In this document: in pieces, positions 1 to 64,000 of the stretch
Layout: every line of letters begins with the position of its first letter
How positions within the stretch are numbered: position 1 is the first letter of the stretch
Assembly (NCBI GenBank): GCA_030390025.1
Contig: CM059432.1
Span: 25,980,001-26,044,000, forward strand
DNA length: 64,000 bases
DNA from: Squalus acanthias
Taxonomy: Eukaryota
Direction: 5' to 3'
The notes under the pieces: generated by a model
Database searches by the model: none
The model's input: only the letters and a program-made list of their open reading frames with translations
What the model was told of the DNA's origin: nothing
Made by a program: the position numbers and the translations under genes

Positions 1-885
1 AACAACCACTTGAAAGTTCCTAAAGTGTCCGACTCCACTATCACAGCAGGCAGTCCATTCCACACCCCAACTACTCTCTGAGTAAAGAATCTACCTCGGA
101 CATCCCTTCTATATCTCCCCCCATGCACCTTATAGTTATGCCCCCTTGTAACAGCTGCCTCGACCCGAGGAAATAGTCTCTGAACATCCACTCTATCTAT
201 CCCCCTCATCATCTTATAAACCTCTATTAAGTCACCTCTCATCCTCCTCCGCTCTAAAGAGAAAAGCCCCAACTCCCTCAATCTTTCCTCATAAGACCTC
301 CCCCCCAAACCAGGCAGCATCCTGGTAAATCTCCTTTGCACTCTTTCCAATGCTTCCACGTCCTTCCTATAGTGAGGTGACCAGAACTGCACACAATATT
401 CCAAATGTGGTCTCACCAAGGTCCTGTACAGTTGCAGCATAACCTCACGGTTCTTAAACTCAAACCCTGTTAATAAACGCCAACACACCATAGGCCTTCT
501 TTACTGCTCTATCCACTTGAGTGGCAACCTTCAGAGATCTGTGGATATGAACCCCCAGATCCCTCTGCTCCTCCACGTTCCTCAGAACCCTGCCGTTGAC
601 CCTGTAATCCTTATTCAAATTTGCCCTACCAAAATGAATCACCTCGCACTTATCAGGGTTAAATTCCATCTGCCATTTTTCGGCCCAGCTCTGCATCCTA
701 TCAATGTCTCTTTGCAGCCTACAACAGCCCTCCACCTCATCCACTACTCCACCAATCTTGGTGTCATCAGCAAATTTACTGATCCACCCTTCAGTCCCCT
801 CCTCCAAGTCATTGATAAAAATCACAAACAGCAGAGGACCCAGCACCGACCCCTGTGGCACACCGCTGGTAACTGGTCTCCAGTC
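1..885 (-). mobile_element. CR1 LINE fragment (RT C-terminal half), runs off the window start
   Basis: ORF 460-861(-) PQGSVLGPLLF..KFADDTK..QMEFNPDKC..DLGV is the CR1 RT core; further CR1 3' coding sequence continues to position 1. Confidence 0.93.
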
Positions 886-889
886 CGAA

Positions 890-1262
890 ACTTTTTAAAC
901 TTTTAAATTCTCATCCATGTGTTCAAATCCTTCCATGGCCTCGCCCTTCCCTATCTTTGTAACCTCCGCCAGCCCTACAAGTCTCCACAAACTCTGCGTT
1001 CCTCCAACTGTGGCCTCTTGTCCACTTATTTCACCCCACCATTGGCCGTGCCTTCAACTGTCTGGGTCCTAAGCTTTGGAATTCCCTCCCAAAACCTTTC
1101 TGCCTGCTACCATTCTTTAAGACCCTCTCAAAACCTACTTCTTCTCCTGTCCTAATGTTTCCCTCTTTGGCTCAATGTCAACTTTTGTTTGATTACCCGT
1201 GAAGTGCCTTGGGACATTTTACTATGTTAAAGGCTCCATATAAATGCAAGTTGTTGTTGTTG
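890..1262 (+). mobile_element. L2-clade LINE 3' fragment
   Basis: FKSFHGLALPYL motif; ends in tail gggacattttactatgttaaagg..atataaatgcaagttgttgttg, shared with 11695-12175 and 38760-39192. Confidence 0.8.
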
Positions 1263-2009
1263 AAGCTGTTGATGAAGCTGTTTCTGGAGAGAGATTGGAT
1301 TGTGGGATATAATGAGCAAGACGGCAGACTGAATGGCATTTTCCAATTCCTAAGAATTCTTATTTTTGTTCTTTCTGTGGTATCTTAATGGGACGTCAAC
1401 TTTCCATTGGAAGTTGTGCCTATGCTAGTTGTAGCATTATTCCCTACTGAAGCGACAGTGTCCCTTTAAAGAATGGTAACAGGCCTGATTCAATAGCACA
1501 GAGATAAAAAATCTTTAAACCAACTGAAGTCCACAAACCTTTCTTGTCCTCTCAACATAAAGCACATTTTTCATCATTCAAACTTTTCAGCTTTCCTACC
1601 TCTGCAGCTACATCAACCTCACAGCCAACTGGCCAGCAATGATTAATCGAGGAGCGTACATGGAATAAAACCTGCCCCAGTGCAGGCTTTCAATTCCACC
1701 ATCTGACCTAGTAATAGCTCACAGCTATTGAAAAAATTATGAGTCCCAGGCGCCTGGTTTCAGACTGAAAACCTGGATGACAACTGCTCAGAAGTCCTGG
1801 CGGCGGAACGAATGTGTTGAATTAGTGCTTGGTTGTTCTTCACATACATCATCATCCACTGCACCTTTCAAAAACAAATAACATTGTTTTAAGGCAGTCG
1901 GACACAGTTATACGCATCATTTTTCTATTTAGGAGCCCAAAAAGCAGGTTCTATACTGGTTGAGAGGCAGCGTCAAAGTTTACACTGTCCTGCATTAAAC
2001 ACTCTGACA

Positions 2010-2355
2010 GCTCCCTTGATGACCCAGTTGGTAAATGCGTTGCCTAACATAGAACTGAGCTACATAGGCCAGAAAAGTCACTGGTTTGATCCCCAGTTTG
2101 TGCTGGGTTGGCCGATTTCAGCTAAGACTGCGTCAATTGGAAAAATAACCTGCCCAGTCTTCATTGCTATCTAAAGAGCTCTACTGGAGAGTATGAGTGT
2201 GCGTGTGCGTGTGTGTGTTTGAGTGTGTCTATGTGTGTGTGTGCGAGTGTTTTGGATGAGGACCAGGCTCAGCTGTGGCACTTCCTGAGGTCAAATAACC
2301 TATTTGCTAGATTCACATATAAAGAATGGCCACTTGGTCAAGGTACTGGAGGGCA
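2010..2355 (+). mobile_element. old tRNA-derived SINE (family unnamed) with internal (GT)n tract
   Basis: Box A/B-like head and body ending aagaatggccacttgg..aggtactggagggc; homologous segments at 12315-13260(-), 41805-42150(+) and 55975-56252(-). Confidence 0.55.
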
Positions 2356-3019
2356 TTTGTTGCTGACGATGAGACAGTGCTTTCAGCAGAAGAGAGAGAC
2401 AATGAAAAAATATAGGCCATAAAAGTAAATGAAGAAATCACAACAAAGAGAATCACATTAAACAGATAATCCTGGAGCTGCCATTTCAGTGGGGAGGAAG
2501 CCTTAACCAGTAAATCATTCATAATTTTCAGTATCTTCATGATTTGAAAGCAGTGTTGTTAGAAGATAATTGAAATTCCCATGGGAGGTGACCACATTAA
2601 TACAGATTGATTTTACCAGTGTGTAGTTTCAGTACCATACAGTACAGTATCATCTAGTGAAAATCTCCATTGCTCATTGAGATTGTTTTATCAGTCTACC
2701 ATCAGCTGCTACTTTAACCCCTATGCCTCTACCCTCTGTAACTTCCTCCCAATTTCTTCTGCCTTACCACCTCCTGCCATACTTTTAAAAGCCTCCTAAA
2801 AACCCTTCACTTTGACCATGCTTTCAACCCTCTCCCCACCCTAACTTTTCTTCTGTTTGCCCCTTTTCTCTCCCGCTTAGTGTTCACTTTCCCACCACCT
2901 TGCAAGAGTCTGAGACTTCTTGCTGTACTCGGGGAGCGCTAAAGAAAGATCAGCGGCAGTTGCAGCCCTCTAAGCTATTCTTAGACATTGTTCCCTGTGA
3001 AATGCTGTACTAACATAAT

Positions 3020-3429
3020 CATTTTTTTTAAAATTAATTTATTGGATATGGGCGTCGCTGGCAAGGCCAGCATTTATTGCCCATCCCTAATTGCCCTTGA
3101 GAAGGTGGTGGTGAGCCACATTCTTGAACCGCTGCAGTCCGTGTGGTGAAGGTACTCCCAGGATTTTGACCCAGCGACGATGAAGGATCAGCGATATATA
3201 TCTAAGTCAGCATGGTGTGTGACTTGGAGGGGAAATTGGAGCTGATGGTGTTCCCATGCGCCTGCTGCCATTGTCATTCTAGGTGGAAGAGGTCGCGGGT
3301 TTGGGAGGTGCTGCCGAAGAAGCCTTGACGAGTTGCTGCAGTGCATCTTGTAGATGGTACACACTGCAGCCACGGTACGCCGGAGGTGGAGGGAGTGAAT
3401 GTTTAAGTGGTAGATGGGGTGCCAATCAA
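3020..3429 (-). mobile_element. CR1-like LINE 3' end (second family), interrupted; resumes near 6626-6700
   Basis: LNIHSLHLRRTVAAVCTIYKMH motif and 3' tail gccagcgacgcccatatcc; same family as 19150-20010. Confidence 0.75.
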
Positions 3430-4191
3430 TTATTATCTGAACGGCAATAGATTGGGAAAAGGGGAAGTGCAACGAAATCTGGGAGTCCTTGTGCACCAGT
3501 CGCTGAAGGTAAGCATGCAGGTGCAGCAGGCGGTTAAGAAGGCAAATGGTATGTTGGCCTTCATAGCGAGAGGATTCGAGTACAGGAGCAAGGATGTCTT
3601 GCTGCAGTTGTACAAGGCCTTGGTGAGACCACACCTTGAGTATTGTGTGCAGTTTTGGTCACCTTATCTGAGGAAGGATGTTCTTGCCATGGAAGGAGTG
3701 CAGCGAAGATTTATCAGACTGATACGTGGGATGGCAGGAATGACGTATGAGGAGAGATTGGGTTGATTAGGCTTACATTCGCTAGAGTTTAGAAGAATGA
3801 GAGAGGATCTCATTGAAATTTATAAAATTCTAACAGGACTAGACAGACTAGATGCAGGAAGGATGTTCCCGATGGCGGGGGAGTACAGAACCAGATGTCA
3901 CAGTCTAAGGATAAGGGGTAAGCCACTTAGGACTGAGATGAGGAGGAATTTCTTCACCCAGAGAGTGGTGAACCTGTGGAATTCACTACCACAGAAGCCA
4001 GTTGAGGCCAATTCATTAAATATATTCAAGAAGGAGTTAGATATATTTCTTAAGGCTAAAGGGATCAAGGGATATGGGGAGAAAGCAGGGATAGGGTACT
4101 GAATTTGGATGATCCGCCATGATCTCATTAAATGGCAGAGCAGGCTCGAGGGGCTGAATGGCCTACTCCTGCTCCTATATTCTATGCTTCT
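3430..4191 (+). mobile_element. CR1 LINE 3' terminal fragment with tail
   Basis: ORFs 3407-3766 and 3797-4102 ([27 protein letters not shown]); tail cctactcctgctcctatattctatgcttctat. Confidence 0.93.
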
Positions 4192-6625
4192 ATACCATTT
4201 GCCTTCTTAACCGCCTGCTGCACCTGCATGCTTACCTTCAACGACTAGTGCACAAGGACTCCCAGGTCTCGTTGCACTTCCCCTTTTCCCAATCTATTGC
4301 CGTTCAGATAATAATCTGCCTTCCTGTTTTTGCCACCAAAGTGGATAACCTCGCATTTATCCACATTATGCTGCATCTGCCATGCATCTGCCCAATCACC
4401 CAACTTGTCCAAATCATACTGGAGTTTCTCTGTATCCTCCTCACAACACACACGCCCACCCAGCTTTGTGTCGTCTGCAAACTGAGAGATATTACATCTA
4501 GTTCCCTCGTCTAGATAATTAATATATATTGTGAATAACTGGGGTCCGAGCACCAATCCCTGCGGTACCTCACTAGTCACTGCCTGCCACTCAGAAAAAG
4601 ACCCGTTTATTCCAACTCTTTGCTTCCTGTCTGCCAACCAGTTCTCTATCCAAGTCAGTACCTTACCCCCAATCCCATGTACTTTAACTTTGCACGCTAA
4701 TCTCTTATGCGGGACCTTATTGAAAGACTTCTGAAAGTCCAAATACACCACATCCACTGGTTCTCCCTTATCTATTCTACCAGTTACATCCTCAAAAAAT
4801 TCTAGTAGATTAGTCAAGCATGATTTACCTTTTGTAAATCCATGTTGACTTTGTCCAATCCTGTCACTGTTTTCCAAGTGCTTTGCTATTACATCTTTTA
4901 TAATGGACTCTAGCATTTTCCCCACTACCGATGTCAGGCTTACCGGTCTATAATTCCCCGTTTTACCTCTCCCACCTTTTTTAAATAGTGGGGTTACATT
5001 AGCTACTCTCCAATCCATGGGAACTGTTCCACAGTCTATAGAATTTTGGAAGATGACCAGCAATGCATCTACTATTTCTAGGGCCACTTCCTTAAGTACC
5101 CTAGGATGTAGATTATCAGGCCCGAGGGATTTATCGGCCTTCAATCCCGTCAATTTCCCTAACACCATTTCCCTACAAATACTGATTTCATTCAGTTCTT
5201 CCCTCTCATTAGATCCTATGTTCCCCGACATCTCTGGGAGGTTATTTGTGTCCTCCTTTGTGAAGACAGAACCAAAGTATGTATTCAAGTGGTCTGCCAT
5301 TTCTTTGTTCCCCATTATAAATTCCCCTGATTCTGACTGCAAGGGACCTACGCTTGACTTCACCAATTCTTTTTCTCTTCACATATCTATAGAAGCTTTT
5401 ACAGTCAGTTTTTATGTTCTCTTCAAGCTTACTCTCATATTCTATTTTCCCCCTCTTAATTAATCCCTTTGTCCTCCTTTGCTGAATCCTAAACTGCTCC
5501 CAATCCTCAGGTTTGCTGCTTTTTCCGGCCAATTTATATGTCCTTTCCTTGGATCTTATGCTATCCCTAATTTCCCTTGTTAGCCACCGTTGAGTCACCT
5601 TTTTTGTTTTATTTTTATGCCAAACAGAGATGAACAAATTCTGTAGTTCATCCATGCAATCTTTAAATGTTTGCCATTGCCTATCCACCGTCAACCCTTT
5701 AAGTAACATTCCTCCAATCCATCCTAGCCAATTCGCGCCTCATACCATCGTAGTTTCCTTTATTTAAATTCAGGACCCTAGTCTCTGAGTCAACTACTTC
5801 ACTCTCCATCTTAATGAAGAATTCTATCATATTATGATTGCTCCTCCCCAAGGGGCCTCGCACAACAAGATTGCTAATTAATCCTTTCTCATTACATAAT
5901 ACCCAGTCTAAGATGGCCTGATCTCTAGTTGGTTCCTCGACATATTGGTCCAGGAAACCATCCCGTATACACTCTAGGAATTCCTCCTCCACAGTATTGT
6001 TACTAATTTGGTTAGCCCAATCTATATGTAGATTAAAGATAACTGCCGTGCCCTTATTGCACGCATCCCTAATTTCCCTTTTAATGCCATCCCCAACCTC
6101 AGCATTACTGTTTGGGCGTCTGTATACAACTCCCACTAACGTTTTCTGCCCCTTGGTATTTCTCAGCTCTACCCATACAGATTCCACATCATCAGAGCTA
6201 ATATTCTTCCTTACTATTGTGTTAATCTCCTCTTTAACCAGCAATGCTACCCCACCTCCTTTTCCTTTTTGCCTGTCTTTCCTGAATATTGAATACCCCT
6301 GGATGTTGAATTCCCAACCTTGGTCACCTTGGAGCCATGTCTCCGTAATCCCAATTATATCATATCTGTTTACATCTATTTGCGCAGCTAATTCATCCAC
6401 CTTATTATGAATGCTCCTCGCATTAAGACACAAAGCCTTCAGGCTTGTTTTTTTAACACTCTTAGACCTTTTAGAATTATTATTTACTGTAGCCATGTTT
6501 GATTTACACCCTTGATTTCTCTGACTGCCACTTTTGCTTTTCTCCTTCCTGTCTTTTGCTTCTATCCTTGCTTCCCTTTCCTCTGTCTCCCTGCACAGGT
6601 TCTCAACCCCCTGCCATTTTAGTTT
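4192..6625 (-). mobile_element. CR1 ORF2 (APE endonuclease + RT), frameshifted, 3'-truncated
   Basis: CLNARSI..GITETWL..GGGVALL endonuclease motifs; NYRPVSLTS, QHGF, YLDFQK, PQG and FADD RT motifs. Confidence 0.95.
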
Positions 6626-9123
6626 AATGTTGAATGTCAAGGGGCAGTGGTTAGACTCTCGCTTGTTGGAGAGAGTCATTGCCTGGCACTTGTGTAAATG
6701 TAAATACTTACATTTATACAGCATCTTATCACGTCCCTCAGGTTCACTAGTGTTGGTCACTCCTGTGATTAGGAGCTTGCCAATAATGCCCAATGTCTAA
6801 TTATATAATAGCATAATCTCCGTGGTATAACAATGGACCCGCTGTGCTCTGAGCTGGATATCGGGGGTAATTTTCACCTTACTGCTTGGGCAGAGCGGAT
6901 TGACTGACCATTATAGAACCCACCCAATATTCATTTCTATTTAAGTCCGGCTGTATATTCAAGATGGATAAATTTTCCCTCACTAGGCTGGGCTCACTCT
7001 CCTCACCTAACCAAACTGAATGACGTGCATGTGCTCCTTTTTCCCTTTTTCTCCCACAGGAAGTGGGAGAGTGTCCTTTTGACTACTTCCTCATTCAGAG
7101 ATCCATCAATAAAACCAGCAACTATAAACCCCCCACCCCCTTTGGTGTGTGTGTCCATAGAGACCATCTCCTGTTACTCTCAAAATTAATGGTACCATCT
7201 TGTCTAATGAGTCTAGACGAATCAATTGCCTCTGCTTGTCTACATTTGAAGTGGTCTGTGAGCAGAAACAATTCATTAAAGTGGTCTGTCTAGCTTTAAC
7301 ATATATCTTTAATACCTGGCTTATTAACTAATAAGCTCCTCTCTGTCTAAGTGGCTGGAGCATACAGTTGTAAAGATAATATTAAACCTACATGAATCCA
7401 TTTTGATTTAAAACACACCACTTAAATGTAACTTATTTCCAATCCTTTCTGTGGAACAATAGCCAGAAATAGGACCCCAATGACCAAGAAGTCAGAAGCC
7501 TGCTGCGACCGCCCCGGCAGCAAGAACCTAGTTAGACCAGCGAAGAGGCCCTGTAGGCAGGAGAGGTCCTCCAGACCTCGCAGGGGAAGAGCAAGCCTGC
7601 CGTGTCCAGACACCACCACCCTTGGCAAACTACTGACTGCCCTGGAAGCCCCCCCACCCCCACCCCCGCCGTCGTCCCTGCACTTACCAGTTTAGTCGGG
7701 AGGTCAGCTAGCAGCAGTTTAATGAGGCCCGGTCGTTAAAATCAGCTGGGCCTCCCACTGCCACTCCCAGATGGGCTGGCTGCTCACAAGACCGCTTTCC
7801 CGCCTGGGAGTGAAAATTCCCACACGTGTCAGGTTTGAAGCCCCGATTAATCGCGGCATGTAAGGTTGCATAAATGAAAGAGAACTGTGTCACAAACCAA
7901 ATCAGTTCAGTAATAGTCATGAACAACAACAAACATTTCAACTACGCTTCTCACATGCAGGAAGACTCCTCAGAACACTTTAATGGGCAGAGGAAAATAG
8001 TTGGCAGGGCAGAAAGGAAAAGAGAGAACCGAGAGGAGTGAGAGGGTTGTTTGAAGGGAAAGTCTTTATAAGGAGGCTTTTGAAAACAGACAGGGTAGAG
8101 GGAGTTTCAGAGAGCAAGGTGTAATGGATAAAATAGAAACCGCTGGAGGAACTGGCAGAAGAAGCAGGGAACAAGTAAACTGTGTTGCAGAAGCAGAGGG
8201 TGTCTGTGGGGACGTACAGCAGGAGATCACTTGAGGTTGGATGGGGCAAGATCACTGCGGTTGGGTGGGGTGAGGCCATGGAGGGAATTGAAAGTGAGGA
8301 CAAGGATCTTAAAATCAATTTGTTGAGGCACGGGGAGCTAATGAAGTTTGGCAAAGGCCGGGGAGAGATTGATGAGACTGTGGGATATTGTGCAGGTGAG
8401 GATGCAACTGCAGCAGAGTTTTGAATTCATTGATTTCAATTTGTTAACGAGTGGAGGACAGAGGGGCGAGCATTAGAGAGGTTGCAGCTGAAGATGATGA
8501 AGAACAATTCTCTCAGGCCAATCGGTAGCATTTTACAAATGATACAACCATGTCATTGCTCATCCCACATGAACAATGGCCACTTGGGTGAGGTACCACC
8601 AGTTACGGGCACCCGTGGAGCTGCAACCCAGAAGAGAGTTAATGGCTTCTTCATTGATCATCCTGTTGGATCATTGGGCCCCAAAAATCAACCAACCTGC
8701 TCGGCTGCCATAACGATAGTGGAGCAGGGCGTCCCCTGCATTGGGAAATTACATGACTCACACTATCAGAATTCTGGAGGCAGGCAATTTAAACAAAGTG
8801 TACAGGAGCCTGCATCAGCATTTGTGCAATTAGGGCATATGCTAGGTTGGGAGGGTGAGTTGAAGTAAGCCCCAGCATTGCCCAGCTGCTGGAGCCCAGT
8901 GCCACCATGTCTGGCTATAGATGAATGCAGACATCAGGAACTGACCCTTTTCCAGGAAGGCCGGTTTCCTCGCAGCAGCCAATCAAAGAAGTATTTCTTT
9001 TCAAAGAGAGTCATTGACCTCGAAAATAGATTACTCAAACACGCAGCAAATATTGATTCACTACAATCCTTCAATTGGGAACTGGACGAATGCCCGACAC
9101 CTCAAGTTATAGCAGCAGTGTAA

Positions 9124-11510
9124 TGTGTCGAGGAACCAACTAGAGTTCAGGTTATCTTAGACTGGGTATTATGTAATGAGAAAGGATTAATTAGCAATCT
9201 TGTTGTGCGAGGCCCCTTGGGGAGGAGCGATCATAATATGATAGAATTCTTCATTAAGATGGAGAGTGAAGTAGTTGACTCAGAGACTAGGGTCCTGAAT
9301 TTAAATAAAGGAAACTACGATGGTATGAGGTGCGAGTTGGCTAGGATGGATTGGGGAGCATTACTTAAAGGGTTGATGGTGGATAGGCAATGGCAAACAT
9401 TTAAAGATTGCATGGATGAACTACAGAATTTATTCATCTCTGTTTGTCATGAAAATAAAACAAAAAAGGTGACTCAACTGTGGCTAACAAGGGAAATTAG
9501 GGATAGCATAAGATCCAAGGAGAGGGCATATAAATTGGCCAGAAAAAGCAGCAAACCTGAGGATTGGGAGCAGTTTAGGATTCAGCAAAGGAGGACAAAG
9601 GGATTAATTAAGAGGGGGAAAATAGAATATGAGAGTAAGCTTGAAGGGAACATAAAAACTGACTGTAAAAGCTTCTATAGATATGTGAAGAGAAAAAGAT
9701 TGGTGAAGTCAAGCGTAGGTCCCTTGCAGTCAGAATCAGGGGAATTTAAAATGGGGAACAAAGAAATGGCTGACCACTTGAATACATACTTTGGTTCTGT
9801 CTTCACAAAGGAGGACACAAATAAACTCCCAGAGATGTTGGGGAACATAGGGTCTAATGAGAGGGAGGAATTGAATGAAATCAGTATTTGTAGGGAAATG
9901 GTATTAGGGAAATTGACGGGATTGAAGGCCGATAAATCCCCAGGGCCTGATAATCTACATCCTAGGGTACTTAAGGAAGTGGCCCTAGAAATAGTAGATG
10001 CATTGCTGGTCATCTTTCAAAATTCTATAGACTGTGGAACAGTTCCCATGGATTGGAGAGTAGCTAATGTAACCCCACTATTTAAAAAAGGTGGGAGAGA
10101 AAAAACGGGGAATTATAAGCCTGACATCGGTAGTGGGGAAAATGCTAGAGTCCATTATAAAAGATGTAATAGCAGAGCACTTGGAAAACAGTGACAGGAT
10201 CGGACAAAGTCAACATGGATTTACAAAAGGTAAATCATGCCTGACTAATTTACTGGAATTTTTTGAGAATGTAACTGATAGAATAGATAAGGGAGAACCA
10301 GTGGATGTGGTGTATTTGGACTTTCAGAAGGCTTTCGATAAGGTCCCGCATAAGAGATTAACGTGCAAAGTTAAAGCACATGGGATTGGGGGTAAGGTAC
10401 TGCTTTGAATAGAGAACTGGTTGGCAGACAGGAAGCAAAGAGTTGGAATAAACGGGTCTTTTTCCGAGTGGCAGGCAGTGACTAGTAGGGTACTGCAGGG
10501 ATCGGTGCTAGGACCCCAGCTATTCACAATATATATTAATGATCTAGTTCCCTCGTCTAGATGTAATATCTCTAAGTTTGCAGACAACACAAAGCTGGGT
10601 GGGCGTGTGTGCTGTGAGGAGGATGCAGAGAAACTCCAGTATGATTTGGACAGGTTGGGTGATTGGGCAGATGCATGGCAGATGCAGTATAATGTGGATA
10701 AAAGCGAGGTTATCCACTTTGGTGGCAAAAACAGGAAGACAGATTATTATCTGAATGGCAATAGAATGGGAAAAGGGGAAGTGCAACGAAATCTGGGAGT
10801 CCTTGTGCACCAGTCGCTGAAGGTAAGCATGCAGGTGCAGCAGGCGGTTAAAAAGGCAAATGGTATGCTGGCCTTCATAGCGAGAGGATTCGAGTACAGG
10901 AGCAAGGATGTCTTGCTGCAGTTGTACAAGGCCTTGGTGAGACCACACCTTGAGTATTGTGTACAGTTTTGGTCGCCTTATCTGAGGAAAGATGTTCTTG
11001 CCATGGAGAGAGTGCAGCGAAGATTTACCAGACTGATACCTGGGATGGCAGGAATGATGTATGAAGAGAGATTGGGTCGATTAGGCTTATATCCGCTAGA
11101 GTTTAGAAGAATGAGAGGGGATCTCATTGAAACTTATAAAATTCTAACAGGACTAGACAGACTAGATGCAGGAAGGATGTTCCCGATGGCGGGGGAGTCC
11201 AGAACCAGAGGTCACAGTCTATGGATAAGGGGTGAGCCATTTAGGACTGAGATGAGGAGGAATTTCTTCACCCAGAGAGTGGTGAACCTGTGGAATTCTT
11301 TACCACAGAAGGCAGTTGAGGCCAATTCATTAAATATATTCAAGAAGACGATAGATATATTTCTTAAGGCTAAAGGGATCAAGGGATATGGGGAGAAGGC
11401 AGGGACAGGGTACTGAATTTGGATGATCAGCCATGATCTCATTGAATGGCGCAGCAGACTCGAGGGGCCGAATGGCCTACTCCTGCTCCTATCTTCTATG
11501 CTTCTATGTA
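9124..11510 (+). mobile_element. CR1 LINE, 5'-truncated, same subfamily as 3430-6625
   Basis: ORFs 9205-10194, 10091-10408 and 10421-11416 cover the ORF2 linker, RT and C-terminus; intact 3' tail. Confidence 0.95.
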
Positions 11511-11694
11511 ATGGCCGTCTCACAACCTGTATTGATATGAGTTACATTGGGCAGGTAACGATGCGGCTGCATCTCTTGGAAGTGGAGAAGCATATCTGAG
11601 ATTGTACATCAATTTTCTGAAGTTTGTTTGGTTTCTCCCAAGAGATTGTATGACTGGGGACGAAGTGGGTTGATGGTGCATAAAGGCTGCAACA

Positions 11695-12175
11695 CAACAA
11701 CAACAACAACTTGTATTTATATAGCGCCTTTAATGTAGTAAAACGTCCCAAGACGCTGCACAGGAGTATTATAGACAAAAAATTTGACACTGAGCCACAT
11801 AAGGAGAAATTAGGGCAGGAAAGAGGTAGGTGTTAAGGAGCATCTTAAAGGAGGAAAGCGAGGTAGCGAGGCAGAGAGGCTTAGGTGGGAAATTCCAGAG
11901 CTTAGGGCCTAGGCAACAGAAAGCACAGCCACCAATGGTTGAGCGATTATAATCAGGGATGCTCAAGAGGGCAGAATTAGAGGAGCGCAGGTATCTCGGG
12001 GGTGAGGGGTGAGGGGGTTGTGGGGCTGAAGGAGATTACAGAGATAGGGAGGGGTGAGGCCATGGAGGGATTTGAAAACAAGGATGAGAATTTTGAAATC
12101 GAGGCGCTGCTTAACCGGGAGCCAATGTAGGTTAGCGAGCACAGGGGTGATGGGCGAACGGGACTTGATGGGACA
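11695..12175 (-). mobile_element. L2-clade LINE 3' fragment
   Basis: ITPVLANLHWLPVKQRLDFKILILVFKSLHGLTPPYL; (caa)n-type tail near 11695. Confidence 0.88.
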
Positions 12176-12428
12176 GGCTGGAATGGACCAATTGTTTTTT
12201 TCCTGCTCTTTTTTGTACATTTGTATGAAATAGGACAGGCAGCTATGTTTTTTTTATCCCCCTCTCCTTCTCTCTTGAACCACTGACTCTTTTCTGGGTT
12301 ACAGCTCCACAGATGCCATTGCCTTGTGGTGTGTCACCCAAGTGGCCACTTATCATGTGTGAGTGTTAGTAACCTATCCAACTGTCCGTCATCATAGCTG
12401 AGCTTGATCTCATCTGTCTTCACACACT

Positions 12429-13071
12429 AGGGCCAATTTTTATCTCACTACCTGTAGTGACACGAATGTCGGGTAACAAAAAAAAATCTGCCAACTTACT
12501 GCTGCTGTTCCGATTTTCAGGTAGACCTCAATTTAGGCGCCAGTGCTCTGCCAGAAACAGGTGGAGGCCTAATTAAAATATTCAAACAGGGATCAACTGA
12601 TTTTTCTAGACCTCAGCACCATTTTCATGCCAATCTGCGCTGCCTCTGCAATTCCCTCACCCCGCCCACAAACCATGGGTGGTACAGGTTGGGAGATGGC
12701 CATAAGAGCACTATTTCAACGGATCCTTAGCTGTAGTAAGCGAAACTCATTTTTTCTTCAGTCTCTTGATAGTTTTAAGCCTTAAAGGTTTCCATAAGTT
12801 GATCTCCTTGCTGCTTATAAAATTTCCCTGCCACAAAATCTGCTGTTCCGTTTAACTGCTCTTGCTGTTCGCCCTACCCTTTAAGATGAGAGTTTTCCCA
12901 GACAGATCTCCTGCCCTCCCAAACAACTACCTGCCTAATAAGTGGTGCAATTAGCACTGGCAGCTTTAAGTGAATCCCGACCATCAAATCAATTGGGCCT
13001 CCCGCCAACATCATCCAGTGGGTATATCAGATGCCCCAACCAGATCTGTGCTCCACACCGAAATCGACCCC
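12429..13071. mobile_element. non-autonomous Harbinger-type MITE inserted in an old SINE
   Basis: Ends agggccaattt / aaatcgacccc form an imperfect TIR flanked by ACT/ACT; SINE sequence continues on both sides. Confidence 0.6.
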
Positions 13072-13749
13072 ACTTACTTTTGCAATAGGTCACTGGATAG
13101 CGATCAGAACTAGGAACCTTGATTGAACTTTCTCCTCCCTCAGCCAGCAGTACTGAAGCCAATTGTGGCACATGTATCACCAGCTAACTCAGCACTGATC
13201 CAATTCTATTACAGCTTTGATACTCACTGAATAAACGCGCTGAGCCACCAGGAGAGCCTCAACTGGTCTGTTTCAATTAAATATTGATGCAGCCATAGCC
13301 GTATCTGCCTCATTTGTTAATGTTCCTGAATTCCATGAAAACCCTATCACTAAATTTATTTTCCCCGATGGGTGAGGTAATCTCCATACTTGGAACATGT
13401 TACCAGTTCTCGCATTAGAGACAGATGGTGCCAAGTTAGATCCTGGTTACTAACTAGTCCATAATTTTTGGCAATCAGGCATTCACTTTCATGTTGGACT
13501 TGTGTGCCTCTAACTGCCCTTTTACTATCACTTTTACTGTCCATTTAATATTGCTCATTAGCGCAAAATACCTCAAAATGTACATAAGTCAATACTGACA
13601 TTCCTAACATATTTATTTACAAACCTTAAAAATGTTCCTCTTAATTCAGAAAACAACTTGGGGAGGGGGGGAAGGGGGGAGAGGAGAAGATTTGCTTTGG
13701 GTGCAATGTCACAAAACCCATTCTTTATAATTGGAAACCTGCTCATACC

Positions 13750-15396
13750 AAGGAGGAGAGCATGCCAGGGGATTTCAGAGACACCATAATCATGACCATC
13801 TTCAAGAAAGGAGACAAGTCTGATTGTGGTAATTACAGAAGAGTTTCCCTGTTGTCTGCCACAGGGAAAGTCATTGCAAGAATCCTCCTCAATCGTCTCC
13901 TCCCAGTGGCTGAAGAGCTCCTCCCAGAGTCACAATGCGGATTCCACCCACTAAGAGGCACAATGGACATGATTTTCACTGTGCGACAAATCCCCAAAAA
14001 ATGTATGGAGCAGCATCAACATCTGTACATGGCCTTTTTTGACCTCACAAAGGCCTTTGACTCTGTCAACCGAGAGGGATTATGGAGTGTCCTTCTCAAA
14101 TTTGGCTGTCGTCAAAAATTTGTTACCATCCTCCATCTGCTCCACGATGACATGCAAGCCGAGATCCTTACTAATGGATTCATCACAGACCCAATACAAG
14201 TGAAGACCAGGGTCAAGCAAGGCTGTGTCATTGCACCAATGCTCTTCTGAATCTTTCTCATTGCAATACTTCATCTCACCTCTGACAAGCTTCCCGCCGG
14301 AATGGAGCTAATCTATAGGACGAACGGGGAATTGTTCATTCTCCGTCACCTTCAGTCCAGAACCAAGATTGTTCCAACCTCTGTTATTGAATTACAGGAT
14401 GCAGAAGACGCTTGTGTTTGTGCACACACAGAGGCCGAACTTCAAACCATCGTTGACTCCTTCACTGAAGCGTACGAGAGACTGGGCCTTACATTAAACA
14501 TCTGAAAGATGAAGGTTCTTTACCAACCTGCCCCCGCCGCACAACACTGCCCCCCAACTATCAAGATCCATGATGAGGCCTTGGACAGCATGGACCACTT
14601 TCCATACCTTGGGCCTTCTGTCAGCAAGGGCGGACATCGATGACAAAATCCAACACCACCTTCAGTGTGCCAGTGCAGCCTTCGACCGCCTGAGGAAAAG
14701 AGTGTTTGAAGACCAAGACCTCAAACCCGGCACCAAGCTTATGGTCTACAGAGCAGCAGTGATACCCGCCCTCCTGTATGCTTCAGAGACATGGACAATG
14801 TACAGTAGGCACCTCAAAGCACTGGAGAAGTATCACCAACGCTGCCTCCGTGAAATCCTGCAAATCCATTGGCAGGATAGGCATACCAATGTCAGTGTTC
14901 TCTGTCAGGCCAACATCCCCAACCTTGAGGCATTGATCATGCTCAATCAGCTCCGATAGACGGGCCACATTGTCCGCATGCCTGATACAAGACTCCCGAA
15001 ACAAGCACTCTATTCCGAGCTCCGTCATGGCAAGCGACTTCCAGGAGGGCAGAGAAAACGCTTCAAGGACATCCTCAAAGCCTCCTTGAAAAAATGTAAC
15101 ATCCTCATCGACTCTTGGGAATCCCTGGCCCAAGACCGCTCAAATTGGAGGAGAAGCATTCGAGAAGGTGCTGAACACTTTGAGTTTCTTCGTCAGGAGC
15201 ACGCGGAGGCCAAGTACAAATAGCAGAAGGAGCGTATGACGAACCAAGCACTCCACCCACTCGTCCCTTCAACCACTACCTGCCCCACCTGTGGCAGAGT
15301 CTGTAGATCCCGCATAGGGCTCATTAGTCACCTTAGAACCCACAATATTGGAGTGGAAGCAAGTCATCCTCGACTCCGGGGGACTGCCTAAGAAGA
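13750..15396 (+). mobile_element. RTE-clade LINE, 5'-truncated and degenerate
   Basis: NYRRVSLLS..LPESQCGF..DLTKAFDSV..KQGCVIAP RT motifs; C-terminal CPTC..HLRTH zinc finger; 11-bp TSD CTGCTCATACC at 13739-13749 and 15397-15407. Confidence 0.93.
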
Positions 15397-15439
15397 CTGC
15401 TCATACCTCACAGAGGAAGGCTTCCCTCAGGTTAGGATA

Positions 15440-16990
15440 GCCTATTCAGCCCCTCAAGCCTGTTCCATCATTCAAATAGATTATGGCTGATCTGTACCTC
15501 AACTCCATTTACTCTTCCATATCCCCTGATACGCATATCTAAGAAAAATCTTATCTGTAGAATTTCAATTGACCCAGCATCTACAGCCTTTGGGGGGCGA
15601 GAGTTCTGGATTTCCACTACCCTGAGTGAAAAAGTGCTTCCTGATTTCAAGCCTAAATGGCCTAGCTCTAATTTAAAGATTGTGTCCTCATGTTCTATAT
15701 GTCCCACCAGAGGAAATAGTTTCTCTGTATCTACCCTAACAATCAGTGTCAGCTGTGGCTCAGTTGGTAGCACACTCGCCTCTGAGTCAGAAGGTTGTGG
15801 GTTCATAGTCCCACTACAGGGACTTGAGCACATAAAGCTAAACTGACACTCCAGTGCAGTGCTGAGGGAGTGCTACACTGTCGGAGGTGCCGTCTTTCAG
15901 ACGAGACGTTAAACCGAGACCCTGTCTGCTCTCTCAGGTGAACATAAAAGATCCCATGACACTATTACGAAGAAGAGCAGGGGAATTATCCCCTGTGTCT
16001 TGGCCAATATTTATCCTTCAACCAACATAATAAAAATAGATTATCTGGTCATTATCACATTGCTGTTTGTGGGAGCTTGCTGTGTGCAAATTGGCTGCTG
16101 CATGTCCCACATCACAACAGTACTTCAAAAATACTTCATTGGCTGTAAAGCGCTTTGAGACATGGTCGTGAAAGGCGCTATATAAATTCAAGTATTTCTT
16201 TTATCATTTTATACACCTCAATTAGAGCACTCCTTAACCTTCTAAACTCAGGGAATACAAATTTAACCTTTTACATCCCAGCATAATTCTGGTGACTCTG
16301 CACTGTACCACCTCCAAAGCCGATATATCTTTTCTGAGGTGAGGGGCCCAAAACTGAACACAGTACTCCAGATGGGGTCTGACCAAGGCTCCATACAAGT
16401 GAAGCATCAATTCTTCTCTTTTGTATTCCAATCCTTTTGAGATAAAGGCCAACATTCCATTAGCCTTTTTGATTACTTTTTGCACCTGTGCTCTATCTCT
16501 TAGTGATCTGTGCGCATGGACTAAAACTTCATTCTTAGCTATTTGACATCATTCATGGAGTGCGATGTCCACTTTTCTTAACATACATTACTTTCCAGTT
16601 GTCCATGTTAAATTTTAGCTGCCATTGCACTGTCTAGTTTTATCCAACTAATTTTTCCCAAAATGCCTCCTCAGATTCAACTCATAGTTTGGTATCATCA
16701 ATGAGTCTGACTTGATTTTCATTGAGTTTCTGAATTCAAGTCATTAATTACATTAGCAAAAGTAAGGGGTCCTAACATTGATCCTTGGAGTACCCCATTC
16801 ATCACTTCCTCCACCCTGACTCAACTCAACTCCTCCAACAAGTACCTGCTGATTTCTACCCTTCTGCCAATTTCTTATTTATTCCAAATATTTACTTCAT
16901 GGTTTAAGTTTACCCAATAGTGTTTCATATGCAAGTTTGTCAGATGCCTTTTGAATTCTTGGCACATCACATTGTAAGGATTTCCACAGT
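15440..16990 (-). mobile_element. old CR1 fragment split by a Deu-SINE
   Basis: CR1 3'UTR at 15440; KANGMLAFI..LVRPHLEYC ORF at 16234-16485. Confidence 0.75.
15746..16202 (+). mobile_element. Deu-domain SINE (SacSINE1/AmnSINE1-like)
   Basis: tRNA head tgtggctcagttggtagc..gggttc; Deu-type body ggaggtgccgtctttc..gttaaaccgag..taaaagatcccatg; L2-like tail aaggcgctatataa. Confidence 0.85.
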
Positions 16991-18985
16991 CATAGAGTCA
17001 TAACGGCACAGAAGGAGGCCCTTCGGCCCATCGAGTCCGCACCGGCTCTCTGCAGAGCAATCCAGTCAGTCCCATTCCCCCGCTCTATCCCCATAGCCCT
17101 GCAAGTTTATTTCCCTCAAGTGCCTATCCAGTCTCCCCTTGAAAACACTGAGTGTCTCCGCTTCCACCACTTCCGTCGGCAGTGAGTTCCAGGTCCTCAC
17201 CACTCGCTACATGAAAAAGTTTTCCCTCACATCCCCCCTGTATCTCTTGCCCAAAACCTTAAATCGGTGTCCCCCTAGTCCTTGTACCATTAACTAGTGG
17301 GAACAGCCTTTCCCTGTCCAGTCTATCCAAACCCGTCATAATCTTGTACACCTCTATCAAATCACCCCTCAACCTCCTTTGCTCTAATGAAAACAAATCC
17401 AGCTTCTCCAACCTGTCCTTGTAACTAAGATCCCCCATCCCCGGAACCATTCTGGTAAATCTCCTCTGCACCCTCTCAAGGGCCTTCACATCCTTCCTAA
17501 AGTGTGGTGACCAGAGCTGGACGCAATACTCCAGTTGTGGCCTAATCAGCGCTTTATAAAGGTTCAGCATAACTTCTCTATGTTTGTACTCAATACCTCT
17601 AATTATGAAGCCCAAGACCCCATATGCTTTGCTAACCACTCTCTCAATATGTCCCGCCACCTTCAGGGACCTATGCACATTAATTCCCAGGTCCCTCTGT
17701 CCCTGCACACTCCTTAAAACTGTGCCATTAAGTGTATATTGCCTCTCCCTGTTCCTTCTGCCAAAATGCATCACCTCATACTTCTCTGTATTAAATTCAA
17801 TCTGCCACTTGTCTGCCCATTCTGCTAGCCTTTCTATGTCCTGTTGCAGTCGATTGGTATCATCCTCACTGTTTGCCTCACCCCCAAGTTTGGTGTTATC
17901 GGTAAATTTAGAAATTCTACTCTGTATTCCAATATCCAGGTCATTTATATATATCAAAAAAAGCAGTGGCCCCCTTGGGGAGCACCACTGTCTACTATCC
18001 TCTAGTCCGAAAAACAGCCATTTACCACAACTCGCTGTTTTCTGTCCTTAAGCCAATTCCTTATCCAAGCTGCCACTGACCCACCTATTCCATGAGCCTC
18101 AATTTTGTTAACCAGCCTTCTATGTGGTACTTTGTCAAACGCCTTCCGAAAATCCATGTAGACAACATCCATTGCATTCCCTTCATCGATCCTCCCTGTT
18201 ACTTCATCAAAAAATTCAATTAGTAGTCAAACACGTTCTGCCTTTTACAAATCCGTGTTGGCTCTCCTTAATTAGTTTAAACCTCTCCAAGTGCCAATTC
18301 ATTTTTTCCTTGATTACTGTTTCTAAAACTTTACCCATCACTGATGTTAAACTGACCGGCCTGTAGTTACTAGGAGTGTCCTTACACCCTTTCTTGAACA
18401 ATGGTGTCACATTTGCCACTTTCCAATCCTCAGGCACCTCCCCCCTCATCTAGGGAAGATTGGAAAATTATGGCAATCCCTTCCGCTATCTCCTCCCCCA
18501 ATTCCCTTAGCAACCTGGGATGCAAGCCATCTGGACCAGGCGACTTATCCACTCTAAGCATACCCAGTCTTTCTAGTGCATACTGTCTATGCAAGCCATC
18601 TGGACCAGGTGACTTATCCACTCTAAGCATACCCAGTCTTTCTAGTGCATACTGTCTATGCAAGCCATCTGGACCAGGCGACTTATCCACTCTAAGCATA
18701 CCCAGTCTTTCTAGTGCATACTGTCTATCAATTTTCACCCCTTCCATTGCTTCTACCTTTTCCACTTCTACCGATATTATGTCAGCATCCACCTCCTTAG
18801 TAAACACCGATACTAAGTACTCATTGAGTATTTTAGCCTTGCCCTGCGCCTCTAAGCATATATCAGCTTTTTTGTTCCTAATAGGCCCCACCCTGCCTCT
18901 TACTACCCGCTTACTGTTTACATGCTGGTAGAAGATTTTTGAGTTCCCTTTTATGTTAACTGCCATTCTACTCTCATATTCTCTC
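16990..18985 (-). mobile_element. CR1 LINE, 5'-truncated, sister of 45020-49178
   Basis: RT ORFs 17259-17957, 18216-18449 and 18430-18966; tail (tatgac)n at 16990. Confidence 0.93.
18520..18726. repeat. 69-bp tandem triplication inside CR1 ORF2
   Basis: Units start at 18520, 18589 and 18658 (atgcaagccatctgg...atactgtct); only one substitution seen. Confidence 0.97.
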
Positions 18986-19149
18986 TTTGTTCACTTGGAA
19001 TGTTACATCCTCAAAAAATCAAGGAGTTTGGTTAGGAACTTTAGGACTTCTGAATCCATGTTGGCTGCTGGGTTTATTATCATACAGGGTAATTGTCATA
19101 CTTATCCCAAATAATCAATTCTATTATTTCTATTATTTTATCCCAGTAA

Positions 19150-20010
19150 AACTGAGGTCAATGGGGGTCAAAGTCATGCCTGACACAAGGAAAATGGTTG
19201 TGGTTGTCAGAAGCCAATCATTACAGCTCTAGAACATCACTGCAGGAAGTCCTCAGGGGACTGTTTTCAGTCCAACCATCATCAGCTGCTTCATCAATGA
19301 ACTTCCCTCCATCACAAAGTCAGGAGTGGGCTGTTCGCTGACAATTCCAGTTTTCAGCTTCATTGATAACTCCTCCAGTAATGCGAGCCTACAGCAGAAC
19401 ATGGATAATATCCAAGCTTGGGATTACAAGAATAGGGTAGAGGCTGGGTACACTTGGACACCTCCTGACTCCACCATCTACAAGCCTCAAGTTGGGACTG
19501 TGATGGAATATTCACCACCTGTCTGAATCGATGCAGTCATAACACTCAAGAAGCTCGACACCATCCAGGATAGTGCAGTTCATTTCATCGGAACCCCTGC
19601 TAGTGGACACAAAATCCAACCCTTCCGCTACTGGTGCCCTGTGGTTGCAGTATGTATGACCTACAGGATGTACTGCAGTAATTCACCAAGGTTACTTCAG
19701 CAGCACCTCCCTCCCCTGCAACCTCTGCAACTGAGAAGGATAAGAGTAACAGTTTCTGGTTGTCAGAACACCATCGCCTCCAAGATCCCCTCCAAGTCAC
19801 ACATCATCTTGACTTAGACAAACGTCACCATTCCTTCATTATCGCTGGGTCAATATCTAGGCATTCCAAATCTAACAGCATTGTGGGAGCACCATTAGCA
19901 CAAGGACTGTTTTGGTTCAGAAGGACCAACATTACCTCTTCAGAGCAACTAGTAATGGGTAATAAATGCAGCCTTACCAGTGCCATTCACATCTTGAGAG
20001 TGACAAAAAA
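19150..20010 (+). mobile_element. CR1-like LINE (second family) 3' fragment, degenerate
   Basis: PQG..SCFIN remnants and TIYKPQVGTVMEYS; tail aataaatgcagccttaccagtg. Confidence 0.75.
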
Positions 20011-20527
20011 AACTGAAGGAGTAATAGGTTAGTAGTTATTTGTTTTGTTATCATTTTTGAAATTAGGGGCTATGTTAGCTTATTTCCAATCTACAGGGAC
20101 CTTCTCAGTGTTCATTGACTCTCTCATAATTACCATGAATGGCTCTTAAATATCATTCCTTGCCTCTCTTAGTACTCTAGGGTCAATATCATCCATCATT
20201 GGGAATTACTTATTTTTAGCTCTTTTAATCTATTTTAAGGTTATCACCTCATCTCTGGTTGTCATTTTAGTTATAGTACTGAAAAAAATTCTTACTGCTA
20301 TATATTTTCAAAATCTTCATTTTTCCCTCTGACATTCTTTTAACATGTTTCTATATTGATCACAGTAAATCTGTTCTTTTTTTATGCAGGATTTGTACCC
20401 GTCATTCTTCCTCCTTATTTCACTTCTGATTAATTTATGCACCCATTTAGGGTCACGCCTGTTGAGCTTACACTTGCTAATTCTAGGTATGTATTTATCC
20501 TATCTGCTCACCATTATGCCTTTAAAA

Positions 20528-20722
20528 TAGAAAGAAAAAAAGATACTTGCATTTATATAGCGCCTTTCACTACCACCGGACGTCTCAAAGCAGTGTTGTA
20601 ATGTGGGAAACGCGGCAGCCAATCAGCACATAGCAAGCTCCCACAAACAGCAATGTGATAACCAACATAACAAAAACATTATCTGGTCATTGAGGGATAA
20701 ATATTGGCCAGGACACCGGGAA
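20528..20722 (-). mobile_element. Deu-SINE 3' fragment
   Basis: Reverse complement of the 15746 element tail and body. Confidence 0.75.
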
Positions 20723-20892
20723 TAGCCTTGTCAAGAAGCATTTCCCCTAAGAGGGAAAGAATTCTACTCATTTTTCAACATTGATAGGATTTCAAATATT
20801 TAAAAAAATGGGAGGAAAGCTGTCTCCTGAATCGTCACTGATTCTCTGCTTCTCCTTTTGCTCCGATGTTCTTTGCAGAGACAGCGACAGGC

Positions 20893-21363
20893 AGAAAGAC
20901 TTGTATTTATATAGCGCCTTTCACGACCACCAGACGTCCCAAAGCGCTTTACAACCAATTAAGTACTTTTTTTCCCCCAGTGTAGTCACTGTTGTAATGT
21001 AGGAAACGTGGCAGTCAATTTGCACACAGCAATCTCCCACAAACAGCAATGTGATAATGACCAGATAATCTGTTTTAGTGATGTTGATTGAGGGATAAAT
21101 ATTGGCCAGGACACCGGAATAACTCCCCTGCTCTTCTTCGAAATAGTGCCATGGGATCTTTTATGTCCACCTGAGAGAGCAGACAGGGCCTCGGTTTAAC
21201 GTCTCATCTGAAAGACAGCTCCTCTGACAGTGCAGCACTCCCTCAGCACTGCACTGGAGTGTCAGCCTAGCTTCATGTGCTCAAGTCCCTGGAGTGGGAC
21301 TATGAACCCACAACCTTCTGACTTAGAAGGCAAGTCTGCTACCAACTGAGCCACAGCTGACAC
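20893..21363 (-). mobile_element. Deu-SINE, full length
   Basis: Reverse-complement match to 15746-16202 over the whole length. Confidence 0.88.
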
Positions 21364-22604
21364 TAGTAAAGGTGTTTCACTTGTCCTCTATTGAACTGTG
21401 ATTAGACAACCAACATTCCCCCAGCCCAATTAATTTACTTAGCTGCTCCTCTTAGTTCTGTGGTTAGCCCTTTTGAAATGATACACCTGCTCTTGGTCCT
21501 CTGTACTTCTGAATTGCAGATTTTATTGAACTTTATCATTCTGTGATTGCCATCTTCCAAGGGAGTCTGGATTTTCATGTCCTGTATGTTATTTGAGTTA
21601 ATTACCAAGTCAAAATGTTCACTGTCTGTTGTGGCTTTCCTGGTACACTGAGTCAGACTCCACTTGGGTATTGAGTTTATATTTGGTTGATTGAATCAGT
21701 CCATTTAAAAAAAGGGCAAAATACTGCAGATGCTGGAAGTCTGAAATATAAACAGAAAATGCTGGAAATACTCAGGTCAGGCAACATTATTGATGTCTAA
21801 CCAGAGTAGTTAATTGTGTAATTTTCCACGTCCCACAAGATCAAATTCTTTAATCCCTCAAGTATCTAATCTATACAGCTGTACCACTTTCTTTCACATC
21901 TAGCTATCCTGAACACACTATACCCTTGTATGTTGTATTCATTAGCAACCTCTGGGGTCAGCTATGTTTCTGACTCTATTGTATTTTCCTACTGTTAAAA
22001 TATCCTTTATTCCTAATGCTTCTAGTATTCATCTATGCACATCTTATTGTTGATTGGCCTCCTTAATCAGGCTTCAGTGACTTCTATTTCAGTTACTGTG
22101 TTCAAACATGCCTGTTTATAACTTCTATTCTTTGATCAGACTCATCCGTAACCCAGTTTCATCCCCTCCCTGTCTAATTTAAATGGTTCCCAATATTGTG
22201 CCAACGTGTTCCTGCTTTGTTTAGGTGCAGCCCGTCACTTCCGTATCAGTCCTTTTTGTCCTGAAAATATTCCCAGCTATTTATGAAAGTGGTATCATTA
22301 TTTCCACACCAGATTGCCAGCCACTTATTTACATCGTCATTAGGTGTTACATTCTCATTCCCAGACCAGCCATCCTTCTGGAAAGTGCATAATTAATCAG
22401 TGCCAAATGAGAGAGTTTATGCTCTATGTTTTCTACCCTTGGACTTGGATTGAGACTGGACAAACTCATTTCTCTTAATACTGCTCAGTAATGATACTTC
22501 TCTCATGTCATATTATTCTATATTGCATCTACTTCACAGAGATGAAAAAAGTAAGTCTCGTTAATCCGTTGCAATTTATAACTTTAGGACTTTTAACTAA
22601 AGTG

Positions 22605-22970
22605 AATTATTTTTATTATTCAATATGGGTGTCGCTGCCAAGGCTGGCATTTATTGCCCTTTCCCCAAGAAGGTGGTGGTGGTCCTTCTTCTCGAAGACT
22701 GGTAGCAGTTTGATACAACTAAAGTGGCTTGCTGGACCACTTCACAGAGCAGTTTCATGTTGGTGTAGGACTGGAGTCACATATAGGCCAGACCGCATAA
22801 AGGCAGTAGGTTTCCTTCTCTGAAGGACATCAATGAACCAGTTGGATTTTCGCGACAATCCAACAGCTTCATCTGATACAAGACTTTTCTTTTAAAACCA
22901 AATTCAAATTCTCAAACTGCCTTGGTGGGATTTGAATGCACACCACCATAACCACTGCACTACCGTAACC
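22605..22970 (-). mobile_element. tRNA-derived SINE sharing its tail with the second CR1-like family
   Basis: Homologous to 42155-42585; body ctggagtcacatataggccagacc. Confidence 0.65.
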
Positions 22971-23483
22971 CTTCCTAGTTCAGGCACACGGAGACCAATG
23001 GTATTGACCCACTCCCTTCCCCTTCATTGACAAAGTTGAGAATTAGGTAAATCAGCACAAACCAGCAATGGAGCCTGGGGATTTCCTGGCCTGTCTGCCC
23101 CAACACAGTCTATTTATAGTCATCAGGGTTCCTCTAATGTGAATAATACTTGCTTTAAAAAAAATGTTCAGATGTCTGGATCCCATAACTAATGTTTTTG
23201 GTCATTTTAATTAGGACAAACAGTCCTTTTACACACCATGTCATACCATTAAAACTGACTATAGATATCAATATAAGAATGTTACATTTAAATATAATCA
23301 CACCTCATTTCATGGAGGTGAGCATTTTCCATGGATCAACAAGCAGTCTTAAATTGAACACCATCAATTCTTGCCAATTCAGGAGATAAAAGACACAAAT
23401 ACTGGAAATCTTAAATATAATCAGCAAAAATCTGGATACGCACATCAGGTCAATCAGCATCTAAAAGAAAGCGATAAGATGAT

Positions 23484-25658
23484 GGGCCAGAATTAGCTGG
23501 TAAAATAGTGGCGAGTTTAATGCGCACACCGTTATTAATGTTTCAATCGTCCAGCAATTTGTGGTGAGGAAGAGACTGTCTGTGAGTTGTGAATTGCCAC
23601 AAATTGCTGGACGGATTACGCTGCTCCGTCATTAGCCTCGCGAAAACGGCAGCTTGCCGTCAACCTCCCAATGAGTTTCAAGAAATTGCTGGATTTACAC
23701 ATTGGCCCAAAAATTAGTATCAGTACGCGAGAGTACGCACTGTGTACTCTCGCGTATTCTGTCTCCAATTGCCGGTTTTCTGCATGCACTGCGCATGCAC
23801 TGAAAACCGGCACTTGGTGATTTCAAAAGGGGGCGGTTCCTAGGTGAACCGCGTGCGCGCTACAGGCTGCGCGCACGCAGCGCACTTAGTGCTTTGAACG
23901 CGCAGGTAAGCATGGAACATTTTACACATAAAGGAGGCGTAAGACCCTCTTTTAACAAGGTAAGTAGTTAATTAAGTATTATTTTGAATTTTTATCAACA
24001 GGTATATCTTTTTTAGAGACTTTAAAGAAAGGTAAGTTTATTTTTATAACTTTTAAAAAGATTTTAAATTTTTTCAAAAATTTAATTTTTTGTTTAAAGT
24101 GGTTAATTTATTTAACTATACTTATTTTATTAATGTGATGGTTTTAAAAAAAAATTAATTGAGGTTTAGCTGTTCTTTTGGGGTGGTATAGATTCATAGC
24201 TTTGACAGCACTTGCTGTGAAAACTATGAATGAAAGATGGTGTGCTGCCATTGGCTCAAACTTAATCACGTGATCCCACAGCTCGCACAAATTAACTGCG
24301 TCTGTGGGATACGCACACACTGCACAGCTGCAGTCTTGAAACTAAAGTTCGTGCGAGCTCGGAAGGAAAAGGCAGGCGCGCAGTGAGATATCGCGGGGAA
24401 ACCTTACCCCCGCAGGAAGGCTCCGTCTTTAATTTCTGGGCCATTACCAACTAAACTCACTGCAGAAAGCTAAGGCTGGTACTTAACAGCGTAATTACCC
24501 TTTTAATGACGATATTTATGTTCCTACAATGCCGCTCTATCTCGGAGGCCCAGGAAGGGAACAGTTGAAACTGTGGAGTTTCATTCCTGCAGCAAATCAT
24601 TCTTAGAGATTTTTAGAAAATGTAAATTTTAAGGGAGAAAAATTTGGTTGCTTTGCGCCTCCTGTTAGCGCCTAAGAGGGCGCTAACTGGGCGCAAAGCA
24701 ACTCGCATCTGGGCGCAGCGTCGCCAACGCCTCCCGCGAAATTCAGCGGGAGGTTAGTGGTGGCACTAACCATTAGCGCCCCATGGCGCTGCGCCGCCAA
24801 CAATGACGTCATCGCCGTGTGCAGCGCCCCGGTCGTGATTTTTGGTAGCGCCCCCTGACTTACCGCCGGACGCTATGTCTGACGGGGTCAGGGGGGCCTA
24901 CCTGCGACCGGGGCGGCGCTATTTAAAGGCGAGGTGCTGGGGGGCCATTTTTGTTGCTAGCCACCTGCCAGCACCTGCCTCCACTGCCGTTCCCGGCCTC
25001 CTTACCCGCCCCCCCGTGGAGTGCGGCTGCACTCCATGAGCTGGCACTTCTCTTGTGTGCTGGGCTCTTTTGCCGGCACTCCCGATCCCTGGGGGCCCAG
25101 CTGGGCCCCGGGTCGCACTGCGCAAGGCCCCTCCCCTTTAAGGGAAGGCCTGCAATACCGTGGCACTGCGGCACTTAGCACCGCAATATTCCCTCGCAGC
25201 GCCCCAAGAGGGAAGCGGGGCGCTTCCAGTAGCGCCCCGCTTCCCTCTTGGGGTGCTACCACTCAATTTCAGTCGCGGGGGCGCTAATTTTTCCGGGGCG
25301 CTACCCGGCGAAGTTAGTGCCCCAAAGGGGACGAGACCAAATTTTCCCCCCTATTTTATTTTTTTCTTACTTTTCCTCTTTCTTAATCCAATCTTTCTTC
25401 TTCTGTACCTGATTCGACTCTAATTCACTCTATTTCCTTCTCTTTTTTTCCACTGTTTACTACTCAATCCTTGAATCTCATTGGTTAAGGAGGTAGACTG
25501 TCGAACCGGTCATTCGCCAAGGTCCCAGAGGCTCTGCTGGCCATTATCAGCTCTCACTTCCAGCAATTTGCAGAGCAAAACATTTTCGAGCTGAAGGGTG
25601 AGGGGTAAAGTCCATTGGGGCACGCTGCAAGATGCCCCGCTCTAGTATATTCTGGGCT
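23484..25658. mobile_element. Harbinger-type MITE containing two nested MITEs (23704-24442 and 24633-25351)
   Basis: Outer TIR gggccagaat/attctgggct with GAT/GAT; inner ggcccaaaaatta/taatttctgggcc with ATT/ATT; inner gggagaaaaatttgg/ccaaattttcccccc. Confidence 0.7.
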
Positions 25659-25770
25659 GATATTTCTGATGGGATTCATCATCAGAACTGTTCTGTTGAA
25701 AAATCCTACCCAAAACCTTAACCTTTCAGTTGGTGATTGAACTGCTTTTTATTTAGGATTTTATTTATTT

Positions 25771-26755
25771 ATGACTGAGATGAGGAGAAATTTCTTCACT
25801 CAAAGTGTTATGAATCTTTGTAATTCTCTTTGTAGACTACAAAATGCTACAGTTCAGAGGGACCTGGGGGTCCTTGTGCATGAAACACAAAAAGTTAGCA
25901 TGCAGGTACAGCAAGTAATCAAAAAGGCAAATGGAATGTTGGCCTTTATTTCAAGGAGGTTGGAGTATAAAAGCAGGGACGTCCTGCTACAACTGTACAG
26001 GGTATTGGCGAGACCACATCTTGAGTACTGTGTGTAGTTTTGGTCTCCTTATTTATTGCATTGGAGGCAGTTCAGAGACGATTCACTAGGTTAATTCCAG
26101 AGATGAGGGGTTTGACTTATGAGGAAAGGTTGAGCAGGTTGGGCCTATACTCATTGGAATTTAGAAGAATAAGAGGTGGTCTTATCGAAACATATGATAC
26201 TGAGGGGGCTCGACAGGGTAGATGCAGAGAGGATGTTTCCCCTCATGGGGAAATCTAGAACTCGGGGGCACAGTCTCAGAATAAAGGGTCGCCCTTTTAG
26301 AACTGAGATGAGGAGGAATTTCTTCTCTGAGGGTCGTAAATTTGTGGAATTCTCTGCCCCAGAGAGCTGTGGAGGCTGGGTCATTCAATACATTTAAAGT
26401 GGAGATAGACAAATTTTTGCAAGATAAGGAAGTGAAGGGTTATGGGGAGCGGCGGGTAAGTGGCTTTGAGCCCAAGATCAGCCATGATCTTATTGAATGG
26501 CGGAGCAGGCTCGAGGGGCCAAGTGGCCTATTCCTGCTCCTATTTCTTATGTTCTACCCTAGAGGGCTGTGGAAGGATGCTCAGTCGTTGAGTATATTCA
26601 AGACAGAGATTGATAGATTTTTGGATATCAAGGGAAATGGGGATAGTGTGGGAAGGTGGAGTTGAGGTAAAAGATCAGCCATGATCTTACTGAATGCAGA
26701 GCAGGCTCGAAGGGGAAGATGGCCTACTCCTGCTCCTACTGCTTATGTTCTTATG
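25771..26755 (+). mobile_element. CR1 3' end with a second CR1 3' fragment (~25830-26553) nested in it
   Basis: Host sequence ...tgtaattctct | ctaccctagagggctgtgga... is split by an insert; two consecutive CR1 tails. Confidence 0.8.
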
Positions 26756-27290
26756 CAGTGCATGTTCAGCTCTTTGATCAATTATAATATGAACCAGATG
26801 TAAACTTAGTAGTGAATGAACTGCACAAGAATGTGCTGTCGGATTTCAGTTCCCACAATATCATGAAAATTGTGAATTTGGTGAGTGATCACCTGGTTAA
26901 CTTTAGATGTTTTATCCCCATGATGTGTGCAATGTGAAACAGGTACATCAAGTTTCATACTGAGTTTAAATAGATTTTGCATTAGCTTGAAGTATCCTAG
27001 AAAATCATGTTAACACTAATCTTTTAAGTATTTTTAATGGGAAAACCAGATGGAAGGTAAGACCCGCAGTGCAAAACACCATCAAGTTTTAAAAGAGTAA
27101 AGAATAGGTAAATCAAGGAGTAGTAGTATTATGTGATTGTAGGAAGAAAAACCCGACAGAGGTAAAGTGTTTCACAGTACGAAGTCCTGATATTATATGC
27201 TAGTTCTCTGCAAAGGTTCTTGAGTTCAAACTTGGAGATGATGCACTGGATCCAGATTATTTTTTAAAACAATGAGGTTGTACAATGGGT

Positions 27291-27720
27291 AGCACGGTGG
27301 CATAGTGGTTAGCACTGATGCCTCACAGCGCCAGGGACCCGGGTTCGAATCTGACCTCGGGTGACTGTCTGTGTGGAGTTTGCACATTCTCCCCGTGTCT
27401 GCGTGGGTTTCCTCCGGGTGCTCCGGTTTCCTCCCACAGTCCAAAAATGTGCGGGTTAGGTTGATTTGGCTATGATAAATTGACCCTTAGTGTTAGGGGG
27501 GGATTAAATATGTGGGGTTATGGGGATAGGATGGGATATGTTAGGGGGAATTAAATACGTGGGGTTACGGGGGTAGGGTGGGATATGTGTACTGTGGGGA
27601 TTAAAGCAGGGACAGGGTATTGGATTTGGATGATCAGCCATGATCGTATTGAATGGTGGAGCAGGCTCGACGGGCCGAATATCCTACTCCTGCGCCTAGA
27701 TTCTATGTTTTCTATGTTTA
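27291..27720 (+). mobile_element. V-SINE (HE1-like) with CR1-derived tail
   Basis: tRNA head tggcatagtggttagc..gggttcgaatc; V-domain gtggagtttgcacattctccccgtgtctgcgtgggtttcctccgggtgctccggtttcctccca; CR1 3' tail. Confidence 0.9.
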
Positions 27721-27948
27721 CAGAGGAGAATGAGCACATTGGACAGAGTATTTGGAGGTATAAAGGAAAATTGAGAGAAGCAATGATGATAAAAATATCA
27801 ATAAATTAAAACAAGGGTGTAACTGAGAGGTTAGAGGTGCGATGTGAGGATCATCTATCAGATCACAACATCTTCATGAAAGAGGTGCTAAAGAACCTTT
27901 TCCATTATGGGAGTAGTATTCAAATTCTGGACAGGCTTGGGATTTATA

Positions 27949-28781
27949 GGGCAGAATTTTCATTGACCCGTGGAGGCAGGTTTGGAGGCGTGTGGGGTGG
28001 GAAAATAGCAGATTCGGGGGTCCCGAACCCATCCCGCCTCCATGCCAGTTTCACAGGAGGCGGGTACCCGACCTGTGCTGGGAGCCGCCTCCCTGAGGCG
28101 GGAAGGGGATTCGTGCCAATAAACTGCCTGTTAACAGGTAGTTAACAGGCAGTTTTTTGCCTAATCCCTATTTTTAGCCCTGAATTGTGGGCTACCCGAC
28201 GGCTCCAAACCATGCCGTTTTAGCGAGGCAGACTGTGGGTCTGCAGGGGTTGGAGGGGTCGAGATGTCCGGTGGGCAGGTGAGTGATGGGTGCATGTGTG
28301 CAGAGGTAAGTGTGTAAGGTAAGTGTAAAGTGTGGAAAAAAGTTTTACTTACCTTAACTTCCTTCTGCAGGTGTCAGCCCTTCAGGTCTCGGGAGTCAGA
28401 AATCTCACCGGCACAGAAAGCAGAATGGTCGTTTAGCTGTCAAAAACTGCAGCCTCTGCTTTTTGTTCTGCAGAGATATCTAAATCAGCCTGAGAGGAAG
28501 GAATTAACTTAGAGGACAGATTGTCAGTGTTTGACAGCTTCAAGGAGCTGTCAAACGCTGATATTTCATCTGTCAAAAGCTCTTGACACATGAAATGTCA
28601 ATCTGTGACATCACCTGTTGCCGGGTGGCCCTTAATTGGCCTGCTGAGCCCGCTGGGCGGGCTTAACAAGGTCAATCAAGGGAAAATACAGTGGGTTGGC
28701 CACAAGTCGATGGAGGCGGGACTACAACCCAAACAGTGGGAGTCCCGCCTCCATCATGTCCCCATTGACAAAATCCAGCCC
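27949..28781. mobile_element. Harbinger-type MITE
   Basis: TIR gggcagaatttt/aaaatccagccc; TSD ATA/ATA; sister copy at 36934-37740. Confidence 0.85.
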
Positions 28782-29120
28782 ATAGAGTTAAGAGCTGTTG
28801 CCAGGAGATATTTGGCACTAAATAGTAAACAGTTTCTTCAAGGTAGCGTTAGTGAGAATTCCATTTGAGGATAGAGAAGATCACAGATCACCTTAAATAT
28901 CCTACCTTTATTTTAATCCTTGAACTGAACATTCCAACAATTATGGAAGAAAGTAGAATATAAAAGCCCTCTTTTACAGCATTTCACAAACTGTGAATAC
29001 TGCAAAGTAACTTGCATTTTAAAATATATTGAACAAGTGTTGAGATGAGCTTCATGAAGGAAAATTCCTCACAGATTCATTAGCTAGCCAAGAGAATGAG
29101 ACACCAAAACCAGAAACAAT

Positions 29121-30652
29121 GGCCGCAAATTTAATTGCGCTGAGGGGGCAGGTTTGGAGGCGGGACCACTGTCAAAATCGCTAAGATTGACAGTGGGTTG
29201 GAAACCCAGTCAACCCGCCTCCACGTGAGTCTCCCAGGTGTCGGGTCTGTCAGCACAGAACTGACCTGACACCAAGCGGCAGGGGAGACAATTCTGGTAG
29301 TTAAATGGCTTGTTAAGAGCCAATTTAAGAGTCTTTTGAGGCTTACTTGTAATTTTACCTTCTCCCCCACTGGTTACCCGCTGTTCGGGGAACACGCCAA
29401 CTCAACCTGGTGTGTTGAGAGTCTGGTCTGAAGTTTGTGAAAAGATGACAGCTGCAGAATTGGTGTCAAGGATGCCATGTTGCAGATGGTGAGTTTCAGA
29501 GCAAAGAAAATGTTGGTTATTGCATTTTTAATACAGATACAGATTTCTTTAGCTTACAAGTTTTTAAATCCAACTGTATGTCCAGTGCCACCTCATTGGG
29601 AGAACCTCTCTCACCAGTGACAGATAGCTTCTGTTATCTCACCTGCAGCTGCCATCTATTCCAGCAACATCGGAGCCAATTAAACAATCAGACCTTGGTC
29701 CTCCAAATCCTTCCACAATCAGCCCCAACACCACATCACCAACCTTCGCCGCCATCACCTGATGCTGCACTGGACACAGGGCATCAGCCCTTGACAAAAT
29801 TGCTGGCTGGGAGGCCAGCGATGGTATCACCATGGCCAGACTTTCTTCACTTGATGCTGTAAACCCTGGCTGCCACATGATGCGCCAGGTTGACACCATC
29901 CCACACCAGCACCGTGAAGCATCCCTTTAATGTTCAAGCCATTCCATGCACACACATCACTATAGCGGGGCGGTGGGGGGAAGTTATGACTGAACAATCA
30001 CTGGAACTCAGTAAGACACTTCTCAATATGTGCTCAGATCTGTCCAATAAGGGGCACTTTTTGAAAAAGAGATTTCACTGTATGACAACACATTACCAGA
30101 AACTTCACATGGACATTGGCTAAACCTCTCAAATGCCCACCCTTGTGTGTTGTTAGTTGGTAGGCTTGCAGTAGAATGAGAGTGAGTGTGAGGGGTGGCT
30201 CATGAGATGGGGAAGTGATAAAGTAGATAGAGAGGGTTGGGTGGAGGTGCAAGGTAAGTTGGTGTCCTAGGGAGGTCTCTTCCGCCCTTGGAAGGGAAGA
30301 GAACCTCCCTGCTTACTGTGACTCCCTCCATAAGCATATGGAGGGAGTCATTGGAGAGCCTGGGTGCAAGAGTTTACCTTTGTGCAGTGAGTGTCAGTGT
30401 TTTCAGCACCTCAATGCTGTCAAACACTGACAAAATAAAATTGTGCATTGTCCCTTTAAGGAAACCGGCAGATGATGCGTCATCAAATGACGTTACCAGA
30501 CCCACTTCCTGTTAATTGGCCTGTAAGCCCACAGGGCGGGTTTAACAAGGCCAATCAAGGGAAAATCACGTCTGCAGAGCGGAGGCTGCTGGGGGCGGGA
30601 CCCGGAAACCAGCTGACCCGCCCCATCCCGCCTCCTCCATTAAATTCTGGCC
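29121..30652. mobile_element. Harbinger deletion derivative
   Basis: TIR ggccgcaaatttaat/attaaattctggcc; TSD AAT/AAT; internal blocks shared with 35338-36262. Confidence 0.8.
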
Positions 30653-33329
30653 AATATATTCTCTGAAGATCATTATTCATGGTTGTTATTAATTGAATGA
30701 TGGCTAGACATTTTGCGTAGCTGATGCCTCAATTATAAAAGAAATTTTTGAAATGGACGTAGCCTACTGCAGAAAAAATAAAATGGTGGCCTGGTGGCTT
30801 AGACCACTGGTGAAATATGAATCTAGGACATCACTAGATATTATAAATGGTTGGGTATCTGTAATCTGCTTTGAACACATGGCTAGGAACTGAGCTAAGT
30901 TGGTTGCTAAAGTACTGGTTAGGCACAGGCTGGATATGCCGGCTATGAATCTTGGTGGTCCACCAGCTGGTGACTGCCATGCTCTGCCACCTTTTGCCAG
31001 ATTCAGAATTGTTCTGGATATTCAGGAAGTGCTCAGTCTCTACATGGGTCCTGAGCCTCACAAGGAGGGCAGTCTGTGTATTCACATCCAGCTGGTTGTT
31101 AATCCTTCTTATGCAATTCCCTGAAGTGAATTAGAAGGTAATTGTTTCTCTATATATTGGCAGCTCCTTGTAAATTCCTGGTTCCTCCCCAGGTCAGAAA
31201 AAAAACCCAGTAGGAAATGACTGGCTTGTTTTCCACCTGGAACAAATGCATAGTGGACTCAAAACTATTAATATTTGGCTTTGTTTTGAGCTCAGGATGC
31301 AGGGAAGCTGTAATGCACCTTTTGAATTAATTTCCTTTCAGCAAATTTGCAACATTAATACTGTTGCGATTTCCCCTTATCCACTTTTCATCTAGGCATA
31401 AACATAATTTATCCCCCAGCAACGAAAGTCCCAATCCAATTCCATCTTCAATTAAAGAGATCTCACCAACCGTTAAATGTACTTAATTACAGTGTTCACC
31501 AAATCTCATACTTAATCACTACATACCAATATAATTATTATTTTCCAAACAACAGTTGCTCATCATAGGAGAAAAGGACAGCTATTTCACTTGTATGTAG
31601 CACAATACGTCTATTTATTCAGTGTGCGGGGGCAGTTAGTATCTGACAATATGATGTACATGCTAAAGTATTCATAGATGAGAAACAACACACAAGCTGG
31701 AAATCTGAATTAATAACGACTAAAAAAAATCAATGCTGCAGATACTGGACCAGCAAGCAATATCTGATATGAATTGATTTTTACATTGCAACTTGGCATT
31801 AGTTACTAGTGGTATGAGATATACCTGTGGCTTTGGGGGGGGGGGGGGGAGGAAATGGGCAATAGGGGTCAGGTACAGCATAATACAAGGCAGGCAGCAG
31901 CCTGTGTTTGTGAGAAGTGGAGTGTGAACGGACTTCCATCCAATCTGAACCTCGTCCCATTTTCCTGGGACATTAATTACGTATTCAGAACAGGCTCCCA
32001 GCGCTAATGGTGTCTCATTGGGAGTTCGCCCATCACGGAGAGGAGAATCAAGTGCTGCTGCAGTGTTTCATTTGATGTCGCTGCATTAAGGGGCAGACCA
32101 ACAACTGGGCAAAACTGAGTCTCCCGTTGTGCTGCAGAAAATGAAGATGGATAGGGGCTGGAAGAAAAGTCTAGACAAAAATTACTTGTTCGAAGTCTTG
32201 AGCTTATATGCTACTTGGCTCCTGTCCCCAAAAGACTGAACATCTATTCAATACTAGCATCCCCCCCACCCCAAGACAGATCTTGGGCAGAAATGTGAAT
32301 AAATGGCTTGGAGACCCAAGTTCTGCTCACTCACATCATTTATATTCAGCAAGGTGAACTATGGGCAAGTGGCAAGATTGACCCAAAAGAGAGTGTAGTC
32401 AAATTCTGGTGGCTTTTATCATAGGCAAGGATTCAGAGAGAGGCTTCCAAGCCTCATTTTCCTCTATTATGTGACCTGATACCATGAGAACAGGCAGTAT
32501 TCAGAAGGAAAATCCAGGCCAAGATAAGTTTAACCATGTATAGATAGAAGTTAGACAGATGCTCTACTTTGCTCCAATTTAAAAAAAATCCTCTTCATGA
32601 TTTGAGTTTCTGTAAGATTCTAGATCATGAACTTTGCAAATCAATGCTTGGAAATAGAGACGGGTTTGATTTCTTCATTTGTTGAGTTTCCTATCTCTGC
32701 AGTGTTGCGTGGAGATGGTGATTGGAGACCAGGCATTTTTTGAGCCAGGGAGTGAAAATTAGAATTAGTATCAAATATGCTCTTATGCACTAAGGACAGC
32801 ACTGATGAGGCCTGTTTCCCCATCAACTGTAGTTGGCAAGTGGCTTGTTTGTGAAGCTGGGCTAAGGTGAAGTTTTCTGAACCAAACTTTAGGAAATAAT
32901 CAATGGATTTCACTCCTCAATTGTTAGCTGCCATCGACTCACATGATTAATAGTCTGCAGCGTACTATTACTGTAGTGCTGGCTAATGCCACGCAAAGCA
33001 ATTCCAGACTACACATACATCATTAAAGGGCATGCACTACCATCAGTCAGATGTTGAAACATGAGAGGTTCAACAAAATATTGAAACAGAAGGTCATCTT
33101 CATTCAGCTTCGAAAACTACAAAGACCAGGAAACAGATTTTTGCAGCCTCTCAATTAAATGCCACAATTAGCACAGCATTTATGCCAATATGCTGTATAA
33201 ATGCTAAGGAGCCACAAATGGTCCACAGTACATGAGCTCATCTCCCTTGCTCCTTCTAAGCACCAAGTACACCGTCCTATTCACATTTTCTCTTACATGC
33301 GTCTGAATTGAGAGCCAATTCATTAACTC

Positions 33330-33900
33330 ATTCTTTCCCAAGAACAACTTGCAACTATATAGTGCCTTTACCTCATCAAAGCATCCCAGCATACTTCACA
33401 AAACGGCAGAGAAAAAAACACCATGAAGGGAATGAGAAGAATTAAGGGTGGTGACCAAAGGTGTGGTTGAGGAGATAGGATTTGAGAGGCTCTTGAAGAA
33501 GAGCAGACATGCAACCAAGAAGAGGGGTTTAGGGTGCAGGGTATGATGGCTCTGACACCTGTGGTGAGGGAAGGCTAAGATGCAAAGTGGTCCAGAGAAG
33601 AGCACAAACTACAAGCTGAAACAAAAGAGATTGCAGGGGGAGGGTGGAGTGACATTAAGGGTATTTATAAATAATGTATTGGGTGATGGGGAGCTAGGGC
33701 AATTCAGTGAGGACAGGGGGAAAATAGTGAGCAGGACTCAGTAAGAATAAAAGTTGCAAGTAGCAGAGTTGTGGATGAGTAGAGTTCATAAGACTGGCAG
33801 GAAGAACATTGTAGAAGCTGGGCCTGAAAGTGAGAAGTGTGGTTGGGATGGAGGTGGAAATAAATGAACTTGGTGATCGACTGGGTATTCACATAATGGA
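33330..33900 (-). mobile_element. highly degenerate L2 fragment
   Basis: acaacttgcaactatatagtgccttt tail remnant followed by purine-rich L2-like body; similar remnant at ~7980-8500. Confidence 0.5.
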
Positions 33901-34564
33901 ATGGCACTTCTCAACTTATCTCAGTTGGAAAAGGGATTGGCAGAGACAAAGCTACAACTATCTTCCCTTCCTTCTATAATTTACACACTTTTAGAACCCA
34001 AGCTCGCTTGGTGTCACCTAAGAAATATCCCATGTCTTCTCCTACTCTTTTCAATCTTGGTTAGTGTCCTGCACCATAGGCCGAGGCTTTTCACCTGGGT
34101 TTTGTGGATGTACAATATTATCAGATTATTGTTGCAGGAGAAAATAAGTGATAGAGACTTGTCACCAAGGCAGGAAGGAGATAGAGCTAGGCTGAGCAAG
34201 TCCCGTCAGTAGAGTGAGCTTAATTGGATGAACGGCCATTTCTTATTCCTAACTATTACATTTACTACATCATTTACTACGACAGTACATTACAGAAACT
34301 CAAGATATTTTTGAGGCTTCTCGTTTCCAATTTAACTCCTTTAGCGTTACTATGGATGTACACAATTAAAACACTAAATATCCAGATCTGCTCACTTGTG
34401 ATAAATTTTCCGTTTCTACTTCAAAAGAGGCAAATATACGGTGGAAACCAAAATGCTATTGTATCAACTGGTTTCTAAGTGTGTTATAACTTCTTAAAAT
34501 ATTTTATAAAATTTAAAATAGAAAAGAACTAGTGTAGAGTGACAGATGAGATTCAAGTAAATAA

Positions 34565-34771
34565 TGCAAAACACAAGAACTGCTTTAATTAAAAAAATTA
34601 AATGTACAGATATATTTACAATTTTACAATCTTCAAAAGTTCACAGTTTCAATTTATACGAGGAAGCAAAAATGAAGTAGGATGTTCATTTCTGTAAGAT
34701 GACTGCCATTCTGTGGACTGCTGTGCTGCTCGGCTTCATTTTAACCAGTGACAGGTCAAAAGCACAGTCTC
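34565..34771 (-). other. candidate downstream alternative terminal exon of the KHDRBS gene
   Basis: Acceptor ttatttgtccttcaacAG|G (AG at 34773-34772); ATTAAA at 34589-34584 followed by a GU/U-rich tract; unique sequence; no transcript data. Confidence 0.45.
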
Positions 34772-35019
34772 CTGTTGAAGGACAAATAATGATCTTTATT
34801 TCTGGTACATTTTGAGTTGTTCTTTTTAGTAAATACAAATCACCAGAGGTTACCTTTACCTGCTGCTTTCAGCAACTTGAAAACATTTCAGTTCCTATTC
34901 CAAAATCAATTCTTGTATTCTATTTACTTGGCATTGCGATCCCCAAGTAAAACATTCATTAGCTACTATAAAATTACTGTTGGATGCATGATCCACATCT
35001 GACTTAAAATACAACAAAA

Positions 35020-36460
35020 AAATTTTTTTGGGATGTGGGGGTCGCTGGCAAGGCCCGCATTTATCGCCTATCCTTAGTTATCCTGAGAAAGTAGTAGTGG
35101 GCTTTCTTTGTAGTGGTTTAATACAACTGGGTGGCTTGCTATGCCACTTCAGACAGCAGTTAAGAGTCAACCATGTTGGTGTGGGACTGGAGTGATATAT
35201 AGGCCAGACCAAGTAAGGACAGCATGGTTCCTTCCCAAAAGACACATTAGTGAACCAGTTGGGTTTTTATGACAATCCGACAGTTTCATGGTCACGTAAA
35301 TTTTTACTTTGTGCGATAGTGTAAAACGGGAGATATTGGGGGGAATTTTGCTGGCGCTCAGGGGGCGGGTTTGGAGGCGGGACATCTGGCAAAATCGCAA
35401 AGATGTACAGCGGGTCGGAAACCCGCCTCCAGGCAATCTTCCCAGGTGTCGGGTCCCCGATTTGCGCAGGGACCCGACACCTAGCGGCGGGAGGAGGATT
35501 ATAGGCACTTAACTGCTTGTTAACAGGTTGTTAACGGGCAGTTAAGAGGCTTTTTTCAATTTTGACATGTCTACTGCAGGCTTCCCGACGTCTGGACACC
35601 ACGCCAGGTAAGTGTGGTGTGCTGTGGGTCTACTGTAATGTTTGTGCATTGATGACAGCTGCAGAAGTGGTGTGAAGGATCCAATGGTACACTGGTGAGT
35701 TTCAGAGGTAAGAAAATGTTGGGAAAATCATTTTTAATGTATTTAGACTTTTCTGTAGGTGACAAGTTTTGAATTGTTTGTGTAGTCCCATCTCATTGGG
35801 AGAACCTCTCTCACCAGTGACAGATCGCTTCTGTAACCTCACCTGTAGCTGCCATCTGTTCTAGCCTAAGGAGGGAGTCACTGGAGAGCCTGGGGGTAAG
35901 GGCTCACCTTTGTACAGTGATTATCAGTGTTTGCAGCACATCAATGCTGTCAAACACTGAAAAATCAGCTGTCAAAAAAAAGTGTGTGTGGCCCCTTTAA
36001 GAAAACGGCAGATGACGCGTCATCAACTGACGTCATCTGACACCGGCTTCCTCTTAATTGGAGGCGGGACATCTGGCAAAATCACAAAGATTGACAGCGG
36101 GTCAGAAACCCGCTGTCAACCCGCCTCCAGACAATCTTCGCAGGGCGGGCTTAACAAGGCCAATTGACGCAAAATCGCGTCTGTGCATCGTTGGGGGCGG
36201 GGCTGGAACCCGGAAGGCAGCTGTCCCGCCCCCAAGCTGCATCGACCGGTAAAATCGAGCTCATTGAGTCTGCAGCCCGTTTTACTTCTCTCCCGATTTT
36301 GACTTCAATAGAAATAAAAATCGTGAGGCATGTAAAACTGGCTGCTGATTCACTATCATCTGTTTTACACTGTCGCAAGATCTACCCCATGTTCTCTAGA
36401 TTATTATTCCAGGCCTCCGGATTACTGGTCCAGTAACATAACCACTAAAATACCGTACAC
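35020..36460 (-). mobile_element. tRNA-SINE interrupted by a small MITE (~35296-36388), itself interrupted by a MITE at 35338-36262
   Basis: SINE halves match 42155-42585; inner TIR ggggggaattttgc/ggtaaaatcgagctc with ATT/ATT; outer arms gcgatagtgtaaaac/gttttacactgtcgc. Confidence 0.72.
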
Positions 36461-36933
36461 CCTTGTAGTGTTTATTGACAGTTCTTTTAGAATAGAGAAC
36501 AGAAAATATTCTTCTGTGTTCCACAAAAACAGAAAAGAGATATTGTAGATTTTTTGATGGGGCCTCTCATTAAGAGTTCAGGCAGTGCATTATTAACATC
36601 TGCCCAACGATTAGTGTGCTGACCATGCCCTATTTTCCTGTTCACTGTCATTTACAGCATTAAGGCGCTAATAGTCAATATTGGGCTTGACATTAAAGAA
36701 ACCAGAGGTGGGGGAAATTGCATAAAAGCAGCCCTGAAATAGGTGCTGAGTAAATTTAAAGCCACCCAGCCACTAAAAGGTAAATGGCCACGTACAAGAA
36801 TACAAACATTGGTAGTCTTTACAAAAGCATCTAAGATTATTGATGTATATTTCAGCCTTTGCAAAGGTTGAATAACAAAAAAGTCTGGAAAAATCCATTG
36901 ATTGGTATAATAGATGTGGAGGCAGAAAACTGA

Positions 36934-37740
36934 GGGGGCGATTTTGCCAGCCCTGGGGAGGCGGGTTTGGAGGCGGGACTGCTGGGAAAATGGCAGAATC
37001 TGGGGGCGGGTACCCATCCCGTCCCCAACCCGCCTCAGTGCCATCTTCCCAGGAGGCGGATAGCCGACCCGCGCTGGGCCCCGTCTCCTGGAGGCGGGAA
37101 GGGGATTACAGCCACTTAACTGCCTGTTAACAGGAGGAAGTTAACAGGCAGTTAAGAGGATTATCCCCATTTTTCCACCAGAGGCGCGGGCTTCCCGACG
37201 TCGGGAAACCCCACCAGGGTCACCCAGGCGAGCAGTGGGTCTGCGAGGGCCGGAGGGGTGCAAAGGTGCGCTGTGGAGGTAAGTGATGGGTGCAATTGTG
37301 GAGAGGTAAGTATGTGAGGTGAGTGGAAAGTGATAGAAAATGTTTATTTACCTTTGTTTCTTCCTGCAGGCTTCAACCGCTGGGGATGCGGAGAGTCTCG
37401 CATCTCACCGGCAGAGATGACAGATGGCTGCTGCATTCTCTGATGCAACAACCATCTAATTTCTGCTCACAAAAGAGGTTTGATGAGTCTTGAATACAAG
37501 AACTCATCAAACAACAGAGAACGTCAGTGTTTGACAGCTTCAAAAACAGTGAAATGTCATACACTGATGTTCTCTGTAACCAGCTTCCCCTTAATTGGCC
37601 TGCTAAGCCCGCTGGGCGGGCTTAACAAGGTCAATCAAGGGAAAATAGGGTGGGTTGTCCACAAGTCGATGGAGGCGGGACTAAAACCTGACAAGTGGGA
37701 GTCCCGCCTCCAAAAGCTCCCCATTGACAAAATCCAGCCC
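36934..37740. mobile_element. Harbinger-type MITE, sister of 27949-28781
   Basis: TIR gggggcgattttg/caaaatccagccc; TSD TGA/TGA. Confidence 0.85.
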
Positions 37741-37892
37741 TGAGTCTCTTCTCAAACGATGGAATGGCACAACACTCCAACCCTTGTTTGATGGGTAGTG
37801 AAGTGGTGGTGGTGGTGGTGCAGAATGATGTGTCACCGAACGGGTAATGCTGTTTGCCACTCCAAGGCAATCTCCTCAGAGAACAGCATACC

Positions 37893-38440
37893 CTGGAAGA
37901 ACATAGGAACAGGAGTAGGCCATTTAGCCCTTCAAGCCTGTTCCGCCATTTAATTATATCACTCCATCTAGCTGCCTTGGTTCCATGTACCTGAATACCC
38001 GCGCCTAACAAAAATCTATCAATCTCAGTTTTCAATTGACCTGGCCTCAACAGCTTTTTGGGGGAGATATTTCCAGATTCCCACTAAGCCTTTGTGTGAA
38101 GAAGTGCTTCTTAACATCACCCCTGAACGGCCTAGCTCTAATTTTAAGGTTATACCTCCTTGTACTGGACTCATCCAACAGACAAAATAGTTTCTCTCTC
38201 TCTACCCCATCAAATCATTTAATCATCTTAAATAGATCATCCCTTAATCCTCCATATTCAAGGGAATACAAGCCTAGTCTATGAAATCTGTCCTCATAAT
38301 TTAACTCTTTTAGCCTTGGTATCATTCTGGTGAATTTGCGCTGCACCCCCTCCAAGGCCAATACAGTATATCCTTCCTGAGGTGCAGTGCCCAGAACTAA
38401 ACACAGTACTCCAGATGTGGTCTAACCAGAGCTTTATACA
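37893..38440 (-). mobile_element. CR1 3' fragment
   Basis: Reverse-complement CR1 tail gaacataggaacaggagtaggcc and LVRPHLEYC remnant. Confidence 0.8.
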
Positions 38441-38759
38441 CCACTAATGGAATGTAGCGGGAGAGCACTTGAGGCTGTAGCCAATTGTTACTACCAATGG
38501 TAGTGCCAGCCCTATAATGCATGCAAACTGCAGGTAAACTTGCAGCAGATGCCATAGCTCTGCATTTGGGTGCCTACTACCTGTGTAGCCAATTTCACAC
38601 AGTCGCTGCCAGGTAGGCCTGTAAATGGTGATCTGGGGAAAATGGCATTCTGCCTCTGATGCAGCCTGACCTGCCTGGCATCCCTTCATTGGCCTTTCTC
38701 TTCTTCCTCCAAAAACAATGGGGAATTCCCATTGAGAAACCCATTATCTTAATTCCACT

Positions 38760-39192
38760 AACAACAATAGCAACCTGTATTTATATAGCACCTTTAATGT
38801 AGTGAAACATCCCAAGGTGCTTCACAGGAGCGTTATCAAACAAAATTTGACACCGAGCCACATAAGCAGTATTAGGGCAGATGACCAAAAGCTTAATCAA
38901 AGAGGTAGGTTTTAAGGAGGGTCTTAAAAGGAAGAAAGAGAGGTAGAGAAGCAGAGAGGTTTAGGGATGGAATTCCTGAGCTTAGGTCAATGGCAGCTGA
39001 AGGCACGGCTGCCAATAGTGGAGCGATTACAATTGGGGATGCACAAGAGGCCAGAGTTGGAGGAGCGCAGATATCTTAGAGGGTTGTAGGGCTGGAGGAG
39101 ATTACAGAGATAGGGAGCGGCGAGGCCATGGAGGGATTTGAAAACAAGGATGAGAATTTTAAAACTGAGGCGTTGCTTAACCAAGAGCCAAT
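38760..39192 (-). mobile_element. L2-clade LINE 3' fragment
   Basis: VKQRLSFKILILVFKSLHGLAAPYL; same family as 11695-12175. Confidence 0.87.
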
Positions 39193-39649
39193 GTACGTCA
39201 CACTAACGCACCAAAATAATAGCAGTGTCAAAACACTTGGCACAAAGGCTCCAGACCAAATAAGTGAAAACAGGAAAGGAAACGCAAGATTAAAGTGTTT
39301 GGAAATAGCTTCAGAAATGTTGCTACAAATCTCTCTATAGGGCTTCATAAACAGCACATCGGTCAGCCCTGGGATGGATGAGTCCTATATTGGTGTAAAC
39401 ACTGGGAAATTGTGTGGACATCTAAATAACGTAAAGGGGGCTAATTTTAATATAAATAACCAGAAACTGGTTGGATGTGGTGCTAAATAAGTGGAAATTT
39501 ATTGCAACAGAGATCCACACACCTTTCATTTAGTACACCCACTTTGTGCCATTAAATAATCCTAAAGTAAGCATACATTCCGTTGTAGAAGTTAGTTATT
39601 TTTATTATTACACATGACTGGGTTTTATATACAATGCATTTGAATTTTA

Positions 39650-39827
39650 TATATATTGTAGTTTTCTGGCTTTATTATAAAATGAGTGAACGCGGCAGGG
39701 GAAAAGAAACTGTTTTTGTAGTGAAGTGATAACACAAGCCATCATCCAGCAATACGCAAATCTGAAACAGTAATTCTATTTTTGTGAAAATGTCAGCCAC
39801 TGTGTTCAGAATATATAAAAATATAGA
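39650..39827 (-). other. second candidate downstream terminal exon
   Basis: Acceptor ccttatttctctcccccctacAG|T (AG at 39829-39828); AATAAA at 39676-39671. Confidence 0.35.
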
Positions 39828-40769
39828 CTGTAGGGGGGAGAGAAATAAGGTTATAATTTAACTGTGTGGTTCAGGTAACATCAAACTGCAACAATGACAC
39901 TAAAATGGCTATGGACATCATCTGAATTTGGCTTTAAGCCTTTTATAAAAACAGATTGTGATGGTGTTTCAAAGCACTGAAAATAATGCTAATCATTAAA
40001 AACAGAATTGAAACTGTATTTAATACAGCAGTGCCAAAATTGAAGTACAATGGTGTATAAATTAATAGAACACTGCAGTTTCAGCAATGATTCACCAGGA
40101 TGAAGGGACTTAGCGATGGTGAAATCCTGAGTAAATGTGGGTTGTATTCCCTGGTGATGAGGAGATCAAGGGACGATCTAACTGAGGTGTTTAAAATAAT
40201 GAAGGGAATTGATACGGAATGACTCTTCCCTCTAATAGGAGATGCTGAACAAGGTGATATAATCTTAGATTTACATTGAGGCAGTTAAATATGATTCAGG
40301 GAGAACGCCTAACAGCCCCAGAAGCCCATAGATGCAGAATCAATAGAGGCTTACAAAGGGAGATAGATATTTACTTTGGAAGTAAGGGTATTAAGGAATA
40401 TATGGAGAGAGAAGGGATTTAGGATTAAAAAGATTGAATTGCATTGCTAATAAAATGGTGTAGCAGATTCGATAAGCTTACTCCTGTTCCTGTACAGTTC
40501 TAAAACAGAATTCGAAGGTTAAGAGCTATTATAAAGCCCTGTATTACAGTTCACTTAAATGATTGTGCCCAGCATTGCAAGTACTTTACCAAGTTTGTAT
40601 GAAAATAAATGCCCAAATGAGGTAGGTACAGGGTATTGCAAGAGCTGGAGTTCAGCACTGGTCCCCTCGATTAAGTACAATTATGAGCCTTATAGCTTAT
40701 TTTCAGAACTTAAGATGCTAGATATTCAGTCAGCATTTGAAAAGATAAAAGAACAACTTTCATTTATAT

Positions 40770-41060
40770 AACATCTTGCACATCCTCAAGATGTGCCAAA
40801 GCACTTCGCAACCAAGGGGAATGGTCACCAGGACACCAACAGAGCTCTCTGCTCTCCTTCAAATAGTGCCATGGGATCTTTTACATTCACCTGAACAGGC
40901 AGACAGGGCCTCGGTTTAAAATCTTATCTGACATACAGCACTCCTGAAAATACCACATTGCCTCAGTACTGCAATGAAATATCAGTCTAGTTTAAGTGCT
41001 CAAGTCCTGAAACGGGGCTTGAGCCCACAACCTTCTCACTCAGTGCTACCACTGAGCCCA
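40770..41060 (-). mobile_element. degenerate Deu-SINE
   Basis: aaatagtgccatgggatcttttac..cagacagggcctcggttta matches the 20893 copy. Confidence 0.7.
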
Positions 41061-42154
41061 ACTAATATACTTCATACATTTCACATGCAGATCCTGTATT
41101 AGAACCTACATATAAATTGTTACCCTGTATTTTCTCTTCTCAGATGCTGATGGAACTACTGCGTATTTATGGTGTTTTCTGTTTTTGTTCCAAATTTCCA
41201 GTTTTTTATTTTTTATTTTTATAGTTTATTTCCCCCTTCCTCTAGGAAGGGCCTGTCCTCAACTGGCACTTGTCCAGGATAGCACATTTTAAAATAAGAG
41301 GCTCACTATGGTAAATCCCAGGCATAGACCATCTCTCTGTGGTGCAGGGTGTTGGAGCATTGCCAATAGAGAATCATGATTACAGCCCTTGATTAAAAAG
41401 TTAGGCAATAATCATACTATACAAGATACTATAGAATGGCCAAACTCCTCATTCATGGAAGAATAATCCTCTGGATGGTGTACACTGACCTGAAAATATT
41501 GTTAATTTTAATTTCATCCCCATCTTAACTCTCACAAAGATAATACTTTAATCATCACCAGTCTTGTGATTCAAAAAGGATTACCAAACATGACATTTTA
41601 ATTTTGTGGACCCAGGTCTGCTGAGAACTGATTTGAGAGCAAGACTGACTTGTTTTACTACATTACAGCATTTCTACATTAATAACAGTGAAAACTATTC
41701 AAATAACTGAAATACATGGTCCAGCTACTTACATAACTCTAATATTCAGGATTCAGACATTTACAGATAAATCATTCAATTATTTTACAAACAACATATT
41801 TAGATGGTACTGAGCCATAAGGACCAGAAAGATCTCAGGTTCTAATTTGTGCTAGGTTAGTTGATCTCAACCAGAAATGACATTACAATCATCCTCAATG
41901 TTGCTGGGCTGGGATGGAGAAAAATATTAGGTCAGTTTCCACTCAACACTATCAAATGATTCCCGTTGGAAGGTGTATGTGTGTATACGGACATTGGGTA
42001 GTGACACGATTCAGATCGGCTATGATGCCCCCTTCCACAGTAAAATGTATGGAACGCTGTGAAATTGACAGATGAGCCTCAGTTGTTGTGGATGGGCATT
42101 CACTGTCTACATTCAAATATGAAGAATGGTTCCTTGCATGAGGTACCAAGAACA

Positions 42155-42585
42155 GTAGCATAGTGGTTATGTTGTTGGACTAGTAATCCAGAGGCCTGGA
42201 CTAATGATCCGGAGACGACGGCAGCTGGGAAATTTAAGTTGAGTTAATTAAATAAGTCTGGAATATAATAGTATCAGTAATGGTGAACATGAAACTACTG
42301 GATTGTTGTAAAAACCCATCTGGTTCTGTCCTTTAGGGAAGGAAATCTGCCATCCTTGTCTGGTCTGGCCTGCATGTGACTCCAGACCCACAGCAATGTG
42401 GCTGACTCTTAACTGCCCTCTGAAATGGCCTAGCAAGCCAGTCAGTTGTACCAAACTGCTACAACAAAGTCACTGTGGGAGTATCTTCACCACAAGGACC
42501 CCACCACCTTCTCAAGAGCAATTGGGGATGGGCAATAAATGCCAGCCTTGCCAGCAGCGCCCACATCCCGTGAATGAATTTTTTT
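42155..42585 (+). mobile_element. tRNA-derived SINE with the tail of the second CR1-like family
   Basis: Head gtagcatagtggttatg; body ggaaggaaatctgcc..gactccagacccacagcaatgtgg; tail gggcaataaatgccagccttgccagc..cccacatccc. Confidence 0.78.
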
Positions 42586-42995
42586 AAATGGCTTTGTATA
42601 TATCCATGCAACTGTACACTAGCATGAGTCAATGTCTTCAAGAGAGAAGGGAAGGAGCAATGAAAAAAATCTGTGTTCTAGACAATTGCTGTGTTGAACA
42701 GTTTGATGGGCATTCAGTACTCAAAGGGTCAACACCTGTAATTATGTGAGCATTCAGAAGTGAAGACCGCTGTAAACACCTACCATAATGCCCAATTCCA
42801 GGACCACTGTTTTTATTCCCATTTGGCCAGAGATGTTAGAAAAAGATCCTGTAAGTGGAGGGAAAAAATTGTGAACATAAATATATTACGAGCACAATTA
42901 AAAACCAGAATGAAATAATAACTCTTAGAAAACAGACAAGCCTTATAAAAACACTACCATGCAATGCTAGAAAAAAAGACATTGTTTAGAGTGAA

Positions 42996-43001
42996 TTTAT
43001 T
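42996..43001 (-). terminator. probable main polyadenylation signal
   Basis: AATAAA followed ~18 nt later by a U-run and a GU-rich stretch (tttttttctagc..ggtagtgttttt). Confidence 0.6.
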
Positions 43002-44256
43002 CTGATTCAAAATCAAACATTTGAGACTAACTATGACAACATTATAGACAAAGGTTATGTGGTTTTTACACTTTGTTTAACAGGATAGAATTTAAGAGAT
43101 CAGTTACTGCTTAGTTTGCAGTTATATAGTTTAGTCTCTACACAATTACAAGATCGATTTATAATTGTTAGGAGTTTAGAAGTACTTGAACCTTTTCTAT
43201 AGTAATTTTTTTTACTCTAACAACTTTACAACCTTGCTTTTAGCGTTTACTGGTTTTAAATGTTAAAGGTAAATTAAGTGATATTAAAATCTACTTGATT
43301 CATTTACCTTTGGAACTGAAGACCTTTTAAGGGTTACACATCCACTGCCTCTGACGAATGCCACATTAGTCAAGTCTGTTTGCCTCTAAAAAGCTTTAAT
43401 TGCTTCCAGCGGAGGATTCATTTAGGTAATTCTCATAAAAATTCCAAAGTGCACTAGTGAAAAAATGCTTAGACAAGATGAAATGCTGATCACATTCTTC
43501 ATATATTCACTGCTCAGTAGTGTATTTTCAAAGGGCAACAATATGGACTTTTTTGTTTTTTAAAACATCATTCAGGTATCGACCTCTTAAGACAAACTGA
43601 TTTTTTTTAAAAGAAAATTTTAAAAAGACAAAAGTATGCTTTCCCTGTTTAAAAGATTTTTGTGGATTTATTATTTGGCGTTATAAGAAAATGTATCAAA
43701 GTTACTGATATGTCACACACAGCAAGTTTGTTTTTTTTCTCAAAACTTTATTTGTATCAAGCAAGAATAGTCAATGTCTTTGATCTCAACACTACAGAAT
43801 ATCTGGAGACTTCAGTTACAAAAGAATACAACTTTACTTGGCATTTGGAGTTTACTGTGGTTTAAGTAAAAGTTTACAAGGGATAAAGCTCTAACACAAG
43901 CTAAAATTAAAGTTCAAACCAAAACTTAAAACTAGCTTTTAACAAAAACTGAAAGCAAAACAAAAAAAACATTGATGTTAACTGAATTTGTGTTTACATT
44001 TTAAGTGATCTACATTATCAAACCTAGTTTGGTAATAGATTTTTAAAGTCTAGTTAAACTTAAAAACCGTGTTAATCCTGTTTACTCGTTTCCAACAGAG
44101 CACATAACAAGATCAAGTCTTTCTTCCCACCCACCTCCTTCCAGAGATCAAATAATCTCTCCATCTAAGATTACGGACTTCATACAAGAGTTCAGAACTG
44201 GTTAAACAGATCTGTTGTATTTAAGAAAGAAAAAAAATCTTTTTTATAAAATAACC

Positions 44257-44265
44257 AATTACTTT
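44257..44265 (-). promoter_or_regulatory. candidate 5' splice site in the 3'UTR (AAA|GTAATT)
   Basis: GT at 44262-44261, 68 nt after the stop codon; use is inferred from mammalian SLM biology, not shown here. Confidence 0.4.
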
Positions 44266-44330
44266 TAACATCGTACATCACTGCAGAAACAGCTAACTGA
44301 TGATTGTATTTCACAGAGTAGATGGTGGGA

Positions 44331-44431
44331 TCAGTATCGTGGTGCGTAGGGGTGCTCCCTGTATGCTCCTTTAGGTGCTCTTGTTGGAGGAGCTTTCATC
44401 CGTGAGTTGGAGTTCGTCCACTCTTCCTGAC
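44331..44431 (-). CDS. KHDRBS3: terminal coding exon of a KH-domain STAR RNA-binding protein (SLM2/T-STAR)
   Basis: Phase-1 acceptor ..ttgtttttctgtaataactacaatAG|GT; translates (G)QEEWTNSNSRMKAPPTRAPKGAYREHPYAPRY*. This matches the KHDRBS C-terminus; GQEEWTNS is KHDRBS3-like while KGAYREHPY is Sam68-like, so the paralog call is less certain than the family call. Confidence 0.88.
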
Positions 44432-45019
44432 CTATTGTAGTTATTACAGAAAAACAATCTGCATTAGAGCAGTGAAGAAACCCACAATAATACTCACTGG
44501 AAGTTCAGATGGTAAACTAGAGCTTTAAAATCGTACTCTTGTATGAGAGACCAACATTCGTACATCAGAATTTTTTTTTAAATGGTTAATTGTCTTTGAA
44601 AAACTGCATCACGATCAAAAATGGAATTCTCCAGGTATCTGTTTTAATTTTCTACAACAATGTTTGTAATTTCTGGTTTTCAAATCGGCTTTTTCATCAC
44701 GAAAGTTAAACAATTGTGAATGATGCTTTATCATATTTATTATGGCAAGTACGTAGGCAGTCAGGTGCTAAGTTAAAGTCATGTGCATTTTTCATTTAGC
44801 TTGTTTTTATAACATTTTAGCCTGATGAAACTTTCTGATCTACAGTAGGTCTGATGAAGGTGTGGTAAGATGTGGGATTTTTGCATTTGATGTCATGCAG
44901 TTTTGTAATAACAAGAGTTGAGATGGAACTAGACTTCAGGGAAGAGGTCTGGAGACAACTTGGTTGTGGGACCAAACCAAGTTGTTTGATCTATAAATTA
45001 GTCAAATTACAGTGACTCT

Positions 45020-48000
45020 GTTCAAAGAGCGGCGAGAGGAGCGGGATCAGCGGCGCTGTAAAGAGCGCGAGAGGAGAGGAGTGGGAGCAGCAGTGCTGTA
45101 AAGAGCGTGAGAGGAAGTGGAGGCAGTGGGCCTGGGTGAGACCAGAGCGGGAGAAGAGCGAAAGAGGCAGCGGCTCAACAGAGGCAGAATCCGAAAGAGT
45201 GATGTCAGAGTAGAAAAAGTGACGTTGGCACAAGGGAAGGAGCTGATTGGTGAGTAGCTGGTGAGTGGTTTTTTTTTAAGTTTTAAGTTTATTTCTGCTT
45301 AGTTAGTTCTCAGTCTATTAAATAAAGGCATGGCAGGGCAGCTCAGTCCCGTGGAGTGCACATCCTGTGCCATGTGGGATGTCCTGGACGCTTCGCGTAG
45401 CCTGGAGGACCACATGTGCAGGAAGTGTCACCAGCTACGGCAGCTCGAGATCTGTGTTACGGAGCTTGAGCGGCAGCGGCGTCACTGCGGTGCATCCGCG
45501 AGGCTGAGGGTTACGTGGATAGCACATGTCTGGAGGTGGTCACCCCGCAGCTTAAGAGTATGCAGGCAGAGAGGGAATGGGTGACTGCCAGATAGAAGAG
45601 GAGGACCAGGCAGGTAGTGCAGGAGTCCCCAGAGTGCATCTCGCTCTCCAACCAGTATTCTGTTCTGCGTACTGGTGGGGGCGATGGGTCCGCTGGGGAG
45701 TGCAGCCAGAGACAAGTCCAAGGCACCACTGGTGGTTCAGCTGCACAGCAGTGGTGGGGGGGGGAGGAAAAAGAGTGGAAGAGCAATAGTGATAGAGGAT
45801 TCTATAGTTAGGGAAGCAGACAGGCGTTTCTGCGGCCGCAGACGTGACTCCAGGATGGTATGGTGCCTCACTGGTGCCAGAGTCAAGGATGTCACTGAGC
45901 AGCTGCAGGACACTCTGAAGGGGGAGGGTGAACAGCCAGAGGTCGTTGTCCAAATCGGTACCAATGATATAGGCAGAAAGAGGGATGAGGTCCTGCAGGC
46001 AGAGTTTAGGGAGCCACGTGCTAGTGAGTACAGGAATAGGAGGCTAGAACAGATGAATGTGTGGCTGGAGAGATGGTGCAGGAGGGAGGATTTTAGATTC
46101 CTGAGGCATTGGGACCGTTTCTGGGGAAGGTGGGACCTGTACAAGCCGGTCGGGTTACACCTCAACAGAGCCGGGACCAATATTCTCGCGGGGAGGTTTG
46201 CTAGTGTTGTTGGGGAGGGTTTAAACCAGCTTGGCAGGGGGATGGGCACCAGCATATAGGAGTAGAAAAGAGGAATAAGGTGCATGAAAGAGTGAGTGTG
46301 TTGCATAGTACTAGAGAAGAAAGTAGTACTAGAGGTGGAAGTAGCATCATATTAGATTGGAGCAGACTAAGAAAGACTACGAAAAATTCAAAAATGGGTT
46401 TCGAATACATGTGCGTAAACACACAAAGTGTGGTGAATAAGGTTGGTGAGCTACAAGCACAATTAGCCATGTGGCAATATGATGTTGTGACAATAACGGA
46501 AACGTGGCTTAAAAACGGTGAGGACTGGACACTTAATATTCAAGGGTACAAGGTGTTCAGAAAAGATAGAGAAGGAAAAAGAGGTGGGGTGGCAGTGCTG
46601 ATTAAGGAAGACACTGGAGTGTTGGAAAGGGAGGATGTTCTTGAGGGGACAAGGACAGAATCCATTTGGTTAAAGTTGAGGAGCAAAAAGGGTATGATCA
46701 CACTATTGAGGGTATTCTATAGGCCTCCAAATAGTGAGAGGGAGGTAGAGGAGCAAATCTGAAGGGAAATCGCAGAGATATGCAAGAGCTATAGTGTGGT
46801 GATATTGGGGGACTTTAATTACCCGAATATCGATTGGGATAATGCTAGGGTAAAGGGAAAGGAGGGGGAGGAATTTCTGAAATGTGTTCAGGATAATTTC
46901 CTTGACCAGTATGCTCTTGGCCCAACTAGGAAGGAGGCATTGCTGGATCTGGTGCTGGGGAATGAGGTGGGCCAGGTCGACCAAGTGTCTGTGGGAGAAC
47001 ACTTGGGTACGAGTGATCATCGTATCATAAGATTTAGATTAGCAATGGAGAGGAGCAAGGATCAATCTAGAGTGGAACTTCTAAACTGGAATAGGGCTAA
47101 CTTCAATGGGATGCAAAAGGATCTAGCCAGGGTAAAATGGAACCAAAGACTGACAGGAAAAACTGTAATGGAACAATGGGTGATCTTTAAGGAGGAGATG
47201 TTCCAAGTACAGGCTCGGTGCATTCCAACAAGAGGGAAGGGTAAGGGAACCAAAGCAAGGGCTCCTTGGATGACGAGGGAGATAGAGAAGATGATGAAAC
47301 AAAAAAAGAGGGTATATGATGCATGTCAGGAGAATTCTTTGTGGGAGAACCCTTTGTGGGAGAACCAGACCAAATACAGTAAGTTGAGAGGGGAAGTGAA
47401 AATGAAAATAAGATTGGCAAAGAGAGAATATGAGAGTAGAATGGTGGTTAACATAAAAGGGAACCCAAAAATCTTCTACCGGCATGTAAACAGTAAGCGG
47501 GTAGTAAGAGGTGGGGTGGGGCCTATTAGGGACAAATAAGGTTATATATGCTTAGAAGCGCAGGGCAAGGCTATAATACTCAATGAGTACTTTGTATCGG
47601 TGTTTACTAATGAGGTGGATGCTGACAAAATATCGGTAGCAGTGGAAAGGGTAGAAGCAATGGAAAGGGTGAAAATTGATAGACAGGATGTACTAGAAAG
47701 GCTGGGTATGCTTAGAGTGGATAAGTCGCCGGGTCCAGATGGCTTGCATCCCAGGTTGCTAAGGGAATTGGGGGAGGTGATAGCGGAAGGGCTTGCTATA
47801 ATTTTCCAATCTCCCCTCGATGCGGGGGAGGTGCCTGAGGATTGTAAAGAGGCAAATGTGACACCATTGTCCAAGAAAGGGTGTAAGGACACTCCTAGTA
47901 ACTACAGGCCGGTCAGTTTAACATCAATGGTGGGTAAAGTTTTAGAAACAACAATCAAGGAAAAAATGAATGGGTACTTGGAGAGGATTGAGCTAATTAA

Positions 48001-49178
48001 GGAGAGTCAACACGGAGTTGTAAAATGCGGATCATGTTTGACTAATCTAATTGAATATTTTGATGAAGTAACAGGGAGGATCGGTGAAGGGAATGCAATG
48101 GATGTTGTCTACATGGATTTTAGGAAGGTGTTTGACAAAGTACCACATAGAAGGCTGGTTAACAAAATTGAGGCTCATGGAATAGGTGGGTCAGTAGCAG
48201 CTTGGATAAGGAATTGGCTTAATGACAGAAAACAGTGAGTTGTAGTAAATGGCTGTTTTTCTAAATTTGCTAATGACACCAAACTTGGGTGTGCGGCAAA
48301 CAGTGATGATTATACCAATCGGCTGCAACAGGACATAGAAAGGCTAGCAGAATGGGCAGACAAGTGTCAGATGGAATTTAATACAGAGAAATGTGAGGTG
48401 ATGCATTTTGGCAGAAGAACAGGGAGAGGCAATATACACTTAATGGCACAGTTTTAAAGAGTGTGCAGGGACAGAGGGACCTGGGAGTTAATGTGCATAG
48501 ATCCCTGAAGGTGGCAGGACATACTGAGAGTGTTTTGCAAAGCATAAGGGATCTTGGGTTTCATAAATAGAGGTATTGAGTACAAACATAGAGATGTTAT
48601 GCTGAATCTTTATAAAGCGCTGGTTAGGCCACAACTGGAGTATTGCGTCCAGTTCTGGTCACCAAGGATGTGAAGGCCCTTGAGAGGGTGCAGAGGAGAT
48701 TTACCAGAATTGTTCCGGGGATGGGGGATCTTAGCTACAAGGACAGGTTGGAGAAGCTGGATTTGTTTTCATTCGAGCAAAGGAGGTTGAGGGGTGATTT
48801 GATAGAGGTGTACAAGATTATGACGGGTTTGGTTAGGCTAGGCGGGGAAAGGCTGTTCCCACTAGTTGATGGTACAAGGACTAGGGGGACACAGATTTAA
48901 GGTTTTGGGCAAGAGATACAGGGGGGATGTGAGGAAAAACTTTTTTACGCAGCGATTGTTGAGGACCTGGAACTCGCTGCCAATGGAAGTAGTGGAAGCG
49001 GACACACTCAATGTTTTGAAGGGGAGACTGGATAGACACTTGAGGGAAATAAACTTGCAGGGCTACGGGGATAGAGCGGGGGAATGGGACTGACTTGATT
49101 ACTCTGCAGAGAGCCGGCACGGACTCGATGGGCCGAATGGCCTCCTTCTGTGCCATTATGACTCTATGACTATGACTC
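45020..49178 (+). mobile_element. near full-length CR1 LINE (5'UTR, ORF1 zinc finger + SGNH esterase, ORF2 EN+RT), inactivated
   Basis: ORF1 CTSC..CRKC with leucine zipper, IVIEDS/IGTND/GLHLN esterase blocks; ORF2 ITETWL, GDFN, NYRPVSLTS; stops, frameshifts and a deletion near 48260; tail tatgactctatgactatgact. Confidence 0.95.
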
Positions 49179-49544
49179 CGAATCAAACTGTATGTAGTTA
49201 AATCATGAGCTGAAAAGGTGGGAATACCTACTTAAGGTAAGTCATTTTTTGCACCGTATGCTTCATTGTGTCCTTGATTTTAATGACATTGGCAGTTCTC
49301 TCTTCAGAAGCCTTTGGCGTGGGATGCATCAGAGATTGTATTTTCGAATTTGACACAGGAATTGCGTCACTCACGTTTGACATTGTATTGGAAAGTCTGC
49401 AAAACTGTTTCATTCAAAAGTGTTCTAAAGAGGATATTTTAAACCCCTCATTGACTGAGTCTATATTGTTGTTTAGTATTTGTAGTTTCAGTAACTTGCT
49501 GTGTATTATTGTTTCTGTGTATTATCTTATAAATAAACCTATTG

Positions 49545-49785
49545 GGAATGTAGGAATAGAAGTAGGCCATTCTGCCCCTTGAGCCTGTACCGCCATTCAA
49601 TTAGATCATGGCTGATCTTAACTTTTTTTTTTACCCGTCTTGGTTCCATATCCCTTGATACCCTTGCCTAACAAAACTCTATCAATCTCAGTTTTGAAAT
49701 TTTCAATTGATTTAGCCTCAACAGAGTTACAGATTTCTACTACCCTATGTGTGAAGAAGTGCTTCCTGACTTCACCCCTGATAGT
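49545..49785 (-). mobile_element. CR1 3' fragment
   Basis: Reverse-complement CR1 tail and 3'UTR (aggccattctgccccttgagcctg..gatcatggctgatc). Confidence 0.75.
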
Positions 49786-50205
49786 GTTGTATTTTAAAGA
49801 ACACAGAACATAGTGAGAATCCCATAAAATCGCGTTATATCATTCAGCGGTAACTGTTGGTTCTGTAGCACAGTAACTCACTCATGTGCATGAAGGTACG
49901 GAATTCACTTTTGTGAGAGTTGGTCTTCTTAACTAACTGTTTCTTTGCCATGAGCACAAAACAAAAGTGCTGGGTGAAAGCCTGAACCTTAACAGAAGGG
50001 TCCCAAAATATTAACTTGGCTTTGCCCTTCAGTTCCATGCTGAGTTTATATCTCCAGAATTTTCTGTTTTTAATTTTAATGTGCTAATATTAATATCATC
50101 AAACCTTCATGATAACCTCACAAATTTACAAAGCAGTTCCTCTCCAGAATTGAATTTTGAGTTATACAGAAAAACTTAATGGAGCTTCGTTAGGCATCAG
50201 ACAAC

Positions 50206-50856
50206 GGAGTAGAGTTTTCACATTGGGCGCAAACAGCAATCTGGGCACAAAAAGTGCTCAAAATTGCGCTTGTTTTCCGAAGTGAAGTTATGGTTCAAAT
50301 CATTTGCACAAACATATAATCTTCCATGAAGCAGCGCAATCGGGGAGCGTTTTAGAACGTAATTGTTTATTTTTTTCTCCTTTGTATTAAAAAATATTCA
50401 TTGATGTATTTAAGGCTGGTAACCTGGTGCAGTTTTATTAATACAGCTAAAAATGGATTTATCACAAACAATAAACATTTTTAAGAGTGTCTAGTCCATC
50501 ACCTGTGAGTAACCCAATTTTAAATAAATGAAACTGACTTTAAAAAACTATACAGAACCATTTATTAGTTTCATTGGTGTACACTAGTCAGTTTCTTAGT
50601 ATGTTTAAAAAGGTGCCCTTGCACCTAAAAAAAAAGCTTAATTTTAAAACCCTCCTCGAAGGCCGCAAATGAATGCAATTGGCAGAATTTGCCATGCTGA
50701 TTAATTCGATCTGGGGGTGTGGCCGGCTTCCAGCACAATGGTTTTTTATACCAGTGCAAAAGATCGATTTGCGTTGGACATAACTTATGCTTGTAATTCC
50801 TCGACCTTTTGCGCTGGTTTGGCTGATTTCAGGTGAACTGCGGGAAACTCTACCCC
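50206..50856. mobile_element. Harbinger-type MITE with AT-rich centre
   Basis: TIR ggagtagagtttt/gaaactctacccc; flanks AAC/AAT. Confidence 0.6.
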
Positions 50857-51899
50857 AATGTCTGTTACAAGTCAAATCTTGTAACATAGAACTTTATTTT
50901 TAAGTCACATTTAAAACTTGGTTAAGATAAAGGAGAGTAATTTAGAGCTGTAGAGGGTGAAGTTTTGAAAATGGGAACTACTTTTCTAGTTCCTGTAAAC
51001 CGTGAAACAAAGATTTGTTTTACTGTCTTAACAATTTGCCTACATATTCATTCATGACCAGCTCCAGATCAGATATGAGGAGAATACAGTTAAACTGTTT
51101 TCAACCTCTTGGTTTTCCAGTGTTCACTAACTAGACGTTTAATCTGCTACTTTTTAAAGAGTGGGTTGCTGATATTTTCTTCTGTATGTTTACAAACTGG
51201 TCTAATGCTACCAGCACTGCAGTATAGACTGCTATTGTTCTTTAGTGGGCTGAAATTTCTCTCAATGAAAAATGGGAGAATACGTGTTTTCTCTGTAATT
51301 AATGATGCATGGGAATGTGCTGTTTTGAAATGTACAATTTCCAAATATGATTGTTAGTGAGTTGTTAATAATGGAGAAACACTGACATTCTTTTCATGTT
51401 CCTGTTATGACTTTTTCCACCTGCAATCCTGGTTTTAAACATGTGATGATACCCAAGTGCACTAAAAGTACATCTTACATCTTCTATGTACTTAACTGTT
51501 TCTGAACTCATTAATGCAAACTGATATCTTTCAAAGACAGGGTCAGAAACTGACAGGAGATCTTGAAGATTATGGATGTTAAGTAAGTCATTATCAAGTT
51601 GATTTGTTAGTCGTACACCATGTTTACAAGCAAGCCTCAGTAGGCATCAGCTGTAACACCACATACTGTTCAAACAGGTAGAGATTTGGTACACAAATTA
51701 AAAACAAAAACACTGAAAAATCTGAAATAAAATGCACTTCTCAGAGTAAAAATAGGTTAAAAGGGTTGCAACCTGCAGAGTCTCTCGTCATGTATATAAA
51801 TATTTTTTCCAAAAAGAGAAAAAAAGTACAAGTAACAAGAAAAGTTTAAGTATTACAATATACAATTATTATAGTGTAATAATATAATTTTAACTACAT

Positions 51900-52349
51900 T
51901 GTGGCTCAGTTGGTAGCACTCTCGCCTCTGAGTCAGAAGGTTATGGGTTCAAATCCCAATCTAGAGACTTGAGCACATAATCTAGGCTGACACTCCAGTG
52001 CAGTACTAATAATTGTGCTGCACTGTCAGAAGTGCCGTCTTTCGGATGAGACGTTAAACCGAGGCCCCGTCTGCCCTCTCAGGTGGATGAAAGATCCCAT
52101 GGCACTATTCGAAGAGGAGCGGGAGGTCTCCCCGGTCTCCTGGCCAACATTTATTCAATCACTAAAACAGATTATCTGGTCATTATTAAGTTGCTGTTTG
52201 TGGGAGCTTGCTGTGCAGAAATTGGCTGCTGCGTTTCCTAAATTATAACAGTGATTACACTTCAAAAGTACGGTTTTGGCTGTAAAGTACTTTGAGATGT
52301 CCTGGGGTTGTGAAAGGTGCTATATAATTGCAAGTCTTTCTTTTTTCTT
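51900..52349 (+). mobile_element. Deu-SINE
   Basis: Colinear with 15746-16202. Confidence 0.88.
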
Positions 52350-52937
52350 TTAGTCACTGCTGGAAATAGAAACAGCACCAGAGGAAGTTGCCATTTGGCT
52401 CACTGTGCCTGTACTAGCTCCATATCAGAGCTACACAATTTAATTCCATTTTCCTTCCCCCTTCAATTTTATTCAAGTGTTTATTTAATTCCTTCTTGAA
52501 TCTCATGATTGACTGAACTTCAACAGTCACTTGCATTAATGCATTTCAAATCCTAATAACTTTTAGTATTAAAAAATTCTTCTAACCTGGTCCTTTATGC
52601 TCCTAGCAGTAACCCTAAATTTATTTCCTGATTCATTGGCTAATAGAAATAACTTTTCACCATTTACCCTTGAAAACCTTTGAACACATTTATTAGAACC
52701 TTCCCGAACCTTCTCTGCTCCAGTGAATACAGACTTTGCTTTTCAAATCTCTCATAACTATGTCCTTTCACTCTTGATATCATCCTAGTGAACCTATGTG
52801 GATCTTTTATAGTGTTCTAATATTCTTTCTTTAATAGGGTGCCCAAAACTACATAGTACTCTTAACTAACTAATGTCTTGCACAAATTCATTGTCATCCC
52901 TTCTTTTGTATTCAATGTCCCTATGTATCTAAACCCA

Positions 52938-53160
52938 TGATGCGGAGATGCCGGCGTTGGACTGGGGTGGACAAAAATGAGAAGTCGCACAACACCAGGT
53001 TATAGTCCAACAGATTTATTTAAAATTACAAGCTTTCGGAGCTGTCGCCCCTTCGTCAGGCAAAGTTACTTTGCCTGACGAAGGGGCGACAGCTCCGAAA
53101 GCTTGTAATTTTAAATAAATCTGTTGGACTATAACCTGGTGTTGTGCGACTTCTCATTTT
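52938..53160. mobile_element. Penelope-like element remnant as a perfect inverted duplication
   Basis: Arms 52973-53066 and 53068-53161 are exact reverse complements; 12-bp direct repeat TATCTAAACCCA at 52926-52937 and 53161-53172. Confidence 0.8.
53071..53108 (+). ncRNA. minimal type-I hammerhead ribozyme-like motif (mirror copy at 53026-53063 on the minus strand)
   Basis: ttgc-CUGACGA-a-GGGGC(gaca)GCUCC-GAAA-GCUU-gtaa: conserved core, 5-bp stem II, palindromic AAGCUU in place of stem III, short stem I. Confidence 0.6.
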
Positions 53161-53859
53161 TATCTAAACCCAGAATGACATTTGCCTTTTCAATTGCATT
53201 TTCCATCTGCAATCCTGCTTTTAAACATCTGTGTATCTGTACTCCTTCATTCCATTGAGAATTTTACTACCATTTAAGGTATATTTCCGTTCTCTTTTTC
53301 CCATAATGCATCTACTTTACATGTACCCACTCCCTTAACCTATGTTCCACTGCACTCGCCCCAATTCTTTAGTTTGCCATGCCCCCATACTTGGTATCGT
53401 TTGCAAATTTCAATATTATTCTCTCTATGCCCACATCTGAAACATTTATGCAGATGGAGAACAAGATAGGTTGCAATACAGAATCCTGGAGCATGCCATT
53501 AACTACATCTTGCTTATCAGAGAAGCATCTAGACACTTTTATTCTGCATTCTATCCTTCAGTCAACTTGCTGTTCGTGTCATCAATTTACATTTAATACC
53601 ACGGGCTTTAATTTGAAATTAGTCTCTTATATGGTATTTTATTAAATGCTTTTGAAAGCTTATTTACCATGTTTACTGCATTCTCTTTTTCTACATGCTA
53701 ATAATTTTTTTAAATAAGTAGAGCCTTCACATTTACTGCACAGAATGTGGTCCATTGTGTCTGCTGATTCTTTACTAGGACAATCCAAAACTAGCTACTC
53801 TGTATTGACCTCTGCTTTGAATGTTATTTGATTAAACTAGCTAAGCATTACCTGCTTAG

Positions 53860-55085
53860 GGGGAACCACTGGATGTGGTGTATTTGGATTTTCAGAAGGC
53901 ATTCTATAAGGTGCCACACAAGAGGTTATTAAACAAAATTAGGGCTCATGGGATTGGGGGTAATATACTAGCGTGGATTGAGGATTGGTTAACGGACAGA
54001 AAAGAGAGTAGGAATAAACAGGTCATTTTCGGGTTGGCAGGCTGTAACTAGTGGGGTACTGCAAGGATTAGTGCTTGGGCCTCAGCTATTCACAATCTAT
54101 ATCAATGATTTGGATGAGGGGACCAAATGTAATTTATCCAAGTTTGCTGATGATACAAAGCTGGCTGGGAATGTAACTTGTGAGGAGGATGCAAAGAAGC
54201 TTCAAGGGGATATAGACAAGCTAAGTAAGTGGCAAGAACATGGCAAATGGAATATAATGTGGAGAAATGTAAAGTTATCCACTTTGGTAGGAAAAATAGA
54301 AAAGCAGAGTATTTTTTAAATAGTGAGAGATTGGGAAATGTTAGTGTTCAGAGGGACTTAGGTGTCCTTGTACACGAATCACTGAAAGTTAACATGCAGG
54401 TACAGCAAGCAATTAGGAAAGCAAATGGTATGTTGGCCTTTATTACAAGAGGATTTGAGTATAAGAGTAAAGACATCTTACTGCAATTATATAGGGCCCT
54501 GGTGAGACCACACATGGAGTATTGTGTACAGTTTTGGTCTCCTTACCGAAGAAAGGATATACTTGCCATAGAGGGAGTACAACAAAGGTTCACCAGACTG
54601 ATTCCTGGGATGGGGGAATTGTCCTATGAGTAGAGATTGAGTAGACTAGGCCTATATTCTCTAGAGTTTAGACAAATGAGAGGTGATCTCATTGAAACAT
54701 CCAAAATTCTTACAGGGCTTGACAGGGTAGATGCAGGGAGGATGTTTCCCCTGGCTGGGGAGTCTAGAACCAATGGTCACAGTCTCAGAATAAGGGGTCA
54801 GCCATTTAGGACTGAAATGAGGAGAAATTTCTTCACTCAGAGGGTGGTGAATCTTTGGAATTCTCTAACCCAGAGGGCTATGGAGGTTCAGTCGTTGAGT
54901 ATATTCAAGACAGAGATCAATAGATTTTTGGATATTAAGGGATTCAAGGGATATGGGGATAGTGCAGGAAAGTTGAGTTGAGGTAGAAGATCAGCCATGA
55001 TCTTATTGAATGGCGGAGCAGGCTCGATGGGCCGAATGGCCTACTCCTGCTCCTATTTCTTACGTTCTTATGTTATGTTCTTATG
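53860..55085 (+). mobile_element. CR1 LINE, 5'-truncated, inserted in an older minus-strand CR1 relic (~52350-53850)
   Basis: ORFs 54071-54981 (KFADDTK..LVRPHMEYC..FFTQRVVNLWN); tail (ttcttatg)n. Confidence 0.92.
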
Positions 55086-58000
55086 CTCTTTACAAGTCTT
55101 TGCTAACTGTAACCAAATAGACCACACAATTAATATCTTCATTTAATGAGACTGAAGGATCTTAGAACCATCAGATTAGTGGAAGACAGGACAGAAGGCT
55201 GTGTGAACCAATCAAATCAGTTGGAGCACAGGAATAAAAGCCTTTGGAATCATGAAACCTGTTGAAGGGTGGGACTAGAGGCTGTCGAAAACAATCAGGC
55301 TGTATTTTCTCTCACTGTTAGCTGCACTTGAATTAAATATTAACATGAGCTGTTGGTTTCTGAAAGTTACAGATGTTTATTTGGTGTTTGTCTCCAAAAA
55401 AGTGATATTTACCAAAACATTTGCTAAAATTCAAAGGAACTTTCAAGGGAATGCCTAATTGTTGGCATATGTGGAGGTTTATTTTCTTCAGAGAATGATT
55501 GCAGTGGCTTTTTGAGACCAGGAAGATGTTCTCTGCTGTGAATGTATTAACTGGCTTTACTTACGCATTCTTGTCACTTGCATAATTGCCAGAATTTGGA
55601 AATAAATTGGGGAGTAAGGTTGGAATGGTGACAAGTTTTACTCAATTAAAAAAATTACATTCAAATTTACACTAAGTTCCAAAATGCACCAAACCAGGAA
55701 TCAAAAATCAAAGTCTCCTGGGGAGGCATGCTTCAGACCTTTTCCCTAGAAAGTAAATCTCATACCTTCAGCATTCAGATCTCTTTGAATAATTTCTAAA
55801 TCCACCACTACTGCTAATTCTGCTTTGTGTACTGCAATAAAAGTGATTAAAGTCATAATCGTGTAATCTACAGCTTAAATTAAAAGTTTTGTCCCACTGT
55901 ACTTTAAGTTTAACTCTTTGTCTTCATGTGCCACTATATTCAGAGCTTTTTTGAGCCATTAGCCGATGGCCAGCTTTTGCTAGCTTTCCAGATTGGCAAG
56001 TATGCATGATTGAGTTGGCACGTCATCTGACAAAGATGGCATCACAAACGAGTTTGATTCTGTCCTCAACCAATGTCCACACAAATGAATTTCCAGGAGT
56101 CATGGATGGTTATTAGGAGTGAATCACTGGTCAATTTTCACCTCTCTAACCGGGGGCACTGAGATAAATGTAGCACACCTACTGCTATCCTGGCTGAGAT
56201 CACCTAACTCAGCAAAGGAATCAAACCTCGGACCTACCTACTCTGAATGGCTTAGAAGATACAAGTAGTGAAGGTGGAGAAAAAGCCAGTTGGCTCATCG
56301 TTACTCTCCTAGTTCAACTTTGCTAATGTCTTTGTCTCTATTAGCTTAATTGGGTCGATTATCAGTTATAATTTTACCTTTCACCAATTTAAACATTAAT
56401 TTGCTGGTCCTATTATTCTAACTACTATGAAATAGTATAAAGAGCTTAGCTTATTTAGCCTATTTGAACCCCCTCAGTCTCCACTCTAGAGTGCACAGCT
56501 TGAGTTTTTTAATCTTTCATCGTTGCACTGGGATCATTCTCACTGCCCTCTGCAATTTTTTCAACGCATACATGTCCCTTTTGTAGCGCGGTAACCAAAA
56601 CTAAACACAGTACTCCAGCTCTGGCACGTGCATTACAAAGCAGAGTACTACCATTTCTCAGTACTGATGGACCTACTAGTACTCACAGAACATAGTACTC
56701 CAGGTATGGTCTGGCCAGTACATTACAGAGTCTTGGCATAACATCTGCAAACTTATACTCTGCTATTCCGTCTACTTAACACAACATTCTACGAGCTTTT
56801 TAATTGCCTTGCCACACTATCTGGACAACCACTCACTAGATAAACTTGCTGTGCAATCGGGGAGCCAAAATCCAATTTTTAAAGAAATTTTTATTGTTAC
56901 CAAATGTGGCTGTCAACTACAATTTTTCAACTTAAAAAAAAAATAAACTATTTGTGAAAGACATTTCTGGGTAGGAATGTATTAGACACACTTAATGTTT
57001 ACAACAGTAAATACTTATCGACCCTTATATACTAATAAAAACAGTTTTATACATCAATGTAATTTCCCAATAATGCCAATGGAAAGGCAGCCAAGTACAC
57101 CAGTAAATCAGGTTCTTTCTTAACCTCTATCATGACCTTTGGAATCAAGTAGCTGATCCAAGAAGAATCCATCTGCTGTAATGCTCAAGAAAGCGATTAC
57201 ATTAGATTAGAGCCTCTATTAATGAGAAAAAACATGTATAAAATAATTTTAGCTATAAAAGCTTGTCTTGCATGGTTTTGATGTTAACATATCTGTCTCA
57301 AATCTTTGTTACTGGTCCCATTCTTGTTCCCTTAGTTTAATTCTCACATAACCTGGCTGCAAACACATAGGGGTTGATATTAACGCTGAGGCGGAATCTG
57401 AGTGGGGTGTGGGGGGTTGAGTGCGGAAGGTGCGGGGGCCAATAGCAGACTGCAAATGCAGAAGATCGTGGGCGCATGGGAATGTCCAATTTCAACAGGG
57501 ATGCTTTGTTATCATTTTACTTTCGGGTTTCGCATCTCCAATGTGCGTGAACGGGCATAATGCGCACCCGTGTGATGCAATTTCACCGTGACTATTTAAA
57601 GGGAAATGCACAGATAGAATTTGGAGGAGTTGGGAGCATTGTAGGAGAGAAAAGTAACTTGAGATGGTGTCAGGAAGGGCAAAGGCTGCGCCCCTGTTTA
57701 ATGAAGCATCCCTTGATGTAGTGCTTGGTGCAGTGAGGGTTAGGAAGGATGTCCTATTCCCCAGTAATGGCAAGAGAAAACCTGCTGCTGTGATGAAGAA
57801 GGTGTGGCTAGAGGTGGCTGAAGAGGTGAGCAGCAGGAGTGTAGTGCTCTGTACCTGGATTGCGAGCAGGAAGCAGTTTAATGACCTAACCAGGTCAGGA
57901 AAGGTGAGCACAGTTGCAGATTCACCCCATCTCTCACTCTGTCTTGTCAAGCGTACTCCATCACATGACTCCTCACACCTACTTAAGTTTCAGCAGCACC

Positions 58001-58448
58001 CATTGTTCTGTTTCAATTCACTTCCTCACCTCCCCCTTTCTCCATCTATCACTGCCACTCACCCAATCCTTATGTAATGTGATACTACATGAGTCAGCTT
58101 ACCAATTCTCAACACATATCCTCTAATGGCACTGTCAACACGTCCCAAACTGCATGTCAGTGCCACTCAGGATGCATCTTCACCGAATGCACACATGCTT
58201 TAGAGACACTCATACGTCTGTCGTGCGTCCTTGCAGGAGAAAACAGCATAAAATACAAGGGAGAGGACCAGAGGTGGGCCACCACAGATCGTCCAATTGA
58301 CATTTGCAGAGCAGGAGGCCATGGAGAAAAATGGGATATCAGCATCCTGAAGCATCAGAGATGGCAAGACTCAAACTTCAGTGCTACACGGTGACATTAT
58401 TAAATATCTCCAACCCACATCTCATACAAGACTAAGTCATACAAGACT

Positions 58449-59251
58449 GACCATAATATGATAGAATTTTATATTGAGTTTGAAAGTGATTTAGTTAAGT
58501 CCGAAACTAGGGTCTTAAATCTAAACAAAGCAAGTTATGTAGGTATGAGGGGCGAGTTGGCTAAGGTAGATTGGGAAACTGCATTAAAAGGTATGACGGT
58601 AGACAAGCAATGGCTAGCATTTAAAGAATTAATACATAATTTACAACAAATATAAATTCCTTGAAGGCACAAAAATCCCACAGGAAAAGTGGTCCAACCG
58701 TGGCTAACAAGAGAAGTTAAAGATAGTGTTAGATCACAGGAAGAGGCTTCTAATGTTGCCAAAAAGAGTAGTAAGCCTGAAGATTGGGAGGATTTTAGAA
58801 TTCAGCAAAGGAGGACCAAGAAGGAAAGAGAAAAAAGAATATGAGAGTAAATTAGCAAGAGACATAAAAACGGATTGTAAATGTTTCTATAGGTATGTAA
58901 ATAGGGAGCGATTAGTGAAAGTAAACATAGGCCCATTAGAGGCAGAGAGACAGGAGAAATTATAATGGGCAATAAGGAAATGGCAGCGACATCAAACAAA
59001 TACTTTGGGCTGGATTTTGTCTTGGGGTCGGGTTGGGGTCGTGTCATCCGCATTTCGTGTTGCCCCCCCCGACTCCAGATTAATGTGGATGAATGATGCA
59101 ATTTTCACTTAATTGGGCAATTGAGTCCAGCATGTGGCAACCCATGAACCAATTAGTGGTTTCAGTCTGAAAGTCGCCTCTGATGATGTCATCATTGCAG
59201 GTCAGAGACTGACTGACTGGCCTTTGCTGTGAGTGGACCTGGATGCAGAAT

Positions 59252-59317
<66 letters not shown>

Positions 59318-61475
59318 ACAGCAAGGCCAGGCAGTCTCTGAAGACATTCAATGCAGCAGCATCAGAGGCGACCTAATACTACTACTACCTTCATCATATC
59401 TCCGTTGTAATAGTGGACCTGCAGCTGATAGTCAGCTATCCACTTGTGCTCCCGCCAGGTTTCACTGGAGTGTTTCACGTCAGGCGTACTTCACGTCGGA
59501 AAAGGGTTAAACTAGCTAAAACGTTTCAAAATGGCATTACAGAGCCAATTTAGGGCTTGTTAAGGGCTTTAATGGCCTCTCCCGCCTCTTGGAGGCGGGA
59601 CGGAGTCGGGAACCCCGCGACTGATTTCGTCAAAATTGCGTGGAGGCGGGATGGGGTCGGGACCCCCGAATCTTCAACTTTAACCCCCTACACGCCTCCA
59701 AACCCGACTCCACGGGTCATTGAAAATCCAGCCCTTTGTATCTGTCTTCACGGTAGAAGACACAAAAAACATTCCGGAAATAATGGGGAACCAAGGGTCT
59801 AGCGAGAATGAGGAACTTAAAGAAATCAGTATAAGTAAAGAAGATATAGTGCTGGAGAAATTAATGGGACTAAGTGGCGACAAATCCCCTGGACCTGATG
59901 ACCTGCATCCTAGGGTTTTAAAAGAGGTAGCTGCAGAGATAGTGGTTGCACTGGTATTAATGTTCCAGAATTCCCTAAATTCTAGAACAGTCCCCAAGGA
60001 TTGGAAGGTAGCAAACATAACCCCGCTATTTAAGAAAGGAGGAAGAGAAAAAATGGGGAACTATAGGCCAGTTAGCCTGACATCAGTAGTAGGCAAAATG
60101 CTAGAATCTATTATTAGGGACGTGGTAACAGGGCTTAGAAAACAGGTAACTTAGAAAATCGTAATATGATTAGGCAGCGTCAACATGATTTTATGAAAGG
60201 AAAATCGTGTTTGACAAATCTGTTAGAGTTTTTTTGAGATGTAACTAGTAGGATGGATAAGGGGGAACCAGTGGATGTAGTGTATTTGGATTTTCAAAAA
60301 GCATTCAATAAGGTGTCACACAAGAGGTTATTACACAAAATTAGGACTCCTGGGATTGGGGGTAATATATTAGCATGGATTGAGGATTGGGTAATGGGAC
60401 AGAAAACAGAGTAGGAATAAATCGGACTTTTTCAGGTTGGCAGGCTGTAACTAGCAGGATACTGCAAGGATCAGTGCTTGGGCCTCAGCTATTTACAAGC
60501 TATATTAATTACTTAGATGAAGGGACTGAGTGTAACGTATCCAAGTTTGCTGATGATACAAAGTTAGGTGGGAAAGTAATCTGTGAGGAGGATGCAAAGC
60601 GGCTGCAGAGAGATATAGACAGGTTGACTGAATGGGCAAGAACATGGCAAATGGAATACAATGTGGGAAAGTGTGAAGTTATTCACTTTGATAGGGAAAA
60701 CAAAAAAGCAGAATATTTTTTGAATGGTGAGAGACTGGGAAATCTTTGCACTCAGAGGGACCTGGGTGTCCTTGTACATGAATCACAGAAAGTTAACATG
60801 CAGGTACAGCAAGCAATTAGGAAAGCAAATGGTATGTTAGCTTTTGTTACAAAGGGATTAGAGTATAAGAGTTAGGAAGTCTTACTACAATTATACAGGG
60901 CATTGGTGAGGCCACACCTGGAGTCCTGTGTACAGTTCTGGTCTCCTTACCTAAGGAAAGACATATTTGCCTTAGAGGGAGTGCAGTGAAGGTTCACTAG
61001 ACTGGTTCCTGGGATGAGGGGATTGCCCTATCGGAAGAGATTGAGTAGACTAGGCCTATATTCCTTAGAGTTTAGAAGAATGAGAGGTGATCTCATTGAA
61101 ACATATAAAATTATTAAGGGGTCTGACAGGGTTAATGCTGGGAAAATGTTTCCGTTGGTTGGGGAATCTAGAACACGGCGTCACAGTCACAGAATAAGGG
61201 GTCGGCCATTTAGGACTGAGATCAGGAGAAATTTCTTCACTCAAAGGGTTGTGAATCTTTGGAATTCTCTACCCCAGAGAACTGTGGATGCTCAGTCGTT
61301 GAGTATATTCAAGACAGAGGTCGATAAAATTTTGGGAACTAAGGAAATTAAGGGATATGGGGATAGTGCGGGAAGGTGGAGTTGAGGTGGATCAGCCATG
61401 ATCTTGTTGAATGGTGGAGCAGGCTTGAAGGGCCAAATGGCCTACTCCAGCTCCTATTTCTTATGTTCTTATGTT
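58449..61475 (+). mobile_element. CR1 LINE, 5'-truncated, inserted in the Harbinger Myb gene intron
   Basis: ORF2 fragments 58458-58655, 59720-60154, 60387-60875 and 61014-61385; tail ttcttatgttcttatg. Confidence 0.92.
59007..59734. mobile_element. Harbinger-type MITE inside the CR1; carries (AGC)n(AG)n microsatellite at ~59252-59318
   Basis: 12-bp TIR gggctggatttt/aaaatccagccc; TSD TTT/TTT; removal restores CR1 aaatactttgtatctgtcttcac. Confidence 0.9.
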
Positions 61476-62758
61476 GACTTGATTTCAGCACCGAATGAAA
61501 TATGATCATCTTAATCATGTAAATTTCAACATTTTTACATTTCCATGACTAAATCATATCTGTCTCTTCTCTCCTCCATGGCCAACACGCGAAGAACGGG
61601 CGATGTTTCCTCAGAGGATCCGATTGCTTCAGAGGGTGCACCGTCACAGGACTCATGCTTACCAGGCACTAGCGCAGATACAAGCACTTCGGTGGGTCCT
61701 GTTGGAGAGTTAGGTGGGATATCAACTGGAGAATCACAGTTCACAAGTGAGGACGAGCAGAAAGTGGTGACAGGCACAGCTTAGGAGAGTCCGCGTCGGA
61801 GGCACAGTCCTCTCCAAGCTCTGCTCACCGGGACAGAGAGGCTAAACCCCGGGGGCCATCAATGAAAAGGAGAATGATAGAGGGTCAGCAGCAAATGTGC
61901 GAGGTACTGGCAGTCCTGCCAGGCAGACTATCCACAATATCAGAGAGGATGGAGGAGTCCAGCACAAGCATTTGTGGATTGATGTTGCAAGCCATTGTGA
62001 GGATGTCTTCCATGGATAGACTGACCTCTTTTGTGGAACTTGAATCACAGCACACTGATCAGTCTCTGCATGCCCTGATGACAGCCATGCAAACTATGGA
62101 TGACAACATTGCTGCCACTGTAAACAGGATGACAGATACATAAGCTGTGGACTTACAAGGTGTCATTGATCTGCTCGAAGCTGCTCTCCCACAGAGAGGT
62201 AGGAGTGATGTGCCATTGGCCCAGGAGCGGGATGATGGCGAAATGGGACATGGAAGTGGAACACCACTCAAAAGGTTTCTGCGTCATACCCGTAGCCTCC
62301 CAGCCCCCTCAACCAGTAACCAACACGCTGGCTCCTCTCCTGATGGCCGAGTCTGCCCCTGCACAGGTAAAGCAGTCTTTGGCAGGACCTTCACGGGTTC
62401 AAAAACTCAAAAGGTCGTCGGCCGCATACATCTCAGAAATCAAAGCGGCCTGCCTCTACCTCTGCTGGAGCCACAGGGGTTGCACCACATAGGAGCGCTA
62501 GGGAAAGAAAAAGAAAAGTTATGTAGTTCACCAAGGGTAGGGGTGTTTATGAAAATGTTGTGTTAGTAAAATTTACACCACTATTTCGTGTTCACCATTC
62601 TTGCATGGCGAGTGCCAACTGGTGCTGCTTGGTGATGAATGTGAAGACATGAATTGACTGAGACCAGTTGGTGCATGTGCAGTGGATGGGTGATTGGTTA
62701 CAGGACTGCTTTGTGTCAGTGGAGGGGATGTGATAGTTACTTGGTCCCGTGTAAGTGG

Positions 62759-63700
62759 CTAACTGAAGCTTTGGTCTATTAGGGCATCCCAAGCAGCAAA
62801 GTGATCAGCTGCACTGGCGTTGGGAGCCCCATCATCACCTTCCTCCTCCTCGCCACTGGAATCCTCATCAGATGTCGTGCTGAGCAGCTTGTTCCTCCTG
62901 CATATCAACATCCTGCAGAACGTAGAACACCTCGCTGGGGAGTACTGAAGGGCGTCTCCAGACCAGTCCAGGCACCTGAAGGACATCTTGAGCATGCCAA
63001 CGGCTTGCTCGGTGATACATTTGGTTGTCATATAGCTCACGTTGTAGCACTCTTGGTGTTTATTAGTAGGGCTCCTCAGAGGTTTGAAGGGGGTATCCTT
63101 GGTCACCTAGCAGCCACCCCTTAAGGCTGGTTCCAGGTATGAACATGTTGGGAATGTTGGACTGCCCCAGTATGAAAGCATCATGGAAGTTCCCAGGAAA
63201 TCTGGCGCAGACCTGCATGAACCTTTTCTTGTGGATGCACACCAGCTGAACATTGATGGAATGAGATCCTTTACGGTTGACGAATGCTCCTGGTTGATTG
63301 GCAGTGCTCGGATTGCCACGTGTGTGTAATTGATGGCACCCTGCACTTGTTGGAAGCCAGCTAGAGATGTGCATCGGAGTGCCTGCTCATTCTGGCTATT
63401 ATCATCACAGTGAAAGTTTACATACCTCCCAGCCCTGACAAACAATCCATCAGTCACCTGTTTAATGCATTTATGTGCAGCTGACGGAGAACCCTCGCTC
63501 TGTCTCTGGTAGCAACCTTGAAGGAACCAGTGGCAAAAAAAATTGAGGGTGGTGGTGACTTTCACAGCCACTGGTAATGCGTGGCCACCAGGTAGCAGGT
63601 CTTCTTCTAGGATGCTGTGACCACCTGACATGACAGCTTTCAGAAGCAATGCTCTTCCGAGAGGTCAAGGAAGCCGAGCCTCTGTCTATAGACACTGTTA
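62759..63700 (-). pseudogene. Harbinger (HARBI1-like) DDE transposase, frameshifted
   Basis: CIKQVTDGLF, VQGAINYTHVAI, FVNRKGSHSINVQLVC, ARFPGNFHDAFIL, WLLGDQGYPL and EQAVGMLKMSFRCLD, spread over three ORFs. Confidence 0.9.
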
Positions 63701-64000
63701 GGTGGGTAGTGGATTGGAAGAAATAATAGTCTGTTACGGGTTCCCTAGCTCAGCAGTTTGCCTAAGTTGATGACACAGAAGGATTCCAGTCATGTCAGAA
63801 AAAGAGTTGTACAGAGAGCTGAATTACAAGGTCATAACACAAAAAAAGGCCTTCAAATGGGCATAGCTAGGCCTGATAAGGGATGCAGCAAGAAGACGTA
63901 GGATAAACAAGCTGTCTACGAGAGGGCAACAAGACATTTAGAACAGAGATAAGGAGGAAAATGACCTCATGAGGCTGGGAGGGGGCTGTCATAGGTACCC

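What the first reader, a model, noticed from the sequence alone, without database searches (positions are those of the whole stretch)
34565..44431. Candidate splicing-coupled NMD feedback cassette at the 3' end of a shark KHDRBS3/SLM2 gene
Seen: a donor-like AAA|GTAATT (GT at 44262-44261) lies 68 nt past the stop codon, beyond the ~50-55 nt NMD threshold. It is followed by a UTR rich in UAAA/UUAA. Downstream, on the same strand, are well-formed orphan acceptors with their own polyA signals (39827, 34771). Established: STAR proteins bind U(U/A)AA repeats. As I recall, mouse Khdrbs2 and Khdrbs3 are regulated by splicing from a donor inside the last coding exon to downstream non-coding exons, which triggers NMD (Traunmuller 2014; Ehrmann 2016). 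Inference: the same homeostatic circuit exists in cartilaginous fish, which would date it to the jawed-vertebrate ancestor.
Basis: partly seen in the sequence, partly recalled or inferred. Interest (0 to 1): 0.75.

Follow-up and report, generated by a model that had tools for sequence, protein, structure and literature searches.

The report
Shark SLM2 self-limiting poison exons
Shark RNA contigs show the gene for the splicing regulator SLM2 (KHDRBS3) splicing past its stop codon onto two non-coding exons, as in mouse, human and chicken, which likely marks the mRNA for decay so that the protein would limit its own level: a known circuit, now seen in cartilaginous fish.

Summary
The gene is KHDRBS3/SLM2. 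One RNA-type contig joins exon 9 to two downstream non-coding exons. The donor used is GT 44276-44275, 54 nt past the stop, not 44262. A related species shows the second junction too. The layout matches 'alternative end 2' of mouse, human and chicken Slm2. Ehrmann 2016 (PMC5199341) already inferred that the loop predates the three paralogs, so the dating is not new; NMD and autoregulation in shark are inferred, not tested. Side finding: a decayed retrocopy on contig C10 holds 1.7 turns of exon 8 + exon 9a of the probable Sam68 paralog, joined at that paralog's UTR donor, most simply a circRNA-derived pseudogene. The scan noted a similar UTR acceptor in an octopus KHDRBS gene before (e1-9912833, unchecked).

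The parts
44331..44431 (-). coding part of the last coding exon (exon 9) of KHDRBS3, ending in TGA 44333-44331
   Evidence: contigs of 3 runs leave the genome at 44432 into exon 8 sequence found in L003
44277..44330 (-). 54 nt of UTR kept in both ends (exon 9a); holds no UWAA motif
44275..44276 (-). weak UTR donor in use (GAT|GTACGA), 54 nt past the stop
   Evidence: joint in run X5 skips 1428 nt with GT..AG ends; three contigs of X5 meet at 44276-44305
   Evidence: no joint or loose end there in 3 of 3 covered runs
43747..44276 (-). UWAA-rich UTR of the unspliced end 1 (intron start of end 2), up to the first AATAAA at 43752-43747
   Evidence: end-1 contigs of 3 runs stop at 43785-43798 (weak hint of the 3' end, no DNA run laid)
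42784..42848 (-).
   Evidence: 12 of 4169 AG sites score as well; covered by contigs of X5 and X17
34584..34771 (-). terminal non-coding exon (exon 11) from acceptor CAACAG|G to ATTAAA 34589-34584; its 3' end is inferred from the hexamer
   Evidence: loose end of X5 matches 34741-34770 with 0 mismatches; that of X17 matches 26 of 30 letters; single match in the genome

Best explanation
Shark KHDRBS3 has two 3' ends: an unspliced UTR, and a form spliced from a weak donor 54 nt past the stop onto two non-coding exons, which likely is degraded by nonsense-mediated decay and likely is promoted by SLM2 protein itself. Shown: the junctions 44277/42848 and 42784/34771 in contigs, GT-AG ends, an unchanged reading frame. 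Inferred: (1) SLM2 binds the UWAA cluster that starts right behind the donor and helps U1 snRNP hold this weak site, as SAM68 does through U1A on mTor intron 5 (PMC6486544, abstract). (2) Splicing then overrides the end-1 poly(A) signal at 43752, since exon 10 lies 900 nt beyond it. (3) The first junction, at 54 nt, sits on the recalled 50-55 nt border, so the second junction, at 119 nt, would be what makes decay reliable. More SLM2 would mean more doomed mRNA: negative feedback.
For:: X5 contig 5 (148 nt, depth 6.9) carries all three pieces; its loose end is window 34741-34770 exactly. X17, another organism (28 changed letters and 16 gap letters in 631), joins exon 10 to an exon-11 look-alike. 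No processed copy of exon 9 or exon 11 turned up in the assembly (one match each). UWAA is absent between stop and donor and enriched behind it, the pattern reported for mouse, human and chicken. In human cells end 2 is induced by SLM2 and stabilised by cycloheximide. Both paralogs carry CAA|GTAATA 80 and 78 nt past the stop, and a retrocopy is joined at that site.
Against: The donor joint stands in 1 of 3 covered runs (1 of 4 laid; 24 listed), one contig, with 30 letters on the short side, one below the tool's 31-letter rule for bridging. X17's contig does not reach the donor. X4 shows end 1 only; X11 laid nothing. The runs are only guessed to be RNA (their exon 8/9 junction fits RNA), tissues are unknown, and no DNA run was laid. 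In X5 the spliced contig has half the depth of the unspliced one (6.9 against 13.6), which is high for a decay substrate, though contig depth is a poor measure. No sequence homology of exons 10/11 to tetrapod exons was shown: four published Slm2 primers match no better than on the control strand. For SLM2 itself the source paper saw no consistent stabilisation after UPF1 depletion and could not follow the endogenous protein.
Confidence: 0.78

Rival explanations
1. End 2 is a stable alternative 3' UTR that escapes decay and changes mRNA location, translation or microRNA control; the protein is the same.
For: The isoform is plentiful enough to assemble in 2 of 3 covered runs without NMD block, at half the end-1 depth in X5. 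The first junction is only 54 nt past the stop. UTR-spliced beta-catenin isoforms are reported as stable (PMC4683092, passage).
Against: The second junction is 119 nt past the stop. In X17 the spliced contig has depth 5.8 against 150. The human counterpart is stabilised by cycloheximide.
Confidence: 0.12
2. End 2 is a decay substrate, but it is driven by a paralog (Sam68 or SLM1) or by other factors and not by SLM2 itself.
For: All three proteins share the UWAA target; cross-regulation is known in the family: SLM2 on Slm1 and on Sam68.
Against: In mouse, loss of Sam68 leaves Slm2 end 2 largely unchanged and loss of Slm2 lowers it.
Confidence: 0.07
3. The junctions are splicing noise from cryptic sites, or an assembly artefact, with no function.
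For: The donor is weak (3.7 bits), and acceptors of this quality with a poly(A) hexamer occur 0.5-1.7 times per 10 kb. Each junction rests on one contig per run.
Against: The same exon 10/11 junction in two organisms and studies; exact GT-AG ends; a two-exon layout identical to three tetrapods.
Confidence: 0.03

Closest known systems
Slm2/KHDRBS3 'alternative end 2' NMD feedback of mouse, human and chicken (Ehrmann 2016, PMC5199341)
   Same: Orthologous gene; 5' splice site inside exon 9 past the stop; two downstream non-coding exons; UWAA motifs depleted just upstream of the donor and present around it.
   Different: Seen here in a cartilaginous fish. A second donor-like site lies 14 nt downstream. 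Donor position and exon sequences could not be aligned to tetrapods. Decay and dose response are untested in shark.
Sam68/KHDRBS1 end 2 (PMC5199341; PMC11077083) and SLM2 control of Slm1 (Traunmuller 2014, not read; seen only as cited)
   Same: Internal donor in the last coding exon joined to downstream non-coding exons; the shark paralogs on C3267 and C9 carry CAA|GTAATA 80 and 78 nt past the stop.
   Different: Forward splicing of the shark paralogs was not tested with RNA. The C3267 site is shown in use only in a fossil joint back to exon 8.
CircRNA-derived pseudogenes (Dong 2016, PMC4897178), for the side finding on C10
   Same: Non-colinear exon junction at splice sites, introns removed, no poly(A) tail at the 3' end.
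   Different: The copy runs about 1.7 times round the circle and its back-splice donor lies in a 3' UTR. The text read describes mouse and human cases and mentions no multi-turn copy.

Membership tests
KHDRBS3/SLM2 gene | STAR/KH protein closest to KHDRBS3 among the three paralogs | tested here: met
   Exon 4: best PDB hits are KHDRBS3 (81 bits) over KHDRBS1 (67). Among the 120 listed of 470 hits, those named for a paralog are all KHDRBS3; the top hit is 100% identical. Exons 2-9 lie in order. No tree or synteny test was run.
STAR 'alternative end 2' feedback cassette | 5' splice site inside the last coding exon, past the stop | tested here: met
   Joint at 44277/42848 in run X5; one contig, 30 letters on the short side
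STAR 'alternative end 2' feedback cassette | Two downstream non-coding exons spliced on | tested here: met
   42848-42784 and 34771 onward, in X5 and X17
STAR 'alternative end 2' feedback cassette | UWAA sites depleted upstream of the donor and clustered near it | tested here: met
   0 in 54 nt upstream; 25 in 529 nt downstream, 13 of 1000 shuffles reach it
STAR 'alternative end 2' feedback cassette | An exon junction more than about 50-55 nt past the stop (rule recalled) | tested here: met
   First junction at 54 nt (borderline), second at 119 nt
STAR 'alternative end 2' feedback cassette | End 2 is stabilised when NMD is blocked | not testable with these tools
   Needs cycloheximide or UPF1 loss
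STAR 'alternative end 2' feedback cassette | End 2 rises with SLM2 level and in brain and testis | not testable with these tools
   Run tissues are not on record; contig depth gives no levels
STAR 'alternative end 2' feedback cassette | Donor and exons homologous in sequence to the tetrapod ones | tested here: inconclusive
   Only published 20-mer primers were at hand; best matches have 6-7 mismatches, as on the control strand
CircRNA-derived pseudogene (C10 copy) | Non-colinear exon-exon junction at splice sites | tested here: met
   Exon 9a end followed by exon 8 from its first base, 27 of 32 letters alike, against 8 of 40 to the parent's own continuation; a 2-nt insertion lies 5 nt before the joint
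CircRNA-derived pseudogene (C10 copy) | Intron removed and no poly(A) tail | tested here: met
   Exon 8/9 joined twice; 3' flank has no A tract
CircRNA-derived pseudogene (C10 copy) | The parent circle exists as RNA | not tested
   No reads were laid on the paralog

The most novel reading that the evidence does not exclude
The STAR feedback donor has two outlets: forward onto poison exons (decay) and backward onto exon 8 (a 237-nt circle that removes the mRNA's 3' end). The C10 copy of the probable Sam68 gene is a germ-line fossil of that circle, reverse-transcribed for about 1.7 turns and later split by a 2149-nt insertion. I put the circle origin of the copy at about 0.8; the probability given is for circularisation being a regulated second outlet of the feedback switch in sharks.
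Probability: 0.15. Interest if true: 0.7.

Novelty: new member of a known kind. Interest (0 to 1): 0.42.

Why it matters
The direct evidence I found in print for the SLM2 cassette stops at mammals and birds; its greater age was inferred from paralogs (PMC5199341). Shark junctions extend the observed range to the other branch of jawed vertebrates and give exact exons for an RT-PCR or minigene test. It confirms a published inference and does not overturn anything. The 54/119-nt geometry suggests a testable reason for two poison exons. The multi-turn retrocopy is the more unusual item: a genomic record that a UTR donor of a STAR gene was used by the spliceosome in the germ line.

Tried and rejected
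Donor 44262: no joint, loose end or contig break in 3 of 3 covered runs; contigs drop rare forms, so minor use stays open, and its likeness to the paralogs' site argues for keeping it as a candidate. Acceptor 39827: RNA was laid only on 42700-44500 (4 of 24 listed runs), so it was not covered; both junction contigs skip it. No listed run is on record as RNA. X11 laid nothing, which is no evidence. Published primers as homology probes: no signal above control; the best hit of mSlm2BlExR1 falls in exon 11 but with 7 mismatches, against 6 on the control strand. Exons 10, 11 and the 39827 stretch have no convincing look-alike in 20 kb downstream of either paralog or in 200 kb upstream of the window (best E 0.1). 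Extra conservation around the donors in organism E (1 change in 73 nt against 20 in 479): limits chosen after the fact, not significant. A pattern search for exon 8 in the window found nothing; the exon lies in L003. The PDB search did not name the C3267 paralog (KHDRBS3 79 bits, KHDRBS1 74.5); one search gave 5 of 8 names as KHDRBS1(-like) and 3 as KHDRBS2(-like), so 'Sam68' is probable only; C9 as SLM1 is by elimination. A recent tandem duplication as the source of the C10 copy: rejected, because the two turns are less alike (120 of 143) than either is to the parent (124, 126) and the joint falls on splice sites. No look-alike windows in other genomes of the scan.
Full report
Observation. 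The window is G000:C8:25980001-26044000. On the minus strand an exon starts at 44431 and its frame ends in TGA at 44333-44331; GT at 44262-44261 lies 68 nt further on; acceptors at 39827 and 34771 and their poly(A) hexamers are present. A recalled, approximate weight matrix shows that these motifs are common: 307 of 3350 minus-strand GT sites score as well as 44262, and acceptor-plus-hexamer pairs of this quality occur 0.5-1.7 times per 10 kb on either strand. The sequence alone could not carry the claim.

Gene identity. Exons 2-8 lie in order in the 200 kb fetched upstream; exon 8 is in L003, about 21 kb from exon 9. Exon 4 matches solved KHDRBS3 better than KHDRBS1 (81 against 67 bits). Of 470 hits, 120 were listed, and those named for a paralog are all KHDRBS3, the best being a 100% identical shark entry with Qua1, KH and Sam68-YY domains. 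The gene is KHDRBS3/SLM2. I did not determine the species.

RNA evidence. The run search listed 24 holders, none on record as RNA, 18 guessed as RNA. Four were laid on 42700-44500. Three had cover, and in all three the contig leaves the genome at 44432 and goes on in exon 8 sequence, as spliced RNA would. In X5 (organism A) one 148-nt contig of depth 6.9 has 30 letters at 44305-44276, then 42847-42783, then 53 loose letters. The joint skips 1428 nt with GT..AG ends, which puts the donor at 44276-44275 and the acceptor at 42848. The loose letters match 34741-34770 with no mismatch and nowhere else in the window. Two other X5 contigs end or begin on the same 30 letters, as expected at an assembly branch. 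In X17 (organism E; 28 changed letters and 16 gap letters in 631) a 152-nt contig of depth 5.8 joins exon 10 to a sequence matching exon 11 at 26 of 30 letters; it does not reach the donor. X4 shows only the unspliced end; X11 laid nothing. No run shows a joint at 44262. Exon 9 and exon 11 each have one match in the assembly, so a processed copy is an unlikely source of the joints.

Anatomy. End 1 is the unspliced UTR; its contigs stop at 43785-43798 in three runs, 33-46 nt before AATAAA 43752, a weak hint of its 3' end. End 2 is exon 9a, exon 10 (65 nt) and exon 11, with introns of 1428 and 8012 nt and junctions 54 and 119 nt past the stop. The protein is unchanged, since the stop precedes the donor. 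UWAA motifs number 0 in the 54 nt before the donor, 6 in the next 100 nt and 25 up to the hexamer (shuffle mean 16.6, sd 3.5; 13 of 1000 reach it); beyond the hexamer they are not enriched (207 of 1000).

Mechanism. Shown: the two junctions. Inferred from mammals: SLM2 binds the UWAA cluster and favours the weak donor, perhaps through U1A as reported for SAM68 on mTor (PMC6486544, abstract only); splicing overrides the end-1 poly(A) site; junction complexes left behind the stop trigger decay. The 50-55 nt rule is recalled (the review read does not give the number). The first junction is borderline under it and the second is safely beyond, which may be why two exons are used; that is my inference. 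Against: in X5 end 2 has half the depth of end 1, which is much for an unstable RNA, though in X17 it is 5.8 against 150 and contig depth is a poor measure.

What is known. [quoted passage not shown] PMC11077083 (passages) adds SLM2 control of Sam68 end 2. Traunmuller 2014 was not read; it is known to me only as cited. Searches for a fish or shark report (listings only, open-licence library) showed none.

Paralogs and a retrocopy. Two more genes turned up: C3267, probably KHDRBS1 (5 of 8 names; PDB test inconclusive), and C9, KHDRBS2 by elimination. On C10 (L037, minus strand, 8659-6108) an intronless copy of the C3267 gene reads: the last 20 nt or so of exon 8, all of exon 9a up to that donor, exon 8 from its first base (27 of 32 alike), a 2149-nt insertion whose ends resemble LINE sequence (label recalled), the rest of exon 8, and 143 nt of exon 9a. 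That is about 400 nt of a 237-nt unit. The two turns differ from the parent at 6 shared, 12 and 10 private places of 143, which fits one old insertion and not a recent duplication. There is no poly(A) tail. This meets the test of PMC4897178 (part 1 of 2 read, which held the main text) for a circRNA-derived pseudogene. A 2-nt insertion near the joint leaves the donor side uncertain by up to 3 nt, and template switching or a duplicated parent are not excluded. Listings showed no multi-turn copy and no such Sam68 circle by title or abstract start; I did not open those papers.

Verdict. A real, expressed cassette of a known kind, with corrected coordinates: donor 44276, exon 10 at 42848-42784, exon 11 from 34771. 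Confidence in the feedback-by-decay reading 0.78; novelty: new member of a known kind; interest 0.42, of which a part is owed to the retrocopy.

Noticed in passing
L037:8659-6108, minus strand (G000:C10:80126108-80128659): Intronless copy of the probable Sam68 paralog made of about 1.7 turns of exon 8 + exon 9a, joined at the UTR donor and split by a 2149-nt insertion; likely a circRNA-derived pseudogene.
   Followed up: partly
L024 (G000:C3267 ~1983980) and L027 (G000:C9 ~28665465), minus strand: Both paralogs carry CAA|GTAATA 80 and 78 nt past the stop, and GTG|GTCA at 52 nt, near the 54-nt position used by KHDRBS3; two tandem donors may be shared by all three genes.
   Followed up: partly
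window 42817-42812, minus strand: An AATAAA lies inside exon 10; further hexamers at 43672, 43400 and 43001 could give longer end-1 UTRs.
   Followed up: no
window 57658-58077 (+) and 62759-63386 (-): Myb/SANT-like (PF13873, below cut-off) and DDE_Tnp_4 (PF13359) fragments in intron 8; these two families go with PIF/Harbinger-type transposons (recalled).
   Followed up: partly
window 28000-30600 and 35300-37750: A dispersed repeat family in several 60-93% alike copies on both sides of exon 11, some inside intron 10.
   Followed up: no
window 44431-44456, minus strand: The constitutive exon 9 acceptor is purine-rich and scores poorly (2452 of 4169 AG sites score as well), yet is used in 3 of 3 covered runs.
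   Followed up: no
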